Source: Curvularia clavata
Taxonomy: Eukaryota
Direction of reading: 5' to 3'
DNA: 64,000 nucleotides
Assembly: GCA_023920165.1 (NCBI GenBank)
Contig: CP089275.1
Coordinates: forward strand, 2,108,001-2,172,000
Shown here: positions 1 through 64,000 of the stretch, in pieces
Numbering within the stretch: the first letter of the stretch is position 1
Layout of the letters: each line of letters begins with the position of its first letter
Made by a program: the position numbers and the translations under genes
Notes under the pieces: generated by a model
Seen by the model: the letters and a program-made list of their open reading frames with translations, nothing else
Database searches by the model: none
What the model was told of the DNA's origin: nothing

Positions 1-1850
1 CGACGACATTTATATACCACATGTTGGCTTCACGTCCATTTATCCACACATTTGTACGTAGTCTTCCCTGAGAGGTTAGAGTAGGTGCAAACAATACTTT
101 CCTTCCTTGCATTCCCGTCTTCTCCCCTTCCCTTCCCTTGTTCCTCCTTTCCTTTCCCCCGTCCTTCCCCAGTCCTATACAAATTCATCTCCCCCTTTCC
201 GTTTCTGCGTGTCCCCAAAATCCCTCATCCCTCGCTCCTAGTTCCCCCTCTCTATCTTCTGCCCATACATCTTCCCCCTCTTAGCGGCCCCAAACTCAAA
301 CTCCCCCTCCGCGCAACACACCTCACGCACGCTTGTCCGCCTCTCTGTCTTGTCTTCTTGATCCGCTGCGGACATAGCGTGGGATTCATGCCATGCGTTG
401 CAGCGTGCTTACAGCGGATGTATTTTGTAGAGAGAACGTGGGCACATGGATGCGCGTGCGGAGAGGAGCAGGTGAATTGGTGGATGTAGCACATTTTTTG
501 TTGCGTTTGGATTTGGTGATGTGGTTTGACTTGGGAATCTTAGTGTGGATGTGGTATGAGATGGGTGAATGGGATATTTGGCTTAGCAGGGGAAGGGGGG
601 ATCGGTGGTGGTGTGAAATATATATGGCTTTGGTGGAGAGCTGTGTCCGGTGAGGAATTTTGAATGTTTGCTTAATAGTGATTGTTAGATTGGTGTTCTT
701 TCTTCTTTTCCTTTATGAGTGAGAAACAGCTTGAAACCTTCTTTTTGTTCGCTGCTTGATGTATCTTAGATTACTAGCATGTTTTGGTTTTCTTGATTGA
801 GGTGTCTAAGTTCACCTACGCAGATGATATTTTGCTACTGGATATTAATGCTAGGTTCAAAGACACGATGTCTATTGCAAACAACTAGTTCGTGCAAAAC
901 CAAGAGTTACTCTTTCGACTGGAATTCCAGTTAAATCATTCGAGGATTTTTATTCAAGTATTTTAGCATATCAGTCCGATACATGCGCAAAAATACCCAG
1001 TTTTCTACCGATACACGCTTAAACCGATAGATATCGATAAACCAGAACACGTTAACTATGTATGTTCGCACTTGGTAATCGGCAGATGACACGTGCTGAC
1101 TACTGTATTTGTAAATTCAACTGAATCTTTACAGAATCAGCTGTCAAGTATCTTTCTACATTTATTGACGAACTGGTCACAGGTTACGCATGTTTACGTG
1201 CCGCTAAGTCTGCTTGACAATAAGAAACAGGGTGCATAACCACACCGCGGGGTATAGTTTGAATCACCGATGATCAGCGTCTATAAGGATATCCAATAAC
1301 TAAATATCCCAGTCTGTGTTAAACTTGCTGCATTTGCTACGTTTGAAATTGGCTTCGTTGAGGCTTCGGCCACGACAAGGAGGCCTTCGGTCAAAGCTGA
1401 CCAAAAGTAAGCACCTGCAACTGGTGTGGTGACAACCACAGGTGATCAATTATACTAACGCGAATTTTAAGTGCGATGTCATTTGAAACTCTATTGTCCT
1501 CGCTCTTGACCAGCTCGAGTGCCTGAGGATCTGCGTAAGTCATGGTCAAACACATAGTGCCGTGCAAGGAAAGGCCAACCCATTTTACACAAGGCCAAGT
1601 GCTAAACGAGCATTTTTGTTTTTCTGTCCACTATGACAGCTACAAGAGGCTGTTGAATCTAGTCAATGCAGTGTAATCTTGGTCAGAAGTTGATAGACTT
1701 GGGTTAGAATGCATTGAGTAGCGACTGTCAGAATATTATAGTTGTGGATTTTTTCTTTTATATATAAACTGGTATGGAATAAGATTACAATGCTAGTGAC
1801 ATGCTAATAATACAAAACAACATACATTTGACATTACTTATACAAAATGA

Positions 1851-2744
1851 CTATGCAACAATGCTCTTTGGTCCCGCAGCCAGTCCAACCCATTCTCCCA
1901 GTCCGTGATCTGCAGTCGCCCAGTAGTCACGCGTCTTCTTGTACATGGCCAAGCGCTCGTTTAGACTCGGGATAGCCATGATCTCTCGGAAAGGTACCGG
2001 CCGTTGCTCTGCAGGTATATTATCAAATTCAATCGCGGTACCCGAGTCTGATCGCTTGGATTTGGCGCGAGATTCAGATGTGTGTGCGTTTGGGCCTGTC
2101 ATATTGCGTTCAATTGGGAAGATGGAGTACTCATTGACCAGAGGTTTTCTTTGAAATGAGGTTGTTGCGTTGGTTGGATCGAGATTCGTAGTAGTTGAGT
2201 AGACGGACGAGGTGGTGGTAAGACGGGCCAGGGCTTTCTTGTCGTGAGGTGTGCAGGTTACTTCTTGCAGTTGGCTGGACGCATGCTGTATTTTATCTGT
2301 GCGTTTTCTTGATGCTGATGCAGAATCATCTGAATCACTTTCGAAGCCGACCTGCTGCCCTAGTCGTGTCGCACTTGGCTGCGTCTTCGGAGCAGTAGCA
2401 CTGCTTTCGGGTGTTTCTGCTTGATTCTTCACTTGACTTTCCATCATATGCCTGTCTTCACTTCCGCGGCGCGACCTTGAATGGGGAGAAAAAGACTTCT
2501 GTCTCAACCTGGAGAAACTGTCTTTCCAAGATACGCCTGAGCGTCGTGGATTAGTGTCTGAACGCCCACGCGTTTCTGCCTTTTTAGCGGCATCTGCACT
2601 AGGTGGAGACTGCTCATCCGAATTGACTTCAGTATTGTTGAAGTAGTTATCGATGCTCGAGGCACCACTACCCTGAACATTGACGCCGCCAACATGCCTT
2701 GCATCCATTGGCTGCGAGATTACAATCGCTTTTGACCTGGGCAT
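1851..2744 (-). CDS. Hypothetical protein (297 aa), S/R-rich and mostly disordered, with a short ordered C-terminal motif
   Basis: Uninterrupted ATG-started ORF with Kozak-like context (AAAGCCATG). The C-terminus PFREIMAIPSLNERLAMYKKTRDYWATADHGLGEWV looks like a conserved helical motif. No family recognised. Confidence 0.65.
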   Translation of the reverse strand: MPRSKAIVISQPMDARHVGGVNVQGSGASSIDNYFNNTEVNSDEQSPPSADAAKKAETRGRSDTNPRRSGVSWKDSFSRLRQKSFSPHSRSRRGSEDRHMMESQVKNQAETPESSATAPKTQPSATRLGQQVGFESDSDDSASASRKRTDKIQHASSQLQEVTCTPHDKKALARLTTTSSVYSTTTNLDPTNATTSFQRKPLVNEYSIFPIERNMTGPNAHTSESRAKSKRSDSGTAIEFDNIPAEQRPVPFREIMAIPSLNERLAMYKKTRDYWATADHGLGEWVGLAAGPKSIVA

Positions 2745-4287
2745 GGCTTTGATGTATTATCCGATTGGGAGTGGTTAAAAAGTGATAGTCCGAAGATTGT
2801 CTGATCGGTTTTCGTTGTCCGACTGGAAGCGGATCGTTTCGAGTGTATGTGGGCCTTGTACGGGTATATGCCGCGGAACGGAGGATGGAACAGTGTAGAT
2901 TTGGTGATGCGAGTGCGGAGAGCAGGACAATAATCGTGTGATTTTGAATTAAGCGATGGAACAGTGCGTATGATCTGCAGTAAGTGTAGTAATGCCTTGA
3001 GAATGTGTACTAGGTGCTGGGTCAACCAACAGCGAAAAAGTAATCAAGCAATATGTTCAGAAAGACCAGAACAGGACATGGGCCCTGCGAACGACACGTC
3101 TTAATTACGCAATGACGCAGCCACAATAGCTGACCGACGTTCTGACACTCTAAACGTGGCTGGTTTTCAGAACGGGTTCGTCTAATGCAGAATTGGGTGA
3201 CCTGAGACACACAACGTCTGTGAACGACGGGTGTACCTGCGGATAATATCGAACCTGTCTCAGTGCGCAACCAAGGAAGAGAATAACCGTAGTTTCGAAC
3301 ATTATGACGAGCATGTTCCTGATTGCTGAGGGTGTTCTAGTAAAGTCGTTTGTCTTCGTATGCTCCTGAATCCGAATCGGAACCTTGGGTCTCCGTATGA
3401 CAAAGCATCTCATCCACCCCTCTCAAAACGATGGAAGGGTCTAATGAATAACAATAATTCATGTCATAACCCGTCATAGTGTCTATTCTTGCGAGACGAC
3501 AGAGCGATCATACACACCGCGTGTCTTAGGATCGAGGCGTGTCGGTAAACCGTAGATCAGCGTTTGGCTTACGCCACAAGGTATCAAGACACCTGCTCCT
3601 GCAAAATTTCCCGCAAGGCCTCAAAGATCTGGACGTATCAACAGCTCTCTTTTGAGCCTACTCCGTGGGTGTCAAGCTCGCTTTTGGTCGCTACACGGGC
3701 CCGGAAAGATCCTTGACGAATATCGAAGAGCACAGCAGTTGCTTAAGGGTTATTGTTTGTAGTCTTACTTTGGATTTTGATGTCATGCACGACATGTTAT
3801 CCATACCTTGAATCATGTGTAGTAGATCGTCCTGGTGGTGTCCTCATCCTCTGCAGGGCGCGCGCCTCCTGCAGGCGAGAGCACGCTTCGTCAGGCTGAA
3901 GCGTACTCGCGACGCAGAGAAAAAGACAGTCTCTCTACGCGCGATCCCACTGTATGCATTCAACACCATCTCCGGGCAGCAAGGCTGTTAATAGGTGTGA
4001 TGAAGCAAGCCACGTCTCCAAACATCGCGCTCGTCTCATCCCTGTTATCCACCCCTTGGCAGGACCTGGCCAATGACAAGCATTCACGACTATGCTTCCG
4101 TTTCCTATGAGGTTAGCGGCCCATCACCACCATCGCAAGGCTCCACAGCAACAGCACTTTGTGGTACTCAGACCCTCATCTAGGGGCGACTATCATGCGT
4201 TCGTGCCTCTATGCACAGGCGGCTCTCGCAACGGAGGAGGCTTGCTTGACAGGTGCCAGAGAGGGTACCCCACAGTATGATAGGCTG

Positions 4288-4295
4288 TATATAAA
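4288..4295 (+). promoter_or_regulatory. TATA box of the secreted-protein gene at 4496
   Basis: TATATAAA about 200 nt upstream of the ATG, followed by a CT-rich leader. Confidence 0.55.
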
Positions 4296-4495
4296 TCGCT
4301 AAGCTTTGCGCTGTCTAGGCAGTATCAACTCATACGAGTCTTTCGCTCATAGTCTTTCATAGTATCCACTCTTTCAACTTCTTTCAATCGTTCCTGGAGA
4401 ATCGATAGGCCGGTCCACTTTCGCTATACATCTCACTTTAGACCTTTTTTTACTCTGACGATTTTGAACAAGAAAAGACAACTCTTGTATTCACC

Positions 4496-5742
4496 ATGAA
4501 GAACTCTTTCATCGCTCTTGCCCTTGTTGGTGCTGTGGCTGCCCGCCCGACTTCGTTTATGACGAAGCGCGAGGTTCCTCAGGAACACTCTCATCGCAAT
4601 GTCAACCTTGCCGTCAACAAACTGTTGCAGCAGAACAATCCCGACAACGTCCAGGATCCTCTTTTTGCTCTCCTCGGAGCAAAGGCTGCTGCAGAAGGTG
4701 CTGGAAAGATCACTGACACTGGTAAGTTATTCCATGCTACATACTAGCACAGTGAAGCTGATTAGTTCTAGACTGCCTTCAACAAGCTGTTGCTGATCAG
4801 GCCTTCACCAATGCCAAGGAGGCCGGTGATGTGCAGGGTATGACTATGGCACTCATTTACCGTACCTTGGAGCGTAATACCGGCTCTGTCGGTCTTGCTT
4901 CAGCTCCCTGTAAATCTCTCAAGGCAGTCAACCCTGAGATTGCGGCACTCCAACAGCACCAGGACCCTGCCAGTGATGGCGCTCAGGCACTCAACAAGCA
5001 AATTGCTGAGGAGCTTGCACGTCAGATTGCTTCCATTGGCGGTGACCCATCAATGGCGAACGAAGCGTCTACCTTCGCCCCAGGCAAGATTGGTGACCCC
5101 ACTGCCGCCGGTAACACATGTGATGACGCCAATGACGACAATGGATGTATCAACACTCTAGGTCTTCGTGTTGATGATCTAACCGCGGACGAGATTGCGG
5201 CTGCCGTCGCTGGAACTAACGGAACTGGTGCCGCCGGCGGTAACAATAACAACAAGAACAACGGCAAGAACAACGGCAACAAAAACAACAACAGCAACAA
5301 CAATAACAGCAACCAGAATGCTGCTACTGGAAACGAAGCTGTCTCATGCAATGCAGGTGCTGCCACTGGAACTGGAGCTGCCACTGGAAACGGAGCTGCC
5401 ACTGGAAACGGAGCTGCCACTGGAAACGGAGCTGCTACTGGCAATGGGGCTGCTACTGGCAATGGGGCTGCAGACTTTGGCAACTGTGATCCTACAATTA
5501 AGTTTGGCCTCCCCTCTGATGGTCGCAAAGAGGAAGCTTTCGAGCCTACCGATCTGAAGACCTTCAACCACGGCTCAGCACAGAAGATTGGAATCATCTC
5601 TGATTTCATCTGCTCGCAGCTGCCCAACAAGTGCGACGCGAACGCGGCAGCTGCCACTGCCTGCAAAGCTGCCGCGTCTGCTGCTAATGGGCTGACAGGC
5701 CAGGCGGCTGCCACTGCTTTCAACTCTGCACTTGGTTTCTAG
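4496..5742 (+). CDS. Secreted or cell-surface protein with signal peptide, Kex2 site, poly-Asn linker, GAATGN repeats and a Cys-containing C-terminal domain
   Basis: Exons 4496-4721 and 4772-5742. Intron 4722-4771 (GTAAGT...GCTGAT...TAG) joins ...KITDT-D-CLQQAVADQAF. The N-terminus MKNSFIALALVGAVAA is a signal peptide, followed by MTKR|EVPQEHSH. Confidence 0.85.
5241..5313 (+). repeat. AAC-rich coding microsatellite (poly-Asn)
   Basis: Imperfect (AAC)n run encoding NNNNKNNGKNNGNKNNNSNNNNSN. Confidence 0.85.
5356..5472 (+). repeat. 18-bp coding minisatellite, about 6.5 units (GAATGN)
   Basis: GGAGCTGCCACTGGAAAC-type units in tandem: three identical central units and diverged outer ones. Confidence 0.9.
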
Positions 5743-7048
5743 ATGAAGACCTTGTAAGCAGACGGAGGACATGGAATAACGAATGAGATACCACAACCGG
5801 CTATGGTGAATCCTTTATAGCACTAGATGTAGCAACGCGTATGACGAATCGAATATATCTTCGGTAGTAGCACGGTTTTGGTCAGTCGAGTGATTTAGTA
5901 TCATGTGAAATGACTTGGCGTCTGCGCGACATGGCAAGATGATTGTGTCGAGGTTCGGACGCCCATATCCAATGGATCCGTGTCAGAGATGAAATGAGAT
6001 TGTATGCGTCGATGTGACAGAGCGCTTGGGATCATGCAACCCCCGCACTTTGACTATCGAAGCCATGGTGGAGTTGTAACAACACACGTGGTACTTTTCT
6101 AATAGGCGCTGATTCGGGCCTCGTGCTGCATTTAGCTCGGCTTTAGACGCTTGCGAAAGTTAGCATGGCCATGAAAAGAGAAAAAAGGCAGCCAATGAAG
6201 CATTGAGGGGAGAAGACGTAGAAGAGCACATGTCCAGATTAGGCGAGACACGTGCGCTTCGGGGTATTGGAGTGTGATAGGGTGCAGCGAGCCAGACCGC
6301 TTTTGCAGCCAAGCGCGGGATGCAAAGAAAAAAAACGGTTGGGAACTCCAATCTGACCTGCAGGCGGCCCAAAAAGGGGTCTCGCTTGCCAACGTCGACA
6401 TTGATGAAGCTGGAGGCCGATCGGGACTCAGCTGTGAGGTCCGTTCAGTTCAGCTCAGCCCATGTCGATGGCGACGTGATGTTGGAAGCACAGCGCGTGC
6501 CCCAGAAAAGCAGTAGCACAGGCACTGGACAAAAACGACCAGATTAGACGACGAGTCATGAGCATTTACATTGTTGATGTGTGCCGTCCGCAACGCCCCA
6601 CAGTGGAGCACAGCCTCCAGACAGACAGCGAATTGGGGTACTCGAGTCCAGCTTGCGAATGCATCTGTGCGGTGCAGTGCTGGCACGTTGTCTGTTGTCG
6701 CCAACGCAGGCCAGCTGGCGTGGAGCAGAAGGGCAGCGGGGGCGCAAAGGCAGAGAAAAAGGCCGGCCGAGAGGAGCGAAATTAGTGTTATGCAGTCAAG
6801 AGAGTGGCAGCGTGTTGGCAGCGGGAGAGCAGAGGGAAAAGTCGTGACAGGTCTTGGTGCTTGCAGAAAAATATAGGCTGTATGCAGGGGCCGTCGAAAA
6901 AGAGGGCCAACAGTGCGGCAGGCACGCACGGACCGCAAATCGCCATATCAGGTTTAGCCCTCGCATGGAGCGCGTTGGAGCGCGTCAGTTTCGCTATGTG
7001 CCCATCAACAGCAGCCGTCCGTGGCCGCACAAGGCGACAGCAAGACGT

Positions 7049-7088
7049 GCAGTGCAGTGCAGCATAGCACAGCACAGCACAGCGCAGA
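7049..7088. repeat. Imperfect 5-bp microsatellite (GCAGT/GCACA)
   Basis: gcagtgcagtgcagcatagcacagcacagcacagcgcag. Confidence 0.6.
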
Positions 7089-8029
7089 CAGGCCGCATCC
7101 AAGACGCTCACGACCGTTGCAGCTGTATCTTGGTAGCGGCGTAGCTGGCTTGTCGATGGGCGCGTTCCGAGAGCTTCTATCGACGATCTTGGCCTTAGCC
7201 CGTGCGCCCTGTCTTGCACTAGCGGGCAACAGCCGTCCACGGGTCACCCGACTTGAATTTGCGACCCCCAACCATCACCTTCACACTTCACGACCTGACG
7301 ATAATTTCGAGCCCATCTCGACACGCCGCACGCTCGTCGGCCCCGAGACCAGGCGCCTGCTTGACGACTGTTTCCTTGCCTCTTCTCCTACGCCCGTCTT
7401 TCGTTTTGCGCGCCCCCATGGACGCCCAGTAGAGCGCCCACTTCGCCTCCGCCCACGGAATCCGGACCTCTCACCGCGACCCGCGACTCACGACTCTTGC
7501 ACGCATCGCCAAAAACCACCCCTTTTCGCCAATCCACGCGTCTCCCATCTCCTGTTGAGGTCTTTGCGCTTCTTTTGCTTTTGTTGATCGCGTCCATCGC
7601 GATTGCACGCCATTAATCCCTCGCGACAGCCAGCTACGCGCCTTTGCACCAACATCTTGTCGCGCATTCTCCTGCCGGGCAAGCTCTCCTTGACTGCAAC
7701 AACATCAGTGCCCAGCGCATCCAAAATCGCGCCTCGCTGCGACAGTTGAACGCCTCGTTATTGAAGCTGCAGCCATCCTGATAGCACGTGTAACCGTCCT
7801 GCAGCCGCACTGTCGCGTTTGCAGAATCCCAAACACCTGTTCGAGCCGAGCCGAGCCAAACAACCAGCGAACCCATCTCATCATCGTGGGAACCCGTCTT
7901 GCCATTGCATGCATTGATCACTCGTCGCGCGTGCCCTGTCTCAATCACCTGGAGCACCTCGTCACGGCCAAAGTCGACGACGTTTCAATACACCTGGCTC
8001 GTCTCCTATTGCCGTGATACGTTAGCAAC

Positions 8030-9886
8030 ATGGACTCCGAACGCTCCGTCTCCACCACCTTACCCAGGAACTTCATGTTCCACTACCGCGACGGCCCAGC
8101 TCCACGAACCCCAGAGCCAGAGCCACAACCGGAGCAACTGCAGCCACCACCGCCTCCTCGGCAAGTTCTCAAGGTCCGTCGCCGTCGTGCCACGATGGTA
8201 ATGAACCCTGATGAGATGGATGCAATCATGGATCAACGACCGATCCCAACTATCGAGGCACCCGAAATCGTATCCGAAGCCCCGAGTGAGCTGCCATCCT
8301 ACCCTCTAGCTCACGACGACGCCTTCCTGTCTCCGGGCTTTAGCTACACTCGCATGATCTCTCCACCAAAGACCCCTGCTCACCAAGTGCGAACCATCAG
8401 CCATTACGAAGGACCCCAGGATTGGTCTGACGTGCCGCATGTCAGCCAGAGCGAGACGTCGAGCAGACCTACCTCGTCTTCTGGCTTCTCGGACTCGTCT
8501 CTTTCGTCTTGCGATAGCATTGGATCTTTCATGTCCAGAAGCGGCAGCTGCACAAGCCTAGAGGACGAATCATCCGACCCATTCTCCTTCTGCCCCCCAC
8601 TGCCTCAGATTCAACGCCCCACGTCGCCATTAATGGACCAACAGCAGACACATTCCGCCAAGAAGCTCAAACTCCGTGCCAACTTTACCGAAGAGATGGA
8701 CTACCACCTGTGGATGACCTACATGAATTACTTGCAAGACCCTACCGTGACGCCTTTCAAAGCTCTCCCAAGCACCACGCCACCGAACGGTGTATGCCAC
8801 CGCGTGGCAAGGATGGCTCGCAAGACTTGGAAGGGCCCTAAGCAGGCTCGCGCTGGCGGGCTCCGTGTACAGGGTACTCCGAATCCTGCCAAGACTAACA
8901 GTAGCAAGTCTTTTATGAGATACCCTTCTGAGAAGCAATGTCGGAAGCGTCTGCGGGACTTGGCCAAACAGAAACCTACCTTGTCTGCACACTACCAGCG
9001 TCTTCTCCACCGATCGCCCTCACCACTTCAGTCCTCTCCGCCACCAGAGGAGCCCCCGTCACAGGCATCGTCTTCTTCCGTGCCACAACAGCCTTTGTCT
9101 TCGCCCTTCTCGCAGGGATCGACGACCTTCTCAACTCGCGACATGAACCTCTCGCTAGCCACCAGCACTGCTACGACGATGCAGCTGGGCAACCCACTGT
9201 CACAACTTACCAAGGATATCACACCACGGCCGGCAGCAAGGACGTGGTCAAGCGCACGCTCTTCAGCCCACCAGAAATCTCAGTCGCTTCATATTGGGCT
9301 AGGCCTTGGGTTGGGCAATGCACTTGGCTCTCCCTTCCATGCAAAGGTTGAGGCTAACAAGGCCAGCATGAGCCAGACCGGTGCACGAACCTGGCATGCA
9401 CCATCAACTTCTCAGCCACCACGTCTCGGCTCTCCTTTCCAGTTGCATGCACCGCGACCAAAATCTAAGGTGTTCAAGCGACGTGCCCTTCACAACAGCT
9501 TCGAGGGAAGGGTGAGGAACCGAGGCGAGAGCTTTGTGAACGAGATCTTTGGGGCCCCAGCTGAATCAAGCCGCCGTGGTGTTAGGAACCGTGGCTTCAG
9601 CCTGGGTGACATGACCGAAGGTGCACGCCGCCTACCCCTGGCCAACGATCCTATGGGCTTCAACCCATTTGCAGACTCGCGTTCTGCCCTGCCGAGCCCG
9701 CATTCACCCGCCGTAGCACCTGATGTACGGGACCAGATGACTGCTCGATTGGGCTCACCGTTTGTTAGCCGGTCGAACAACATGTTTGCTCGCCCGACCT
9801 TGGCGCACAGCTTCGAGCCTCCAGCTTCGTTTGAGCAACGATTCGCTGCTGCTTCTAGTGATGCTGTACATGTACAGCGCTCCTAG
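8030..9886 (+). CDS. Hypothetical protein (618 aa), S/P-rich, with a central folded region and repeated L(G/S)SPF motifs
   Basis: Long single-exon ATG ORF. Central ordered segment FTEEMDYHLWMTYMNYLQDPTVTPFK...CHRVARMARKTW...CRKRLRDLAK. Long CT-rich upstream leader. Confidence 0.8.
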   Translation: MDSERSVSTTLPRNFMFHYRDGPAPRTPEPEPQPEQLQPPPPPRQVLKVRRRRATMVMNPDEMDAIMDQRPIPTIEAPEIVSEAPSELPSYPLAHDDAFLSPGFSYTRMISPPKTPAHQVRTISHYEGPQDWSDVPHVSQSETSSRPTSSSGFSDSSLSSCDSIGSFMSRSGSCTSLEDESSDPFSFCPPLPQIQRPTSPLMDQQQTHSAKKLKLRANFTEEMDYHLWMTYMNYLQDPTVTPFKALPSTTPPNGVCHRVARMARKTWKGPKQARAGGLRVQGTPNPAKTNSSKSFMRYPSEKQCRKRLRDLAKQKPTLSAHYQRLLHRSPSPLQSSPPPEEPPSQASSSSVPQQPLSSPFSQGSTTFSTRDMNLSLATSTATTMQLGNPLSQLTKDITPRPAARTWSSARSSAHQKSQSLHIGLGLGLGNALGSPFHAKVEANKASMSQTGARTWHAPSTSQPPRLGSPFQLHAPRPKSKVFKRRALHNSFEGRVRNRGESFVNEIFGAPAESSRRGVRNRGFSLGDMTEGARRLPLANDPMGFNPFADSRSALPSPHSPAVAPDVRDQMTARLGSPFVSRSNNMFARPTLAHSFEPPASFEQRFAAASSDAVHVQRS

Positions 9887-11760
9887 GGTTCAAAGAGGAT
9901 CTCTTTCAGTTAGTGACTGCGTTTGAGCAAAGCAACTGCATCACCGGCGTTACGACCGGCAGCCCCAAATGCTGTGGGCTGCATATACTTGCCATTTTGT
10001 TCAGGGCTCTGAACCTGCTTCTTTTCAAAAAGCATTTCCTATGTTTCGCTTATACCACCTCCTACACTCTTCCCCCACCGACATTGTACTGTTGGCGGCG
10101 GTGTTCCTGGTTGCACTTACCAGGCTTACGACTCGACTATGATCATGCGGCTGAATGTATCTTCGATTCACTTCCGTAATGCGAGGGAGGGACGTCGAGA
10201 GGCCATGGCGGTTTGGAACGTCAACCTCCATGATGACCCGGATGATCCTAACCCTCTTTGGGCAACGAGACAGGCTGCTGACATACCGACAACAACCTTG
10301 CTCTGCCCTTGCTATCTCTTTTGTATACTCAGTCATCTTGTCTTTGACTGTAGCCTCCACTCTTTTTGGCCGACTCCATGATACGGCTCTTTATTTCCTT
10401 GTGTTTGTGTGGGTTTGTTTTTTTCAATCTTGTCACGACGGTCATGATGAAGCTTATGATGAATCGACGGGATATGGGCGTGAAGAGGCATCGAGTCTTC
10501 ACGGACCTCTATGACTGTCTTGAAGCGTGAAGGACCAATACCTAAACTCTTTTTCTTTGAGCAGACTCTGCTTCGGTGCGGAGGATGGGATCGGCTTGAC
10601 GGGTGATGCGGGCTAGGACGAGGATGGAGATGAAGAAGCGTCTACCTGCAAGCTTTGATAGATTAGCTGGTCCCGAACGATGCGTGTGTCTGATGCAGAC
10701 GAGCTTGTAATAATGATTAGACGAATGAATGGAATGCAATGAAATAATGGAATGGAGTTGAACGAGTGGATCGAGAAGAGAGAAAAAATGCGTGAGAGGA
10801 GAAGTGGTGAGTGACCAATGCGTTCCACATAAGCCCCTCTCGATGCAGCAGCGAGCTCCGCAATGCCGTGCCGTCAGTAGTTCCGTAACGTGCGTTGCTG
10901 AGCCAGCGGGCGTCATCATCGATGTCTGCGCCGGGGCGGAAAAAAAGCTCAGGCCCATGATCCATGACCCAAGCCATGCATGCAACTTATTGCCTTAGCT
11001 ACGGCGCCGGCAAAGGATCCTCCATCACACTAGGTTTGATCCTCTTTTTCTTACTCACCGGGGCAACCATTATAGCCCTCGAAACGAAGAAACCCCCTCA
11101 GCTGTGCAGTCAGCCGGGCGGACGTGGCATGGTATTATCGACGCAATATATTCCAGGCCGACCTGCACGGCTAAGAAAAACGTCATTCGTGTGCTGAGAC
11201 AGACAGCGAGATAACGGTGTGTAATGTGAAAGAAGAAGAAAAAAAATAAGGCATGCATCATCCCAAAGGAGGTATAGATGCAAGACATGCAGGAAAAGGA
11301 CTCATGCCAAACCCGCCGATAAAACAGCTGAAGCTGGCCCTTGTGTTTCTCTTTCGCCGGGCAGATGATGGGATGCAGCGCGCTAGTAGGGCTATTACGG
11401 CCGAGCGAGGCCTAACGTTTTTTCGTTGCTTGGGCGCGCATGCGTGTGCGGGAAGCGGGTGTGGGTAGCTGAGCCGGCTAGATGGGAAAGAAAGAGCGAG
11501 ACATGTCCTGTGGTTTCAATTGTTCGAGATGGACTGCAGTGGAGGAGAGGAAAACCAATAATTTTGATATTGATGATTTATAGAGCAGAGACGAAGCTGA
11601 AAGTCCAGTGGCACACTTATGGTTGAGCGGACAGTAATGGTTTTTTAATCAATCGTCTCTCACTCAGCCTGCAGTCACCCACACGCCCGTTTGGGTGTCG
11701 TGTCAGTGTCGTGTGTATCGTGGCTGAGAGTCATGTTCTTTGTCTCTGTAGGCGAGCGAC

Positions 11761-11812
11761 ACGCGAAAAGTTCGCGTCATGTGGATACGCGAACGCGTGG
11801 GACGCGTCGCGA
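11761..11812. promoter_or_regulatory. Cluster of six CGCG-core (MCB/SCB-like) elements
   Basis: ACGCGAAAA, TTCGCGT, ACGCGA, ACGCGT, ACGCGT and TCGCGA within 52 bp. Confidence 0.45.
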
Positions 11813-13392
11813 TGGAGCAATAGTAGTGCCCGATACGGCTTAGTGTTGGGTTTGGGGCGGGACGAGGGGAAGACGGCCCTGCGTAGTGTGCATGGCCATT
11901 TGTTTGGGGCTTGCTGCACACTTTGCGCGCGTACCCTTTGAAGCTCCCGTGCAGTTCCAGTAGCAGCAGCACAAATGAAGCGGGAAGGCGGCAAGGCTGA
12001 ATGAGGGTGCCCTTTGCAAGGTCGTGTGTCACGACTGCAGGGCTCTTGTTGGTGGCACGGCATTCGTGGTCCGAGACTCATGTTGGCCTCGGTGCAATGA
12101 GGACATATCAAGTTGCGTTTATGGTGTGCGGCTGGGCCATATGCGTGCGTGGCTTGCCGTATCCATCAATATGGGAAAACCAATTCCCCAAGACTAATAT
12201 GTTGATCCCATTCCACCTGGGGCAGCCCCTCTCCTTCGCTGCGTCGCTCTCCGGCTGATTTGCCCTCGTCCTCACGACACCATCTCGCGCCATGCTGACG
12301 TACACGCGTCGACCGTATGATCCGTGGAAAGTTTCGGCTTGAGGCGTCTTGGGCGTCGCCTCCCCCTCCCTTGAGCTTGTGCATGTGGAGACGAATGGGG
12401 AAGGTTGAGCGTCAGTCGGTTTGTCGTCATTGTTGTTGCCAATATCCTTGTGGCCAGCATGGCACAACCTGAAGCGACCAATTCAGAGGTTGCAATATTG
12501 AAGGCTGGACGAGAATTCTGCATATGCTTTGAATGCTGGTTCTGGTCAAGGGATGCGTGTGTTTTGTTGACTGTTTCATTTGATCCGACTGCGCATGTCC
12601 CCGTCCAAGGATGACCCTACTACCGTGCCTCGAAGCGAACCTCGCGTTGCGGACTAATTGCTTCCATTGTTTGTTTTTCTTGTCGCTTCCTTCCGTATTC
12701 TCGGAGTCTCAGTCTACCCAGCATCAGTCAAATCACTGAAACCGGGGAACTACACCCCATGTCCTTGCCGCCTGGTAGCACACGCCATTTGATTCAGCTA
12801 CCCGTCCAACACCTCCAGTCTCCCTTGCGTGGAACAACATCCTCTTCTACCGACATGTTCGAGGCTAAAGTTAGACGCCCGTTCTTCAAGAGACTGCTGC
12901 GTGTGACCTGAGCAGGAGCAGCTTGCCAATCCTACCAAACGCGGTACGCGACTGAACCGGCGGTAGACAACTAAAAGTCCGTCTGTTATCGGATCAGCAA
13001 TGCAGGGGACTATGATTCCACCCCCTGACCAAGGCCATTCACTATGCTTCAGCAGTACCAAGACAGCTACAGATCGAAAGAACAATCTCAGTCAGCTACT
13101 ATGCTTCAACTGCAATAGTTCATAAGGTCACGTCTTAGCTCAAGCACGGCGAACACGTACACGAATCAGTTTTCTTTGCTTTTCTTTTCTCATTCTATCT
13201 CGTCTATTCAAGACTGCGTTAAAAGCAATGCGTTCAAACCAGACTAGATCGCACAACGACAAACTCTCCGACTCCTAAGTATGCACCTGACCTCGGGGGT
13301 ATAAAAACCAATCGTACAATATGACGTAGCCACAGATACGCGTTCCTCCACTTGTATCTCCGCAGAGAGACCAAAACTACCTCCCTTTCCTT

Positions 13393-14907
13393 CTACGACG
13401 AGATTTCACTGCCGTTCCTCAACCGCATCTTGTGCATATCGTCATTCTGTGGCATCTGGGCCAACCAAGTGGGCGGCGCCATACCCGTCTGGTCGTGGAT
13501 AGTGCTAAGGAGAGGGGGTAGACTCTGGAAGAGATTGCGGATTGGAGCCGAAGGGTCAGCCATACCCTCGCCCCCTTGGTTGCCTGTGTTCCAGACGTTG
13601 ATCTTGGGTTGAAGGCCCTTGATGGCTTGGCCATTGGCCTGGGCCAGTTTCTCGTAGGTGCCGTTGGTGAGCATGAGATACTGCATTAGACCTTGAGGTC
13701 CACCGAGGACGTTGGCCATGTCACCGTAGGCCTTTGCCATTGCGGATAGACCTTCGGCTTTGCGCTGCTGCGTGATGAGCTCGGCTTGGGCCTCGCGTTC
13801 CCGTGAAAAGTACTTTGCTTCAGCTGCGCGCTTGGAGACGATGAAGTTAGCTTCTGCTTCGCGCTCCTTGGCTTGAAAGTTGGACTCGGCATCACGCAGG
13901 CGGCGGAAGGCAGCGGCCTCGGCTTCGGCCTGCTCGCTGTACTTCTGACCTTCTGCTGCTTTCTCTTGAGCATACAGCTCTGCGTCAGCCTTTTGCTGCG
14001 AAGACTCCTTTTCAATCTTTGCTTGTACGACCTTGGTTGCTCTAAGACGCTCAAGCTCCATGAGTGCCCTCTTCTTCTCGACCTCCATCTGCAGCTCGGC
14101 ATCGCGGCGTTCAGCCTCGCGCTTGGCATTGATTCGGGCTACATTGAGGTCTCGACTAATCTCAATCTCCTTGTCAGTGAACTTTGCGTCTGCTGTGGCC
14201 TTTTCCGCCTTGCGTTCGGTTTCGAGGACAGCGGTTTGGGCGTGGATCTTTGCAACTTCTTGCTTGGTCTTTCCCTGCTTCTCAGCTTCTCCAACCTCAC
14301 CCTGCATACGGGCATGAGCGACATCGACCTTGGCTTGGTTGAGGGCGCCCTCGTGTGCCTTGCGCGAAAGGAAAGCAAAGTATTCCGAACCTGGAGTGTC
14401 TTGCAGTTCCTTGACGTTGGCATTGTAGATGCAGAGACCAAACTGGTCCAGCTCAGACTGTACCTGGGCAATAACCTTTTCCTTGAAGATCCTGCGCTCA
14501 CGGAAGAGCTCCTCCATGGTCATTGTTGAGACAATTGAACGGGTTTCACCCTCGATGATGCCCTTGACAATGTCCTGGACATGGCTACGTCCCTCGGCTA
14601 CAGCAACAACTCCCTTGGAGGCAGTTTGTGTTGGCCTGCCATCGCTCTCGCCTGTGAGTAGGACAGCATACTTCTCTAGCGCTTCTGGGTTATCTGCAGG
14701 GCCGATAGTGAAGACTGCTGGAAGGGAGAATTTGAGCTTCTCAATAGTCATGGCCTGGAGGGACATGGAAAAGTCGAAAGGTGTGATGGAGATCTTGGAG
14801 ACTTTCTGTAATGGGTATACAAAAGCCTTTTTCTTGATGAGCACCTTTTGGATGCCTACACCCGTGATGACAAGGTAGGAATTAGGCTCCGCGACATGGT
14901 ACCACAT
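13393..14907 (-). CDS. floA: Flotillin-like SPFH/band-7 domain protein (FloA-like)
   Basis: Starts at MWYHVAEPNSYLVITG. SPFH core (AMTIEKLKFSLPAVFTIGP...IIEGETR...FGLCIYNANVKELQD), AEA/EAE-rich coiled coil, C-terminal LQPKINVW and LPPLLSTIHDQTGM. Confidence 0.9.
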   Translation of the reverse strand: MWYHVAEPNSYLVITGVGIQKVLIKKKAFVYPLQKVSKISITPFDFSMSLQAMTIEKLKFSLPAVFTIGPADNPEALEKYAVLLTGESDGRPTQTASKGVVAVAEGRSHVQDIVKGIIEGETRSIVSTMTMEELFRERRIFKEKVIAQVQSELDQFGLCIYNANVKELQDTPGSEYFAFLSRKAHEGALNQAKVDVAHARMQGEVGEAEKQGKTKQEVAKIHAQTAVLETERKAEKATADAKFTDKEIEISRDLNVARINAKREAERRDAELQMEVEKKRALMELERLRATKVVQAKIEKESSQQKADAELYAQEKAAEGQKYSEQAEAEAAAFRRLRDAESNFQAKEREAEANFIVSKRAAEAKYFSREREAQAELITQQRKAEGLSAMAKAYGDMANVLGGPQGLMQYLMLTNGTYEKLAQANGQAIKGLQPKINVWNTGNQGGEGMADPSAPIRNLFQSLPPLLSTIHDQTGMAPPTWLAQMPQNDDMHKMRLRNGSEISS

Positions 14908-16072
14908 GATGGCGGTTGCTGTTTGTGGTGCCTGCGTAAGATTGATCAAGTGTTGTTGAAAGTATGTATGTGTTGACGGGTGCTCAGTCGATGAATTGGT
15001 AACGAGCTGTTCGAACTCAATTAAGTATAGAAGAGCAGGCCTGTAAACACCAGCCTTTGTACGATTTGTAAAGTAAATGACTTATGGAAATGCTAAGACG
15101 GATTCGAAGGTAGTTCTAAAGAACCAAGGATACTGTTTATACTAAAAGTTGAGGCAGTGGTGAAGAATTTGGTACGGCGAAGAATGCGCAACATCTGAAC
15201 CTTTATACACCCTCTCAATCATCACAATATCCTGCATTGACTGTTATTACCGCAAGCACATGTATTCAACCCAGTGAGGGCATTCGCCAAACGAGGAATG
15301 AGATATCTCCAAGCCCTGCGCCAGCACCGAAATGGAATAGTTTCCGGAAGCTCGGAGTCGGTGTCTGCCTTACGCCTCCACACGGCATTTAGGCTCCGAG
15401 TGCCCTTGTTCTAGAAGGGTTGCCCTTCACTCCGGTGACTTAATGCGTCCAAGGCCATCTACCTGCACAGCTTATATCCGGGCACTGCTCGGCCTTTTTC
15501 CGGCGCTGAAATACGAAATGCGACCACTGAGGCTTCAAGCTAGCGTTCAGGACGAATGGTTGGAGACGGTCTAGCCCTCGGTATGCAATCGCAGAGCGTA
15601 CCGAGCCACTTCCCTATGTTCTCGTACTCGAGGCATCACACTCACTTCGCCAAGACCCCCGCCTTTGTTGTCTTGGTTGCTCGCAAGTCAGTGCCGTTTG
15701 ATTCGCTTAACCATGTCCTCAAGGCATCCAACAACTAAGGGTGAACCATCACGAGGCCACCATAGTTTGTGGCAGTACTTGACGCTAATGAAAGGCTGAG
15801 GTGATGCAAGGCTGAGTTGAGGCAAATTTCCAACCTACCGTGACCTTTTCGGGCAGTGATCATGCCGTGATCCCGACACAAACTGTTAATGACTCTCCCA
15901 GATCTTGCCATTGGACCATCAAACCTTTGGTCCAGTAACAAGGCGAAGTACGTTGGACAAAGAACCCAGGCTTGCCCGTCCGGACAATCACTGTTCACAC
16001 TGGGTCGTTCGGACACTTCACCTCCAGATCCTCGACCTCTCATCACAAACTCTCGATACTGAATTACTAAAC

Positions 16073-16831
16073 ATGTCACTGAACAAAGGTGATTCCCCGC
16101 CACCACCCTATTCAACATACTCCCCACCACCACGCAAGCCATCTGCCTCCAACGACCACACCATTCTCGGCCAGCTAAGCACCACACGCACCCACCATAT
16201 TCACTCCGTAGTCGAGAATGACATTCTCCCCATCATCCACCAACGAACCGCGTATGGCATCGCCCAAACCACAATCGCCCTACTCCCATCCGACATCCCG
16301 CTTCCTGCTCTAGATGAAAAACCAGACTCCCGTTTCCTCGCCACGGACAGTAAGGACGATGATAGCAACTCTATCCAAGTCATTGGTTTCGCGTCTGACA
16401 CCGAGCCAAACGTCGTGCGGCTCACGGGCCAAATGAACCGAACCGAGTTCTGGAAATCGCCGGCGGTGATTCATGAGCTGGAGGTTATGTTGAGTGAAAG
16501 TCTGAATCCGAGTCCCACGTCAACAGATTCAAGCATGGAAGATGCAAAAGAAAGAGGAGGAGGTGGTGGTGGGGTTGGAAATGAAAGTGTAGAGAGCTCG
16601 TCACGTCCATCACGGAGGAAGCTGCTGGCAAGAGTAATGCCTTCGATGGGCCCAGAGCAGAGGTCGCCGAGCAACAATCCAGAGGTAGGCGTGAGGCAAG
16701 TGCGTACTGCAGGAACAGTCGCGATCAAGGCAAGGCTGGAGGAGATTTGCCTGAGGACGCTTAGTGATTTTGGCTTGTACGACACCATGTCGAAACAGTG
16801 TGTGGTTGTGCAAGTGGATGCGCAGTGTTGA
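16073..16831 (+). CDS. Hypothetical protein with N-terminal PPPY motif
   Basis: First in-frame ATG at 16073 (MSLNKGDSPPPPYS). Ordered C-terminus LEEICLRTLSDFGLYDTMSKQCVVVQV. Confidence 0.7.
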   Translation: MSLNKGDSPPPPYSTYSPPPRKPSASNDHTILGQLSTTRTHHIHSVVENDILPIIHQRTAYGIAQTTIALLPSDIPLPALDEKPDSRFLATDSKDDDSNSIQVIGFASDTEPNVVRLTGQMNRTEFWKSPAVIHELEVMLSESLNPSPTSTDSSMEDAKERGGGGGGVGNESVESSSRPSRRKLLARVMPSMGPEQRSPSNNPEVGVRQVRTAGTVAIKARLEEICLRTLSDFGLYDTMSKQCVVVQVDAQC

Positions 16832-17336
16832 GTTTGCGCAAAAAATGCATTCAATCTGAATCGGTATTGAACACGGGTACTCGAACCTGTCTATCGCCTT
16901 GAATTGTAAAGTCGATTCGAATGATGAAGCAAAAAAGCATTTCAAGGCACACTGCAATGCGAAAGCCAGATACTGAGGGCCAAAGAACTGCAAAAAGAAA
17001 CTCCCCCGGAAAGGCTCGAACTTTCAACCTCCTGATAAGCTACAACGCTGTAACAGTCAGACGCGCTAGCCAATTGCGCCACGGAGGATGTTGCGAAAGC
17101 GCTGAACGCGCTTCGGTTTTGAGTTTGGATGGAAGGAAGCGCGTTTGGAAAAAATATGATGTTGGTCATCTGCTCATGTCGCAAGACAGTTCGGATGGCA
17201 GATGTGGGTCAACCAGGATGCACTTGTTTAGCGAACACCGAACGAGTCCCGCAGCCAGCCGAGCTCTTTCCAGAACATCGCGTGCGCAGAGGTGCGATAC
17301 TGCAGCCATTGGGGCTCAATGCTGGATTTTCTCTGC

Positions 17337-18597
17337 TTATTCTACGTCATTCTTCAGCACCACAATGCCGTATGGATCCCTATCGGCTTCGCTGACAGCA
17401 ACCTCAAAGTCCTCGTCTGCCAGCGCCTCCTTGAATTCTTGATGATCCTTGTACTCTTCTCTTACCCTAGCCCACTCCTCTTCTACAGCGTCCTCCAATT
17501 GTGTGCTCATGATGTCGGAAAGGAATCCGCGCTCGGAGTTGCTATGGAACAGGCTGATGACCACGCGTCCCTGCTCAATTGCTGCAAGTGCCGAGTGATG
17601 GTCCATCTCGCCTGTGAAGAACAGATCGACGTCTAGGCCGCTGAGCAAGCTTGAGCCTGAGCCTGCACAAATACCCACGCTTCTTATTTCGATATCGGGA
17701 ATGGTTTTGCCCTGGGGTATGGCGATTGGGAAGCCCTTGGGATTGTTGAGCCCCTTGCCTATACGGTCGAGCAGGACAGGGAGCGGCTGTGGCTGTTCAA
17801 ATCTGACGATGCGGCCCATACCAGCATTGGGGTGCGAGGCGAGTTCCGGCACCTGGGGCTTGATTACTTCTCGCGCGTGTGGAACAGCAAGCGGGACCGT
17901 GGAAGAGGCCGGTAGACCAAAGTTGAGAGTGCGCTGGCTTGGGTGGTGGTTCAGCGTAAACGTTGGCCTCTTCTTCTCAATGAAAGGATCTTCATCGCCT
18001 TCTTCCGCAGCAGCGTTTGAAGGTTCCGATTGAGCACCTGCACCTGTTGATGCTTTCACAGTTTGTGTTCCCGTAACGATATCTGCTAGCCAGTCTCCGA
18101 GCCCTCCGGGTGCTGCATCCAATGCCGTGTGTGGACAATATACGCTAATACCATGACTAGCCAGCCGTAGCAGCGATTGTTGTTGTGTGTCGGCAAGGGT
18201 CAGTGACTTCAAGCCTCTAAATATAATAGGGTGATATGCAACGATGATCGAGGAGTTGAGTGCAATGGCCTCTTCGGCAACGGCTTTGGTGAGGTCAATG
18301 GTGAGGAGGACGGTGTTTGACTGGCGGCGAGACGGATTGAACGGTGCTTCAAGTAGCAAGCCGGTATTATCCCAAGAGTTGTCTGCAAGCTCTCGCGGAT
18401 ACCTTTGTGATAATCAGTACCTTGATAGAGCAACACTGTACGTAGTTGGTTTCTGCTTTCTACATGGAGGGGACAATATTCAGCATGGAAAAAGAGTAAA
18501 CGTACAGCTTCCGCATCGCCGCTATGACCGCCTTAGAGAACGGGGCACAAGTCGTAGTTGCGCTCATTGCGAATCGTCGTGCCGTAGCGATAAACAT
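17337..18597 (-). CDS. NIF3: NIF3 / YbgI-family metal-binding protein
   Basis: Exons 18597-18506 and 18402-17337, intron 18403-18505. Motifs LYPRELADNSWDNTGLLLE, YHPIIF, HTALDAAPGG, CAGSG, TGEMDHH and HSNSERGFL. Confidence 0.93.
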
Positions 18598-18794
18598 GCA
18601 GCCCAAGGTAAACAACTGCAATTCAAAGCTGCGCGTTTGCAATCTCAATAGCACGCGCCAGCCATCCCTGCACTAACCGACGTGCGTCATCAGCCCCTCC
18701 CCGCTTGTTGTCATCAGTCCGTTGCCTGATTAGGAGATCAAATCTTATCAGATCCGAAGATAGGAACACTGGATGAATATCCCATCATCACCAC

Positions 18795-19299
18795 ATGGAT
18801 CCACGACACAAACTTTACAAAACACTCGACACCCTTGCAATCAATCCCGAAGATACTAAAGCCATGAGTGCAAGGACAGATGCAGAGGCGACCAACGTGC
18901 AGGTCACTTCTGGCGTGACCATGGAAGGAATCAAAAAGAAACTCGAAGAGGGACTGGATGCGACCCATGTTGAGATTGAGGATTTGAGCGGTATGTCATA
19001 ATCCAGTCTTTGGCTAGAAGATAAGTTAGGAAAAGAAATCTGCTGCGGACAAGGCCCTGGTGCTGCGGAATTCCTTTTGAAACATATGTCTGAGTCACAG
19101 GACCATGCTAATATCGCAGATAGGCGGATGCGGGCAGATGTACGAGGCTATTATTGTATCACCACAATTTGCCAAGAAGACGACTCTAGCACGGCACCGG
19201 CTAGTTAACAACACGCTGAAAGAGGAAATTGCCGCCATACATGCGTGGACGCCAAAGTGCCATACGCCAGAAGAGTGGGAGAAGAAGAAACCCCAGTAA
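18795..19299 (+). CDS. BOL2: BolA-family protein, Bol2/Fra2-like (Fe-S/glutaredoxin partner); start may be 18864
   Basis: Intron 18991-19123 (GTATGT...GCTAAT...TAG) gives [35 protein letters not shown]...[14 protein letters not shown]. Confidence 0.85.
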
Positions 19300-19413
19300 A
19301 TACGCCACAGCTAACATGGTATCTGTCACTATGTGTGCTTACGATAATCATTCCCGACGGCATGGATAAAGGATCTTGGGTTCGAGGATGGCCTATGTAT
19401 TCTATATGTGCCC

Positions 19414-21545
19414 CTAGCTGAGCAGCACTCGTATCTCACCACTGGTACGAGGAAACAAATCTCTCAAACTAGGTTCCTGCTCCTCGCTCTCATCTTCCTC
19501 ATCGTACAATGTCTCGTCTGCAGCTATTATCTTGCCTTCTACAAGCTCGAAATCTTCACAAAATTTGCCAGCAGCTTCTTCAGTGATGTCTTGTATCATC
19601 TTCCTGTTCCGCAGCCGCTTAATATTTTCCGATGCGTCAATGAGCGCAGATGGTAGGAATTCATCCAGTTGCTGACTGGCAGAAACTAGTGCATCTGGCT
19701 TGAACGCTTCCAACTTGGGCACCATCTTCAAGCTCTCCGCCGAGTCGTCGATTGTTGCAAGCGCTTCAAGAAGAGTAACAAGGCCAGACTCGTTGACCAG
19801 GTACTGATGTTGGTAGTCCGTCAACTTAGCGACGTTCTCTTCAATTGTGTCGTCTATGTCGCTCACTCGCTCACTGGCGAAGGCATATTGTGATAGAACT
19901 TCCTTGGCTGCGAAAAGACAGTTGATGGCGAAGATAGCCTTGTCGGGCTCCTTCAAATCTTTTTGCAAGTTTTCGCAACTGCTCAAGAAAGGGTCTAGTG
20001 CTTCTGATAGTACAGCTTGGAAACCCTGGCCGTCGTCGTCTGTTGCAGCGACTGATGTATCATAGCTTTTTGCAAGTACTCTGAGTATTTGCAGCGCGTC
20101 TTCCAAGAACTCAGGGGGAGACAAGTCGGCTGGCGCCACAGCAAGATCGCTTTGCATATTGGCAACGTAGTCTCTCATGTTGGCGCGGAACTGCCGCATG
20201 GCAGAAGCTTCTAATACGTCAAAGATATCCAAAACGTCTGAATCTGCTCCTAGCAGCTTGGTGAAAGTTCCTTTGTAGAAGCCAATGAGATTTGCGATTT
20301 TGTATGCAAGTGTTGCGTCGTCATGGCTTTGGACTACCTGCTCGGTTCGCTGGCGCAACAAACGAGCTACACCTGCAAGGTCACGACTGACTAGTTGGTT
20401 GAGAGCTTTTCGTCCGTCAAAGCCTTCTGCGTCTTGATCTACCCTCAGCCAAGGCTCGCTTTCCAAGCCAGCCTGAATAGAGCGCTTGATTTCCTCGCCA
20501 TCTGAGATAAAAAGATTCTCAAGGGCCTCCCTTTCTGACACTGTTGTGGAGTGAGCCCAAGCAAGCATATCTCCCACGTAACGAAGTGGATCGTGCGCGT
20601 AAAACTCAATGGGCTTGGCGGCTATTTGGTTTTCCGATGTTGAGCCAGTCAATGCTGCATGGAATGCGTCGGACAGAATCGACTCGCGGGCTTCTGCAAA
20701 CGAGTCGAGACAGCTTTGGAACAGGGTAGGCCGTTCAGCCAGCACACGCAAGGATCGTCGGACAGATGCACTGATCTGTGGATTCTCAAGATCCAGTGTT
20801 TTGAACTCGCGCTGGATCCACCGGTAAAGCTTTTGGAAGGCAGAGTTCAGTTGCTTGGAGCTTCTCTCTAGCACCTCCAGGCCCAGTCGTTGATCCTCAG
20901 TCCCCAGTAGTACTTGGCAGTCATGATGAATCTTTTTTACACGAGTCAAGATTTGGAAGAACTCCTCGTTGACAGGTTCCGCGGTAGAAGTCAATACAGT
21001 GGCATCTTCTTCGGTGATTAGGAAATGAGAAGTGAATGCGCCGAGAACTTGGTGCTTGGATTCAACCTGCTTCTTCTGGTTTATTAGACTGGTGGCTTCT
21101 TCCAAGACAGGACCTGTCTCTTTGTTTGCAGCTGCAATATGACCACGCATGTCTGCACAATAATTGTTCAGGCTGCTGATAGCTGTTCCGATGCGTTTCA
21201 ATTGCTAGGGGCTTTCAGCAGACGAAATTACAAGTTTGCGTTGTGACATACCTCTGCAACCTTGCCAAAGTCGCCGATGATCTCACCATTGCACTGTATG
21301 ACTTCTTTTTGCACATCAAGCCGAAGTTGGCGACGCGTTTCTGCCGAATTTTGCACTCCGCGTGCATCTAGAGTTTCCAAGGCATCTCGAATGTCTAAAT
21401 CGGCATATGGAGTAGAGAGCACACTCGTGATTCGGCTGGAGAGCGCATTCGTGCCTCGCGAACCAGAGGCTACGGGCGGCGACGATGGAGAAGTGCCATT
21501 CTGAGACGCTGGAGCTGCTCGGTCGTGGAAATAGCTCGTCGACAT
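19414..21545 (-). CDS. COG6: Conserved oligomeric Golgi complex subunit 6
   Basis: Exons 21545-21252 and 21204-19414, intron 21205-21251. Motifs [47 protein letters not shown] and C-terminal [12 protein letters not shown]. Confidence 0.92.
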
Positions 21546-21884
21546 GGCTGGGTGCGTGTTGTGACCCTTGGCCTAGAAAGGTGTCACATATCGGGCAAGC
21601 AGGCGGCAGGTGCAGCCGAGCTTATCGATAGCCGTCGCGTCACCTGCATGAGTCCCATGTCAACGACGATAGCCGCATCCCATCGCCGCCTGCTTGTATC
21701 CTGCTGATACAACCAGCCACTGCCACGCTTGTACCGGTGCTCATGGAGCCTCGCCTCAACCTCTGGGGATCACGCCTTTGGTCCTCTGACCCTACTTTCC
21801 CTTAACCCGACCTCAACCCACCCGACCAGTGTAGCACGGCCACGCGCCCCGCCAGTTGCCTGAGCGCAACACCGTACATGGGCC

Positions 21885-24653
21885 ATGATGGCGTCCAACT
21901 TGCTATCCAGACTCCTTCCTTCTGCCTCCGACGAACCCTTCGAACACGAACCACTCAACGCCCCACACCGTCGCGACTCTGTCTCAACCCAGGAGCAACA
22001 CGAAATGGATATAGATGAAGAGAACTTTGGCGCTCGCTTTGAGGAGCAGGACCTCGCACACTTGCTGGAGGAAGCGTCATCCAGTCAGATGACAACCGAG
22101 AGTCGCGCTGTATCTCCAGATGCCAAACGCATCGCACCTCCAGGTATCAATACAACGAGTCGCATGCCAGCATGGAGACAGCCTGCACCAGCCCGTCCAG
22201 TGTCCTTAGACGATGACGATGACGTCCCTCAATCCCTACTCCTCGAAGGAGGACATGGGCCAGGACCGAGTTCGAGCAAGCATAATGGAGGACTCCCCAT
22301 GCCTGTACCAGGCCCATCGACACGACAGACACGAGCTCAGTGGGACGCCACTCGTACACAGCAACGGCTCCATGACGATGATAGGAGAGGTGCGCCTTCA
22401 CAGCCTTGGGGACACACCAGCAGACCGGGACATTTTGCTGCAGATCCGAGAGAGAAAGCTCTGTGGCTGTGGGTCAACCAGACAGATCTGGACAACTACA
22501 TGACTGAAGTTTACGAATACTATGTTGGCTGTGGCATATATTCGATTCTTCTCAGAAGGGTCCTGACGCTTTTGCAAACTGCCTTTGTAGTGGGCTTTAT
22601 GACATTTCTGGGATGGTGCATAGACTACTCCAAGTTGCACGAAAGCAACAAGATGAGCCAAGTTTTAGTACCCAAGTGTGCCGCAAGGTTTGTACCGTCT
22701 ATTTTTCATACCATCAACATATAGCTAACTTCAAGCAGGATACACGGCTTCTGGATACTGGCGCTTTGGGTCTTCGTCATATACTGGCTCTACTCTTTCT
22801 ATAACACAGTCACAGACATACCTCGGCTCCGAGCCATGCACGACTTCTATCACTATCTGCTTGATATTCCCGACTGCGACATTCAGACGATACAATGGCA
22901 ACAAGTCGTAGTACGCATCATGGCGTTGCGAGATTTGAACCTGGCTACTGCTTCCAACTTGTCACCAGAAACACGGAAATTGCTCGACTCCAAAAGCAGA
23001 CAACGGTTGGATGCTATCGATATCGCAGGTCGCCTAATGCGTCGTGACAACTACCTCATCGCTTTATTCAACAAGGAGATACTGGATGTCACAGTCCCGC
23101 TGCCCTTTCTAGGTAACCGCTACATCTTTTCGGAGACTACCAAATGGCACGTCAATCTTGCCATCATGGACTTCGTATTCAGCGGACCAAATGGCCAATT
23201 CAACCCGGATTTCCTCAAGGAACGTAATCGTAGAGAGCTTGTAAAGCGACTAAAGACGCGATTCTTCTGGACTGGCATCATCAGCATAATTTGCGCGCCT
23301 TTTGCCGTGGTTTTCGTGCTGGCCTCGTATCTGTTCAAATACTTCACGGAATACCACAAGGACCCCGGCCAGCTCAGCAATCGTGATTTCACGACTTTTG
23401 CTCAGTGGAAATTCCGTGAGTTCAACGAGCTTCCTCACTATTTTGCCCGTCGCCGCAACATGGCCTATCCATATGCGAATCTTTACCTGGCTCAGTTCCC
23501 AAAAGACAAGACCGAGCAAATATCTTCCTTTGTCGCATTCATTGCGGGTGCATTTGCTTTCGTTCTGGTATTGTTCACACTTCTTGAATCCGAGTTGTTC
23601 CTCAATTTTGAAATCACGCCCGGCAACACAGCTATTTTCTGGATCGGTGTCTTTACTACAGTATACCGCGTCGCACGGGGAAGCAGTCCGCAGGAAGACC
23701 AGGTCACAGACCCATCCTACTATCTCAGCCACGTCATCTACCACACCCGGTATGAGCCGGAATCATGGCGCGATCGACTACACACCGACGAGGTCCGCGC
23801 TGAATTCACCAAACTCTACCAGCCTAAAATCCTTATCTTCGCCGAGGAAATTTTGAGCATGGTCATCACACCTTTCCTGCTCATCTTCAGACTACCCAAA
23901 TGCAGTGAGCGCATTGTAGATTTCTTCCGGGAGTTTTCGATTGTCGTTGACGGTTTGGGCGTGACATGTTCTTATTCCATGTTCCCATCAACAAAGACCA
24001 CCCGCAATGCCAACAACATCCCAGCAAACGGTACCGGCGCTCGCAGAGAAGACCCAGATCTCCGCGAAGACTATTTCATGGCCAAAGATAACAAGATGAT
24101 GGCCTCATACTACGGCTTCTTGGACACATACCAGAATTCAGGCCGTGGCTACAACAGCCGTCTACAAGGACGAAGTAACTTCCATCCTCCACCACAGTTC
24201 CCTAACACCTTCGGAACCATGTCACAGACCGCACAGCCAATTGAGATGGGCGCAAGAGCATCAAGTAGAGGCCAACCTGGTCGACAGAATCTCCAGCAGA
24301 GGACACCGAGACACAGGCCTACGGCAAGAGACGAGCCTATGAGCTCCATACTCCTTGATCCGCACCACCAGCCTTCTTCGGCATCGATGCTACGTGGCTC
24401 ACCTCGTCAAGCAGCAGCAAATCGATACCGTACGCCTCTTCAAGCCATGTCGGACGCACCCGGTCCATCTCATACCCGCATTGAGGAGGAGAGTATGCTC
24501 GGTGATTCGTGGCGAACAAGTCGTCTAGCTCAAGGCGACGACGATGAAGACGAAGCAACAGCACCTGGTAGCAACCGTGGTGGAGTTTTGCAGCTCTTAC
24601 AGCAGTTTTCCAAAGCGCAGGCTGAAGGCCGGGGCGCCGGCGTTGGTGTTTGA
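21885..24653 (+). CDS. ATG9: Autophagy-related protein 9 (lipid scramblase)
   Basis: Exons 21885-22687 and 22739-24653, intron 22688-22738. Motifs LDAIDIAGRLMRRDNYLIALFNKE, AQWKFREFNELPH and CSERIVDFFREFSIVVDGLG. Confidence 0.96.
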
Positions 24654-25239
24654 TCTTTTTCTATATTTTTGTTGAATTAGCAAAGAATGCATGAGATGAG
24701 ATGATCCTAGTCTACATGAGATGAGCGCAACTAATATACGTGTACAGACCAAGAAACAATCAACAATCTATTTGTACATGAATGGTATGCGACGTGTTGG
24801 GCGTTTGCTAACTCATTCTTGTCCCATTCTCGTATACATCACAACAACTAGCATAGCGGAATTATTTAAACAAACAAGCAGCAAGTTAGTGCCGATCTGA
24901 TGCTTTCATTGGTGACATGAAGGACTTGGACCTATCTAACACGCAGCGACCCTGATGAACTTGTCGTTCTATGCGGATACACTGAATGCTCGGGGTATAA
25001 CCTGACTACTCTTCATTGCATCATCACGCACCACCACTGCTGCCATGGCCGAAACGGGTGTTGTTGTATCATTTGTCATTGTCGGGCTGTTTCTGGTCGT
25101 TCTCTACAGTTACATGCCGCAGAGGTTCTCCCTCCAGCCTTCATCCATAACTGATGAAGAAAACAAATCACGCCGTAACCGAATTCCCATTGGACCCATG
25201 ATCGTCATGCACAGCAACCCATCTCTCTCAACTCAAAAT

Positions 25240-26012
25240 CTAAGCAGAAGCCTCGAAAGCGGTAGGGAAGCGGCGGATGTTCTCAGCAAGGTTACCCTTG
25301 TTGCGGAGGAACTGAACGTAGGCACCGTCGATCTTGACCTTACCCTCCTGGCGCTGCTGGACGTACTCCTCGCGCTTGAGAGGGGTGAAACCCCAGTTCT
25401 TGGAGACGATGATCTTCTGGCGACCAGGGAACTGAGAATAGTTAGTTTCGAAGTACTAGTAAAATTACAGAAAATGAGCGTACCTTGTACTGGCAACGCC
25501 TCAGAGCCTCGAGAGCAATGGCGCGGTTAGAGTCCCTAGTCCTGACGGACATGAGGATCTGACCAATGTTGACACGAGCGACAAGACCGTTGGGCTTGCC
25601 GAACGCACCACGCATACCGGTTTGCAATCTATCGGCACCAGCGCACGACAACATCTTGTTGATACGGACGACGTGGTAGGGGTGGACACGGACACGGAGA
25701 TGGAAAGATTCCTTTCCTCCGCTCTTGACCATGTACTTGTTGGCGCAAATACGGGCGGCTTCGAGGGCCTCAGAGGACAGCTGCTCGTACTCGTTGGAGA
25801 CCAAGTGGATGCAGAGCGGGAAGTCGTCTACGTTGGCCTTCTTGCGACCGAGGTCGAAGATGCGGATCTTGGCATCGGGTACACCACGGTTGAACCTGCT
25901 CTTGGGGTACTGTAACCCAGTCAGCCTATTGTCCTCCTCTCGCTGTATATCCAGTCTGACGTACGGGCTTGTTCTTGCAGTAGCGGTAGCAACGGGCGGG
26001 ACGGCGGGCCAT
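25240..26012 (-). CDS. RPL10: 60S ribosomal protein L10 (uL16)
   Basis: Exons 26012-25965, 25909-25484 and 25431-25240. Reads [28 protein letters not shown]...[25 protein letters not shown]...[16 protein letters not shown]. Confidence 0.98.
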
Positions 26013-26026
26013 TGTGACGGTTCTTC

Positions 26027-26147
26027 CTGCTTTGAAATCAATGAGCGGATGTCCGGAGAGAGTCGAAAACGAGAGCGAGTGCGCAAACTGATGAAGAGGT
26101 CAGTCACACGTCTGCCAGGGGATCTGAATGCGACAACCGTACCTTAC
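26027..26147 (-). other. Putative 5'-UTR intron of RPL10, possibly a nested [D5,6] stwintron
   Basis: Minus strand: GTAAG|GTACGG...GACTGAC...CAG|TTTGCG...GCTCAT...AAGCAG|GAAGAACCGTCACAATG. Confidence 0.5.
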
Positions 26148-26722
26148 CCTTTATTTGAGTGTTAGTGGGGAGGTGTCAGAGGGCAAAGTCGAAGGAAGTC
26201 GTCAGTCGTGATTGCTAATCACAATATTGCGCACCACACGCCAAGACCCGGTTAAGCGAGCGCCTTGATTTCCAAGCAGGCACCGCCACCCAAGCGCAAT
26301 CCTGGGGATCTGTGGCAAACGCAACGCGAACATTACGCTATTTGTGGTTCTCTGAAGCAATGGTCTGCATATTGCATATCTCTATGATATCAAAAGGGTA
26401 ATCTTCATCCCTCAAATTTTGGCTGAAGCGACACCCTGCTTGGAATTCTTATCCCTAAGCGCGTATAACGTTCATGAAACATATGCTCATCAACGTCAAA
26501 TGCCGAGTCATCAAATCCGTAGCTGCCTTGTTAGACACACGCTATCCTGAAGATGCAGTTCGTGCACAGCCAAGCTGGTCATAATGAGTCACATCACATA
26601 AAGCATGGTCGGACGTCAAATGGCTCATGAATTTGGGTCATTCATTGGATATCATCAGGGGCCGAAGCATACGCCACACCCTAGGTATCATGTCTAACTT
26701 TTTTCCCACGTGCTACACCGCT

Positions 26723-27370
26723 CTAGTTCTCAGTGTTGGTGCTCAGGATGTCAGAGTCACCTGCAGAAAGTTAGTGGACCGCGTATGTGTTGAGAAGCCA
26801 AGTAAAAACGTACCAGCGTCGATGATGGACATGACAGAGCAGCGGAAGAGCTTACCGCAAGCGGTTCCAAGCTCAATCTTCAACAAAGTTAGTTGATAGC
26901 TCTCCATGGCCGTGTTCGGACCAATTCTCAGAGCCAGCCCTCGGAGATACCCAGTGCAATCGAACCCCGTTCTTGTCTGATTCTACCCTGAACATATAGG
27001 TCGAGAACTTGTGAACTGATAGATAGGCAATTCAATCGCACGGGTATCTCGTCGTTAGGCAATGAGAGTGGGTGGAGTGTATACGTACGTTGTTTCCAGA
27101 GAAGTGGTGGACAGAGGTCTTGGAAAGCATGGCGTAGTCTGGTGTCATGTTAGCAATGCTTTTGAAATAGTGAATATGAATTTATTTACACTCAAGCTCA
27201 GACTTCCTCAGAGGAGGAGTGTTGCCGGCAATGATGACGAGCTTGGCCTTGCCAGTGCGGAGGCTCTTGAGGGTGGACTTGTATCCGAGGGTGACCTTAC
27301 CGGACTTCATCACAAGCGCCAGGCGCGAGTTGATGGAGTCGGCGGTTCTCTTGCTCTTCTTGGGGGCCAT
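26723..27370 (-). CDS. RPL30: 60S ribosomal protein L30 (eL30, L7Ae family)
   Basis: Exons 27370-27190, 27138-27089, 26877-26814 and 26760-26723. Introns of 51, 211 and 53 nt. Reads MAPKKSK...[13 protein letters not shown]...RKSELEYYAMLSKT...[33 protein letters not shown]. Confidence 0.98.
26937..27060 (-). other. Intronic RNA stem-loop closed by a kink-turn motif (RPL30 intron 2)
   Basis: 5' arm GCCU-AAC-GAC-GAGAUACCC-GUGCGAUUGAA pairs with 3' arm UUCGAUUGCAC-U-GGGUAUCUC-CGA-GGGC. Confidence 0.65.
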
Positions 27371-27884
27371 CGTTGCACGTAGGAAGTTGTCTGGGGAATT
27401 CCTAAGGGTGTTGTTGTGCTCCGGTCGTGAGTTGTGGATGTTCAAAGGTAGCGCGCTCACAAAATTCTGTGCGCCAGCCGACGCCAAGATTTGCACTAGC
27501 AGGCTAAAATCATGACTAAACCACGTTCGCGAGCCAGTCGTTTTTTTTAGCAAAGCTCCACCCCAACACCATGACCATCGTCCAAGTTTGAAGTTTGACA
27601 AGCAGCATCATTTTGGCGTTGGCTTCGAAGCAAGAAGACTCAACAGCAGCGCGATATGGTGATACACCTGCGTATCCTGCCTTATTCCTGGAACTAGTTG
27701 CACAAAGTCACCTCATTGGAAACAGAACATTTCGACATGGCTACTAAGACAAAGTGCTGTTGCTTACACAACGCTGCCCAACATGGTATCATTGCACTAT
27801 AATCCATTGTTACATAACAACGGCCGTGAACTCCTCCCCGCATGAAAGCTGCAAGGCTTCACCAAAACGCACCAAGAATCTCAT

Positions 27885-30686
27885 CTATGCTGCCGCCCTT
27901 TGCGTCTGTCTCCCTCCCCGAGTTGGAGCTGCAACTGCACCAGGTCGATTGAGAGTGTACTTTGCAAAAGCTCTCGCCAGTGCCTTCTTTGCGCTAACTT
28001 TCTGCGAGCCAACAAAAGAGTCGACCGCAACAGCAATTGCACGGTCAATATCTACTGATGCACAGTAGTCGGATAGGCGCATCTTGCAGAATGCTTCTGC
28101 GATACGTAATATAGCCTCAAGATGACGGACCTGGTGATATGAGCAAGTGATACGAGTTTTGAGAATTTCAACTTACAGTGATAGGATAGGCTCCCGTTGC
28201 CATGGACTCTCGACGCATGTCTGCAAAGAGACGCGCAATCTTATCTTGCTCAATCTGATAGAGCTTGGGCCTACACTTTTCCCGGGCATAGAGAATGTAC
28301 TTCCTCAAAAGTTCTTGGGGAATCTCGCCCTCTTTAGGTGGGGCGTCTCCATCAACTTCCATTTGATCTTCACCATTTTGTGATGCTTTAGCCTTGTCGG
28401 AATAACCGTAGGCTGAATTGACAAGTGGGTGTGCTCGGCCATGGGAGTTGACAACGAACTTGGCCAGGCGCTCATCCTCTGCCGGATCGACAGTGTCACG
28501 CACAACGCACAAAATGTCGAATCGAGACAGAATAGGCTCCGTCAGCTCAACGTTTTGTGAAAAAGGAATTGTGGAGTTGTAACGTCCACCAATTGGGTTG
28601 GCCGCAGCTACGATAGAACAACGCGCTTGAAGCGTTGTGACGATACCGGCTTTCGAGATGGAGATGGTCTGCTGCTCCATAGCCTCGTGAATGGACGTAC
28701 GATCTTGGTCGTTCATCTTGTCAAACTCGTCAATGAGACAAGTTCCCTTATCCGCAAGCACTAAGGCGCCTCCTTCCAAGGTCCATTCGCTCGTCATAGG
28801 ATCACGACGAACGGAAGCTGTGAGACCAACCGCGGAAGCACCCTGACCGGTTGCAAAGACTGCACGATGAGCCGTCTTCTCGACATACTTTAAGATCTGA
28901 GATTTGGCGGTACCAGGATCTCCAAGGAGAAGCACGTTAATATCGCCACGAATGGAATGGCGACCAGGTGCCTCTTTACTGACGCCTCCAAAGAGTGAAA
29001 GCGCTACAGCGGTCTTGATGTCAGTGTGTCCATAGATGCTGGGCGCAATAGAGCCGATAATCTTGTCAACGATGCGCGGGTCTTTAGACAGTCGTCGGAT
29101 CTCCTTCTCGTCATCCTCAGTTAGCCGGAAACCTGCCAGTTGGTCGTGAGACTTGACGATGTAGTTTGCTTCAAGAATGGTCGCAAAGACGGGGAATCCG
29201 TTCTTGTTGTTCAGAGCGGCGTCGTAGTTATTGCGGTAAATACCCGTGACTTCTATCTCTTCTCCAGGTTTGGCAGAATCAATCAAGTCCCAAAGAAGAA
29301 TAACCTCGCGGTGACGCGGCAAACGACCGGCTGGAACAGTTCCTGGGGACTCCTGTAGGGTGAGCTTCTGGTAGTTGCGGTAGACCGTTCGCTCAGAGTT
29401 GACTGTGAAGGGACCGCGTGACTGGCAGTTTTGACAGAAGGAGATTTTGACCTCAACATTAGAATCTTGGTGGAACGGACCAAGCGTGACACCGCACTTG
29501 GTACAGTCAAACTTGACATACTTCAGTTGCGGGAAAACTCCGCTTCGGCGAGTGACTACTCCACTGACGCGAACAAGACTGTTCAGATGTGACTGACGGA
29601 GCTGGCGGAGGGTGTACTGAACGGGTACATCGGTGATGCGAACATGGATCTCAGAGTGGATACGCTCGTAATCTGGGTAGTGAAGGAGTGTCACTTCCAT
29701 GGCGACTTGGTCAAAGATTTTGAGCATTTCGGTAGGTGTATTGGCAAGCCAGTAGGCTAGAGTAGCCTTTTGCTCTGCCAGATGATCGAAGGACACCTCC
29801 AGTGACTCTGCGTTGACCTCACCCAATGTTCGGATACGGGCACCATAGACTGAATGGCCATGCTCGTCCGTGTACTCGGTCAGAAAAGACTTGAACTCTC
29901 GCGCAATGGTCCGGGCGACTTGAGGTTGAGCAACCCAATCGGTCAACGTATTAGCTTTCACGTCGGTGAGCGCCTCGAGCGTCAATTCCTCATTCATGAT
30001 ATCGTCAGCCATGTCCATGTCGTCGTCTTCATCATAACGGTGTCTTCGAACACGACGGCGTCCCATCAGACCTGCCAAGCCGTCTTGCTCATCTTCATCC
30101 GGCAGAAAGGCAGCAGGCATACGACGTCTAGCCTCTCTGTCGCGGGCGTTCAGGCTCGCATCGAGTTTTCGCCTCTCAGCAAGACTGAGCTCTTCGTATT
30201 CGCCTTCATCGTCGATTCCCTGGCCCTCATAGGCGTCGTTCTCACGAGCTGCGTAGTCATTCTCGAAATCATCCGCAAACAAGTCGATTCCCTCGGCCTC
30301 TTCTGCGTCCTCGTCCAGGTCGTCAACATCGCGAATAATGTCGTCATCATCGAGCATATCCGCATCTTCCTCGTTTGGTAGCACAGGCGGGGACGAGGCC
30401 ATGGCTGTTGGCTGTCAGCTATTTGTTGTTTGTTGTTTCCTTTGTTTGCGCAGCACTTACGACTGGACGGAGGGTGCACCGCTGAGGAAGGAAGGTCTTC
30501 GTCTCTCGCACGCTTGTTGCTTCTACTAGCAGGGGCAGCGCCCCGATTTCCGGAGGACATGTTGGATCGAAGTGGTGGTGGAGGTGAACTGAGTCTGTTA
30601 GTATTGTGGTATCGGCGGTAAAGAGGGGCTCAGGGTCGGCGCTCGGTCTACGACTCATGCGTACGTGTGTGGAATACACACCTCAT
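27885..30686 (-). CDS. MCM2: DNA replication licensing factor MCM2
   Basis: Exons 30686-30682, 30588-30461, 30404-28177 and 28130-27885. Acidic N-terminus, Zn finger CTKC...CQNC, Walker A GDPGTAKSQ, IDEFDKM, arginine finger SRFD and PITVRHLEA. Confidence 0.97.
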
Positions 30687-30794
30687 TTTGGCTCAATGCA
30701 CAATTCTCGCATAGAAAATAGGATTACCGTAGGGTAATTGGGGGTAGCTGTGCGGGGTTGCAGGTGGTAGAGGAGAGGGTCAAGCAATACACGA

Positions 30795-30822
30795 TCGCGT
30801 CGCGCTTTCCTTTTCCACGCGT
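30795..30822. promoter_or_regulatory. MCB-like elements in the MCM2/UBR7 divergent promoter
   Basis: TCGCGTCGCG at 30795-30804 and a perfect ACGCGT at 30817-30822. Confidence 0.55.
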
Positions 30823-31020
30823 AAAGTGCTTTTGCTGCAGCCAATCAGCGCCTACGCGCAACTTGTGCCTTTGATACTGCTCACCACTCTCTGTGACTCG
30901 CCATCTCAACAAATCAGGCTTCTGTTGGCTGTTCCAAGCGATCTAGAGACTCGAGTTCTTCTAATCAGAAATTGCCTAACCATCCTCGGAAGACGTATCT
31001 CTCTACGTTACTCCGTTGTC

Positions 31021-32812
31021 ATGGCGGATTCACAGTCCTCAGCCATGTCTTCCAAGCCACGCTCCAGCAGCATGTCGCAAGCATCGGAAAGCTCCCAGAC
31101 GGCAGCAGAGTATGCATTCTGTCAAACTTTTATAGACAGGCTTACTGATTGTATTTGAATAGCTTCATTAAAGAGCAGCTCAGCCTCGAGGCAGAGGCAC
31201 GCGAGGCACTTCCATACGTACGTACGTACACCAGATTACCTATGCCTATACTGATGCCTAACAGCAATTCGACACTTGTACACGCGACCTTGGTCCTCTA
31301 CGACAGAGCCTCTATGCATGCCTTACGTGCAACCCCGCGCCAGCCTCGTCCGCTCAACAATACACACCAGCAGGCGTCTGCTATTCATGCTCAATCTCAT
31401 GTCATGGCGAACATACACTCGTCGAACTGTTTAATAAACGCAATTTCATATGTGATTGCGGCACTACGAGAATACCAGATATGACGCCCTGCACGCTTCG
31501 TCTCAATGCGAAAACTGGGAGGAAAGGCGAGGTGACTGGAGAAGAACCGGCGAAGACCAATAAATACAATCAAAACTTTCAGAACAAATTCTGTGGCTGT
31601 GGTCAAGATTACGATCCCCACGAAGAGAAGGGCATCATGTTCCAATGTCTTGGGCTTGGAGGCTGTGACGAAGGCGGCTGCGGTGAGGATTGGTGGCATC
31701 CTGAATGCCTGGTTGGCTTCACCCGCGAGGAGTACAGCAGAATGATTGAGAAGCCTGAGACTGAGACAAATAAGGGTGCCGGAGATGGCATGGACGTTGA
31801 TAGGACGGAGGGAAAGTCCAACGAAGCCAACGGAAACGCGGCAGAGACAGTGCCATCGAACCAAACAGCCATTGCGGATGCTGTTGCAAACGAAAATGGT
31901 GCTGACGGTAACGATATTGCGGCAGAAGGTGGCGAAGACGATGATGACCCACCACTACCTCCAGGGTTCCCCGCTGAGGACGACTTTGATCACTTTCTCT
32001 GCTACAAGTGCGTTGCAGCCAACCCATGGATCCAGAAATATGCTGGCTCTGCTGGGTTCCTCCCACCAATATACCACGACAAGACTATTGCGCTTTCTCA
32101 CACACAAAATGCCACAGTCGCTGAGCCGGAGCAAGCAAACACGGCCACCAAGAAACGCAAAGCATCTGATAATGATGAAGAGCAACACGCAACTTCAAGC
32201 CTGGCAGCACCTGTAGCAACTAAGCGCCAGAAGTCCGAAGACCCCAGCGGTACTCTTTCCAGCATCCCTGAAGACCTCCCAGCGCTTCCCACACCACCCA
32301 AACAACTAGAAGCGCCAAGGCATACCTCTCTTCCCCCGCTTCCCGAAACCGCCCTTACGACACCTTTCTCACTCTTCCTCAAGCCCGACTTCCGCGACTA
32401 TTTCTGTCATTGCGATGAATGCTACCCGCAACTAAAACTGCACCCACAACTCCTCGAGGAAGAAGAGACATATGAACCTCCTGTGTCAGAAGACGGCGAA
32501 GCAGGCGCGCAGTCCGTAGGCACAGGAAGCATTCTCGACCGCGGAGAAGCGGCCTTCAACAATATGGACCGTGTCCGCGCTATCCAAGGAGCAATGGCAT
32601 ATGCTCACATTAGAGACAAGGTCTCTGCGTTTTTGAAGCCGTTTGCGGAGTCTGGGCAGGCTGTTGGTGCAGAAGACGTCAAGGCATACTTTGAGAAACT
32701 GAGAGGTGATGCGCAGGGTATTGCGGATGCGGCTGGTGGGGCAAAGGCGAGCCGTAATGAGGAGGATGGGGGTGTGGGAGGTAATGGCAGGAAAGAGCAG
32801 GATGGGTACTGA
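31021..32812 (+). CDS. UBR7: UBR-box and PHD-finger protein (UBR7 / Mlo2-like)
   Basis: Introns 31110-31162 and 31218-31264. UBR box FDTCTRDLGPLRQ...CYSCSISCHGEH...KRNFICDCG, then NKYNQNFQNKFCGC, MFQCLG...EDWWHPEC and a C-terminal DRVRAIQGAMAY. Confidence 0.88.
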
Positions 32813-33140
32813 ATGAGCTATTGAGATGGTAATGTGAGACGATGATACTGGAGGGGCGGTTGCGTGGAGATTCTGTACCATCGTGTGCGCTTGGGTGAAT
32901 GATGACGTATGCGCGCGTGCGCTTCTGAACGTAGAAGAAGTTGTAATGACATGCTTTCGGCTTTTCACCTTGATCCTTGATTTGAAAAATACAAGTTTCA
33001 TACAACAATAAGTACACATTCTGAATCTCTGGGTATCAAAGTAAACTATGTCTCTCTTCTTTCCTTGGTAATTAGACTTCTCCCTTTCCTTTATACATTC
33101 CATCCGAACAACTACTTTTGCGATATACTTCTTGGTTGAC

Positions 33141-34745
33141 TTACGATGCGGTCACAGTGACCGTCTCCCGGACTGTCTCCTTCTCTGTCTTCGTTGCTGT
33201 CTCAGTCACCGTGAACACCTGACTTGGTGGTATTGGTGTAATTATGAGTGGGCCTTCCGATGTTGATGTTGAAGAAGAGATAGTGGAAGAAGAAGGCGTT
33301 GGCGGTGGTGGCGGCGACGACGATGTAGAGGAAGCGCTTGTTGTTGCTGATGGAGATGGTGCAGCGTTTGATGTTGATGCGGGAACTTGTGACGGAGAGG
33401 GTGTTGAGGAGAGGGTTGGCTGTGCTGAGGTTGATGCAGGCGGTGTAGTAGAAGACGATGGCTGCGCTGGTGGCCCTGGCGGCACCACCGAGGAAGAAGT
33501 TGGCTTAGCTAGCGTTGAGCTCTCCGATGAGGAGAGTGAGGGGGAGCTGGTCGGATTTGCCGATGGCGTTACCTCTGCTGGTGACGAAGTCTTTTCAGAG
33601 GCAGAAGAGACGGCCAATGAACTGGGTACTACAGGCTCGGGTACAGCAGAAGTAGCCGGTACCTGGGGCACACTGCTTGGCTCTACGCTGGCCATGACGG
33701 TAGTGAAAGACGTAACGATAACTACTGGTGGGACTTGCAAAGACGCCGACGGTAAAGCCTGGGCTGGTGAGCTGGTAACAGAAGGCGCTGCCTCCTGGCC
33801 TTCACTACATGTCGGTTGCTTGTTCACTTCAGATGATAATTGGGATGAAGAGCTAGGCTGCTGTGTCTGGGTCGGTGTGGCTGATCCTGATCCTGGTGTC
33901 GTACGTGCAGTTGTAGCCGCATCGGGCAACGGGGCTGATACATACACAGTAGTGTAAGATGTGACAACAATACGTGATCTCGAAGACGATACTACAGGCG
34001 AGCCACTCGGGACCACAGATGATACTGCGGATGAAGCGACTATGGCTGAACTTGAGGTACTGTTCGACGGCTGCAGGCTTGGACCCGCTGATCCAGGATG
34101 CTGGAAGCCAGGCATCCCCCCCGACGTAGGCACTGGTGCTTCGCTAGCCACGTCAGTGGGCGAGGCCGCAGTAGATGTCTCTTTCTCCGCGGGTGAGTAC
34201 GTAAACTTGGGGACTTGCCGACTAGTACCGCTAGCCGTGCTGTTCTCAACAGCTTTGACTGTGCTTGATAATGCTGATGAAGCAACAGAGGTAGTGGGTA
34301 GTGGACTGTTCCCGGTAGGTGCTTGTCTTGGATCCGGTGTAGTGGCAGATGTGGACAGTGGGCTAGATGACTTGTCTGACGTAGGCTTTGGGGTCGGTGT
34401 GATGAAAGATGTGGAGAAGACTGTTTGTGGATCTTGAGTTACGAGTGGCTGGCCATCAGGATTGACAAAGGTGATGGCTGGTGCTATCGATGTGAAGACT
34501 GTTTCCTGGATAGGCTCCACTACTATGGCAGTGTCTGCTTGCACAGTCTTCTGTCCAGACACTGAAGAAACTGTGGAAGTAGTGTTGAAGTAGCCAGTAA
34601 ACCTGCACGCGACTAGTGAGTGGTTTTGCTGGGATGTTTGGAAACAAGAATCTTACTGTGACCTCTGGTGGTTCCTCGGGACTGGCCCGCCAACCACACG
34701 TGTCGAAAAAGCTGCCAGCAGCAGTATGTTGAAAATAAAAGCCAT
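33141..34745 (-). CDS. Secreted Ser/Thr/Pro-rich mucin-like protein
   Basis: Exon 1 (34745-34657) encodes signal peptide MAFIFNILLLAAFSTRVVG. Intron 34603-34656 (GTAAGA...CAG) joins in frame to the long S/T/P-rich ORF. No obvious GPI tail. Confidence 0.8.
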
Positions 34746-35827
34746 TTCAAGGCTTTGCGAGAATTAGAGTACCAGAAAGAAAATACCAACAGGTGCGATA
34801 CCAGCGCTTGGGTGCAAGACAATGAAAGAAAGCGACAGACAGGACAAGAAGACTGAAGAAAAATGGACACTGAAGAGAAGCGATCGACAAGAGAAAAGCA
34901 ATGGAAAGGAAATAAAGCACACAAGGAAATAGGAAACAGTTGGTCTCAAGCAAACGACAGTCTAGACATTCAGATGGCTACGATGAGGGTCTCATGGCTC
35001 GTGGGCTGCCAGCGGTTTTGATGCTGCATTAGCCGCCTTGGACACGGTTTGAGCAGACAATGGCCCAAAGACTGGTATTGGTCGAGCATTGTCGCAGCAG
35101 TCCGCAATTTAGATGGGTTACTCGAGCCCCAGACAAAAATACGGTAAGTATGCAAAGAGTGGCTGTGGAGCTCTGGTGTGCTGGGTTGACGTTTCATCAG
35201 TGGACCAATGAGAAGGCGCCAGGGCATGGTACAGCGACAACGGCCAGGCGCTTCGCCGGATGATTCTGGCCGCTCGACGCCCGCAACTGGGATGCTGGAA
35301 ATAGCCCGCTGGCACAAGGCTTGTCGGCGCTATCCGACACTGTGCCTGGCTTGATGCATATACGGCCGACGCCCACTTCCTCGAAAAGGCCACCGGGGCT
35401 TCTAGCATTGACGGTGCGCCAAGACATGTCTCGATGTCCCGCAAGGACCTCTACGCTGGCAGGGAAGTTGACGTGACCCCAGGACGGTATACCGTAAATG
35501 ACGACGGCCATGGGTAGCCTGGACACGGCAGCGATGGATGGATATTCTCTCCCGCCACGATCGATCGGGGGCCGAAGAGATGGGGGCGGTGATGGGGGCT
35601 GCACGTGCCGCTTGTTCTTCCGTCCCCGGCGGTGACGGGTTGACCAGGTAACAGACCAAAAACGACTAGGGGCAGGCCAGAAACGCGATGCGCGTGAGTG
35701 GGCCTTTTTTGGACAACGCAGACTTGCAGCGTCACCTACGGTAGGTCCGGCATTCTCTTCTCTGTAGATTTAGGCTTGTTGTTTTCCGTCGTCCTTCACC
35801 AACCATTGCCGTCCGCGGGCCACCACC

Positions 35828-38238
35828 ATGAGCGTACGCGTTGTCGCGAGGATACGTCCTCTCTTGAAACAAGAGCTCGACAAAGACACCATCGTCACGG
35901 CCGAGAAGCTCGAGGGGGAGACGACCCCGGCCGTCGTGCGGATACCCAGCCCCAAGAACGAGGCAGAGTCTTTCAGCTTCCAGTTCAGCTCCGTCTACGA
36001 ACAGGACGCGACCCAACAGCAGCTGTTCGATGCTGAAAGTGAGTCTTCATCTTGAAACAGGCACGCGGCCCATGATTGACCTCTAGCTAGTCGCGCCCAC
36101 AGTCAAGCATCTCTTCAATGGCTTTGATCTGTCCATCTTTGCTCATGGCTGCACTGGTACCGGCAAGACACATACAATGCGTGGAGGCAAGTCGCTGGCC
36201 GACCGAGGTGTTATCCCTCGCCTGTTGAGCGCGATATACCGACGCTGCAAGAAGATCGAAAAGGACTCCGCTGGGGCCACCCAGGTAGAGGTTGCGCTAG
36301 AGTACTTCGAGATCTACTGTGATCGCGTCTACGACCTGTTCGAGCCACCAGAGAAGCGAACCCCCTCGGGCCTGCCCATCAGGGACAACCATGGCAAGAC
36401 GGTTGTCGTGGGGCTGACTTCGAAGCCGTGTACCACTCTTAAAGAGTTTGAGCAGCTCTATGATCAGGCCAACCTGAACAGGTCTACGTCTGCTACAAAG
36501 GTGATTTACCTACTCATATACGCCTGGGTGCGCGCCACTAACGATTCTCCAGCTCAACGCGCATTCATCGCGATCCCATGCGGTTCTTTGTGTGAAGATT
36601 ACCCAGACTACTGAGAACACTGTTCGCGTTAGCCGCGCGTCGTGTATTGACCTTGCAGGATCAGAGGACAATCGTCGGACAGAAAACAACAAGGAGCGTC
36701 TGGTCGAGAGCTCAGCCATTAACAAGTCGTTATTCGTACTAGCGCAATGTGTGGAGGCTATGAACAAGAAGGCCAGTAGGATACCCTACCGTGAGTCCAA
36801 GATGACAAGGATCCTGTCGCTGGGTCAGAACAAGGGTCTGACAGTTATGATTCTGAACCTCGCGCCTACTCGCGCATACCATCTCGATACAATCAGTTCA
36901 TTGAACTTCGCCAGTCGAACAAAGAAGATCGAAGTTGCTGAGGTCGAAAACGATCCCATGTACAAGACAGCTGTCAAGCCTTTGGCAGCGTCTAGCGGCA
37001 TTCCTGGAGCCAACACAGCACGACAACCGCTTCGATCGCTGGTGGCTGCCACTAACGCGACCCTCGCAGAGCCGGACAAGCAGAAGAAAGGGGAAAAGCC
37101 TACAAAGGCCTTCTCTGTATACTCTGATTCCCGCAAAGCTGCCCCTCGTGTTTCTAACCTTACACAGAATCAGGGTATTCGACGAGCAGAAGCTCCCAAG
37201 CGAGCGGCCGAACCCAGCAATACTTTTGCATCCCGGCCGACCAAGACTTTCCGAACAGGAGAAAGCGCTTCGCGGTTACGGAACAATGAACCCGCGCTAA
37301 CAAAGGAGTCAATCGAGGCTCTCATTGCTCAAAAGGTTGACGAAAGGCTTGCGGAGAAGGCCCTGCAGGATGCTACAAATTCCGCTCCAGCATTATCAGC
37401 TGAGTTGCAGAAGCGGCTGGACGAGCTTGAGCAACGTCTTGAACTGAAAGAGGAAGACGGAAAATCGCAGGGCTTGCAGTTTTTGTTAATGGCCAAGCAA
37501 CATCACATTCGTGGTGAAGACGCGAGTGCACTGAGAATGTACCACCTTGCACAGCCCTACTTCCCAGACAATGTCAAGCTGGAGGCCAAGATGAAGAAAC
37601 TCGAGGAAAAGATACGCGCAAAGAGGGAAGAGGCGATGAAGCACGTATCTGCACCTGTCAGCCTGCCGTCTCATACCGTCGTGTCTCCCGTCCCCGTCTC
37701 GAAACTCATGGCCCCTCTGAAAATGGAGAAGAAAACTTCAAAACCAAAGATGGTCTACCGCGACAATGACGAAGACGACCAAGACGAAGAATTCGCCCCG
37801 CCACAAGCCTCTGACCACGACGACTCCTATGCCTCCGACGACAGCTTCCAGTACAAACCCAAAGCCGCTGCCCGTAAAACGAAAAAGACGACCAGGAAAC
37901 TGCCCATCTTCCGTGACAACACCACCGCTACCTCTGCCTCTGCCTCTGCTGCCTCTACTGCTTTTGCCAACCCATCTGCCTCCTCGATCCCTGTTCCTGC
38001 ACACACTCCCCGGACATCTCATCTGCTCAAGATTATCAACTCTCGCGACGTAAACCAGATCAAAGCGCTGAAAGGCGTGGGCGCAAAGAAAGCTGATAGC
38101 ATCGTAAACTGCCTGGTTGAAATGGATGACGCTGAAATCATGGATCTGGAATCGCTGGCTATGCTCAAGGGTGTCGGTGGCAAGACGGTGGATAATATGA
38201 GGTTGGGACTGAGGCTTGATGTTGGTTATGACTTCTGA
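35828..38238 (+). CDS. Kinesin motor with C-terminal helix-hairpin-helix (kinesin-10 / Kid-KIF22-like)
   Basis: Introns 36039-36090 and 36501-36552. P-loop GCTGTGKT, switch I NAHSSRSH, switch II DLAGSE and RIPYRESKMTRIL. HhH motifs LKGVGAKKA and LKGVGGKTV. Confidence 0.9.
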
Positions 38239-38671
38239 GTCTTGTGGTAATATTGTTTGTCTTTTTGCTGTTCTTCTTCCCATAGCATGGTGTTAAGGTG
38301 TTTTTTTTGGTGGTCCACTACTCGGCCGCAAAAGGCTGACTAGCATAAAGCATTATACAGGCGTTTGGGTTTGGCGGCATGAAGCTGCCCTTGGGTTTGC
38401 TTGCCCATTACTTTTTGTTTCCTGTTGGAAACCCAACAATTGAATTGCTTCATTGGTCATGTTTCTGTCTGCTGTCTTGTTTTTGTGTTCAAATTGCGAT
38501 CACTGTTCAAATATACGTGACATGAACATGAGCGATGAAGCGCATTGACGCGTCATGTGAGGTCTGGATTTAATTCGTATCATTCATTAAGGTACAAAAG
38601 GAAGATGTTTCCTTGACTCCCATCTATTCACATCAAAAGTACAATACACCTCTACACATGTAGAATCGCAT

Positions 38672-41292
38672 CTAGAAAGGCCAAACCCAGTCCTCTGTCT
38701 CTTTAGGATCTACACCCTCGTGGAAAGCATAATTCTTCGCCTTGATCTGCTCATTAAGTAGTTTCTCGCGTGTTGCCGAACCCTTGTTACCTAGACTAGG
38801 GATGTTGTCCAGAGCATCGATCGCCAAGCTATAGCGGTCAGTGCCGTTACGGATAGCCAACTCAAGAGGCGTGTCGATGTTTCCTTTCTCCCTGTAGCCA
38901 CGGACGAGCAGGTTCTGCTGGCCCTTGCGTCCGTACGTTAGACGGTGAATGAGCCAGGGATAAGAGTGGAAGTTGAAGATGCAAGGGACGTTGTCTGTGA
39001 AAATGGCCTTGTACTCGTGCGCCTTGAGGCCATGGGGGTGCTGTGAGTCGTCGATGAGCTTGAAGAGGTCGACTACGTTGACAAAGCGAATCTTGAGCTC
39101 GGGCAGATGCGTGCGCAGCAAGGCTGTTGCTGCGAGAGATTCGTGCGTCGAGACGTCTCCACACGATGCCATGACGATGTCCGGCTCTTCGCCCTTGTCG
39201 TTGCTGGCCCATTCCCAGATGCCCACGCCTTTTGTGCAGTGTGCGATAGCTTGCTCCATAGTGAGATATTGCAGATGCTCCTGCTTATCGGCAACAATGA
39301 CGTTGACGTAGTTTTCACTACGGAGGCAGTGGTCCATGGTCGAAAGCAAGCAGTTCGCATCTGGTGGGAGGTAGATGCGAACGACCTCAGGACTCTTGTT
39401 CGCCACCACATCTAGGAAACCAGGATCTTGGTGGGTGAATCCGTTGTGGTCTTGACGCCAGACAGTTGAAGTGAGGAGAATGTTGAGAGATGCAACCTTC
39501 TGCCTCCATTCGACTTCGAGACACTTCTCGATCCACTTGCAGTGCTGGTTGACCATAGAATCAATAATATGGATAAAAGGCTCGTAGCTGTTGAGCAATC
39601 CGTGTCGCCCAGAGAGGACGTAGCCTTCGAGCCAACCCTGGACGATATCAGCAAGTTATCTTCAGACTGCAGCCAGTTTTCTTACCTCGACAGTGTGTTC
39701 GGACAGCATCTCCATTACTCGACCCTCGAAAGCCAGATTGCCACCGTCCTTGTCCATATCCAGGTACTCGCCCAACCATACCTTCTTGCTCGCTTCGTAC
39801 ACATTGCTCAATTTGTTGGACTGTGTCTCGTCTGGACCAAAAAGGCGGAAGTCCTTTGGATTCCGCTTGATGACATCCCGCAGGAAGTTGGCAAAGTTGG
39901 CCATACTGCCCACCTTCGCAACTCCACCCTTTGTAACTTCTACAGAGTAGTCACGGAAATCAGGCAAAGTCAGCTTGTTGCGGATCGAACCACCGTTTGT
40001 GACGGGGTTGGCGCTCATCCTCCTGTTGCCAGTTGGTGCCAACTCCCTGAGCTCAGGAACAAGCTTGCCATTTTTGTCGAAGTGCTTGTCAGGCTCGTAT
40101 CCGCGCATCCATTCCTCGAGCAGCTTGAGTTCGGATTTGTCTTTCAAAACATTTGTGAGAGGAACCTGGTGCGAGCGCCAGAATCCTTCCAAGAAGTGGT
40201 CGCCGTCAACCTTGCTGGGCCCGGTCCATCCTTTGGGTGTACGGAGTATGATCATCGGCCAACGAGGCCTGAAAGCCTTACCTGAGTCTCTTGCTTGCTT
40301 TTGGTAATCACGAATCTTGTTTACACAGCGCTCCATAGTGGCTGCCATGGCTTGGTGCATAGATGGAATGTCGCTTCCCTCGACGAAGTAAGGAGTCCAT
40401 CCGTAGCCAATAAAAAGAGACTCAAGCTCCTTGTGGCTTACACGAGCGAGAACAGTAGGGTTGTTGATCTATAAAGAATCAGGTAATTCACCTTTTGTGC
40501 TTATTGAGCAAACGTACCTTGTATCCGTTCAGATGCAGTACAGGCAGAACCGCGCCATCTGTAATCGGGTTTAGGAACTTGGTGGAATGCCAGCTCGTAG
40601 CCAGAGGGCCAGTCTCAGATTCGCCATCTCCAACCATGGTGAGGGCAATCAGATCTGGGTGGTCGAACACCGCGCCGAAAGCGTGGGAGATGGAGTAGCC
40701 AAGCTCGCCGCCTTCGTGCAAACTGCCAGGCGTCTCGGGCGTAGCATGGGAGCCAATTCCGCCAGGGAAAGAGAAGTACTTGAAGAAACGCCTCAGACCC
40801 TCCTCGTTTTCGCCCTTTTCAGGGTATACTTCAGAATAGACTCCTTCGAGGTAACTGTTCGACAAGACAGCTGGAGCACCATGGCCAGGACCAGAGATGA
40901 AAATGGCATCCAAGTCATACTTCTTGATGAGTCGGTTCTGTCAAGGGGAATTCGGTCAGCCCACGAACATTGAGATAGGTAGACACTCATACCATGTGGA
41001 TATATGTGAAGCTTTGTCCAGCATCTGAGCCCCAGTGACCCAGCAATCGTCGCTTGATGTGGTCCAGCGTAAGTGGCTCGCGGAGAAGAGGGTTTCTTCG
41101 CAGGTAGATCATGCCCAGGCACATGTAGAGCGAGGCATGGAAGTAGTCAGTCATCTTCTGGACCTCCTCGCTGCTGAGAGGCTGCTCAGTTATCGAAGCC
41201 CTCGCGGGGCCAAATGGAGACAGACTGAGATGCTCAACATCCTCAGTGACAGACTCCGGGTCTGCCGGGGGTTTAGCTATCATAGCATCCAT
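38672..41292 (-). CDS. xfp: Xylulose-5-phosphate / fructose-6-phosphate phosphoketolase (TPP-dependent)
   Basis: Introns 40938-40992, 40469-40517 and 39638-39685. Motifs [62 protein letters not shown] and [10 protein letters not shown]. Confidence 0.95.
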
Positions 41293-42149
41293 GGTGATTT
41301 GCTATGAGCAGGTAGCGCTGATTCCAGATATTCAGATGACCTCTGCGCGTAACCAGCTCGATGGCAGGTAACTCGATCGTTTTACAAGAATAGTCGGCAG
41401 AGAAATTAGGTATCAGGAACTAGAGTTGGCCCTGGTTGATGAGAAGGGGAAAGGACGGTTGCACAACGCAGAGGGTAAAGGTGCTTTAAGGAGCCGGATA
41501 GGTAAGGGGAGAAGCTGGCAAGCGGCAAGGCCGGAGACGCGCTCCTGCTCCATTGACGTGGTGTAATTGGCCCTGCTGCTGCAACGGGATCTCATCATAG
41601 CGACACATTCATTTTTGGCGTATACGAGCTCCGTTGGTATGCCAGAGCTACGTCATGGCCTGGTGTGCCCACTACGAAGTGGGGTTAGCCCGAAAACGCG
41701 CTAACATGTAGCAGCGTGTTCTTTTATATGGCATTGGACGGTTGACATTTCTTAGAAATCATCAGGTCATCTAGATGAATTACAGAATCCATGTTTGGGC
41801 ATGTGCAGCGTGAGCTGTCTTGGTGGCATGATATCTAGGCTGGGGTGTAGCGACGGACATTCGTCTACGGCGGAACGCGGCGGACGCCTTGATTGATAGC
41901 CTCCACATTGCGTTCAACCTTGTTTCGGAATCGGCTCTTCATTCCGATAAAAAAAGGATCGGTGCAGACATTTGCAATTGGTATAGCCCTTGCAGAAACG
42001 GTTAATTGATCTCGGCCTAGACTTCGGCTCGATATCAAGGCAGCACAGCGACATGCAAGGGGAAAGTCAAACGCATTTCGTGGAGAAGTCATACAGTATT
42101 GTCAAAGTCTAATGGATTCTAGTAAATCGATACAATAGCCCTACAGTAT

Positions 42150-43907
42150 TCAATGCATCCCATAATCACCTTCTGCAACAATGGTCCGCTGGCACTCCGC
42201 AAGAATAGCTGCCTGCCTTGCCACATCCGCCAGTCTCCCAATGACCTTCTTGTTGCCATCGACGAAACCATAGAGCGCATACGGAATATTCACCTCGTTG
42301 CAGAACTCTTGCACGAGCTTTTGTGTAGTCCTCAGGTTGTGTCGGGGAATGCGAGGATACAAGTGGTGAATGGCCTGGAACTGGAGACCTCCGTGGAAGA
42401 AGTCCAGCCATTGCGGGCAGTCAACGTCCATGGTTGTTCGCAACATCTTTTGGGCGAAAGACTCGTGAATGCCCATATCCGAAGTACTCATTGCGAAGTG
42501 AGATAGTGTGATTTGTACATGGAGCGGCGAGGTCAGGGCGTGAGTGATCAGCACAAACCAGAAGCGACTCCAGTTGTCTGGTATGGATTTGTACACGACT
42601 CCGTAGCCGTACCATGCCCAGAAGACGGTGATACCTGCCATCTCAAAGTAGCGATGCCACCACGCCTGACCCTTCTTGGGACCCTTTCCGAAGAGCAAAA
42701 ACATCCAAGACAGCCTGTAGAGATTGAAGCGTGCGAAGAGCATGATTGGGTAGTAGGTGTAGTGTTGGATCCGAATCATGAATTTCGCAAAAGCATCATA
42801 CTCCATGACCCACTCGTAAAAGGTAGTCGTGAGGCTTTCCATGAAACGGTGCGTAATGCAGAACAGGGGGATGTATTGGATATCCGGGTCATGTTCGGGA
42901 TGGTTTGTGACGAGATGATGGACGTTGTGGTTAAACTTCCACCAACAAGCACTCAAACCACCCATGAAAGATGCAATGAACATTGCAATGGTCGAGTCAG
43001 TAGTAAAATCATGGGTAATACCCATGTGGCTGGCATCGTGCACCGTAAACGTGAGTTGATGCCAGAGACATGCAAGCGGGATGGCACTGGTGATGTACCA
43101 GCCTGCGTGCAACAGAAACAGGAATGCGCACAAGAAGGAGCCATAGCGTAAGCACTCGATGCCGTACGCGCCATAGTTGCAATCGTAAAGCCCTTCTTTC
43201 ACAATTCGCTCGTGCAGCTCACGGTACTTGTGCGTGATGTGGTCTTGGGTAACAAAGTCTACAGACGGATACGTGGCTTTGTCGAGATCTAATTCTTCCT
43301 GGGTTCGCCTGTCAAGAAGTGTCATTTTTGGAGACTGTCGGTCGAGCTCGGTTGACGAGATGCTGGAGGTCGAGGAAGCCCTTGTGGTATTGTTTCCGTT
43401 GCGTTTGCGAAGAGACCCGGCGTGTCGGTCTGCTGGCTCGAACAGCGGGCTGCTCTCTGCAGAAGAAGAGGAGCTGCCAGCCTCCTGATCCGAGGAAGAG
43501 GCCGATGTCACATACTCCTCTTCCGAGAGTTTGTTCAATTGTTCCTCTGTCCTGAACTTTCCCCCTTGTATTGGTGGTAGGAAATTAGTCCATCGTCCCT
43601 CGATTCGCCCGATCTGGTAGCGACGCATGAATTCGACCGTTTGCGCGGAGTGAAAACTGAACACTCTGTGTTAGTGATGCCCGTTTTTTTTTCTAGTAAA
43701 GAAGAGGACGTACCGGGTGACTTCATCGGTTGCATCACGTCCTACCATGTGTCGGATGGCCTTGTCACCGCCAGGATGGTACGGCAGCCAGGCATCGACC
43801 TTCAAGACTTTGTTGTCTACAATGACAATCGAGCGACCATTGGCGATCTGGGCTTCAATTTCTCGCCGGCTGAGTACTTTGGACTTCGCATCTGTGCGGG
43901 TGGCCAT
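42150..43907 (-). CDS. SLD1: Cytochrome b5-fused sphingolipid delta-8 desaturase
   Basis: Intron 43657-43713. Cytochrome b5 motifs HPGG and GRDATDE, histidine boxes HDASH, HNVHH and QAIHH, plus EHDPDIQ. Confidence 0.88.
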
Positions 43908-44521
43908 GGTGTGGCGCGGCGCGATGCAGTAGAATGCGGTGTATGTGCAGGTAGAAAAGGGACCTAAGGGAACCACGCAGCAGGGCTCACTTGACACAAC
44001 GTGACTAGATCAATCACGCTACAACTCAGGTAAAACGGTACATGGCAGCGATTTGTGCAAAGGAATGCCAGGGTCAGCCAGCCAGCGGAACAGGAGACGG
44101 TGGGCTGATGAAGCTAGGGTGGAAGCTTGTCGGAGGACCCTGCGCCCCACGTCCACCGCCCACTGCACCGAGAGCAATCACGTGTCAAAGCTGGGGGGCA
44201 TGGAGCCTGGAGTCCTGGTGATGTAAGTAGGCATTGTGCATCGAAGCCAAGTGTCATAGGGTGCCTTCCAGAAGGTTAGGGATGCAGGCAGAGTTTGGTG
44301 CGGTTCACAGTGGGCTGCTCTTCCCCACCTATTATAAACATGCGCTTCGCTCTTGTTTCGGCCAACTCCGTCGTCACCAGATTTACACGTCTTTTCGGGC
44401 CACTCCACAATATTACGCTGCAGACACTGCGTGAGCCACTCAATCTATCTTCTTCCTCAATTTTCATCTGGACACGCACACAGCACAGCCGCGATCCGTA
44501 GAAGAGGGACTACCCACAAAC

Positions 44522-46273
44522 ATGGCCAAAGACATCAAAGAGCTAGCAAGCGAGTGGTTGGAGCTGGATCAAGACAGAGCAACGACTGACGAGATCTACA
44601 AGCTTTTGGTCAGCGGCGACAACGATGAGCTGGAAAAGCGACTGCGACACCGTATTGCTTTTGGTACTGCCGGACTCAGAGGACCGATGCAGGGCGGCTT
44701 CGCTTGCATGAACTCCTTAACCGTCATTCAAGCCTCACAAGGACTGGCTGCCTATCTTCTGAAGACTGAGCAAAATGTGAAGAAGAGAGGCGTCGTCATT
44801 GGTCGGGATGCGCGACACAACTCTGAAAAGTTCGCCAAGCTCACCGCAGCCGCTTTCGTAGCAAAGGGTATTAAGGTGTGGTGGTACGAGGAGCCGTGCC
44901 ATACACCCATGGTCCCTTTTGGTGTGCGCGAGCTTGAGGCTGCAGCTGGAATTATGATTACGGCCAGCCACAACCCAGCCAAGGACAACGGGTACAAAGT
45001 GTACTGGTCCAACGGATGCCAGATTATTCCCCCACATGACAGCGGCATCGCAGAGTCCATTCTGGAGAACCTCAAGCCTGTTACTTGGGATACCTCAGTG
45101 GTGGAAAACTCCCTTTTAGTCGAGGGAAGTCTGGGCCTGGTGCAGGACAAATACCACAAAGCTCTTCTCTCGGCAGCACAGCCTGAGCATGCCCGCGTCA
45201 AAATGGACCCAGAACTCAAGTTCGTTTACACTCCCATGCATGGCGTTGGTCTTCCTGCGATGCAGCGATGTGTTCAAACACTTGGAGTCTCTTCTCAAAT
45301 GACCATCGTAGAGGCTCAAGCGCAACCAGACCCTGACTTCCCAACGGTGAAATTCCCTAATCCGGAAGAGAAAGGGGCGCTCGATCTGGCAATTGAAACA
45401 GCTGAAAAGTCCTCAACGCGCCTCATTCTTGCAAGCGATCCTGACGCAGACCGACTTGCAGCGGCGGAGAAGGTGGGAGACAAATGGCACATATTCACTG
45501 GTAATCAACTTGGAGTACTCCTTGGTTCTTACCTCTTCGAACGCTATCCTGCTTCGAAACCGCGAGAGAAGCTTGCCATGCTAGCTTCCACAGTCAGTTC
45601 TCGGATGCTTGCAGCGCTCGCCAAAAAGGAAGGCTTCAAGTTCACTGAAACCTTGACCGGATTCAAGTGGCTCGGCAACGTAGCGCGCCAGCTCGATAGT
45701 GAGGGCTATAATGTTGTTTACGCATTTGAAGAAGCGCTAGGCTATATGATTTCACAGACTGTCCATGACAAGGACTCCATCAGCGCTGCAGCAGTCTTCC
45801 TCACAGCCGCTTCGAAATGGTCTTCACAGGGCCTTACGCCATACGCCAAGCTGCAGCAACTTTACGAATATCTGGGCTATTTTGAGGATGCAAACACTTA
45901 CCTTGTGTCCCCATCGCCTTCGGTTACTACGTCTGTCTTCACAGCCATTCGTGCACTGGGCAGTCCCTATCCCGCTACGATCGGATCTCGCAAAATTGTG
46001 CGTTGGCGAGATCTGACTCTAGGTTATGACTCGAAGAGTGAGGACCACAAGCCTGATCTGCCAATAGATCCCACGAGTCAGATGATCACCTGCGAACTGG
46101 ACGATGGAGCCGTCTTCACGGTCCGAGGTAGCGGCACGGAACCCAAAATCAAGCTCTACATCGAGTGTCAGGGTAAGAGCAGCGAGGAGGCTAAGCATGG
46201 TGCCAACGGTATCTTGAGCGATCTGCTGAAAGAGTGGTTCAAGCCGGAGGAGAATGGTCTACGGCTGGCGTAG
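44522..46273 (+). CDS. Phosphoglucomutase-2 / phosphopentomutase-type alpha-D-phosphohexomutase
   Basis: Single exon. FGTAGLRG, catalytic TASHNP, metal loop DPDADR, FEEALGY and RGSGTEPKIKLY. Confidence 0.92.
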   Translation: MAKDIKELASEWLELDQDRATTDEIYKLLVSGDNDELEKRLRHRIAFGTAGLRGPMQGGFACMNSLTVIQASQGLAAYLLKTEQNVKKRGVVIGRDARHNSEKFAKLTAAAFVAKGIKVWWYEEPCHTPMVPFGVRELEAAAGIMITASHNPAKDNGYKVYWSNGCQIIPPHDSGIAESILENLKPVTWDTSVVENSLLVEGSLGLVQDKYHKALLSAAQPEHARVKMDPELKFVYTPMHGVGLPAMQRCVQTLGVSSQMTIVEAQAQPDPDFPTVKFPNPEEKGALDLAIETAEKSSTRLILASDPDADRLAAAEKVGDKWHIFTGNQLGVLLGSYLFERYPASKPREKLAMLASTVSSRMLAALAKKEGFKFTETLTGFKWLGNVARQLDSEGYNVVYAFEEALGYMISQTVHDKDSISAAAVFLTAASKWSSQGLTPYAKLQQLYEYLGYFEDANTYLVSPSPSVTTSVFTAIRALGSPYPATIGSRKIVRWRDLTLGYDSKSEDHKPDLPIDPTSQMITCELDDGAVFTVRGSGTEPKIKLYIECQGKSSEEAKHGANGILSDLLKEWFKPEENGLRLA

Positions 46274-46556
46274 AAGAGTAACATGTTTTCGTTTTTATAG
46301 ACAACTTCGACTTACCCCTTGACTCGAGAGAATGAAAGTATTTATTCACCTTATTCAGTTCACTTTCCATTTTGAGTCACTGTTTCTCGTTTCTGTACCC
46401 AACCAAAGTTTATATGCATCCTATAAACCGGGTATATTGCAACTGCGCCGAATTGCTGGACATAGGGAATCTATTAACCATCGCCACAAATATCAAGGTA
46501 AACTGCCCCAAGAACACAACTTGTACTATCGCTAACACCCCATGCGACGTCGAACC

Positions 46557-48075
46557 TCACACCAATAAACTCGGCTCTCCACTCCCTACCCTCTGCACCT
46601 CAAATCGTGCCATCGGATCAACTACCTGATAAGCACCCACAACCATGGGCTTAGACGTGTATCCCTCTGCCAGCCTAATATTGTATTTCAGAAGAACATG
46701 GGCCATGGCCAGCTTGAGCTCGTTGCTCACGAAAAACCGACCAGGACAGATATGGCGACCGCCGCCAAACACGTTAAAGTCCTGACTCGATTGCACGAAT
46801 TGGCTGGACTTATCGCCCTCTTGGCGCTTGCGTAGAAAACGGTAGCCGTCAAAGTCTTGGGGATAAAGTGCCGGGTCGAATAGGTTGGTGGCATCGACCA
46901 TGATGTGCGACCCACGAGGGAGAATCTTTCCATCGGGGAGCTTGGTGTCTTTCAAGGCTACGCGCTCGAGGCTGACTAGAATAGCGAAGTTAGCATTGCT
47001 TTTGTTTTGATAGTTTTCTAGGACTGCAATTACCCAGTGCGGCGGAGCGCCTTTGCGACTCCTTCATAACGCTATCCAGCAAGACCATGCCTTGTGTTGC
47101 GGCAACCGTTATTCCATGTTCAGAGAGCTGTTGTGAGATTTCACTTTTGAGCGGCTCGATAATATCAGGGTGAGCGGCGATGTCGATCAAAACTTGTCGG
47201 AAGAGTTCGCTAGTAGTGAGCATTGCGGCCATGGACAGAGCTAACTGGATATCCCCTGCCTCCACGTTGGTTGACTCATGTGTCCATGCAAGTGCGTCGT
47301 TGTAGTGCGGCGCAGGCTTTCCTGTGAGCTTGGCCTTTTGAGTCTCCTCTGCGCGCCTACTAATCTCTTTCTTCGTGATAGCACATACTCTTGCTCGGTA
47401 CTTGCGACAAGCATTTGCGTTGGGCAGGAATCGCTGCATGATGGGTCGCGACCAAGATGGATATCCTTCCAGTTCGCTCACAGATGTGAAATAAGCGCCT
47501 ACGTAGGCCTGTATGATCGTGAGCCACTCTTGATCGTGAGCCAGATCTGGGCCGACAAAGATCGAAGATGCAGCGCGAGCCATGATGGCTGTCGTATCTT
47601 TCTGCCAGTCAATGGAGTGCCAGGTGTTTTCGGTGCCCCAGTGGATAGTCAGTGCATCGGCTAGACTGGCATTTACCACGGGCATGATACTGTTGTTTTG
47701 GCCGAGTTTGGTTTTGATAACGTCGAGGAGCATATCTCCTTGAGAGTGCAGCGTGGTTTGCCCCTCGAAGCCTGGGTAGCCTGCATAGAAATCCTGTCGA
47801 GCTAGTTCTCGGTGATCCAAGTCTTTGTTCGTCTTGACCCAACCGGCATGCGATAATGGAAGAACAATTTTTTTCGCATGAGGACGTGCGAGCATGAAGG
47901 GCCCTTCGTACTTTGCCAGGCCTTCAGAGATCAGCTTGGCTGTGTTTGTTGTATATTCGTGGTAGGCATCGACAATGGGAAAGATAGATTTCGGCCTTGA
48001 GTAGGCCCAATATATGCCACATAAGATGGCCAGACTTGTCCATAGGTGGAGAGATGAGAGAACTTCAACAATCAT
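46557..48075 (-). CDS. Cytochrome P450 monooxygenase (secondary-metabolism type)
   Basis: Intron 46976-47033. N-terminal membrane anchor, K-helix ESQR, FDGYRF meander and heme motif FGGGRHICPGR. About 486 aa. Confidence 0.85.
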
Positions 48076-49280
48076 TTTGATTTTCGATTGCGCAACGTTC
48101 GAAAAAAGGAAGAAAGATACAAATCTGCATTGTCACTGTTCGCCCAATTCTGGTGATTTATGTATGTACTGAATTCCTTATTAGCGCAGCTAAGTTGCAG
48201 TATTAAAATTGTCGTTGCTACTCAGCATGATTTAGGATGAGTCATTTTGAACCAACTGAAGTAGCGGATAATTTGGTTGCAATTCACGGGGACATTGCGG
48301 CGATGAATAGCTGATTCTATTTTATCGGAAAGAAGACCGCCGAGCCGGAGAGCTCGGCTTTCCGGGACTTGCATGCACCCGAGTCGTTCCACCCTTTCCC
48401 ACAACTGGTGAAACCGAAGATACCGGTCTATAACCACCCTGCTTTCTAGTAAACCACTACTTTTAACAGTAGTTGTGTTTGTCATAGTTACTTGTTATTC
48501 TTATACTCTTGACTCCACTCTTACGAGTAGCTGTAGTTATTACAGTTACTATTTACTGCTCATTTTGATTTTCCGGGTTTGCTACTTGCTAGTACTTAGA
48601 TTTTATCAGCTTAGCGTAAAGTGCTTCTATACATGACTCGCCGATCATATAGTTAGATGATATAGCTAACGGGTCATTTCAGTTTTGCAAATATATACAA
48701 CAAAGCAGTGTTCATAGCCTTTTCTTCCAGCCAGATACAAATGGTAAAAATCGTGTGAGAGAATCACTACGCTGTGGCTTAAAGTGACAAATATGGTTTT
48801 CAGTATGGCAAAATTGGGTTTAGGAATATCAGCTTCCACTTGTGTAGTAGAGCGATCTTGAAATCAAACGCAAAACGGGACACTACTGGTTTCAGAGTAG
48901 TGTATTGTGTTAGCTCTCAATTCGACGAATATAGAAGCGACAAAAAGGCAAATTCTGATAAGCAATTTAAAAAGAGGCAAACAGTGTAGAGATATCATCT
49001 TAGTGGCGACAACTGTTTAACCCATAGGAGAAAAATATGAACGAACTACCAAAAAAAACTTTTGCTCAGAAGACCACTTACCTCATTCACTTCACTTTCT
49101 TAAGCCAACCCAGCAGCATTTATATCTCACCCTCTTCAGCTCTAGTAGATGGATCCACTCTGAACATCTCCCATCTACCCACCAGACCCCTCCGTCAAGA
49201 CATTTCTCGTGAGACAAGTATCAAACAAATTCTCGACCTTCCATCAAATCAGCTTCACCTACGAAGCAACAAGTTGATCT

Positions 49281-49352
49281 GGGCTTGTGGTTTAGTGGTA
49301 TAATACTCCCTTAGCATGGGAGTGGTCCGGGGTTCGATTCCCCGCGAGTCCA
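49281..49352 (+). tRNA. tRNA-Ala (AGC), intronless
   Basis: Acceptor stem GGGCTTG/CGAGTCC with the G3:U70 Ala determinant, anticodon arm CTCCC-TTAGCAT-GGGAG, T-loop GTTCGATTC and discriminator A. Confidence 0.96.
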
Positions 49353-49354
49353 TC

Positions 49355-49361
49355 TTTTTTT
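49355..49361 (+). terminator. RNA polymerase III terminator
   Basis: T7 run immediately after the tRNA. Confidence 0.8.
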
Positions 49362-49647
49362 GCCCTCCCTTGAATCAAGGTGGTTGTAGTTTTTGTGCTG
49401 TTGGTGGGGATAATTTTTTGGCGTGTGGTGCGGCCAGACCCCCTGGCGCTAGACGATGGTGGTGTTGGTGCGGAATGGCCCCACTGATGTTTGGGCGAGA
49501 TTGAATGGGTCTAGGACGATGAAGAGCACACTCGCAGTGTATGGGTATTGTGGATTATACTCAGGTAGAGAGATTTCGTGAACCATTAGGGATGCATTGG
49601 GTGGTGAACAACATGCTGCAAACCCGAACCTAAGATACACTCGCAGC

Positions 49648-52173
49648 CTAGCGATACGACGAGATAGACGAAGCACTACCCGTACTATTGCGCCTCCGTC
49701 TGCACCCCTCGCACTGGCAGTCCAACTCGCGCTGCGTCGAGCGGCGCATCCCAAAATCCGCCATTCGCCGTGTAATAAGACCAGACGCACCAAGACCCAG
49801 CTCGACTAACTTGTCTTCTCCAACGGGCGAGGCATCGGAGTACTCTTCTGCGGCCGTCTCTACGACACCCACGAGCGCATCCGTCTCCTTCAGACGCTGC
49901 ATATCAGCGTCTGTCATGGACCCAATAGCCGGTATGACGCCTTTGTCTAGACTATTCGTGATGCGTGCGATGGCTAGGGCGTCGAGCATGGCTGTCCAGG
50001 TGGGTACCTGGTAGATATACCAAGCGAGGTATGCGAGGCCGATGAGTTCGAGGAGGAGCAGAGCCGAGATGATGATGATGCCTGTGAGCGAGACCTCTGG
50101 CTTGGGGATGTAGGTTCCTGGTGAAGAGAAGAGGGTGCGTGCGGTGCAGCCGCTAGTCTTCTGGGAGGTTTGGACGAGCATGGCTTCGTTGGCGTGGAAA
50201 CTGGGTTTGGGTTAGTATGATTGCTTGTGATAGGGAGATAAGGCGTGTTTCTTGGTACAGATTCGTGTGAACGAGGAGAGGAAGAAATAGTAGGTTACGT
50301 ACACGCTGGCTGAGAGGTATCTTTCAGTAAACACCCAGTCTGAGAACAGGACATCGATAAACTTCTTCATGATCTGAAGTAACTTCTCATCGTCACTCAT
50401 GTTTGACTCGCATGCAGCTGCATAGTCGCGATAATTGCGGAATGCGGAGAAAGGCAACCGGTTTAGTCGACAGGTCTGTTCGAGCACGAGCGATGCGGTG
50501 CTGTTATTTGATTCGTTGGCAGCTGCGAATAGCGAGTTTTCTCCAAACAATGTCACGGCTGAGGTCATCAATGGGCCTGCCATTGTCATGTTCGACTTGT
50601 TGAAGGCAGGGCCAACGGGCCAGTCTGCCTCAATGTATCCGGGAAGTGGCCTGGAGGTAGGCCAGTTAGCTAGTATTCATCTCATATCCATTTAATGGAG
50701 TCCTTCTTACCATCCCGGAATATCTGTGAGCTTGTCCACTTCTGATGGCCGGCGCCACCGTCCTTCATAACTGCTCACTACTTGTCCCTGCTCGTCCACT
50801 TCCAATTTGTTACCATCTCTCCAGAAATCCGAAAGATAGTCGTTGAACTTGGCCTTCTGTGCCAATGGATCTGGCTCAACCCACTGTTCTAGTAGGGGGC
50901 CATATATTCCACCATTCCGATCGCTACCCAGCTCAAAATAACCTCTTGTAGTCTTGACAGTGCAGTGTTGTGTGTAGCTCACTGGTGCCTGATTCGTATC
51001 CGTCGAATTAGCATCTACGAAAATGTCCTCAACGGTGTCCTGTCTGCTCCGAGAAAGCTGCCATGGAAACTTTCCACGCTGGCCTGGAACACAGATGCGC
51101 ACTCCGAATCGACCGGAAGAAGAAAAATTGGATGTGAAAGGGTTCTCGCCAGCGCAAGTCGAGGGAAACGATGATTGCTCGATTTCATTACATCGGACCG
51201 TTGAGTTGAGTCTCATCGCGCGGTGTCGAAGAATGCCTGTTGTTGTTCCGTTGGGTAAGGCAGCAACAAAGAAACCACTGGCTGGCTGTGCCCAAGGACC
51301 CAGTTGCTTCATCTGAGGTACTTCTTTCAGCTCGAAGGGAGCCATGTTCTGCAAGTCTGGCCAAAGGTGCGTAGGAACCTCACTTGAGGAAAGCGAAGCC
51401 AATGAATTTTCTAGTCGTTGTACAACTGCACCTTCAGGTATGGTGGACATGTCATCTGGCTCTGGGTCAAACCCCAAAGGCATGTATCTTCCTCTGCGAA
51501 GGGAAAAAATCTGTGAAGCCGCAGGGTCGTCCTTCGTAGTCATGACCAAGATCTGTCCCGTAGTCACAAAGCCCTCTCGGATAGGCTGCTGGATACTGCA
51601 GATGAAGACAAAAAGTGCAGCCAGCCATAGAAACCCACTACCGGAACCGCTCTGTCTGGCTTTCGCTCCATTCCCTGTGGTACGGATTTTCCATGGCGGC
51701 CAGGCTTCGTAGAGTACGCTCGGGTTCGACCACCCGCCATCGGCTAGCGCAAAAGTTTGAGATATGCTGATAGTTTGGTTCTTCCGTCGCCTTTGCGTAT
51801 AGACGACTGCGGCTTGGGCAACTAATGCCGAGACGAGGGGAATCGTGACGACACTAACGAGAGAATTGAGCACTGCAAGGGCGTTGACAATGCATCGCTG
51901 TGTTGAAACATTGCTTTCTGTAAAATCGGTTTGAATGTACGAAGGCAGGTCCAATGGGTGATAGGCAAGCACACATGTCAGTGCCCAAGGTACAACCAGT
52001 ATGGGGACGTAGAGTGCAAGGACCCAAAGCGCACGATGTCTGTAGCATAACGTTGGTATTTCTGTAGGGCGCGTTCTAGGATGGACACCATTTTTCCTTG
52101 GTATCAGGGTATGTTGCGATTCAGTTTGTTCGTTCTCCACATGTGGCTCCTTTGCGTTTTGGAAGGGTGACAT
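49648..52173 (-). CDS. Multi-pass membrane protein of unknown function with a large lumenal or extracellular domain
   Basis: Exons 52173-50711, 50650-50303 and 50200-49648, with in-frame canonical introns 50651-50710 and 50201-50302. Three N-terminal hydrophobic helices, a Cys/N-glycosylation-rich middle and a C-terminal helix followed by PTWTAMLDALAIARI. Confidence 0.8.
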
Positions 52174-52934
52174 TGTGTGAACTGATCGTAACAGCAAAGA
52201 AACCTGGACAATGTTATATCCACTTTGTGGTCGGCGAAGAGGACGCCAAGCTAATTGCACGATGGCTACGCCTCCTTTTGAGGCCGGGGTAACGGTGTAG
52301 GGGGCCTGAAGGAAACTGACCCGACATCATTTAGATTTGAGGGTACCAGAGGCGAGCAAGCAACAGATTACGTGCTGTGTCTGTTGGCACTTATAAATAT
52401 GCTCTTTCATACAGTTATGGTTGGGAATTATTGAGCTCCAAGCTCAGACTTACTACGATAATGTTAACATTGAACATAGCCTGCACCACCACTTTCGGTC
52501 CGTTTTGCAACGGCGCAACAGTGGGGCAGATAGGCCCTTTGAAGATCCGGACCAAACAGAATTCCAATAGCAAGATTGATTAGCCATCCCGGTTTCGAAA
52601 ATGGTCCTTAGGACTAGGCGATAGGCGATGCTGGTGTATGGTTTTGACAAGGAGAGTCTCTTGGCAGAACGCCTTGGACCCTTTAATATCCGCAAACTAC
52701 AAACAACGTTAGCCAATGGTACCTTTCGGACTCACCTTTCAAGCAAAACATTCCAATACGCAAGTGTCAATACAATCACTCTCTTCCCACAGCCTCAAAA
52801 TACCAGGTGAGCCGTAAAGTGAATCTATTCAGCTCAACCGCCATAAGGGGAGAGAAAGAGATTGGCATGACTAAACGCTACACTGCACCATGTCTGCTAC
52901 TCAATTTCCCGTAATGTACAAATTCCCAATCCCC

Positions 52935-52964
52935 GAAAAAAGAAAAAGAAAAAGAAAAAGAAAA
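52935..52964. repeat. (GAAAAA)n microsatellite
   Basis: gaaaaaagaaaaagaaaaagaaaaagaaaa. Confidence 0.8.
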
Positions 52965-53244
52965 CAAGGCCCGAGGAAGAAGACGATTGCCAGAACATGA
53001 AAGGAAAGCGCTAAACTAAATCGCCGAACACTTTGTACAAGTTTCGCCAGAGATATTCAATGTCGGACGGTCGCGGTAAGTACAACCAAGGAAAATGGAG
53101 TAAACAGCAAAGTTTCGGTACTGTGTAGTTGCCTCGAGCAAATGAAGACTTATGTTCGTAAAACGGCAGGCAGTTACCACGGCGAAGATCTTGACCGAAA
53201 CCAAAGCATCCTTCTTTTTGCGTGAAACAATATGCCGACCATAT

Positions 53245-56200
53245 TCAATCTTGAATGACACTGAGGAGTGAGTCAAATATGTCATCTTCATCCTCGTCTT
53301 CATCGCCTTGATGTCGTTGCGCGTAGTCCTCAGCATCATTCGACTGCGCATCGCTGTCGTCATCGTTTTCGCTGCCAAAACCACTGTCGTCCCCAGAGAA
53401 ACTTGCGCCTTCCTGCACACCAATGGCAGCGTTGGCTACCGAGCTCGAAACACTCTCGCCATCTGTGACGCCACGCCAGCTTTGCTCGCCGTCATCGTCG
53501 TCATCGTACGCGTTGTTGTCGTCGTCTGGCTCCGTGTCACCCCCGTTATTGTAGGCGTCAAAGCCAGCACCCATAAAAGGCCCTGAGTGTGGGGTCGCAT
53601 AGGCAAAAGGGGTCGATTTGCCTGTCATAGCAGAACGTTGGCTTGGTCTGCTTGCGATGTCGGAGTAGGACCTTGGTAACGCAGGCTGCGAAGAGCAGTA
53701 TGGTGAAGGCGGCTCACGCGAACGCCGAGGGGTCGCATTCCATATTGGGACCTGAGGCTCTGCCCGAGCCTCCTCGTTTGGTCTTGGCGACGACGAATCT
53801 GTTACACGGCGTCTCTTGAGCCTCGACATCAGACTAGGCGTCCGTAATATCGTTTGCGAAGCAGAAGACTGTTTTAGTGAAGATGCATCGAGGCGACGTT
53901 TGGCCGAGCTAGGCGGAAATGTATCCATGATCGAAGCGGATACTGTGCGATTGCGGTAGAAAGATGGACGTCGGGGGGGATTCTCGCTCAACGGTGAAAT
54001 AGGATGCGTCTGCTTGTTCTTCAGGATGGAATTTGGCGTTATTGATCGCTGCCATTCTCGGCTTGCAGGCCGCATAGACAGCTGGACCGACTGGTTGCTA
54101 CCGAATGACGAATGCACACTGGCGGGGGGAGCATCATAGGCCTCAACAAACTGCCAGCATGCTTCCTTAGCATCCGCTTCAGGGACGTGAGATCGGCAGT
54201 TTTCATCATTGCCTTCCATTTGCGAGTCCTTGTCCGGTTGGTAGCGAGGTAGTTGTCGGAGTTCTGGCCATGACTGTTCCATGACAACAAATTCATTTCG
54301 ATCGACTTGCTGTGTATAGGCTTCTCGATGGGTGACATAGAGCCTCTTTTTTCCTCCAGATACTCGCATCATGACACCAGAGGCGAGGAATTGCGCTGTC
54401 CAGAAGGCTGAGCTTGACATCTCGGCTGGCGTGAGAAAACGAAGCCGTGAATCCCTGAGTACTTTTCGTAATGGTATGTATGACGCCCGAAGACCCGGAT
54501 AGGTGGCAATCATGGGGTTCTCGTCGCTGTCATCGTATTGCAAATGATCAAGCACGTCACTGAAAGCATTGGATAGCGTTTCCTGGACGTCTTTGGCACT
54601 CGCGCCCTTGAGCGTGATGTCTCGTACAAAACCACGGCTTTGAAGTCGCTTGTAGACGAGATTGTTGCTCCCACAGGCTTTGGGGAACAGCCAGTCACCA
54701 GTAGATCCTGCAGCCCAGTTGCTAATGTCTTGACTACTCCATCCACTTTCATGTTGGTGGAGCACTGAATCATTGCCCATTGTGGGAGCACCTGGATATG
54801 GACTCGAGTCTGTGTCTCGTCGACGGGCTTCTGATATTGACGTGATTGTACTGGCCCTGGAGCTTCGAGCTTGAGTCCACTCTTCAGAGTTTTGGGTTGT
54901 GGTCTTGTCGGCGTCATGCATTGATTCCTCTGGCAAAAACCAAATGCCTTGCAAATCAGGTCCCCATGGCAACAATACTACCTCGATTTCCCATGGAGCC
55001 AGTGATGTGGGGGGTGCGGCAGCTTCTAAAACATCCAATCTTTGCTTGATGTGGTCAAGCTCCATCTCTGTGTTTTTGCGATCCATAGCCGCAAGTATAA
55101 GAGCCGACGATGTTGTTGAGTTAGCAGAGTGGTTTGATTCAAAAGACGTATTGACATTCTCGATGCGCCTTCGAGTGAAGGAGCAGGAGCTGCCGTGTTC
55201 ATCTATATTCTGGTGCAACTTGTCATGCTCGTCCATACGGTGCTCTACCTCGATAAGCCTACCCTCATACATTTCGAGAGTCTGGTTCAGGTCTTCTGGC
55301 TGAACATAGTTAAAGGAGCCGTTTTCCAGCATATCGAGGCGGCTTCCGAGATCTCGCATCGTGTTCGCTACGTTTGGTATCGAGTTTAGCAAGTTATGTA
55401 GCGGGGCGAGATAGGACACAAGCTTTTGAAGTCCTTGAGGAGAGGCTGTTTGCAAGAGGTTTTGGAGTTGTTCCTGGGTCACTGAGGAAGTGTTTTCAAG
55501 CAAAAGCTGTGTGGGCACCGTGGCGTAGGTCGGCCGATCTGATGGGCTTGCTGCTTGCTGTTGCATGTCTGCAGTCACCTTTGCCAATGCGTCAATCAAG
55601 TTCTTCCCATCTTGCACAGCCTGATCCGCAACGCTCAGGTCTGGAGTATTTCCAACGCTCGGCGTTGCAACCTCTGTAGCGCTCTGCACGCAGTCTTCGG
55701 GATTATATGTGTTTGGAATGGTATCGCCAGGTATGTCAAGCTCTATGTTGCGGTTGAAGGGGAGGATTTGCTCGAGAATACCTCGTGAGGGACTGCTCGC
55801 GTCCATACTTTTGTAAGCTGGGTTTGCTCCGGCGAAGCTACGGTCAGACCTATTCTGGTTTGTTTGAGGGGTCCTAGCAATGTTGATGTCATCTGGTATG
55901 GTGGGCGTAGGCGACTGATGACGGTTAATGTGGCCTGTACTGTCCAATTGCATTGATGAAAGACCCAGACCTGCCACCGTGTGGTGCGACTGATTTACAC
56001 CATGCCTGTTTTCGCTGTTAGTCACTGGACGCCGCTCATGAGATAGCAAGCACACGGAGGGAATTCCAGGGAGGCCGCTGGTGCTAGCCTGGGATGGAGT
56101 ATCTTGACTTTGAGCTATGCGACCCAGCTCGCTGAGTTGGGTAGTCTGTCGCAGAGATGGCAGGCTGTGGCTGTAGTGTAAATTGAGGGACTCATGGCGC

Positions 56201-56598
56201 ATTCCAGGTTGGTCTCGACTGAGCAGAGGCTGGCGCAACCCAGTTTTGGCATCGCATTGGCCCTCACACAAGACATTGGTCGATGGCAGCGGGGCAGAAA
56301 TTGAAGGCGCACGCCGTTCTGACGCACGCGACGCTCTCAAATGGAAGCACGCATGATGACCGCACACACACCACGTCGAGCGCTCGCTCCTGGCGCTCTG
56401 CTCTGCGCTCTCATCATGAAGATCGGCACTGAGTTTGTCCCAAAACTGGTCACATCCACAATGTCCTACGCTGGCGTCGCGGTAGTTGCATGGTCCGTTG
56501 GGGAGCGATCGTCTCGAGGGCGGTGGCGCTGGTCGTAGTAAGGGCGCGCTGCTGGCGGACGGGGCGAGATGGGTACTGGAGTCTCGAAACCCAGCCAT
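53245..56598 (-). CDS. Hypothetical protein (1117 aa) with an N-terminal Cys/His cluster, coiled coil and acidic tail
   Basis: Single long ORF. CNY...CGCDQFW...WCVCGHHACFH, heptads around RLDMLE...RLIEVEHRMDE, ordered blocks WEIEVVLLPW and YKRLQSRGFV, D/E-rich C-terminus. Confidence 0.85.
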   Translation of the reverse strand: MAGFRDSSTHLAPSASSAPLLRPAPPPSRRSLPNGPCNYRDASVGHCGCDQFWDKLSADLHDESAEQSARSERSTWCVCGHHACFHLRASRASERRAPSISAPLPSTNVLCEGQCDAKTGLRQPLLSRDQPGMRHESLNLHYSHSLPSLRQTTQLSELGRIAQSQDTPSQASTSGLPGIPSVCLLSHERRPVTNSENRHGVNQSHHTVAGLGLSSMQLDSTGHINRHQSPTPTIPDDINIARTPQTNQNRSDRSFAGANPAYKSMDASSPSRGILEQILPFNRNIELDIPGDTIPNTYNPEDCVQSATEVATPSVGNTPDLSVADQAVQDGKNLIDALAKVTADMQQQAASPSDRPTYATVPTQLLLENTSSVTQEQLQNLLQTASPQGLQKLVSYLAPLHNLLNSIPNVANTMRDLGSRLDMLENGSFNYVQPEDLNQTLEMYEGRLIEVEHRMDEHDKLHQNIDEHGSSCSFTRRRIENVNTSFESNHSANSTTSSALILAAMDRKNTEMELDHIKQRLDVLEAAAPPTSLAPWEIEVVLLPWGPDLQGIWFLPEESMHDADKTTTQNSEEWTQARSSRASTITSISEARRRDTDSSPYPGAPTMGNDSVLHQHESGWSSQDISNWAAGSTGDWLFPKACGSNNLVYKRLQSRGFVRDITLKGASAKDVQETLSNAFSDVLDHLQYDDSDENPMIATYPGLRASYIPLRKVLRDSRLRFLTPAEMSSSAFWTAQFLASGVMMRVSGGKKRLYVTHREAYTQQVDRNEFVVMEQSWPELRQLPRYQPDKDSQMEGNDENCRSHVPEADAKEACWQFVEAYDAPPASVHSSFGSNQSVQLSMRPASREWQRSITPNSILKNKQTHPISPLSENPPRRPSFYRNRTVSASIMDTFPPSSAKRRLDASSLKQSSASQTILRTPSLMSRLKRRRVTDSSSPRPNEEARAEPQVPIWNATPRRSREPPSPYCSSQPALPRSYSDIASRPSQRSAMTGKSTPFAYATPHSGPFMGAGFDAYNNGGDTEPDDDNNAYDDDDDGEQSWRGVTDGESVSSSVANAAIGVQEGASFSGDDSGFGSENDDDSDAQSNDAEDYAQRHQGDEDEDEDDIFDSLLSVIQD

Positions 56599-58385
56599 GA
56601 ATGCTGATGGCTAAGCATCCCGCAGCGGACGCAATCTGTCTAGAATTGGGCCATATTCTCCGCGACTACAGAAGCTGTCGCCTCGTTAGCAGCTGATGCA
56701 GGAGGCGTAGACGGGCAAGCAGAAGGCATACCGAGGGAATTACGACGACTTGGGAAAACGGGGGAAATTTGATGGGGACGCGGCGCGGGTTATATACTTT
56801 TGGGGCCGGGGTGGGACGGCAGGGGAGACTAGGTGTGGAGGGGAACGAAGGCGTTGATTACTTTTGGGCCGTGAGTCTTGAGTCGCATGCGCACGGCGCC
56901 GCAGACGCTTCCCCGGAGTCTGGATAGGTGCAGGACGGCTCCCTGGATGCAAAGGCGCTGCGTTGATAGGCTGACAGCATCTTGGACGTGCTGCACGTCG
57001 AGTCTGGAGACAGGGCAGCCCTGCGAAAAGCAAACAAAAGACGACTCTAGCCATGCAATCTGTGCAGCGAGGCAATGGCGGCCGATTCCTTCAGCTGCGC
57101 CTGCTGCTGCTATGCTTCCGTCCATCGAGGGCACATGGCAGGCCTCTTGCCAATTGACTACTAGGCAGACGTGTGCGTGACTTGGTCGTCGTCAGCGATG
57201 CATCTGCACGCCTGTCGCGTATCTTGCCCATGGGCGGCCAAGACGGCTCGTAGCGTGGCTACAGAACGCGTTGCCTGGTCGTGTAGCATTGCATGCAGGC
57301 GTGAAGATCGTGCAACGCTATTAGTATACGTGCGCGTGCTCCTTGTTGGCACGCCCACAGGAAACATGATGACAATCCAGGTTGACACGTGACCGACTGC
57401 ATGACTTCAGCATGGTGCCAAGAACCTTCCTTATCTTTGCTCGTGGTAAGACTAACAGCCGTTCGTGATTGGCATATGACGTCCGTAAGCATACCATACA
57501 ATTGTCTGCCTTCATACGAGAAAGTGTATAGAATTTGAAAAAAAAGGGACGCCTGCCAGTCGTAACAAGCTCAGTCAACACTGGCCTTAACCATCCTTCA
57601 TACAACCTAAATGTCCCCTTGCTTAAGCGATGCGGACCAAGAATACAATACCGACGCATGTTAATATCACATAGCGAGCTGACTGGTCGAATACGGTGTG
57701 GAAACGGTGCCAACCGGCCTGTCGGTCAACTGGGTTTCGGTCCATTTCGACGACAATGTATTTGCTGGCTGATTCCAGCCTCGTAAGGGTCGGGCCGCAT
57801 TAGTTAGTGCAATTGCCAAGACGCTACTATCGGGGTTAGTAACTGGGTTGGATGCAACTTCTCTAGTCTTACAACAACCTGTAAAACTCTCACTCAGAAT
57901 CCATCCAATCACTACAGACATCTCCATGGCCTCGCAATTTGGGGCGCGCTGAACCATTCAAGACGCACATCGGGGACCGAGGGTTTCAATTCTACAAATA
58001 CTACGTACCAAAACTATGCCGAGGCGTCTCTTCCTTGGCAAAACGACGGATTCTTTGAAGCTGACTGAGCAAACCACATGAGATGAAAACATCGAGTTTG
58101 GCTAGTTTAGTATTGGGAGACGTTCGATTCGGTTTCTTGACAGCAGAATACTAATATGAACATGGCTAAAAGTGCCTGTTAGTTTCAAGATGAGCTGAAG
58201 CTTGTCGTGGGGAGCTGAACGACTCCCTGGAATAGAGGCATTTGACCAGAATAAGGACCAAACATTCGAGGCGCTTTTAAGTGCGATTAACTGCACCACC
58301 ATTAGCATCATCTCTCAACATTGCTCCTTACTCTTCATCTTTTTACGCTACTCAGATAATACCTTACCAACCCATGGTCAACACA

Positions 58386-58918
58386 ATGAAGTCGACTGGA
58401 GGGCAACTCTGGGTGGGGCTCAATTGCCACTGGAACCTCCAACTACTGTCAAGACTCCGAATAGTGAACACTGCTGCACGGAGTTGCGTGAATCAAACCC
58501 GAGGATCTGGGACCCGGCCTCAAGCATCAACCGTCTCTCCGCTACCCTTGCTGTTGTTTCTGCACGCGGTTCGACATGTATCGGGCAAATACACATTGAC
58601 GAGTCGTTCTCAAAGAAGCCAGTTGCTGAACTCTACTACGACAAAGATGGCAATATCAAGATGGGCGTGTCGCAATCAATCGAAGGTAATCAAAAACTTA
58701 TATCGGAAAGGTACCCAGTTGGGACCAAGTTCTCGTACGAGATCCGCTACGAGAGTGGCTCCTTTTCTGTCGTCCTGAACAGAAATCAAATATCCCTTCC
58801 CACGTACACCCTTAACAGTCCTCAGAGTTGCTTCAAAGCTGGGAACTACGTACAAGGCTCAGGCGTATCCGAGGTACATTTCCACGCCATACCTGTCTCT
58901 CATGGCACCACCTGGTAA
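58386..58918 (+). pseudogene. Degraded polysaccharide lyase family 7 (alginate/glucuronan lyase-like) gene
   Basis: PL7 motifs visible: TPNSEHCCTELRE (cf. RxELR), IGQIH and CFKAGNYVQG (cf. YFKAGxYxQ). The N-terminal WNLQL lies in another frame. No intact signal peptide. Confidence 0.7.
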
Positions 58919-59224
58919 CAGAATCAACTATCGGCAGCAAACAGCAGCTGCAACGCCCAGCCCGACAAGACTAGCGAAAACACGGCAACCTTCAACCTGT
59001 ACAGTCAGAATAGCTGCAGTACGCTAGTCGAGAGGATCAGAATTGGCAACCTGGGAATTTGTCACAACAGCGATGCCGCATTCACCAGTTTCAACCAGAA
59101 GATTATGCACAACCTCTTTGGTAAAAGCAACCATGCGCTCCTGTACTCCGGCCGCCGCTGCACTGGCACGGTCTGGCAGCAGGACCTTACCAATGCCGTA
59201 AAGTGCTGGCAAGGCGGAACGTAG
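58919..59224 (+). pseudogene. Remnant of a small Cys-containing secreted-type protein
   Basis: 101 open codons with no initiating ATG (only an internal Met), in frame after the PL7 stop: ...FNLYSQNSC...GICH...LLYSGRRC...KCWQGGT* followed by RSF. Confidence 0.4.
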
Positions 59225-59714
59225 CGGAGTTTCATGGCCGCTCCACCATCGCAAGCGAAAAGATGGGTATCCTAGAGCAGTGCCACGCATCCAAGGACGG
59301 TCTTTGTAATGAAGCGTCGACATTGCAATCTTCAACCGGCGGTTACTATGTTACTTTTCTGGTATATGAACAGCGATAGTGCAGGCAATGTTTGCTCTTG
59401 GAGCCTGATGAAAGACATACAAAGTTAGCAAAAGAGCATATGGAAGAGCATTAGAAATCTCTGATTGCTATATTAACATCCAGGGCGATATTTGAATTCA
59501 GACCATATTTTGCTCTCCATAACGAACTTCTGCTATGTCTAACGTTTGCCACAAACATTCAAATTTGGTGAAGAAAAGCCCAGAGAGCTCTCGGTGCACT
59601 TTACTAGAAAGTTTAGAAAATCTCCCCTGGATCCCGTGTACCCATACCACATCCTCGAGCAAATTCTGGATATCCAACGTTTAGTCAGGTCCGTAACGTT
59701 TACCTGTGGCCATA

Positions 59715-60583
59715 TCACTTCCCAGCCGCATCCTGCTTCCTCAGAACAAACCCAAAATACTGAAAACTATCCCCGCCTCCCATAATCTCCATATGCAAAT
59801 CCCATTCGTTATTCCTGTTTAATATAGGCTTGATGAAATGCGGTTGTCGGTACGTGATGTAAAGAAAGATACCATCATCCTTCAGAACTCTCAAAACCTT
59901 TATTTTAATCAGCATCCACCTTCCCCTTCTATCCCATCTACATCTGAAGACTTACCTCTTTAAGATAGCGCCCGCTATTCTCCATGACCTCTTCTGGCGG
60001 ACTCCACGGACTACCGTAGATCATGGCATCTAGAGTTCCTTTGTCGAATGCGACGTCTATCGAGGCCGTGTCGATGCCCTGCATGTCGCGCACATCACCA
60101 CAACGCCATTCTACTTCCGGTTGATCTGGGTGTCGGGATTTCATCAAGTCGACGACGACGGCCGAGAAGTCGATGCAGACTTGATTTGTGTAGCCTCGAG
60201 CGAGGAGGTCGTATGGGATGCTCTGGTCACGTGTTAGTGGTACTGGGTATTCCTTCTCTCCTTATACAAAAGGACATTAAAGAATGAGATTGATTAGAGT
60301 TTGCTGTAAGGAAAGAGAGTAGAAAATCCAATTCCTAATCATAACAATATATCAAGTACTGGAATAAAGAACTTACACTATCCCCACTTCCTAGATGCAG
60401 TATCCTACCCTGTTTCCCTTCCTCTCCTCTTCCTTGAAACAAGTGCTTTTTAAAAAACGGCTCCAGCTCACCAAAGGCACGGAACCACTCATGCGTCGGC
60501 TTGTCGCCTTCTGCCTTTTTGTACCGCTTATCCCAAAACTCGGAGTGGCCGAGGGCTTGGGCTTCTTCTTCGCTAGATGGCAT
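59715..60583 (-). CDS. Class I SAM-dependent methyltransferase, EEF1AKMT4 / METTL13-N-like
   Basis: Introns 60223-60376 and 59898-59955. FWDKRY...HEWF, motif I ILHLGSGDS, CIDFS, FDKGTLDAM and VLRVLKDDGIFLYITYRQPHF. Confidence 0.88.
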
Positions 60584-60890
60584 TATGTTATTTCTGCACT
60601 CTAAAGTCCCTGTTTTTTATGCCACTGCTCTGGTGTTTATGGTGTCCTAATCTTCTTGGCCGTTTATTTCGATTGTTTCGGTCTGGAAATTCTTGCAAGC
60701 GGGGAGAAAATCTGCTTGCTATGTACACCTTCTTGCACACCCTGACTGATTGAACGCGCTTGAGATCTGATACTCGCGAGTGAGTTATGCAAAAAAGACG
60801 CTATGCAGACTGTATCGAATGCGTTTTCAAGAGGAGCGGTCCTACCCAGGCGGGTGATTGAGTGCGACTGCCACGTACCGGGGTACCTAG

Positions 60891-61152
60891 CACCCGGTTG
60901 GAAAAAAAAAATAGCGCTATACTCAGCACAAGCCAAAATCGGTCCTAAACTACCAAGTTACTAACTTTGCAGGCCTAAAACTCTACTATAAGATATTAAA
61001 ATTGAAGTGAGCTTTCCAGCGTCTCTTCTTGGTACATGAAAGTAATCCTACACTTTTATTGTTCTTTTAAAATCAAGTAAGAAACAGAGGTGTTTATCAA
61101 TACAAAGTTGTGGTATTTCTGAGTCGCGCTATTTTTTTTTTCCAACAGGGTG
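60891..61152. mobile_element. MITE-like non-autonomous element (262 bp) with ~35-bp terminal inverted repeats
   Basis: Left CACCCGGTTGG-A10-TAGCGCTATACTCAG (60891-60926). Right CTGAGTCGCGCTA-T10-CCAACAGGGTG (61119-61152). AT-rich non-coding interior. Confidence 0.65.
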
Positions 61153-61959
61153 GCAGCCCTATGTGGGGCAAATTATTCCTGCTTTGGGTTTTGGCACCTA
61201 CACCAAGTGCTAGGAAGCTCTTTCAATACTGCAGTTAATGTGTGCGAGCTCGACTGTTTTTCCTCCCAGCGTACTCTGTGAAAAGACTGTAGTTGCCAGA
61301 TTCAAGATCATACAGCAGCCTACCTTACTGTGTCAACGATATGAACACCCACAGAGATGGATATCATTTTTGGAAGCTATGCGCCAGTTGAGTGCGATGT
61401 TGAGAAGACCCATTAAAGAGAAGCAGACTGTGAACCAAATACCACACGAATCGGTCACATTTTGACAACACTATGTCAACACCACTTGGCATCATAATGG
61501 TTTTTTATTCATCTACAATTGAGATCAGCGAGTGGAGCTGCTTAGTTGAAGTCTTTGAGTAGCCTTGTTCAATCTACAGCATATATTCATGGGGTATAGA
61601 CTTAAATCCTTCAAATCGGAAGAGACCAATTTTGCAAACTGGTCGCAGCCGAATGAGCGTTCTGAACCCTTCATGCTAGCGCTAAAGAAAGACAGTATCT
61701 CGGTGCTGCACTATCAGGACGCAGCTGTGAGGCTCGGAAGTCTGTCGAGCGCATTGAATCCAATTTCCAATAATGATTTTTGATATTTTTAAGCTCAGTC
61801 TGATACCGAGCTTTCCTTGCTTACGATTTCACTGTGGTTCGACTCGGTAAAAAGACGAAGTTCCGTTGAGTACCATGGTAAGAACAGGTGCAGCCAGAAA
61901 CGAAATCCAGCTCAGTAGCCAAATCTACGAATATCTCGAACAAAACGCCTTGGCATTTT

Positions 61960-64000
61960 CTAGCCAGGCGCGTTGCCGAATTCGTTGTTTCCATCTGGTG
62001 GCTGCGTCCAGTCGTTGTACTGCATCTCTGGATCGACTGGAGGACCCTGCTGTTGCGGAGGCAGCTCCAGGCCAGAAGGATCCAAGCTCAGATTTTCGGA
62101 TGGTGCGGATTGCCACCAGAGATTTTGCATGTCGACGATTGGAGGACCCTGATCAAAAGTCGTCATGAAAGGGTTTCCAAACGAAAAGGCCATGGAAGGG
62201 TCGTGTTGAACAGGAAAGGGATAGACGGGGTTAGAAAATTGCTCGCTGAGAAACGGAGGTGCAAACGTCTGTGACGAATCTTCAGGGTAAACAGGTATTT
62301 CCCAGGGCTCTGGTTGTGATGGGAAGGTGAACTGTTGTTGGTGCTCCGATGGCCGCGGTTGCGGAGGCTGATTGTGGTCGTCGTCCATCAGCTCGTGCAC
62401 CTGATCGCGCAAGCCAGAAGCAGATGTATTGAGAATCTTGTAAACCACATCATGTGCCCGGGAGGCAACAGGGTCATTAAATCGCATGGCGCGAAGCCAG
62501 CTCATCAGCTTCTTGATACAGGACAAGATTTCTGACTTATCCTCTTTCGTGTTTTGGCCTTCGTAAGCCATTTCCAGTAAAAGCACAGCCATACTTTGCA
62601 TGACTTTGGCATTTGTTGTTAGCAAGATTCAATCTTGATTGCAATTGACAAGACTCACTGATATGGACAATGTTCCACCAAGGGCCCCGAGAGTAGATCA
62701 GGGTCGTGTCTGGTTGCTCAGGAAACAACGCCGTCATCCGTCTAGCTGCGTAAACACATGCTTCGGCCATCTTGGCATTAAAATGGGCCGAGCGACTACT
62801 CTCGGATGCGATTCGTCGCTCAATTCTACAGAGACAAGGCCGTGTGATCAGAATCCTGGTGCTCCAATAGTAGATCCTGAACAAGAAGCGTTCACGATCG
62901 AAATCAGGTGGCTGATCCCAATTGCTTGAACGAAGATCATCGAACGGCAAAGCTGTCTTCGACCATTCTTCGAGTTCGCTGAGAAGCTCCGTGATTCTAG
63001 TTTGAACATGCTATAGTTATAACCTGTTAGCAAAGCCAAGGCTAATCATATGTGAGGGCGAGTGACTACGCAATGCGATCCTAGACTTACCTCCCAAGAT
63101 CTTGCCGCTGTTCGCGGAGAATATAAGCTAAGGAGAACCTTTTGTGAGATGAGATTCAGTTTGATGTACGCGACTAGATTAACATTCTCCTCGGTACTTT
63201 TGTCGGACTGAGAAGTACCACTCCTTGCACTCGAATGCGGTGAACTATAATTTGTACGAACACGGGATGTTCGCCTCGGTTCGTTGGTGTCATTGCTCGG
63301 CGATCCAGGCGTGGATTTTGGCATGGCTACCGTACAATCCGCATCGCCAATGACTGGAGGGCGACCCGTGAGAGATGATGCCAAGCACTCTATGGCATGC
63401 AAACACCACCATATTCTCACCAATGGCTCTTTTTTGGTTTCGTTGAGTGAGGCGTTCTCGTTGCGTAGGTGAAGTCCGAGGGCTAAGGCGAGCCTAATTG
63501 AAATCCCGATCATGATCCAAGCTCTGCTTACATGACCAATCGCGACGAAGTAAAAGGCAAGGGCGCCAGTCTATAGTTTGATGATTAGCTTCCTGTGAGA
63601 AAACGTTGGGAATACAAATGGCCTACGGCTTGGACTCTATCTATGGTGGGTGCCGTAATGAACACAAGGGGGTCATTTAGGCGCAGAAGATGCACTGCAC
63701 GGGTCATGTAGATCAAGTGGTCTCTTTCGTCTCCTCTCCATGGAGCTCTAATGAGCTGAGAGTATTTTGCACCGATTGCAAAGAGCAGGTTCATGGTGAT
63801 GCGCCATTGTGTGGGAACTTCGTACGGGTGTTGGTGCTTTGCCGATTGGATATAACGGCGGAACTGATCTTCGAAATTGTCGGACATGAGTGGAAAGGTA
63901 TTATGGACAGTCTCAAGATAGCAGTTGAAGAGATGCTCAGCAACTCCTGGGTCCGGTAATTCGTAAGGGTCGACCGCAATATCGATCTCAATATCGTCAC
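61960..64000 (-). CDS. Fungal-specific transcription factor (Zn2Cys6-type middle homology region), 5' end outside the window
   Basis: In-frame introns 63571-63626, 63011-63090 and 62604-62658. Motifs GHVSRAWIMIGISIRLALALGLHLRN, RIWWCLHAIE...TGRP, ILITRPCLC and PWWNIVH. Confidence 0.85.

What the first reader, a model, noticed from the sequence alone, without database searches (positions are those of the whole stretch)
26027..26147. Candidate [D5,6] stwintron (intron nested in a splice donor) in the RPL10 5' leader
Seen on the minus strand: GTAAG is immediately followed by a complete 55-nt intron (GTACGG at 26142, branch ACTGAC, CAG ending at 26088), whose next base is T. Removing it creates a perfect GTAAGT donor for a 66-nt second intron (GCTCAT branch-like, AAGCAG ending at 26027), 14 nt before the ATG. 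Established: spliceosomal twin introns with a split donor occur in ascomycetes. Caveat: the same bases resemble the S. pombe ribosomal-protein promoter elements Homol-E (AGGGTAAGGT, one mismatch) and Homol-D (TGTGACTG, 26108-26101), so the stretch may instead be promoter.
Basis: partly seen in the sequence, partly recalled or inferred. Interest (0 to 1): 0.7.

Follow-up and report, generated by a model that had tools for sequence, protein, structure and literature searches.

The report
Nested twin intron in RPL10 leader
The untranslated leader of this fungus's ribosomal protein L10 gene holds one small intron sitting inside the start signal of a second one; transcripts show both cuts and eight related fungi keep the design, so it is a new example of a rare, already described kind of intron.

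Summary
The bases are as described, on the minus strand: AGG|GTAAG(26147-26143)|GTACGG...ACTGAC...CAG(26088)|T(26087).

Contigs from four runs of four studies are RNA, because all skip both RPL10 coding introns.
- The predicted 55-nt inner junction (26143>26087) is present in 2 of 4 runs.
- A full junction is present in 1 of 4 runs.
- The two mixed junctions were not listed.
- Spliced contigs reach 26176-26180, so the stretch is transcribed.
- In the other two runs the leader is unspliced.

Of 74 metagenome relatives with a recognisable start codon, 8 loci (7 distinct) keep the design, while the intron bodies diverge. They form one clade with 99/99 support. Its neighbours have a simple donor at the same spot. 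The Homol-D-like octamer is kept in 0 of 7 relatives.

Best reading: a facultative [D5,6] stwintron in a 5' UTR, a new member of a known kind. The known example is rtnA (PMC6616335). The order of the two cuts is inferred, not shown.

The scan has noted other stwintron types in other genomes. None of the 8 notes shown (of 17) was in RPL10.

The parts
26148..26180 (-). Leader exon 1 (5' UTR, about 29-33 nt), ending ...CACTAACACTCAAATAAAGG. The probable transcription start is at about 26176-26180.
   Evidence: The X2 contig runs 26143-26180 and then into adapter. The X1 118-skip contig has 29 nt on this side. Depth falls from 193 to 4.3 (X1) and from 416 to 1.8 (X2) upstream of 26180; from contigs this is only a weak hint. 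CCACTAACAC..TAAATA[CA]AGG is kept in 6 of 6 genomic sequences.
26143..26147 (-). GTAAG, the first five bases of the external intron's donor.
   Evidence: It is used as the 5' splice site in the X1 joint 26029>26148. It is invariant in the 7 sequences of the nested clade that cover it, the window included.
26088..26142 (-). Internal intron, 55 nt: donor GTACGG (26142-26137), branch ACTGAC (26104-26099, A at 26100), acceptor CAG (26090-26088).
   Evidence: The joint 26087>26143 skips exactly these 55 nt in X1 (depth 12.4) and X2 (depth 514), two different studies. Relatives have inner units of 55-59 nt with CTRAC and the first AG 10-13 nt further on.
26030..26087 (-). Rest of the external intron, 58 nt. 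T26087 becomes donor position 6 (GTAAG|T). Branch candidates are GCTCAT (26046-26041) or ATTGAT (26042-26037). The acceptor is the AAG ending at 26030.
   Evidence: The X1 joint 26029>26148 skips 118 nt with GT..AG ends on the minus strand, depth 253. T follows the inner acceptor in 8 of 8 nested-clade leaders, and CTCAY followed by YAG is kept.
26013..26029 (-). 5' UTR part of exon 2, CAGGAAGAACCGTCACA, directly before the ATG.
   Evidence: CGTCACA-ATG is kept in relatives.
25240..26012 (-). RPL10/uL16 coding region, 221 codons plus stop. Exons are 26012-25965, 25909-25484 and 25431-25240. Introns are 25964-25910 (GTACGT) and 25483-25432 (GTACGC).
   Evidence: Both introns are skipped in contigs of 4 of 4 runs. 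cDNA-like relatives carry 221-aa ORFs.
26101..26108 (-). TGTGACTG, a Homol-D-like octamer that overlaps the inner branch site. It is judged a chance resemblance.
   Evidence: The exact octamer is present in the window and in 0 of 7 relatives. Only the ACTRAY branch core is kept.
26262..26275 (-). Upstream motif GCTTGGAAATCAAGG, about 125 nt before the outer donor; a likely promoter element.
   Evidence: GCTT[GT]GAAATC aligns in the window, L001, L002 and L003. Similar TTTGAAATCAA motifs lie in promoters of distant relatives.

Best explanation
The RPL10 (uL16) gene is transcribed from about 26176-26180 on the minus strand. Its 5' UTR carries a 118-nt complex intervening sequence (26147-26030) built as a [D5,6] spliceosomal twin intron. 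Step 1 (shown as a product): the spliceosome pairs the nearest sites and removes the 55-nt internal intron (GTACGG...ACTGAC...CAG, 26142-26088). Step 2 (product shown, order inferred): the ligation puts T26087 behind GTAAG and turns the off-consensus GTAAGG into a consensus GTAAGT donor. That donor is then used with the CTCAT/ATTGAT branch and the first AG downstream (26030) to remove the remaining 63 nt, leaving a 5' UTR of about 50 nt. The arrangement probably arose in the ancestor of one clade by a short duplication of the donor of an older simple leader intron (inferred). Splicing is not obligatory. Unspliced and half-spliced leaders accumulate as mRNA with the coding introns removed. All forms stay translatable because the whole leader lacks ATG.
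For: 1. RNA. Contigs of 4 of 4 runs skip both coding introns, so they are RNA. The joint 26087>26143 (55 nt) appears in X1 (depth 12.4) and X2 (depth 514). The joint 26029>26148 (118 nt, GT..AG) appears in X1 (depth 253).
2. Of the four possible donor-acceptor pairings, only inner-inner and outer-outer are listed. Outer donor to inner acceptor (a 60-nt intron with the good ACTGAC branch) is absent, although contigs of depth 4-13 were kept in X1. This is what is expected if the outer donor works only after step 1. It also fits the intron-definition rule stated for stwintrons (PMC7138796).
3. G at donor position 6 is outside the fungal consensus GURWGY. T restores it.
4. Conservation. GTAAG|GTACG[GT], a CTRAY branch, the first AG 10-13 nt further on and a following T are kept in all 8 distinct nested-clade leaders (L008 lacks the first 5 nt). 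Inner units are 55-59 nt. Intron bodies are barely alignable between subgroups, and exon-2 DNA identity to the window is 89-95%.
5. The nested rows form one clade with 99/99 support. Neighbouring rows L011, L012, L015 and L017 have a simple donor at the same AGG|GTA (GTAAGA, GTAAGC, GTAGGT, GTACGC). L002 and L003 show a further GTAC repeat. Both fit the published model of donor duplication (PMC7138796).
6. The same two products, mature RNA and an intermediate lacking only the internal intron, are the published standard for the rtnA [D5,6] stwintron (PMC6616335).
7. There are 0 ATG in the 114-125 nt intronic leader of 8 of 8 nested-clade sequences (1.2-1.45 expected each). The 55-61 nt coding intron 1 has an ATG in 5 of 6 genomic sequences.
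Against: The order of the two cuts is not observed. The same 118-nt product could come from one reaction at GTAAGG. Position 6 seems tolerant at this very intron, since the neighbouring lineages carry A, C, T and C there.

The full junction is listed in only 1 of 4 runs. In X2 the half-spliced form (depth 514) was assembled but the full junction was not. That looks more like a stable isoform than a transient intermediate.

X3 and X4 and the cDNA-like contigs L007 and L008 carry the leader unspliced, as do L015 and L017 of the simple-donor group.

Contigs drop rare variants and give no local depth, so the absence of mixed junctions and all isoform ratios are soft evidence. The T after the inner acceptor also occurs in 3 simple-donor relatives, so it predates the nesting and is not evidence of selection for donor repair. 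The outer branch CTCAY departs from the DYURAY consensus at the R position.
Confidence: 0.6

Rival explanations
1. There are two overlapping alternative introns rather than a twin intron. The primary transcript is spliced once, either from GTACGG (26142) to CAG (26088), removing 55 nt, or from GTAAGG (26147) to AAG (26030), removing 118 nt. The 55-nt product is a finished mRNA isoform that is not processed further.
For: In X2 the 55-skip form is assembled at depth 514 with no full junction. In X1 the ratio is about 1:20 the other way. This is more easily read as a regulated choice than as precursor and product. Simple donors with A or C at +6 sit at the same spot in related lineages. RNA-verified donors of this gene are off-consensus too (GTACGC). 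Lipomyces starkeyi offers a published precedent of an intervening sequence with abutting donors that is removed either in one reaction or in two (PMC7138796).
Against: If GTAAGG were active on the primary transcript, intron definition predicts pairing with the near, strong ACTGAC/CAG site, giving a 60-nt intron. That junction is not listed in any of the 4 runs, while junctions of depth 12 are. Strict retention of both donors and of the inner 3' elements in 8 of 8 clade members fits sequential use at least as well.
Confidence: 0.25
2. Promoter reading: AGGGTAAGGT (Homol-E-like), the TATA-like ATAAATA and TGTGACTG (Homol-D-like) drive a start site downstream of them, and most RPL10 mRNA starts inside or after the 'intron'. 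The splicing seen would then concern only a minority of upstream-initiated transcripts, and the DNA would have a dual use.
For: The window matches the S. pombe arrangement AGGGTAGGGT-TGTGACTG in 9 of 10 plus 8 of 8 bases. The spacing is 32 bp, the upper limit of the 0-32 bp reported (PMC10253590). In X2, coding depth (about 9,600) is far above leader depth (514), and one contig ends at 26030 plus one C and then adapter. AGGGTA and ATAAATA are kept in relatives.
Against: RNA contigs of two studies contain 26143-26180 joined to the coding region, and X3 reads through to 26161, so the elements are transcribed. TGTGACTG is kept in 0 of 7 relatives. AGG|GTA is equally explained as exon end plus donor, and cDNA-like contigs L015 and L017 of related lineages start upstream of it. 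The Homol-D rule would put the start 39-52 bp downstream (about 26062-26049), not at 26030. Depth from contigs falls near transcript ends anyway. An adapter end also occurs inside the coding region at 25861.
Confidence: 0.1
3. Artefact: the junctions are assembly chimeras, or they come from DNA alleles or retrocopies that lack these bases.
For: All evidence is from de Bruijn contigs, not reads. The 118-nt joint is marked 'between: not known' and has only 29 nt on its short side.
Against: Both joints have exact GT..AG ends at predicted sites. The 55-nt joint recurs in two studies. Unspliced and spliced forms coexist in X1, in runs whose contigs also skip the coding introns.
Confidence: 0.03

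Closest known systems
[D5,6] stwintron of the reticulon-like gene rtnA (AN5404) of Aspergillus nidulans and nearly all Pezizomycotina (Kavalecz et al. 2019, PMC6616335; whole-text parts 1-2 and passages read)
   Same: The internal U2 intron lies between nt 5 and 6 of the external donor (GUAAG|U). Both units are short. A mature RNA and an intermediate lacking only the internal intron are detected. The design is kept across related species, and simple introns occur where the internal one is absent.
   Different: The host gene is different (uL16/RPL10). The site is in the 5' UTR, so no reading frame enforces complete removal. The inner donor GTACGG fails the authors' screening motif. It is restricted to one clade rather than a subphylum, as far as 80 metagenome loci show. 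Unspliced and half-spliced mRNAs accumulate.
[D6,7] 'stwintron sensu lato' of Lipomyces starkeyi, and the stwintronisation model (Ag et al. 2020, PMC7138796; part 1 and passages read)
   Same: There are two donors side by side. The sequence is removable in two consecutive reactions, or possibly in one. Origin is proposed by a small duplication of the donor of an older intron. Here the neighbouring lineages keep the simple donor, and L002 and L003 show a further GTAC repeat.
   Different: There, the one-step route uses the downstream donor and gives an mRNA 6 nt longer, so the routes can be told apart by product. Here, one-step and two-step routes from the outer donor give the same product.
Sheared sister stwintron HCOc046A in a 5' UTR of Hypoxylon sp. 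CO27-5 (PMC8469720; one passage read)
   Same: It is a stwintron-derived sequence in a 5' untranslated region, 29 nt before the start codon.
   Different: It belongs to the repeated [D1,2] family, is species-specific and sheared. It is not a conserved [D5,6] unit in a ribosomal protein gene.
HomolE-HomolD core promoter of fission yeast ribosomal protein genes (PMC10253590; passages read)
   Same: It is a ribosomal protein gene, and it has AGGGTA[A/G]GGT followed at 32 bp by TGTGACTG in the natural orientation.
   Different: The elements lie inside transcribed, spliced RNA. The octamer is not kept in any of 7 relatives. No start site at the predicted 39-52 bp downstream has been shown.
Recursive splicing of metazoan long introns (recalled, not looked up here)
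   Same: A splice ligation regenerates a 5' splice site that is used in a further reaction.
   Different: Those cases concern very long introns and regenerate the donor at a 3' splice site (AG|GTAAGT). Here, two units of about 60 nt are nested within a donor hexamer.

Membership tests
[D5,6] stwintron (Flipphi/Fekete nomenclature) | A complete internal U2 intron (donor, branch element, acceptor) of normal fungal size | tested here: met
   GTACGG...ACTGAC-8 nt-CAG, 55 nt. It is excised exactly in X1 and X2. The donor departs from GTRWGH at +4 and +6, so the published motif misses it. However, GTACGT and GTACGC are RNA-verified donors in the same gene.
[D5,6] stwintron (Flipphi/Fekete nomenclature) | The internal intron sits between nt 5 and 6 of the external donor (GURWG|Y), so the consensus donor exists only after its removal | tested here: met
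   GTAAG(26147-26143)|inner|T(26087): GTAAGG before removal, GTAAGT after. The same holds in all relatives that cover it.
[D5,6] stwintron (Flipphi/Fekete nomenclature) | RNA from which the whole intervening sequence is gone, using the outer donor and the outer acceptor | tested here: met
   Joint 26029>26148, 118 nt, GT..AG, depth 253. It comes from one contig in 1 of 4 runs (X1).
[D5,6] stwintron (Flipphi/Fekete nomenclature) | A splicing intermediate lacking the internal intron but still holding the external one | tested here: met
   The X2 contig runs 26001-26087 joined to 26143-26180 (depth 514). The same joint is in X1 (depth 12.4).
[D5,6] stwintron (Flipphi/Fekete nomenclature) | Excision of the external intron depends on prior excision of the internal one (inside-out order) | tested here: inconclusive
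   There is only indirect support: no outer-donor-to-inner-acceptor joint and no inner-donor-to-outer-acceptor joint is listed. A firm answer needs lariat reads or mutants.
[D5,6] stwintron (Flipphi/Fekete nomenclature) | Retention of the nested signals in orthologues | tested here: met
   All 8 distinct nested-clade sequences keep them. The clade has 99/99 support.
HomolE-HomolD ribosomal protein promoter (S. pombe type) | Octamer CAGTCACA/TGTGACTG as a conserved core element | tested here: not met
   It is present in the window (26108-26101) but in 0 of 7 relatives.
HomolE-HomolD ribosomal protein promoter (S. pombe type) | HomolE AGGGTAGGGT 0-32 bp upstream of HomolD, in the same orientation | tested here: met
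   AGGGTAAGGT (26150-26141) matches 9 of 10 bases, with a 32-bp gap.
HomolE-HomolD ribosomal protein promoter (S. pombe type) | Transcription starts 39-52 bp downstream of HomolD, so the boxes are not transcribed | tested here: inconclusive
   Contigs of X1, X2 and X3 include the boxes, so at least these RNAs start upstream. An additional downstream start cannot be excluded from contigs.

The most novel reading that the evidence does not exclude
The twin intron is a regulated two-stage switch in the leader of an essential ribosomal protein mRNA. Cells can stop after no cut, one cut or two cuts, giving three ATG-free 5' UTRs of about 168, 113 and 50 nt that differ in translation or stability. 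The second cut would be the controlled step. Full versus half-spliced is about 20:1 in one study, while the full form is not even assembled next to a half-spliced form of depth 514 in another, and the leader is unspliced in two more. Selection keeps the whole 'intron' free of start codons for this reason.
Probability: 0.2. Interest if true: 0.65.

Novelty: new member of a known kind. Interest (0 to 1): 0.5.

Why it matters
Stwintrons other than [D1,2] are few; the abstract of PMC12403724 says almost all described stwintrons are [D1,2]. In the papers I read, the only [D5,6] case is rtnA.

This would be a second, independent [D5,6] case. It lies in a highly expressed ribosomal protein gene and in a 5' UTR. 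Because no reading frame forces complete removal there, it shows which signals selection keeps for their own sake.

The locus also offers a natural series that fits the proposed origin of twin introns by donor duplication:
- a simple donor in neighbouring lineages;
- a nested donor in one clade;
- an extra GTAC repeat in two members of that clade.

In practice, gene models and 5' UTR annotation for this gene would be wrong if only one canonical intron were allowed. The published motif screen would also miss the site because of its GTACGG inner donor.

Tried and rejected
- **Own genome.** None is held, so genome-wide donor statistics and other ribosomal protein leaders could not be examined.
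- **Run search.** No RNA holder is listed on record; all kinds are guessed. The four runs laid proved to be RNA only because their contigs skip the coding introns.
- **Depth from contigs.** I considered using it to estimate isoform shares and start sites, and rejected this. Depth is one mean per contig, and it falls near transcript ends. The low cover upstream of 26180, the 26030+C+adapter end in X2 and the contig ends of X3 and X4 are therefore left as hints only.
- **Full junction in X2-X4.** Its absence is not treated as absence of the isoform.
- **Earlier scan notes.** There was nothing near this place or similar to this sequence. The word search gave other stwintron notes in other genomes that did not bear on this locus.
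- **Published [D5,6] motif.** It gave 0 hits in the window.
- **Homol-D.** Rejected as a conserved element.
- **Loci without a usable leader.** L009, L010, L014, L026, L028 and L040 had no recognisable start-codon pattern. Five of them were inspected and gave no usable leader. These 6 of 80 loci are outside all counts.
- **Second GTAAGGTAGG at 61328-61319.** I looked at it and saw no obvious gene, so I dropped it.
- **Spliced-leader cDNA contigs of relatives.** None were among the 80 loci.
- **Literature.** 'stwintron' gave 12 papers. Combined with 'UTR' it gave 2 papers, one matching only 'Utrecht'. Combined with 'untranslated' it gave 2 papers, one with a 5' UTR sheared [D1,2] relative. Combined with 'ribosomal protein' it gave 2 papers, one checked and found to hold the term only in a reference title, the other not opened. 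No RPL10 or ribosomal-protein stwintron was found in these searches. Supplementary host-gene tables of PMC9024468 and PMC12403724 were not opened and could list such cases.

Full report
**What is there.** On the minus strand the window carries a ribosomal protein uL16/RPL10 gene.
- The ATG is at 26012-26010 and the stop at 25242-25240.
- The coding introns are 25964-25910 and 25483-25432.
- An eL30 gene lies just upstream on the same strand.
- The leader reads ...CACTAACACTCAAATAAAGG | GTAAG (26147-26143) | GTACGG...ACTGAC...CAG (26142-26088) | TTTGCGC...GCTCATTGATTTCAAAG (26087-26030) | CAGGAAGAACCGTCACA | ATG.

By sequence alone the pattern is not remarkable.
- The published [D5,6] screening motif (PMC6616335) has no hit in the window.
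- A version with a relaxed inner donor has exactly one hit, 26030-26147 minus.
- Simulated sequences give a mean of 0.35 hits per 64 kb.

**RNA evidence.** No run is on record as RNA. I laid four holders from four studies.
- All four have contigs that skip exactly the two coding introns, so they are RNA.
- The leader shows two joints.
  - The first, 26087>26143, skips 55 nt. It is exactly the predicted inner intron, seen in X1 (depth 12.4) and X2 (depth 514). The X2 contig reads 26001-26087 joined to 26143-26180 and then runs into adapter.
  - The second, 26029>26148, skips 118 nt and has GT..AG ends on the minus strand. It is seen in X1 only (depth 253; 29 nt on its short side; marked 'between: not known').
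- The outer donor is therefore the predicted GTAAG at 26147. The acceptor is the AAG ending at 26030, the first AG after the branch region, and not the CAG at 26027.
- Outer donor to inner acceptor (60 nt) and inner donor to outer acceptor (113 nt) were not listed in any run, although X1 kept contigs of depth 4-13.
- Unspliced leader also exists. X1 has 26060-26172 at depth 13.5. The single X3 contig (1,113 nt, depth 30.6) and the X4 contig run unbroken from 25965 to 26161 and to 26114, with both coding introns removed.
- Spliced contigs end at 26176-26180, and summed depth drops about 45-fold (X1) and over 200-fold (X2) upstream of 26180. From contigs this is only a weak pointer to a start site near 26176-26180. 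It is enough to show that the stretch is transcribed.

**Relatives.** A metagenome scan with the exon-2 protein kept the best 80 of 502 relatives. A start codon pattern was found in 74 of the 80.
- GTAAGGT before the ATG occurs in L001-L007 and nowhere else among the 74. L008 starts at the inner donor. L003 and L004 have the same leader.
- In the window plus these seven distinct sequences:
  - AGG|GTAAG|GTACG[G/T] is invariant where covered.
  - The inner unit is 55-59 nt in the seven leaders the script measured.
  - A CTRAY branch (CTGAC, CTAAC or CTGAT) is followed 10-13 nt later by the first AG.
  - The next base is T in 8 of 8.
  - A CTCAY element followed by YAG lies about 17 nt before the ATG.
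- The rest of the intron bodies is hardly alignable between the window/L001-L003 group and L005-L008, although exon-2 DNA identity to the window is 89-95%.
- In an exon-2 tree of 32 rows the nine nested rows form one clade with 99/99 support. Their neighbours L011, L012, L015 and L017 have a simple donor at the same AGG|GTA (GTAAGA, GTAAGC, GTAGGT, GTACGC), followed in L012, L015 and L017 by CTGAC or CTAAC and an AG|T.
- L002 and L003 read GTAAG|GTAC|GTACGG, a further 4-nt repeat that makes the inner donor GTACGT.
- This series is what the donor-duplication ('stwintronisation') model predicts (PMC7138796).

**Promoter caveat.** In S. pombe, HomolD (CAGTCACA/TGTGACTG) lies 39-52 bp upstream of the start. 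HomolE (AGGGTAGGGT) lies 0-32 bp upstream of HomolD (PMC10253590).
- The window matches 8 of 8 and 9 of 10 bases, with a 32-bp gap.
- But the octamer is kept in 0 of 7 relatives; only the branch core inside it is kept.
- AGG|GTA is equally explained as exon end plus donor.
- RNA of three studies contains these bases.
- A second, downstream start cannot be excluded. X2 has far more coding depth (about 9,600) than leader depth (514), and one contig ends at 26030 plus one C and adapter.
- That evidence is weak. Depth falls near transcript ends, an adapter end also occurs inside the coding region at 25861, and 26030 is not where the HomolD rule would put a start.

**Mechanism.** The best reading is a [D5,6] stwintron.
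- The nearest sites pair first and the 55-nt inner intron goes.
- The ligation turns GTAAGG, which is outside the GURWGY consensus, into GTAAGT.
- The remaining 63 nt are then removed.
- What is shown: both products, their exact borders, and retention of all signals.
- What is inferred: the order of the two cuts. Its support is the missing 60-nt junction. A GTAAGG donor that was active on the primary transcript should pair with the near, strong ACTGAC/CAG site.
- Against an obligatory order: the outer donor is only one base from consensus, and related lineages tolerate A or C at +6. In X2 the half-spliced form is assembled but the full junction is not, so it behaves like a stable isoform there.
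- I put 0.6 on the two-step route, 0.25 on two alternative one-step introns, about 0.1 on an additional promoter role, and about 0.03 on artefact.

**Facultative splicing.** Unspliced leaders joined to fully spliced coding regions occur in X3 and X4. They also occur in the cDNA-like metagenome contigs L007 and L008, and in L015 and L017 of the simple-donor group. All four contigs carry uninterrupted 221-aa ORFs.
- Assemblers favour the longer path, so this gives no proportions.
- Retention is evidently common.
- In keeping with that, the 114-125 nt intronic leader has no ATG in 8 of 8 nested-clade sequences. The expectation is 1.2-1.45 each, with a probability of none of 0.21-0.30 each, and the lineages are not independent.
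- The half-as-long coding intron 1 has an ATG in 5 of 6 genomic sequences.

**Comparison and novelty.**
- The kind is known. [D5,6] was demonstrated for rtnA by the same two RNA species (PMC6616335).
- One- or two-step removal with adjacent donors is described for Lipomyces starkeyi (PMC7138796).
- A sheared [D1,2]-family element in a 5' UTR is mentioned for Hypoxylon (PMC8469720).
- My searches found no stwintron in RPL10 or in any ribosomal protein gene, and no [D5,6] case in a UTR. Supplementary gene lists were not opened.
- I therefore class it as a new member of a known kind, of moderate interest.

**Unexplained items.**
- The perfect branch-like ACTAAC plus AG, and the ATAAATA, inside exon 1 (kept in 6 of 6 genomic sequences).
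- The TTTGCGC after the inner acceptor.
- The TTGATTTCAAAG at the outer branch and acceptor. It is the inverted form of a promoter motif that also lies about 125 nt upstream of the donor.

Noticed in passing
window 26148-26180 (minus); L001-L006: Leader exon 1 keeps CCACTAACAC..TAAATA[CA]AGG in 6 of 6 genomic sequences. This is a perfect branch-like ACTAAC followed by AG right before the outer donor, together with a TATA-like ATAAATA. No joint into this AG was seen.
   Followed up: partly
window 26029-26040 and 26262-26275 (minus); L036, L039, L050, L052, L074: TTGATTTCAAAG at the outer branch and acceptor is the inverted form of GCTT[GT]GAAATC[AC]A. That motif lies about 125 nt upstream of the outer donor here and in L001-L003, and it also lies in promoters of distant relatives. 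It may be a transcription-factor site doubling as a splice signal.
   Followed up: partly
window 26081-26087 (minus): TTTGCGC directly after the inner acceptor is kept, with small changes, in 6 of 8 nested-clade leaders. This is more than donor position 6 would need.
   Followed up: no
L002 and L003/L004, leader: GTAAG|GTAC|GTACGG: an extra 4-nt GTAC repeat gives three overlapping donor candidates.
   Followed up: partly
window 26030 (minus), run X2: One contig ends at 26030 plus one untemplated C and then adapter. This is either a cap-related 5' end at the outer acceptor or a chance fragment end. In X2 the coding depth (about 9,600) is far above the leader depth (514).
   Followed up: no
window 26745-27370 (minus): The eL30 (RPL30) gene lies directly upstream on the same strand. 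Its first coding intron seems to use the off-consensus donor GTAAAT (read by eye).
   Followed up: no
window 61319-61328 (minus): This is the second GTAAGGTAGG in the window. No obvious gene surrounds it.
   Followed up: partly
window 25100-25660 and beyond: In X1 and X2 the 3' part of RPL10 lies on 3.8-kb contigs that run on past 25100, toward the convergent 605-aa ORF (22836-24653, plus strand). This suggests overlapping 3' ends.
   Followed up: no

Follow-up and report, generated by a model that had tools for sequence, protein, structure and literature searches.

Tandem k-turn hairpins beside the branch point of RPL30 intron 2 are candidate L30 autoregulatory sites in Curvularia clavata and related sequences

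L30 is the textbook example of a eukaryotic ribosomal protein that acts on the splicing of its own transcript; to our knowledge, budding yeast, in which the site and the 5' splice site overlap, is the one organism where this autoregulation has been dissected. According to the accessible text of the papers cited here, L30 is an L7Ae-family protein that binds k-turns in rRNA helix 58, its ribosomal site in eukaryotes, as well as in its own pre-mRNA and mRNA (PMC3706390). Yeast L30 represses the recruitment of U2 snRNP on its own transcript (Vilardell & Warner and Macias et al. 2008, cited in PMC4695336), and in S. pombe, Rpl30-1 represses the splicing of rpl30-2 (PMC4695336). The base pair 3b,3n is U.G in the solved k-turn from the L30e-mRNA complex of yeast (Chao & Williamson 2004, cited in PMC5061560) and A.G in Kt-58 of H. 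marismortui, and Mg2+ by itself suffices to fold a k-turn that has 3n = G or 3b = C, which is not so for the U4 and box C/D k-turns (PMC5061560). In the latter RNAs, box C reads AUGAUGY and box D reads CUGA (PMC5640933).

Under the name 'rpl30 motif', Li & Breaker 2017 described 47 examples, from 26 Pezizomycotina species including Leptosphaeria maculans and Aspergillus nidulans, of a large hairpin whose internal loop is purine-rich and conserved and which has a long unstructured region on its 5' side; L30 genes carry it mostly in their 5' UTRs, and it was put forward as a site of L30 autoregulation (PMC5640933, accessible text). A hairpin in L30 genes of the same fungal group, together with the idea of autoregulation, is already published in that work, and the proposal made below is partly anticipated (PMC5640933, same portion of the text). 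In a limited literature search, the name of this motif was found only in Li & Breaker 2017; the same limited search found no work treating L30, k-turn, intron, fungi and autoregulation together, no published description of k-turns in RPL30 intron 2, of the tandem layout or of the branch-point position, and nothing on this element in connection with RPL30 intron retention or NMD in filamentous genera.

Here, we analysed a stretch of 64,000 nucleotides of Curvularia clavata DNA (GCA_023920165.1, CP089275.1:2108001-2172000), referred to as the window. Its minus strand carries an RPL30 gene with two adjacent k-turn hairpins in the second intron (KT1 and KT2) and a third one at the start codon (KT0). 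The features, with positions counted from the first letter of the window, are the following:

26723-27370, minus strand: coding region of RPL30 (eL30) in four exons; the spliced product is the 110-aa L30
27367-27426, minus strand: KT0, k-turn hairpin over the 5' UTR and start codon, recognised by sequence in 12 sequences
27190-27370, minus strand: coding sequence of exon 1
27139-27189, minus strand: intron 1, 51 nt
27089-27138, minus strand: exon 2
26878-27088, minus strand: intron 2, 211 nt, phase 0, GUACGU...AAG
26937-27060, minus strand: KT1, k-turn-closed long hairpin, 124 nt, recognised by its sequence, its fold and the core in relatives
26899-26934, minus strand: KT2, second k-turn hairpin, 2 nt downstream of KT1
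26888-26893, minus strand: predicted branch-point motif ACUAAC, branch A at 26889, a pattern match to CURAY
26814-26877, minus strand: exon 3
26761-26813, minus strand: intron 3, 53 nt
26723-26760, minus strand: exon 4

The gene is adjoined by an open frame at 25442-26143 (minus strand), which we take from its reading to be ribosomal protein uL16/L10. Upstream of RPL30, another open frame at 27885-28172 (minus strand) contains VDSFVGSQKVSAKKALARAFAKY and is presumably the C-terminal part of an MCM-type protein.

Intron 2 had been flagged in the initial annotation as about four times longer than the other introns of the gene, and the lengths of introns 1 and 3 (51 and 53 nt) bear this out. In phase 0, the reading frame of a transcript retaining intron 2 runs into a stop after 18 codons. 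The whole intron has a predicted fold with a z of -3.12, which none of 200 shuffles equalled. Rfam 15 has no family matching the region of intron 2, and a scan of positions 26000-28000 with E up to 10 gave 4 weak chance matches, none of them inside intron 2.

KT1, the hairpin to which the initial annotation had drawn attention, has 28 nt of intron 2 ahead of it and 59 nt behind it. It had been described as a stem of about 20 bp with two G-U pairs and one bulge, with k-turn geometry at its base, and the window agrees on both points. The stem arms GAGAUACCC (27042-27050) and GGGUAUCUC (26944-26952) are 100% complementary, and beyond them the stem goes on in GUGCGAUUGAA/UUCGAUUGCAC, where two of the pairs are G-U and one U is bulged, the NC arm reaching about 20 bp or more. 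The bulged strand reads GCCU-AAC-GA-C (GCCU at 27057-27060, AAC at 27054-27056, GA at 27052-27053 and C at 27051) and the opposite strand C-GA-GGGC (C at 26943, GA at 26941-26942 and GGGC at 26937-26940), exactly as described. As in a standard k-turn, a Watson-Crick C helix (GCCU/GGGC) is followed by a 3-nt bulge (AAC), and position 3b is C (3b,3n = C.C in the window), in agreement with one of the two k-turn folding rules. The sense strand of KT1 folds at -44.0 kcal/mol (z -3.62, 1/200 shuffles equal) and the antisense strand at -35.0 (z -1.57, 13/200 shuffles equal). RNAfold, which the initial annotation had suggested as a check, returned the hairpin on the sense strand but drew two Watson-Crick C-G pairs across the core in place of the kinked core, and since these pairs are preferred by the program, an unkinked form may compete. 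The 128 kb of the window (both strands) contain 7 matches to a strict k-turn-hairpin pattern, so KT1 as a single sequence is not beyond chance; we judge it real because of its conservation in orthologous introns. No second copy of the KT1 arm was found in the 64-kb window with up to 3 mismatches allowed.

Relatives were collected from metagenome contigs scanned with the 60-aa exon-1 peptide, the best 80 of 146 relative-encoding stretches being kept. A tblastn and splice-pattern search yielded 38 loci with an intron exactly at the intron-2 position of the window, that is, after ...SGNN and before IELG..., and these loci plus the window gave 32 unique introns of 80-211 nt. A k-turn hairpin, KT2, is present near the 3' end in all 32 of them. 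In the window, it reads GCUC-UGA-GA-A-UUGGUC ... GGCCAU-G-GA-GAGC, and its consensus is (A/G)CCC-NNN-GA-(A/U)-RAAGUC ... GACUUU-G-GA-GGG(U). KT2 is the more conserved, universal member of the tandem pair, and KT1 is its variable partner. The initial annotation had put forward the flagged hairpin as the element; its conserved k-turn core stands, but it is the less conserved of the two, and KT2 lies outside the interval that had been given.

The alignment of KT2 comprised 24 of the 32 introns, with the near-copies L003, L004, L023, L025, L026, L046 and L061 left out along with L028, which has a 117-nt insertion. Standard pairs form in 95.4% of the cells of this alignment, 6 of the 10 pairs show compensatory change with both sides changed, and none of 500 shuffles reached any of five measures; as a control, sliding the partner by 1-3 columns lowered pairing to 20-54%. 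Position 3n is G in 24/24 aligned sequences, in agreement with the other k-turn folding rule, and 3b,3n is A.G or U.G (A.G in the window). A covariance model of KT2 derived from these 24 sequences matches 41 of the best 80 loci with E of 8e-8 or better, including L001, L011, L057 and L079, which have no intron in the set of 32. It has a single match in the 64-kb window, at 26899-26934 (E 1.4e-8), and scores nothing at KT1. Rfam 15 being without it, this model is a compact annotation tool for a conserved regulatory RNA. Branch points were called by the CURAY pattern in 27 of the 32 introns, with CUUAC-like motifs at similar places in the other five. The last base of KT2 lies about 10 nt from the predicted branch A in the window, and the distance from the GGAGRG end at the 3' end of KT2 to the predicted branch A is 11-24 nt (median 14) in those 27 introns.

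Several further pairings were seen in these introns. The 117-nt insertion of L028 (L028:420-572) is almost perfectly paired and located in the NC arm of KT2, and KT1 is missing from this intron; in intron 2, a k-turn-capped arm has therefore gained a long extension more than once. In the RNAfold prediction for intron 2 of L024, L027, L061 and L069 (e.g., L024:1835-1924), the upstream k-turn has its 3' strand, GGCUCUGGAG, paired with CUCUAGAGCC, a segment overlapping KT2's 5' C-stem; the resulting hairpin would exclude both k-turns and could have the role of a switch. Another alternative, which RNAfold draws in several introns, would join the intron's first 39 nt, counted from the 5' splice site, to KT2's 3' strand; it was rejected, the summed duplex energy being -281.1 against -280.5 +/- 10.1 in shuffles.

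Upstream of KT2, we scanned for k-turns in which both strands carry GA, no fewer than 3 of the 4 C-stem pairs form and no fewer than 5 of the 6 NC-stem pairs do. This automatic scan found hairpins in 16 of the 32 unique introns (19 matches), compared with 1.18 +/- 1.05 introns, and at most 5, in 200 dinucleotide shuffles. Ten of the 16 are of the window (KT1) type: 3n is C or U, and 3b is C except in L025 and L026, where it is U. The other six (L024, L027, L061, L066, L067 and L069) carry an upstream copy of KT2 type instead, which the KT2 model also finds with E of 5e-6 to 0.01. Beyond these 16, introns L002-L004 and L074 and locus L001 have a hairpin of KT1 type whose stem contains a bulge of one base. 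An upstream k-turn is absent in 12/32 unique introns, so KT1 is dispensable in many lineages; in L012, L013, L021 and L023, only the 5' half-site of the upstream k-turn is kept.

The KT1-type set consists of 14 unique sequences, in which the pairs were counted by script. The bulge is AAC in 11 of them, GAU in two and AAU in one, the third bulge base being U in L008, L009 and L025; position 3b is C in 13/14, and L025 has U.U at 3b,3n, closer to box C/D. Tandem GA is in register on both strands in all 14, most of which were selected for GA. The C-stem pairs -1 to -3 are paired throughout (C-G, U-A or U.G), pair 4b-4n is C-G in 6 sequences, G-C in 5 and A-U in 3, and pair 6b-6n is formed in 14/14 by four pair types, counts that are partly circular because the scan that chose 9 of the 14 sequences demands pairs. 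The shortest hairpins, of 32-35 nt and in many cases with UUCG as the loop, are those of L005, L008, L009, L015, L016, L025 and L046; L014 and L074 have intermediate ones (44-49 nt), and the window and L001-L004 have the longest (121-126 nt). The NC arm ranges freely from 5 bp to more than 30 bp, and MAFFT brought only 6 pairs of the short hairpins into register. The spacing between KT1 and KT2, read by eye, is 2-5 nt in the 14 sequences. Among the five long forms, the interiors differ, with 8 of 37 predicted pairs compensatory, and each folds with a z of -3.3 to -3.9. These compensatory stem changes in relatives and the better fold of the sense strand agree with the selection at the RNA level that the G-U pairs had been said to fit. 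Conservation in orthologous introns, also named beforehand as a check, holds for the GA/GA core with compensatory stems in the 14 unique sequences but not for the long stem, which close relatives alone possess (L001-L004 beside the window and, perhaps, one contig of run X8). On this sequence evidence, KT1 is a conserved sense-strand k-turn RNA in L30's own intron.

The contig of run X8 matches KT1 at both flanks but has unrecognised letters in place of 26950-27037, which hints at a relative with a different KT1 interior. In intron 2, run X3 departs from the window at two positions only, 27073 and 27074, both of them outside KT1, and is thus too close to inform on this hairpin. At the apex of KT1 (26975-27010, minus strand), a block GGUAGAAU...ACAAGAACG is kept in the window, L002 and L003, and loosely in L004, while the stems beneath it change; L001 lacks it.

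KT0 has the form ACC-G-GA-GCAC ... GUGC-AAC-GA-U-GG, where AUG is the start codon, and is found in 12 sequences (the window, L001-L004, L010, L011, L028, L044, L049, L074 and L079) and absent in 14 other loci compared. Its third C-stem pair varies (A-U, U-A or G-C), its 3b,3n is U.G, and it has the AAC bulge and the GA/GA core in common with KT1; its fold alone is not better than shuffles (z -0.73). The position and topology of KT0 presumably mirror those of the yeast L30 site. The initial annotation had placed the feedback element at a different, fully intronic location. KT1 does lie inside intron 2, away from the 5' splice site, but a yeast-like KT0 is also present at the 5' UTR and AUG, so that the intronic k-turns add to a yeast-type site rather than replace it. 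Locus L010 (L010:365-800) has KT0 but lacks an intron where intron 2 would be, and the KT2 model has no match in it; the start-codon and the intronic controls can thus occur separately.

Contigs from runs X11 and X5 join the exons across intron 1 (27138/27190), intron 2 (26877/27089) and intron 3 (26758/26812). The classification of these runs as RNA is an automatic guess, and the exon-exon joints indicate that both contain spliced RNA. In each of the two runs, another contig of 270 or 271 nt, from 26848 to 27117 or 27118, is unspliced through intron 2, carries both exon-intron junctions and shows 0 differences from the window. Contig depth, a poor measure of retention, is 101.5 for the unspliced contig versus 1429.3 for the spliced joint in X11, and 455.7 versus 1025 in X5. 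No unspliced contig was found for introns 1 or 3 in these runs, whose contigs join across both. A long structured intron 2 that is spliced slowly, without feedback, may be an alternative source of the unspliced contigs. Separately, run X3 contains, in record 8 (26812-27380), a second, divergent RPL30 at lower depth beside the near-identical gene; it has no introns at the positions of introns 1 and 2 and bears insertions of 295 and 67 letters in exon 1, and it probably comes from a second organism.

L30 probably limits its own output by blocking the removal of intron 2, in the manner known from baker's yeast, though with the site placed elsewhere. We lean towards the reading that KT1 and KT2 are tandem candidate L30 sites which hinder the use of the branch point, leaving intron 2 retained. 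Both are read as L30 sites because each agrees with one of the rules for self-folding, unlike U4 and C/D sites. That L30 would be their ligand, and that its binding would block U2, is suggested by analogy with the known systems, and the spacing of 2-5 nt suggests that the two hairpins may act together. U2 snRNP contacts the region just upstream of the branch point. Free L30 in excess of the demand of ribosome assembly would bind KT1 and KT2, and the RNA thus occupied just upstream of the branch point would hinder recognition of the latter by U2 snRNP; retained intron 2 would then lead to the early stop codon, with no L30 made, and the transcript would presumably be degraded by NMD. KT0, at the start codon, could provide an added translational control, as in yeast. 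A wider scheme is possible, although we offer it tentatively: a three-site k-turn circuit in filamentous ascomycetes, in which KT0 would act on translation and KT1 and KT2 on splicing, with cooperative, switch-like binding of L30, KT2 being the ancestral fungal L30 sensor and the budding-yeast form at the 5' splice site derived after intron loss. KT1 and KT2 would explain why RPL30 intron 2 stays long where most introns are of about 50 nt. Tandem k-turns beside a branch point, of which KT2 is present in every orthologous intron sampled, offer a natural test of whether a protein bound to a k-turn can act at the branch site itself to block the recruitment of U2, and of whether multiple sites sharpen L30 feedback.

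Some properties of KT1 would also fit a division of labour in which only KT2 (and KT0) are L30 sites and KT1 is an accessory, compacting the intron, presenting KT2 or binding another L7Ae-family protein, such as Snu13. The universality of KT2 against the absence of KT1 from 12 of the 32 introns points this way, as do the distinct 3b,3n of KT1 (C.C or C.U), its being missed by the KT2 model, the free length of its NC arm and, in L008, L009 and L025, the U at the third bulge base, which together with the U.U of L025 looks like drift towards a C/D-like core. We nevertheless consider this unlikely. The AAC bulge and GA/GA core of KT1 match those of KT0, a yeast-like site in the same gene, KT1 and KT2 are tightly spaced, and the six introns with a clear KT2-type copy upstream suggest that the upstream slot serves the same ligand; as for Snu13, 3b = C is a signature of self-folding k-turns, unlike U4 or C/D sites.

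Two other readings take KT1 out of L30 control altogether. The core ACGACGA...CCGA resembles boxes C and D with U replaced by C, a ribosomal protein gene is the host, and intronic k-loop RNAs have been described, in the accessible part of a preprint (10.64898/2026.08.03.742641), as suppressing excision of their host intron; KT1 could on these grounds be an intron-encoded stable small RNA, either a box C/D-like snoRNA or a kink-loop RNA bound by 15.5K/Snu13, that is released or suppresses excision. This is very improbable, given that intron 2 has no Rfam match with E up to 10, that KT1 is paired from the k-turn to the apex in the predicted fold, leaving no single-stranded guide, that it is only 32-35 nt long with a UUCG loop in relatives, that its 3b,3n in the window is C.C and not U.U, and that the unspliced contigs, carrying both exon junctions, represent pre-mRNA and not a released RNA. 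The specific reading as a box C/D snoRNA was rejected: the motifs at the box positions are ACGACGA and CCGA, and there is no guide region, no Rfam match and only a short hairpin in relatives. The notion that KT1 is a functionless chance inverted repeat or small transposon remnant that lengthened the intron would account for the interior of the long stem being wholly different between close relatives, and the bare k-turn pattern is not rare, with its 7 strict matches in 128 kb. It is hardly credible in view of the recurrence of the same core at the same place, with compensatory changes, in divergent orthologous introns, the better fold of the sense than of the antisense strand, and the lack of a second copy of the arm in the 64-kb window at 3 mismatches or fewer.

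Read as tandem candidate L30 sites, KT1 and KT2 can be set against the described elements. The 'rpl30 motif', compared by description only, fits KT0 better than KT1 or KT2, and the accessible text on it mentions no k-turn, tandem arrangement, proximity to a branch point or intron retention (PMC5640933). With box C/D and U4 k-turns and the mammalian intronic kink-loop RNAs, KT1 shares, as far as the available portions of the sources go, the character of an intronic k-turn that may suppress excision of the host intron. It differs from box C/D and kink-loop RNAs in having no canonical boxes, guide or Rfam match and a self-folding 3b,3n, and its expected ligand is the product of the host gene itself. 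KT2, with A.G or U.G at 3b,3n and 3n = G throughout, is like the helix 58 k-turn, for which the A.G of Kt-58 and not the rRNA of this organism is the comparator, and it is consistent with mimicry of the rRNA site. The likeness to the k-turn of S. cerevisiae RPL30 (formerly L32) extends to a place in the gene's own transcript, a GA/GA core in a purine-rich loop, L30 as the proposed ligand, a proposed block of U2 recruitment and a build-up of unspliced RNA. KT1 does not have the yeast-type span of 5' UTR, start codon and 5' splice site, and KT1 and KT2 are capped on the NC arm, which we take to be the strand topology opposite to that of the yeast site. At 3b,3n, the yeast U.G stands against C.C in KT1 and A.G in KT2. 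KT0 matches the yeast site in its position at the 5' UTR and AUG and in its U.G at 3b,3n; KT1 and KT2 differ from it in lying inside a downstream intron, two in tandem, where their neighbour is the branch point instead of the 5' splice site.
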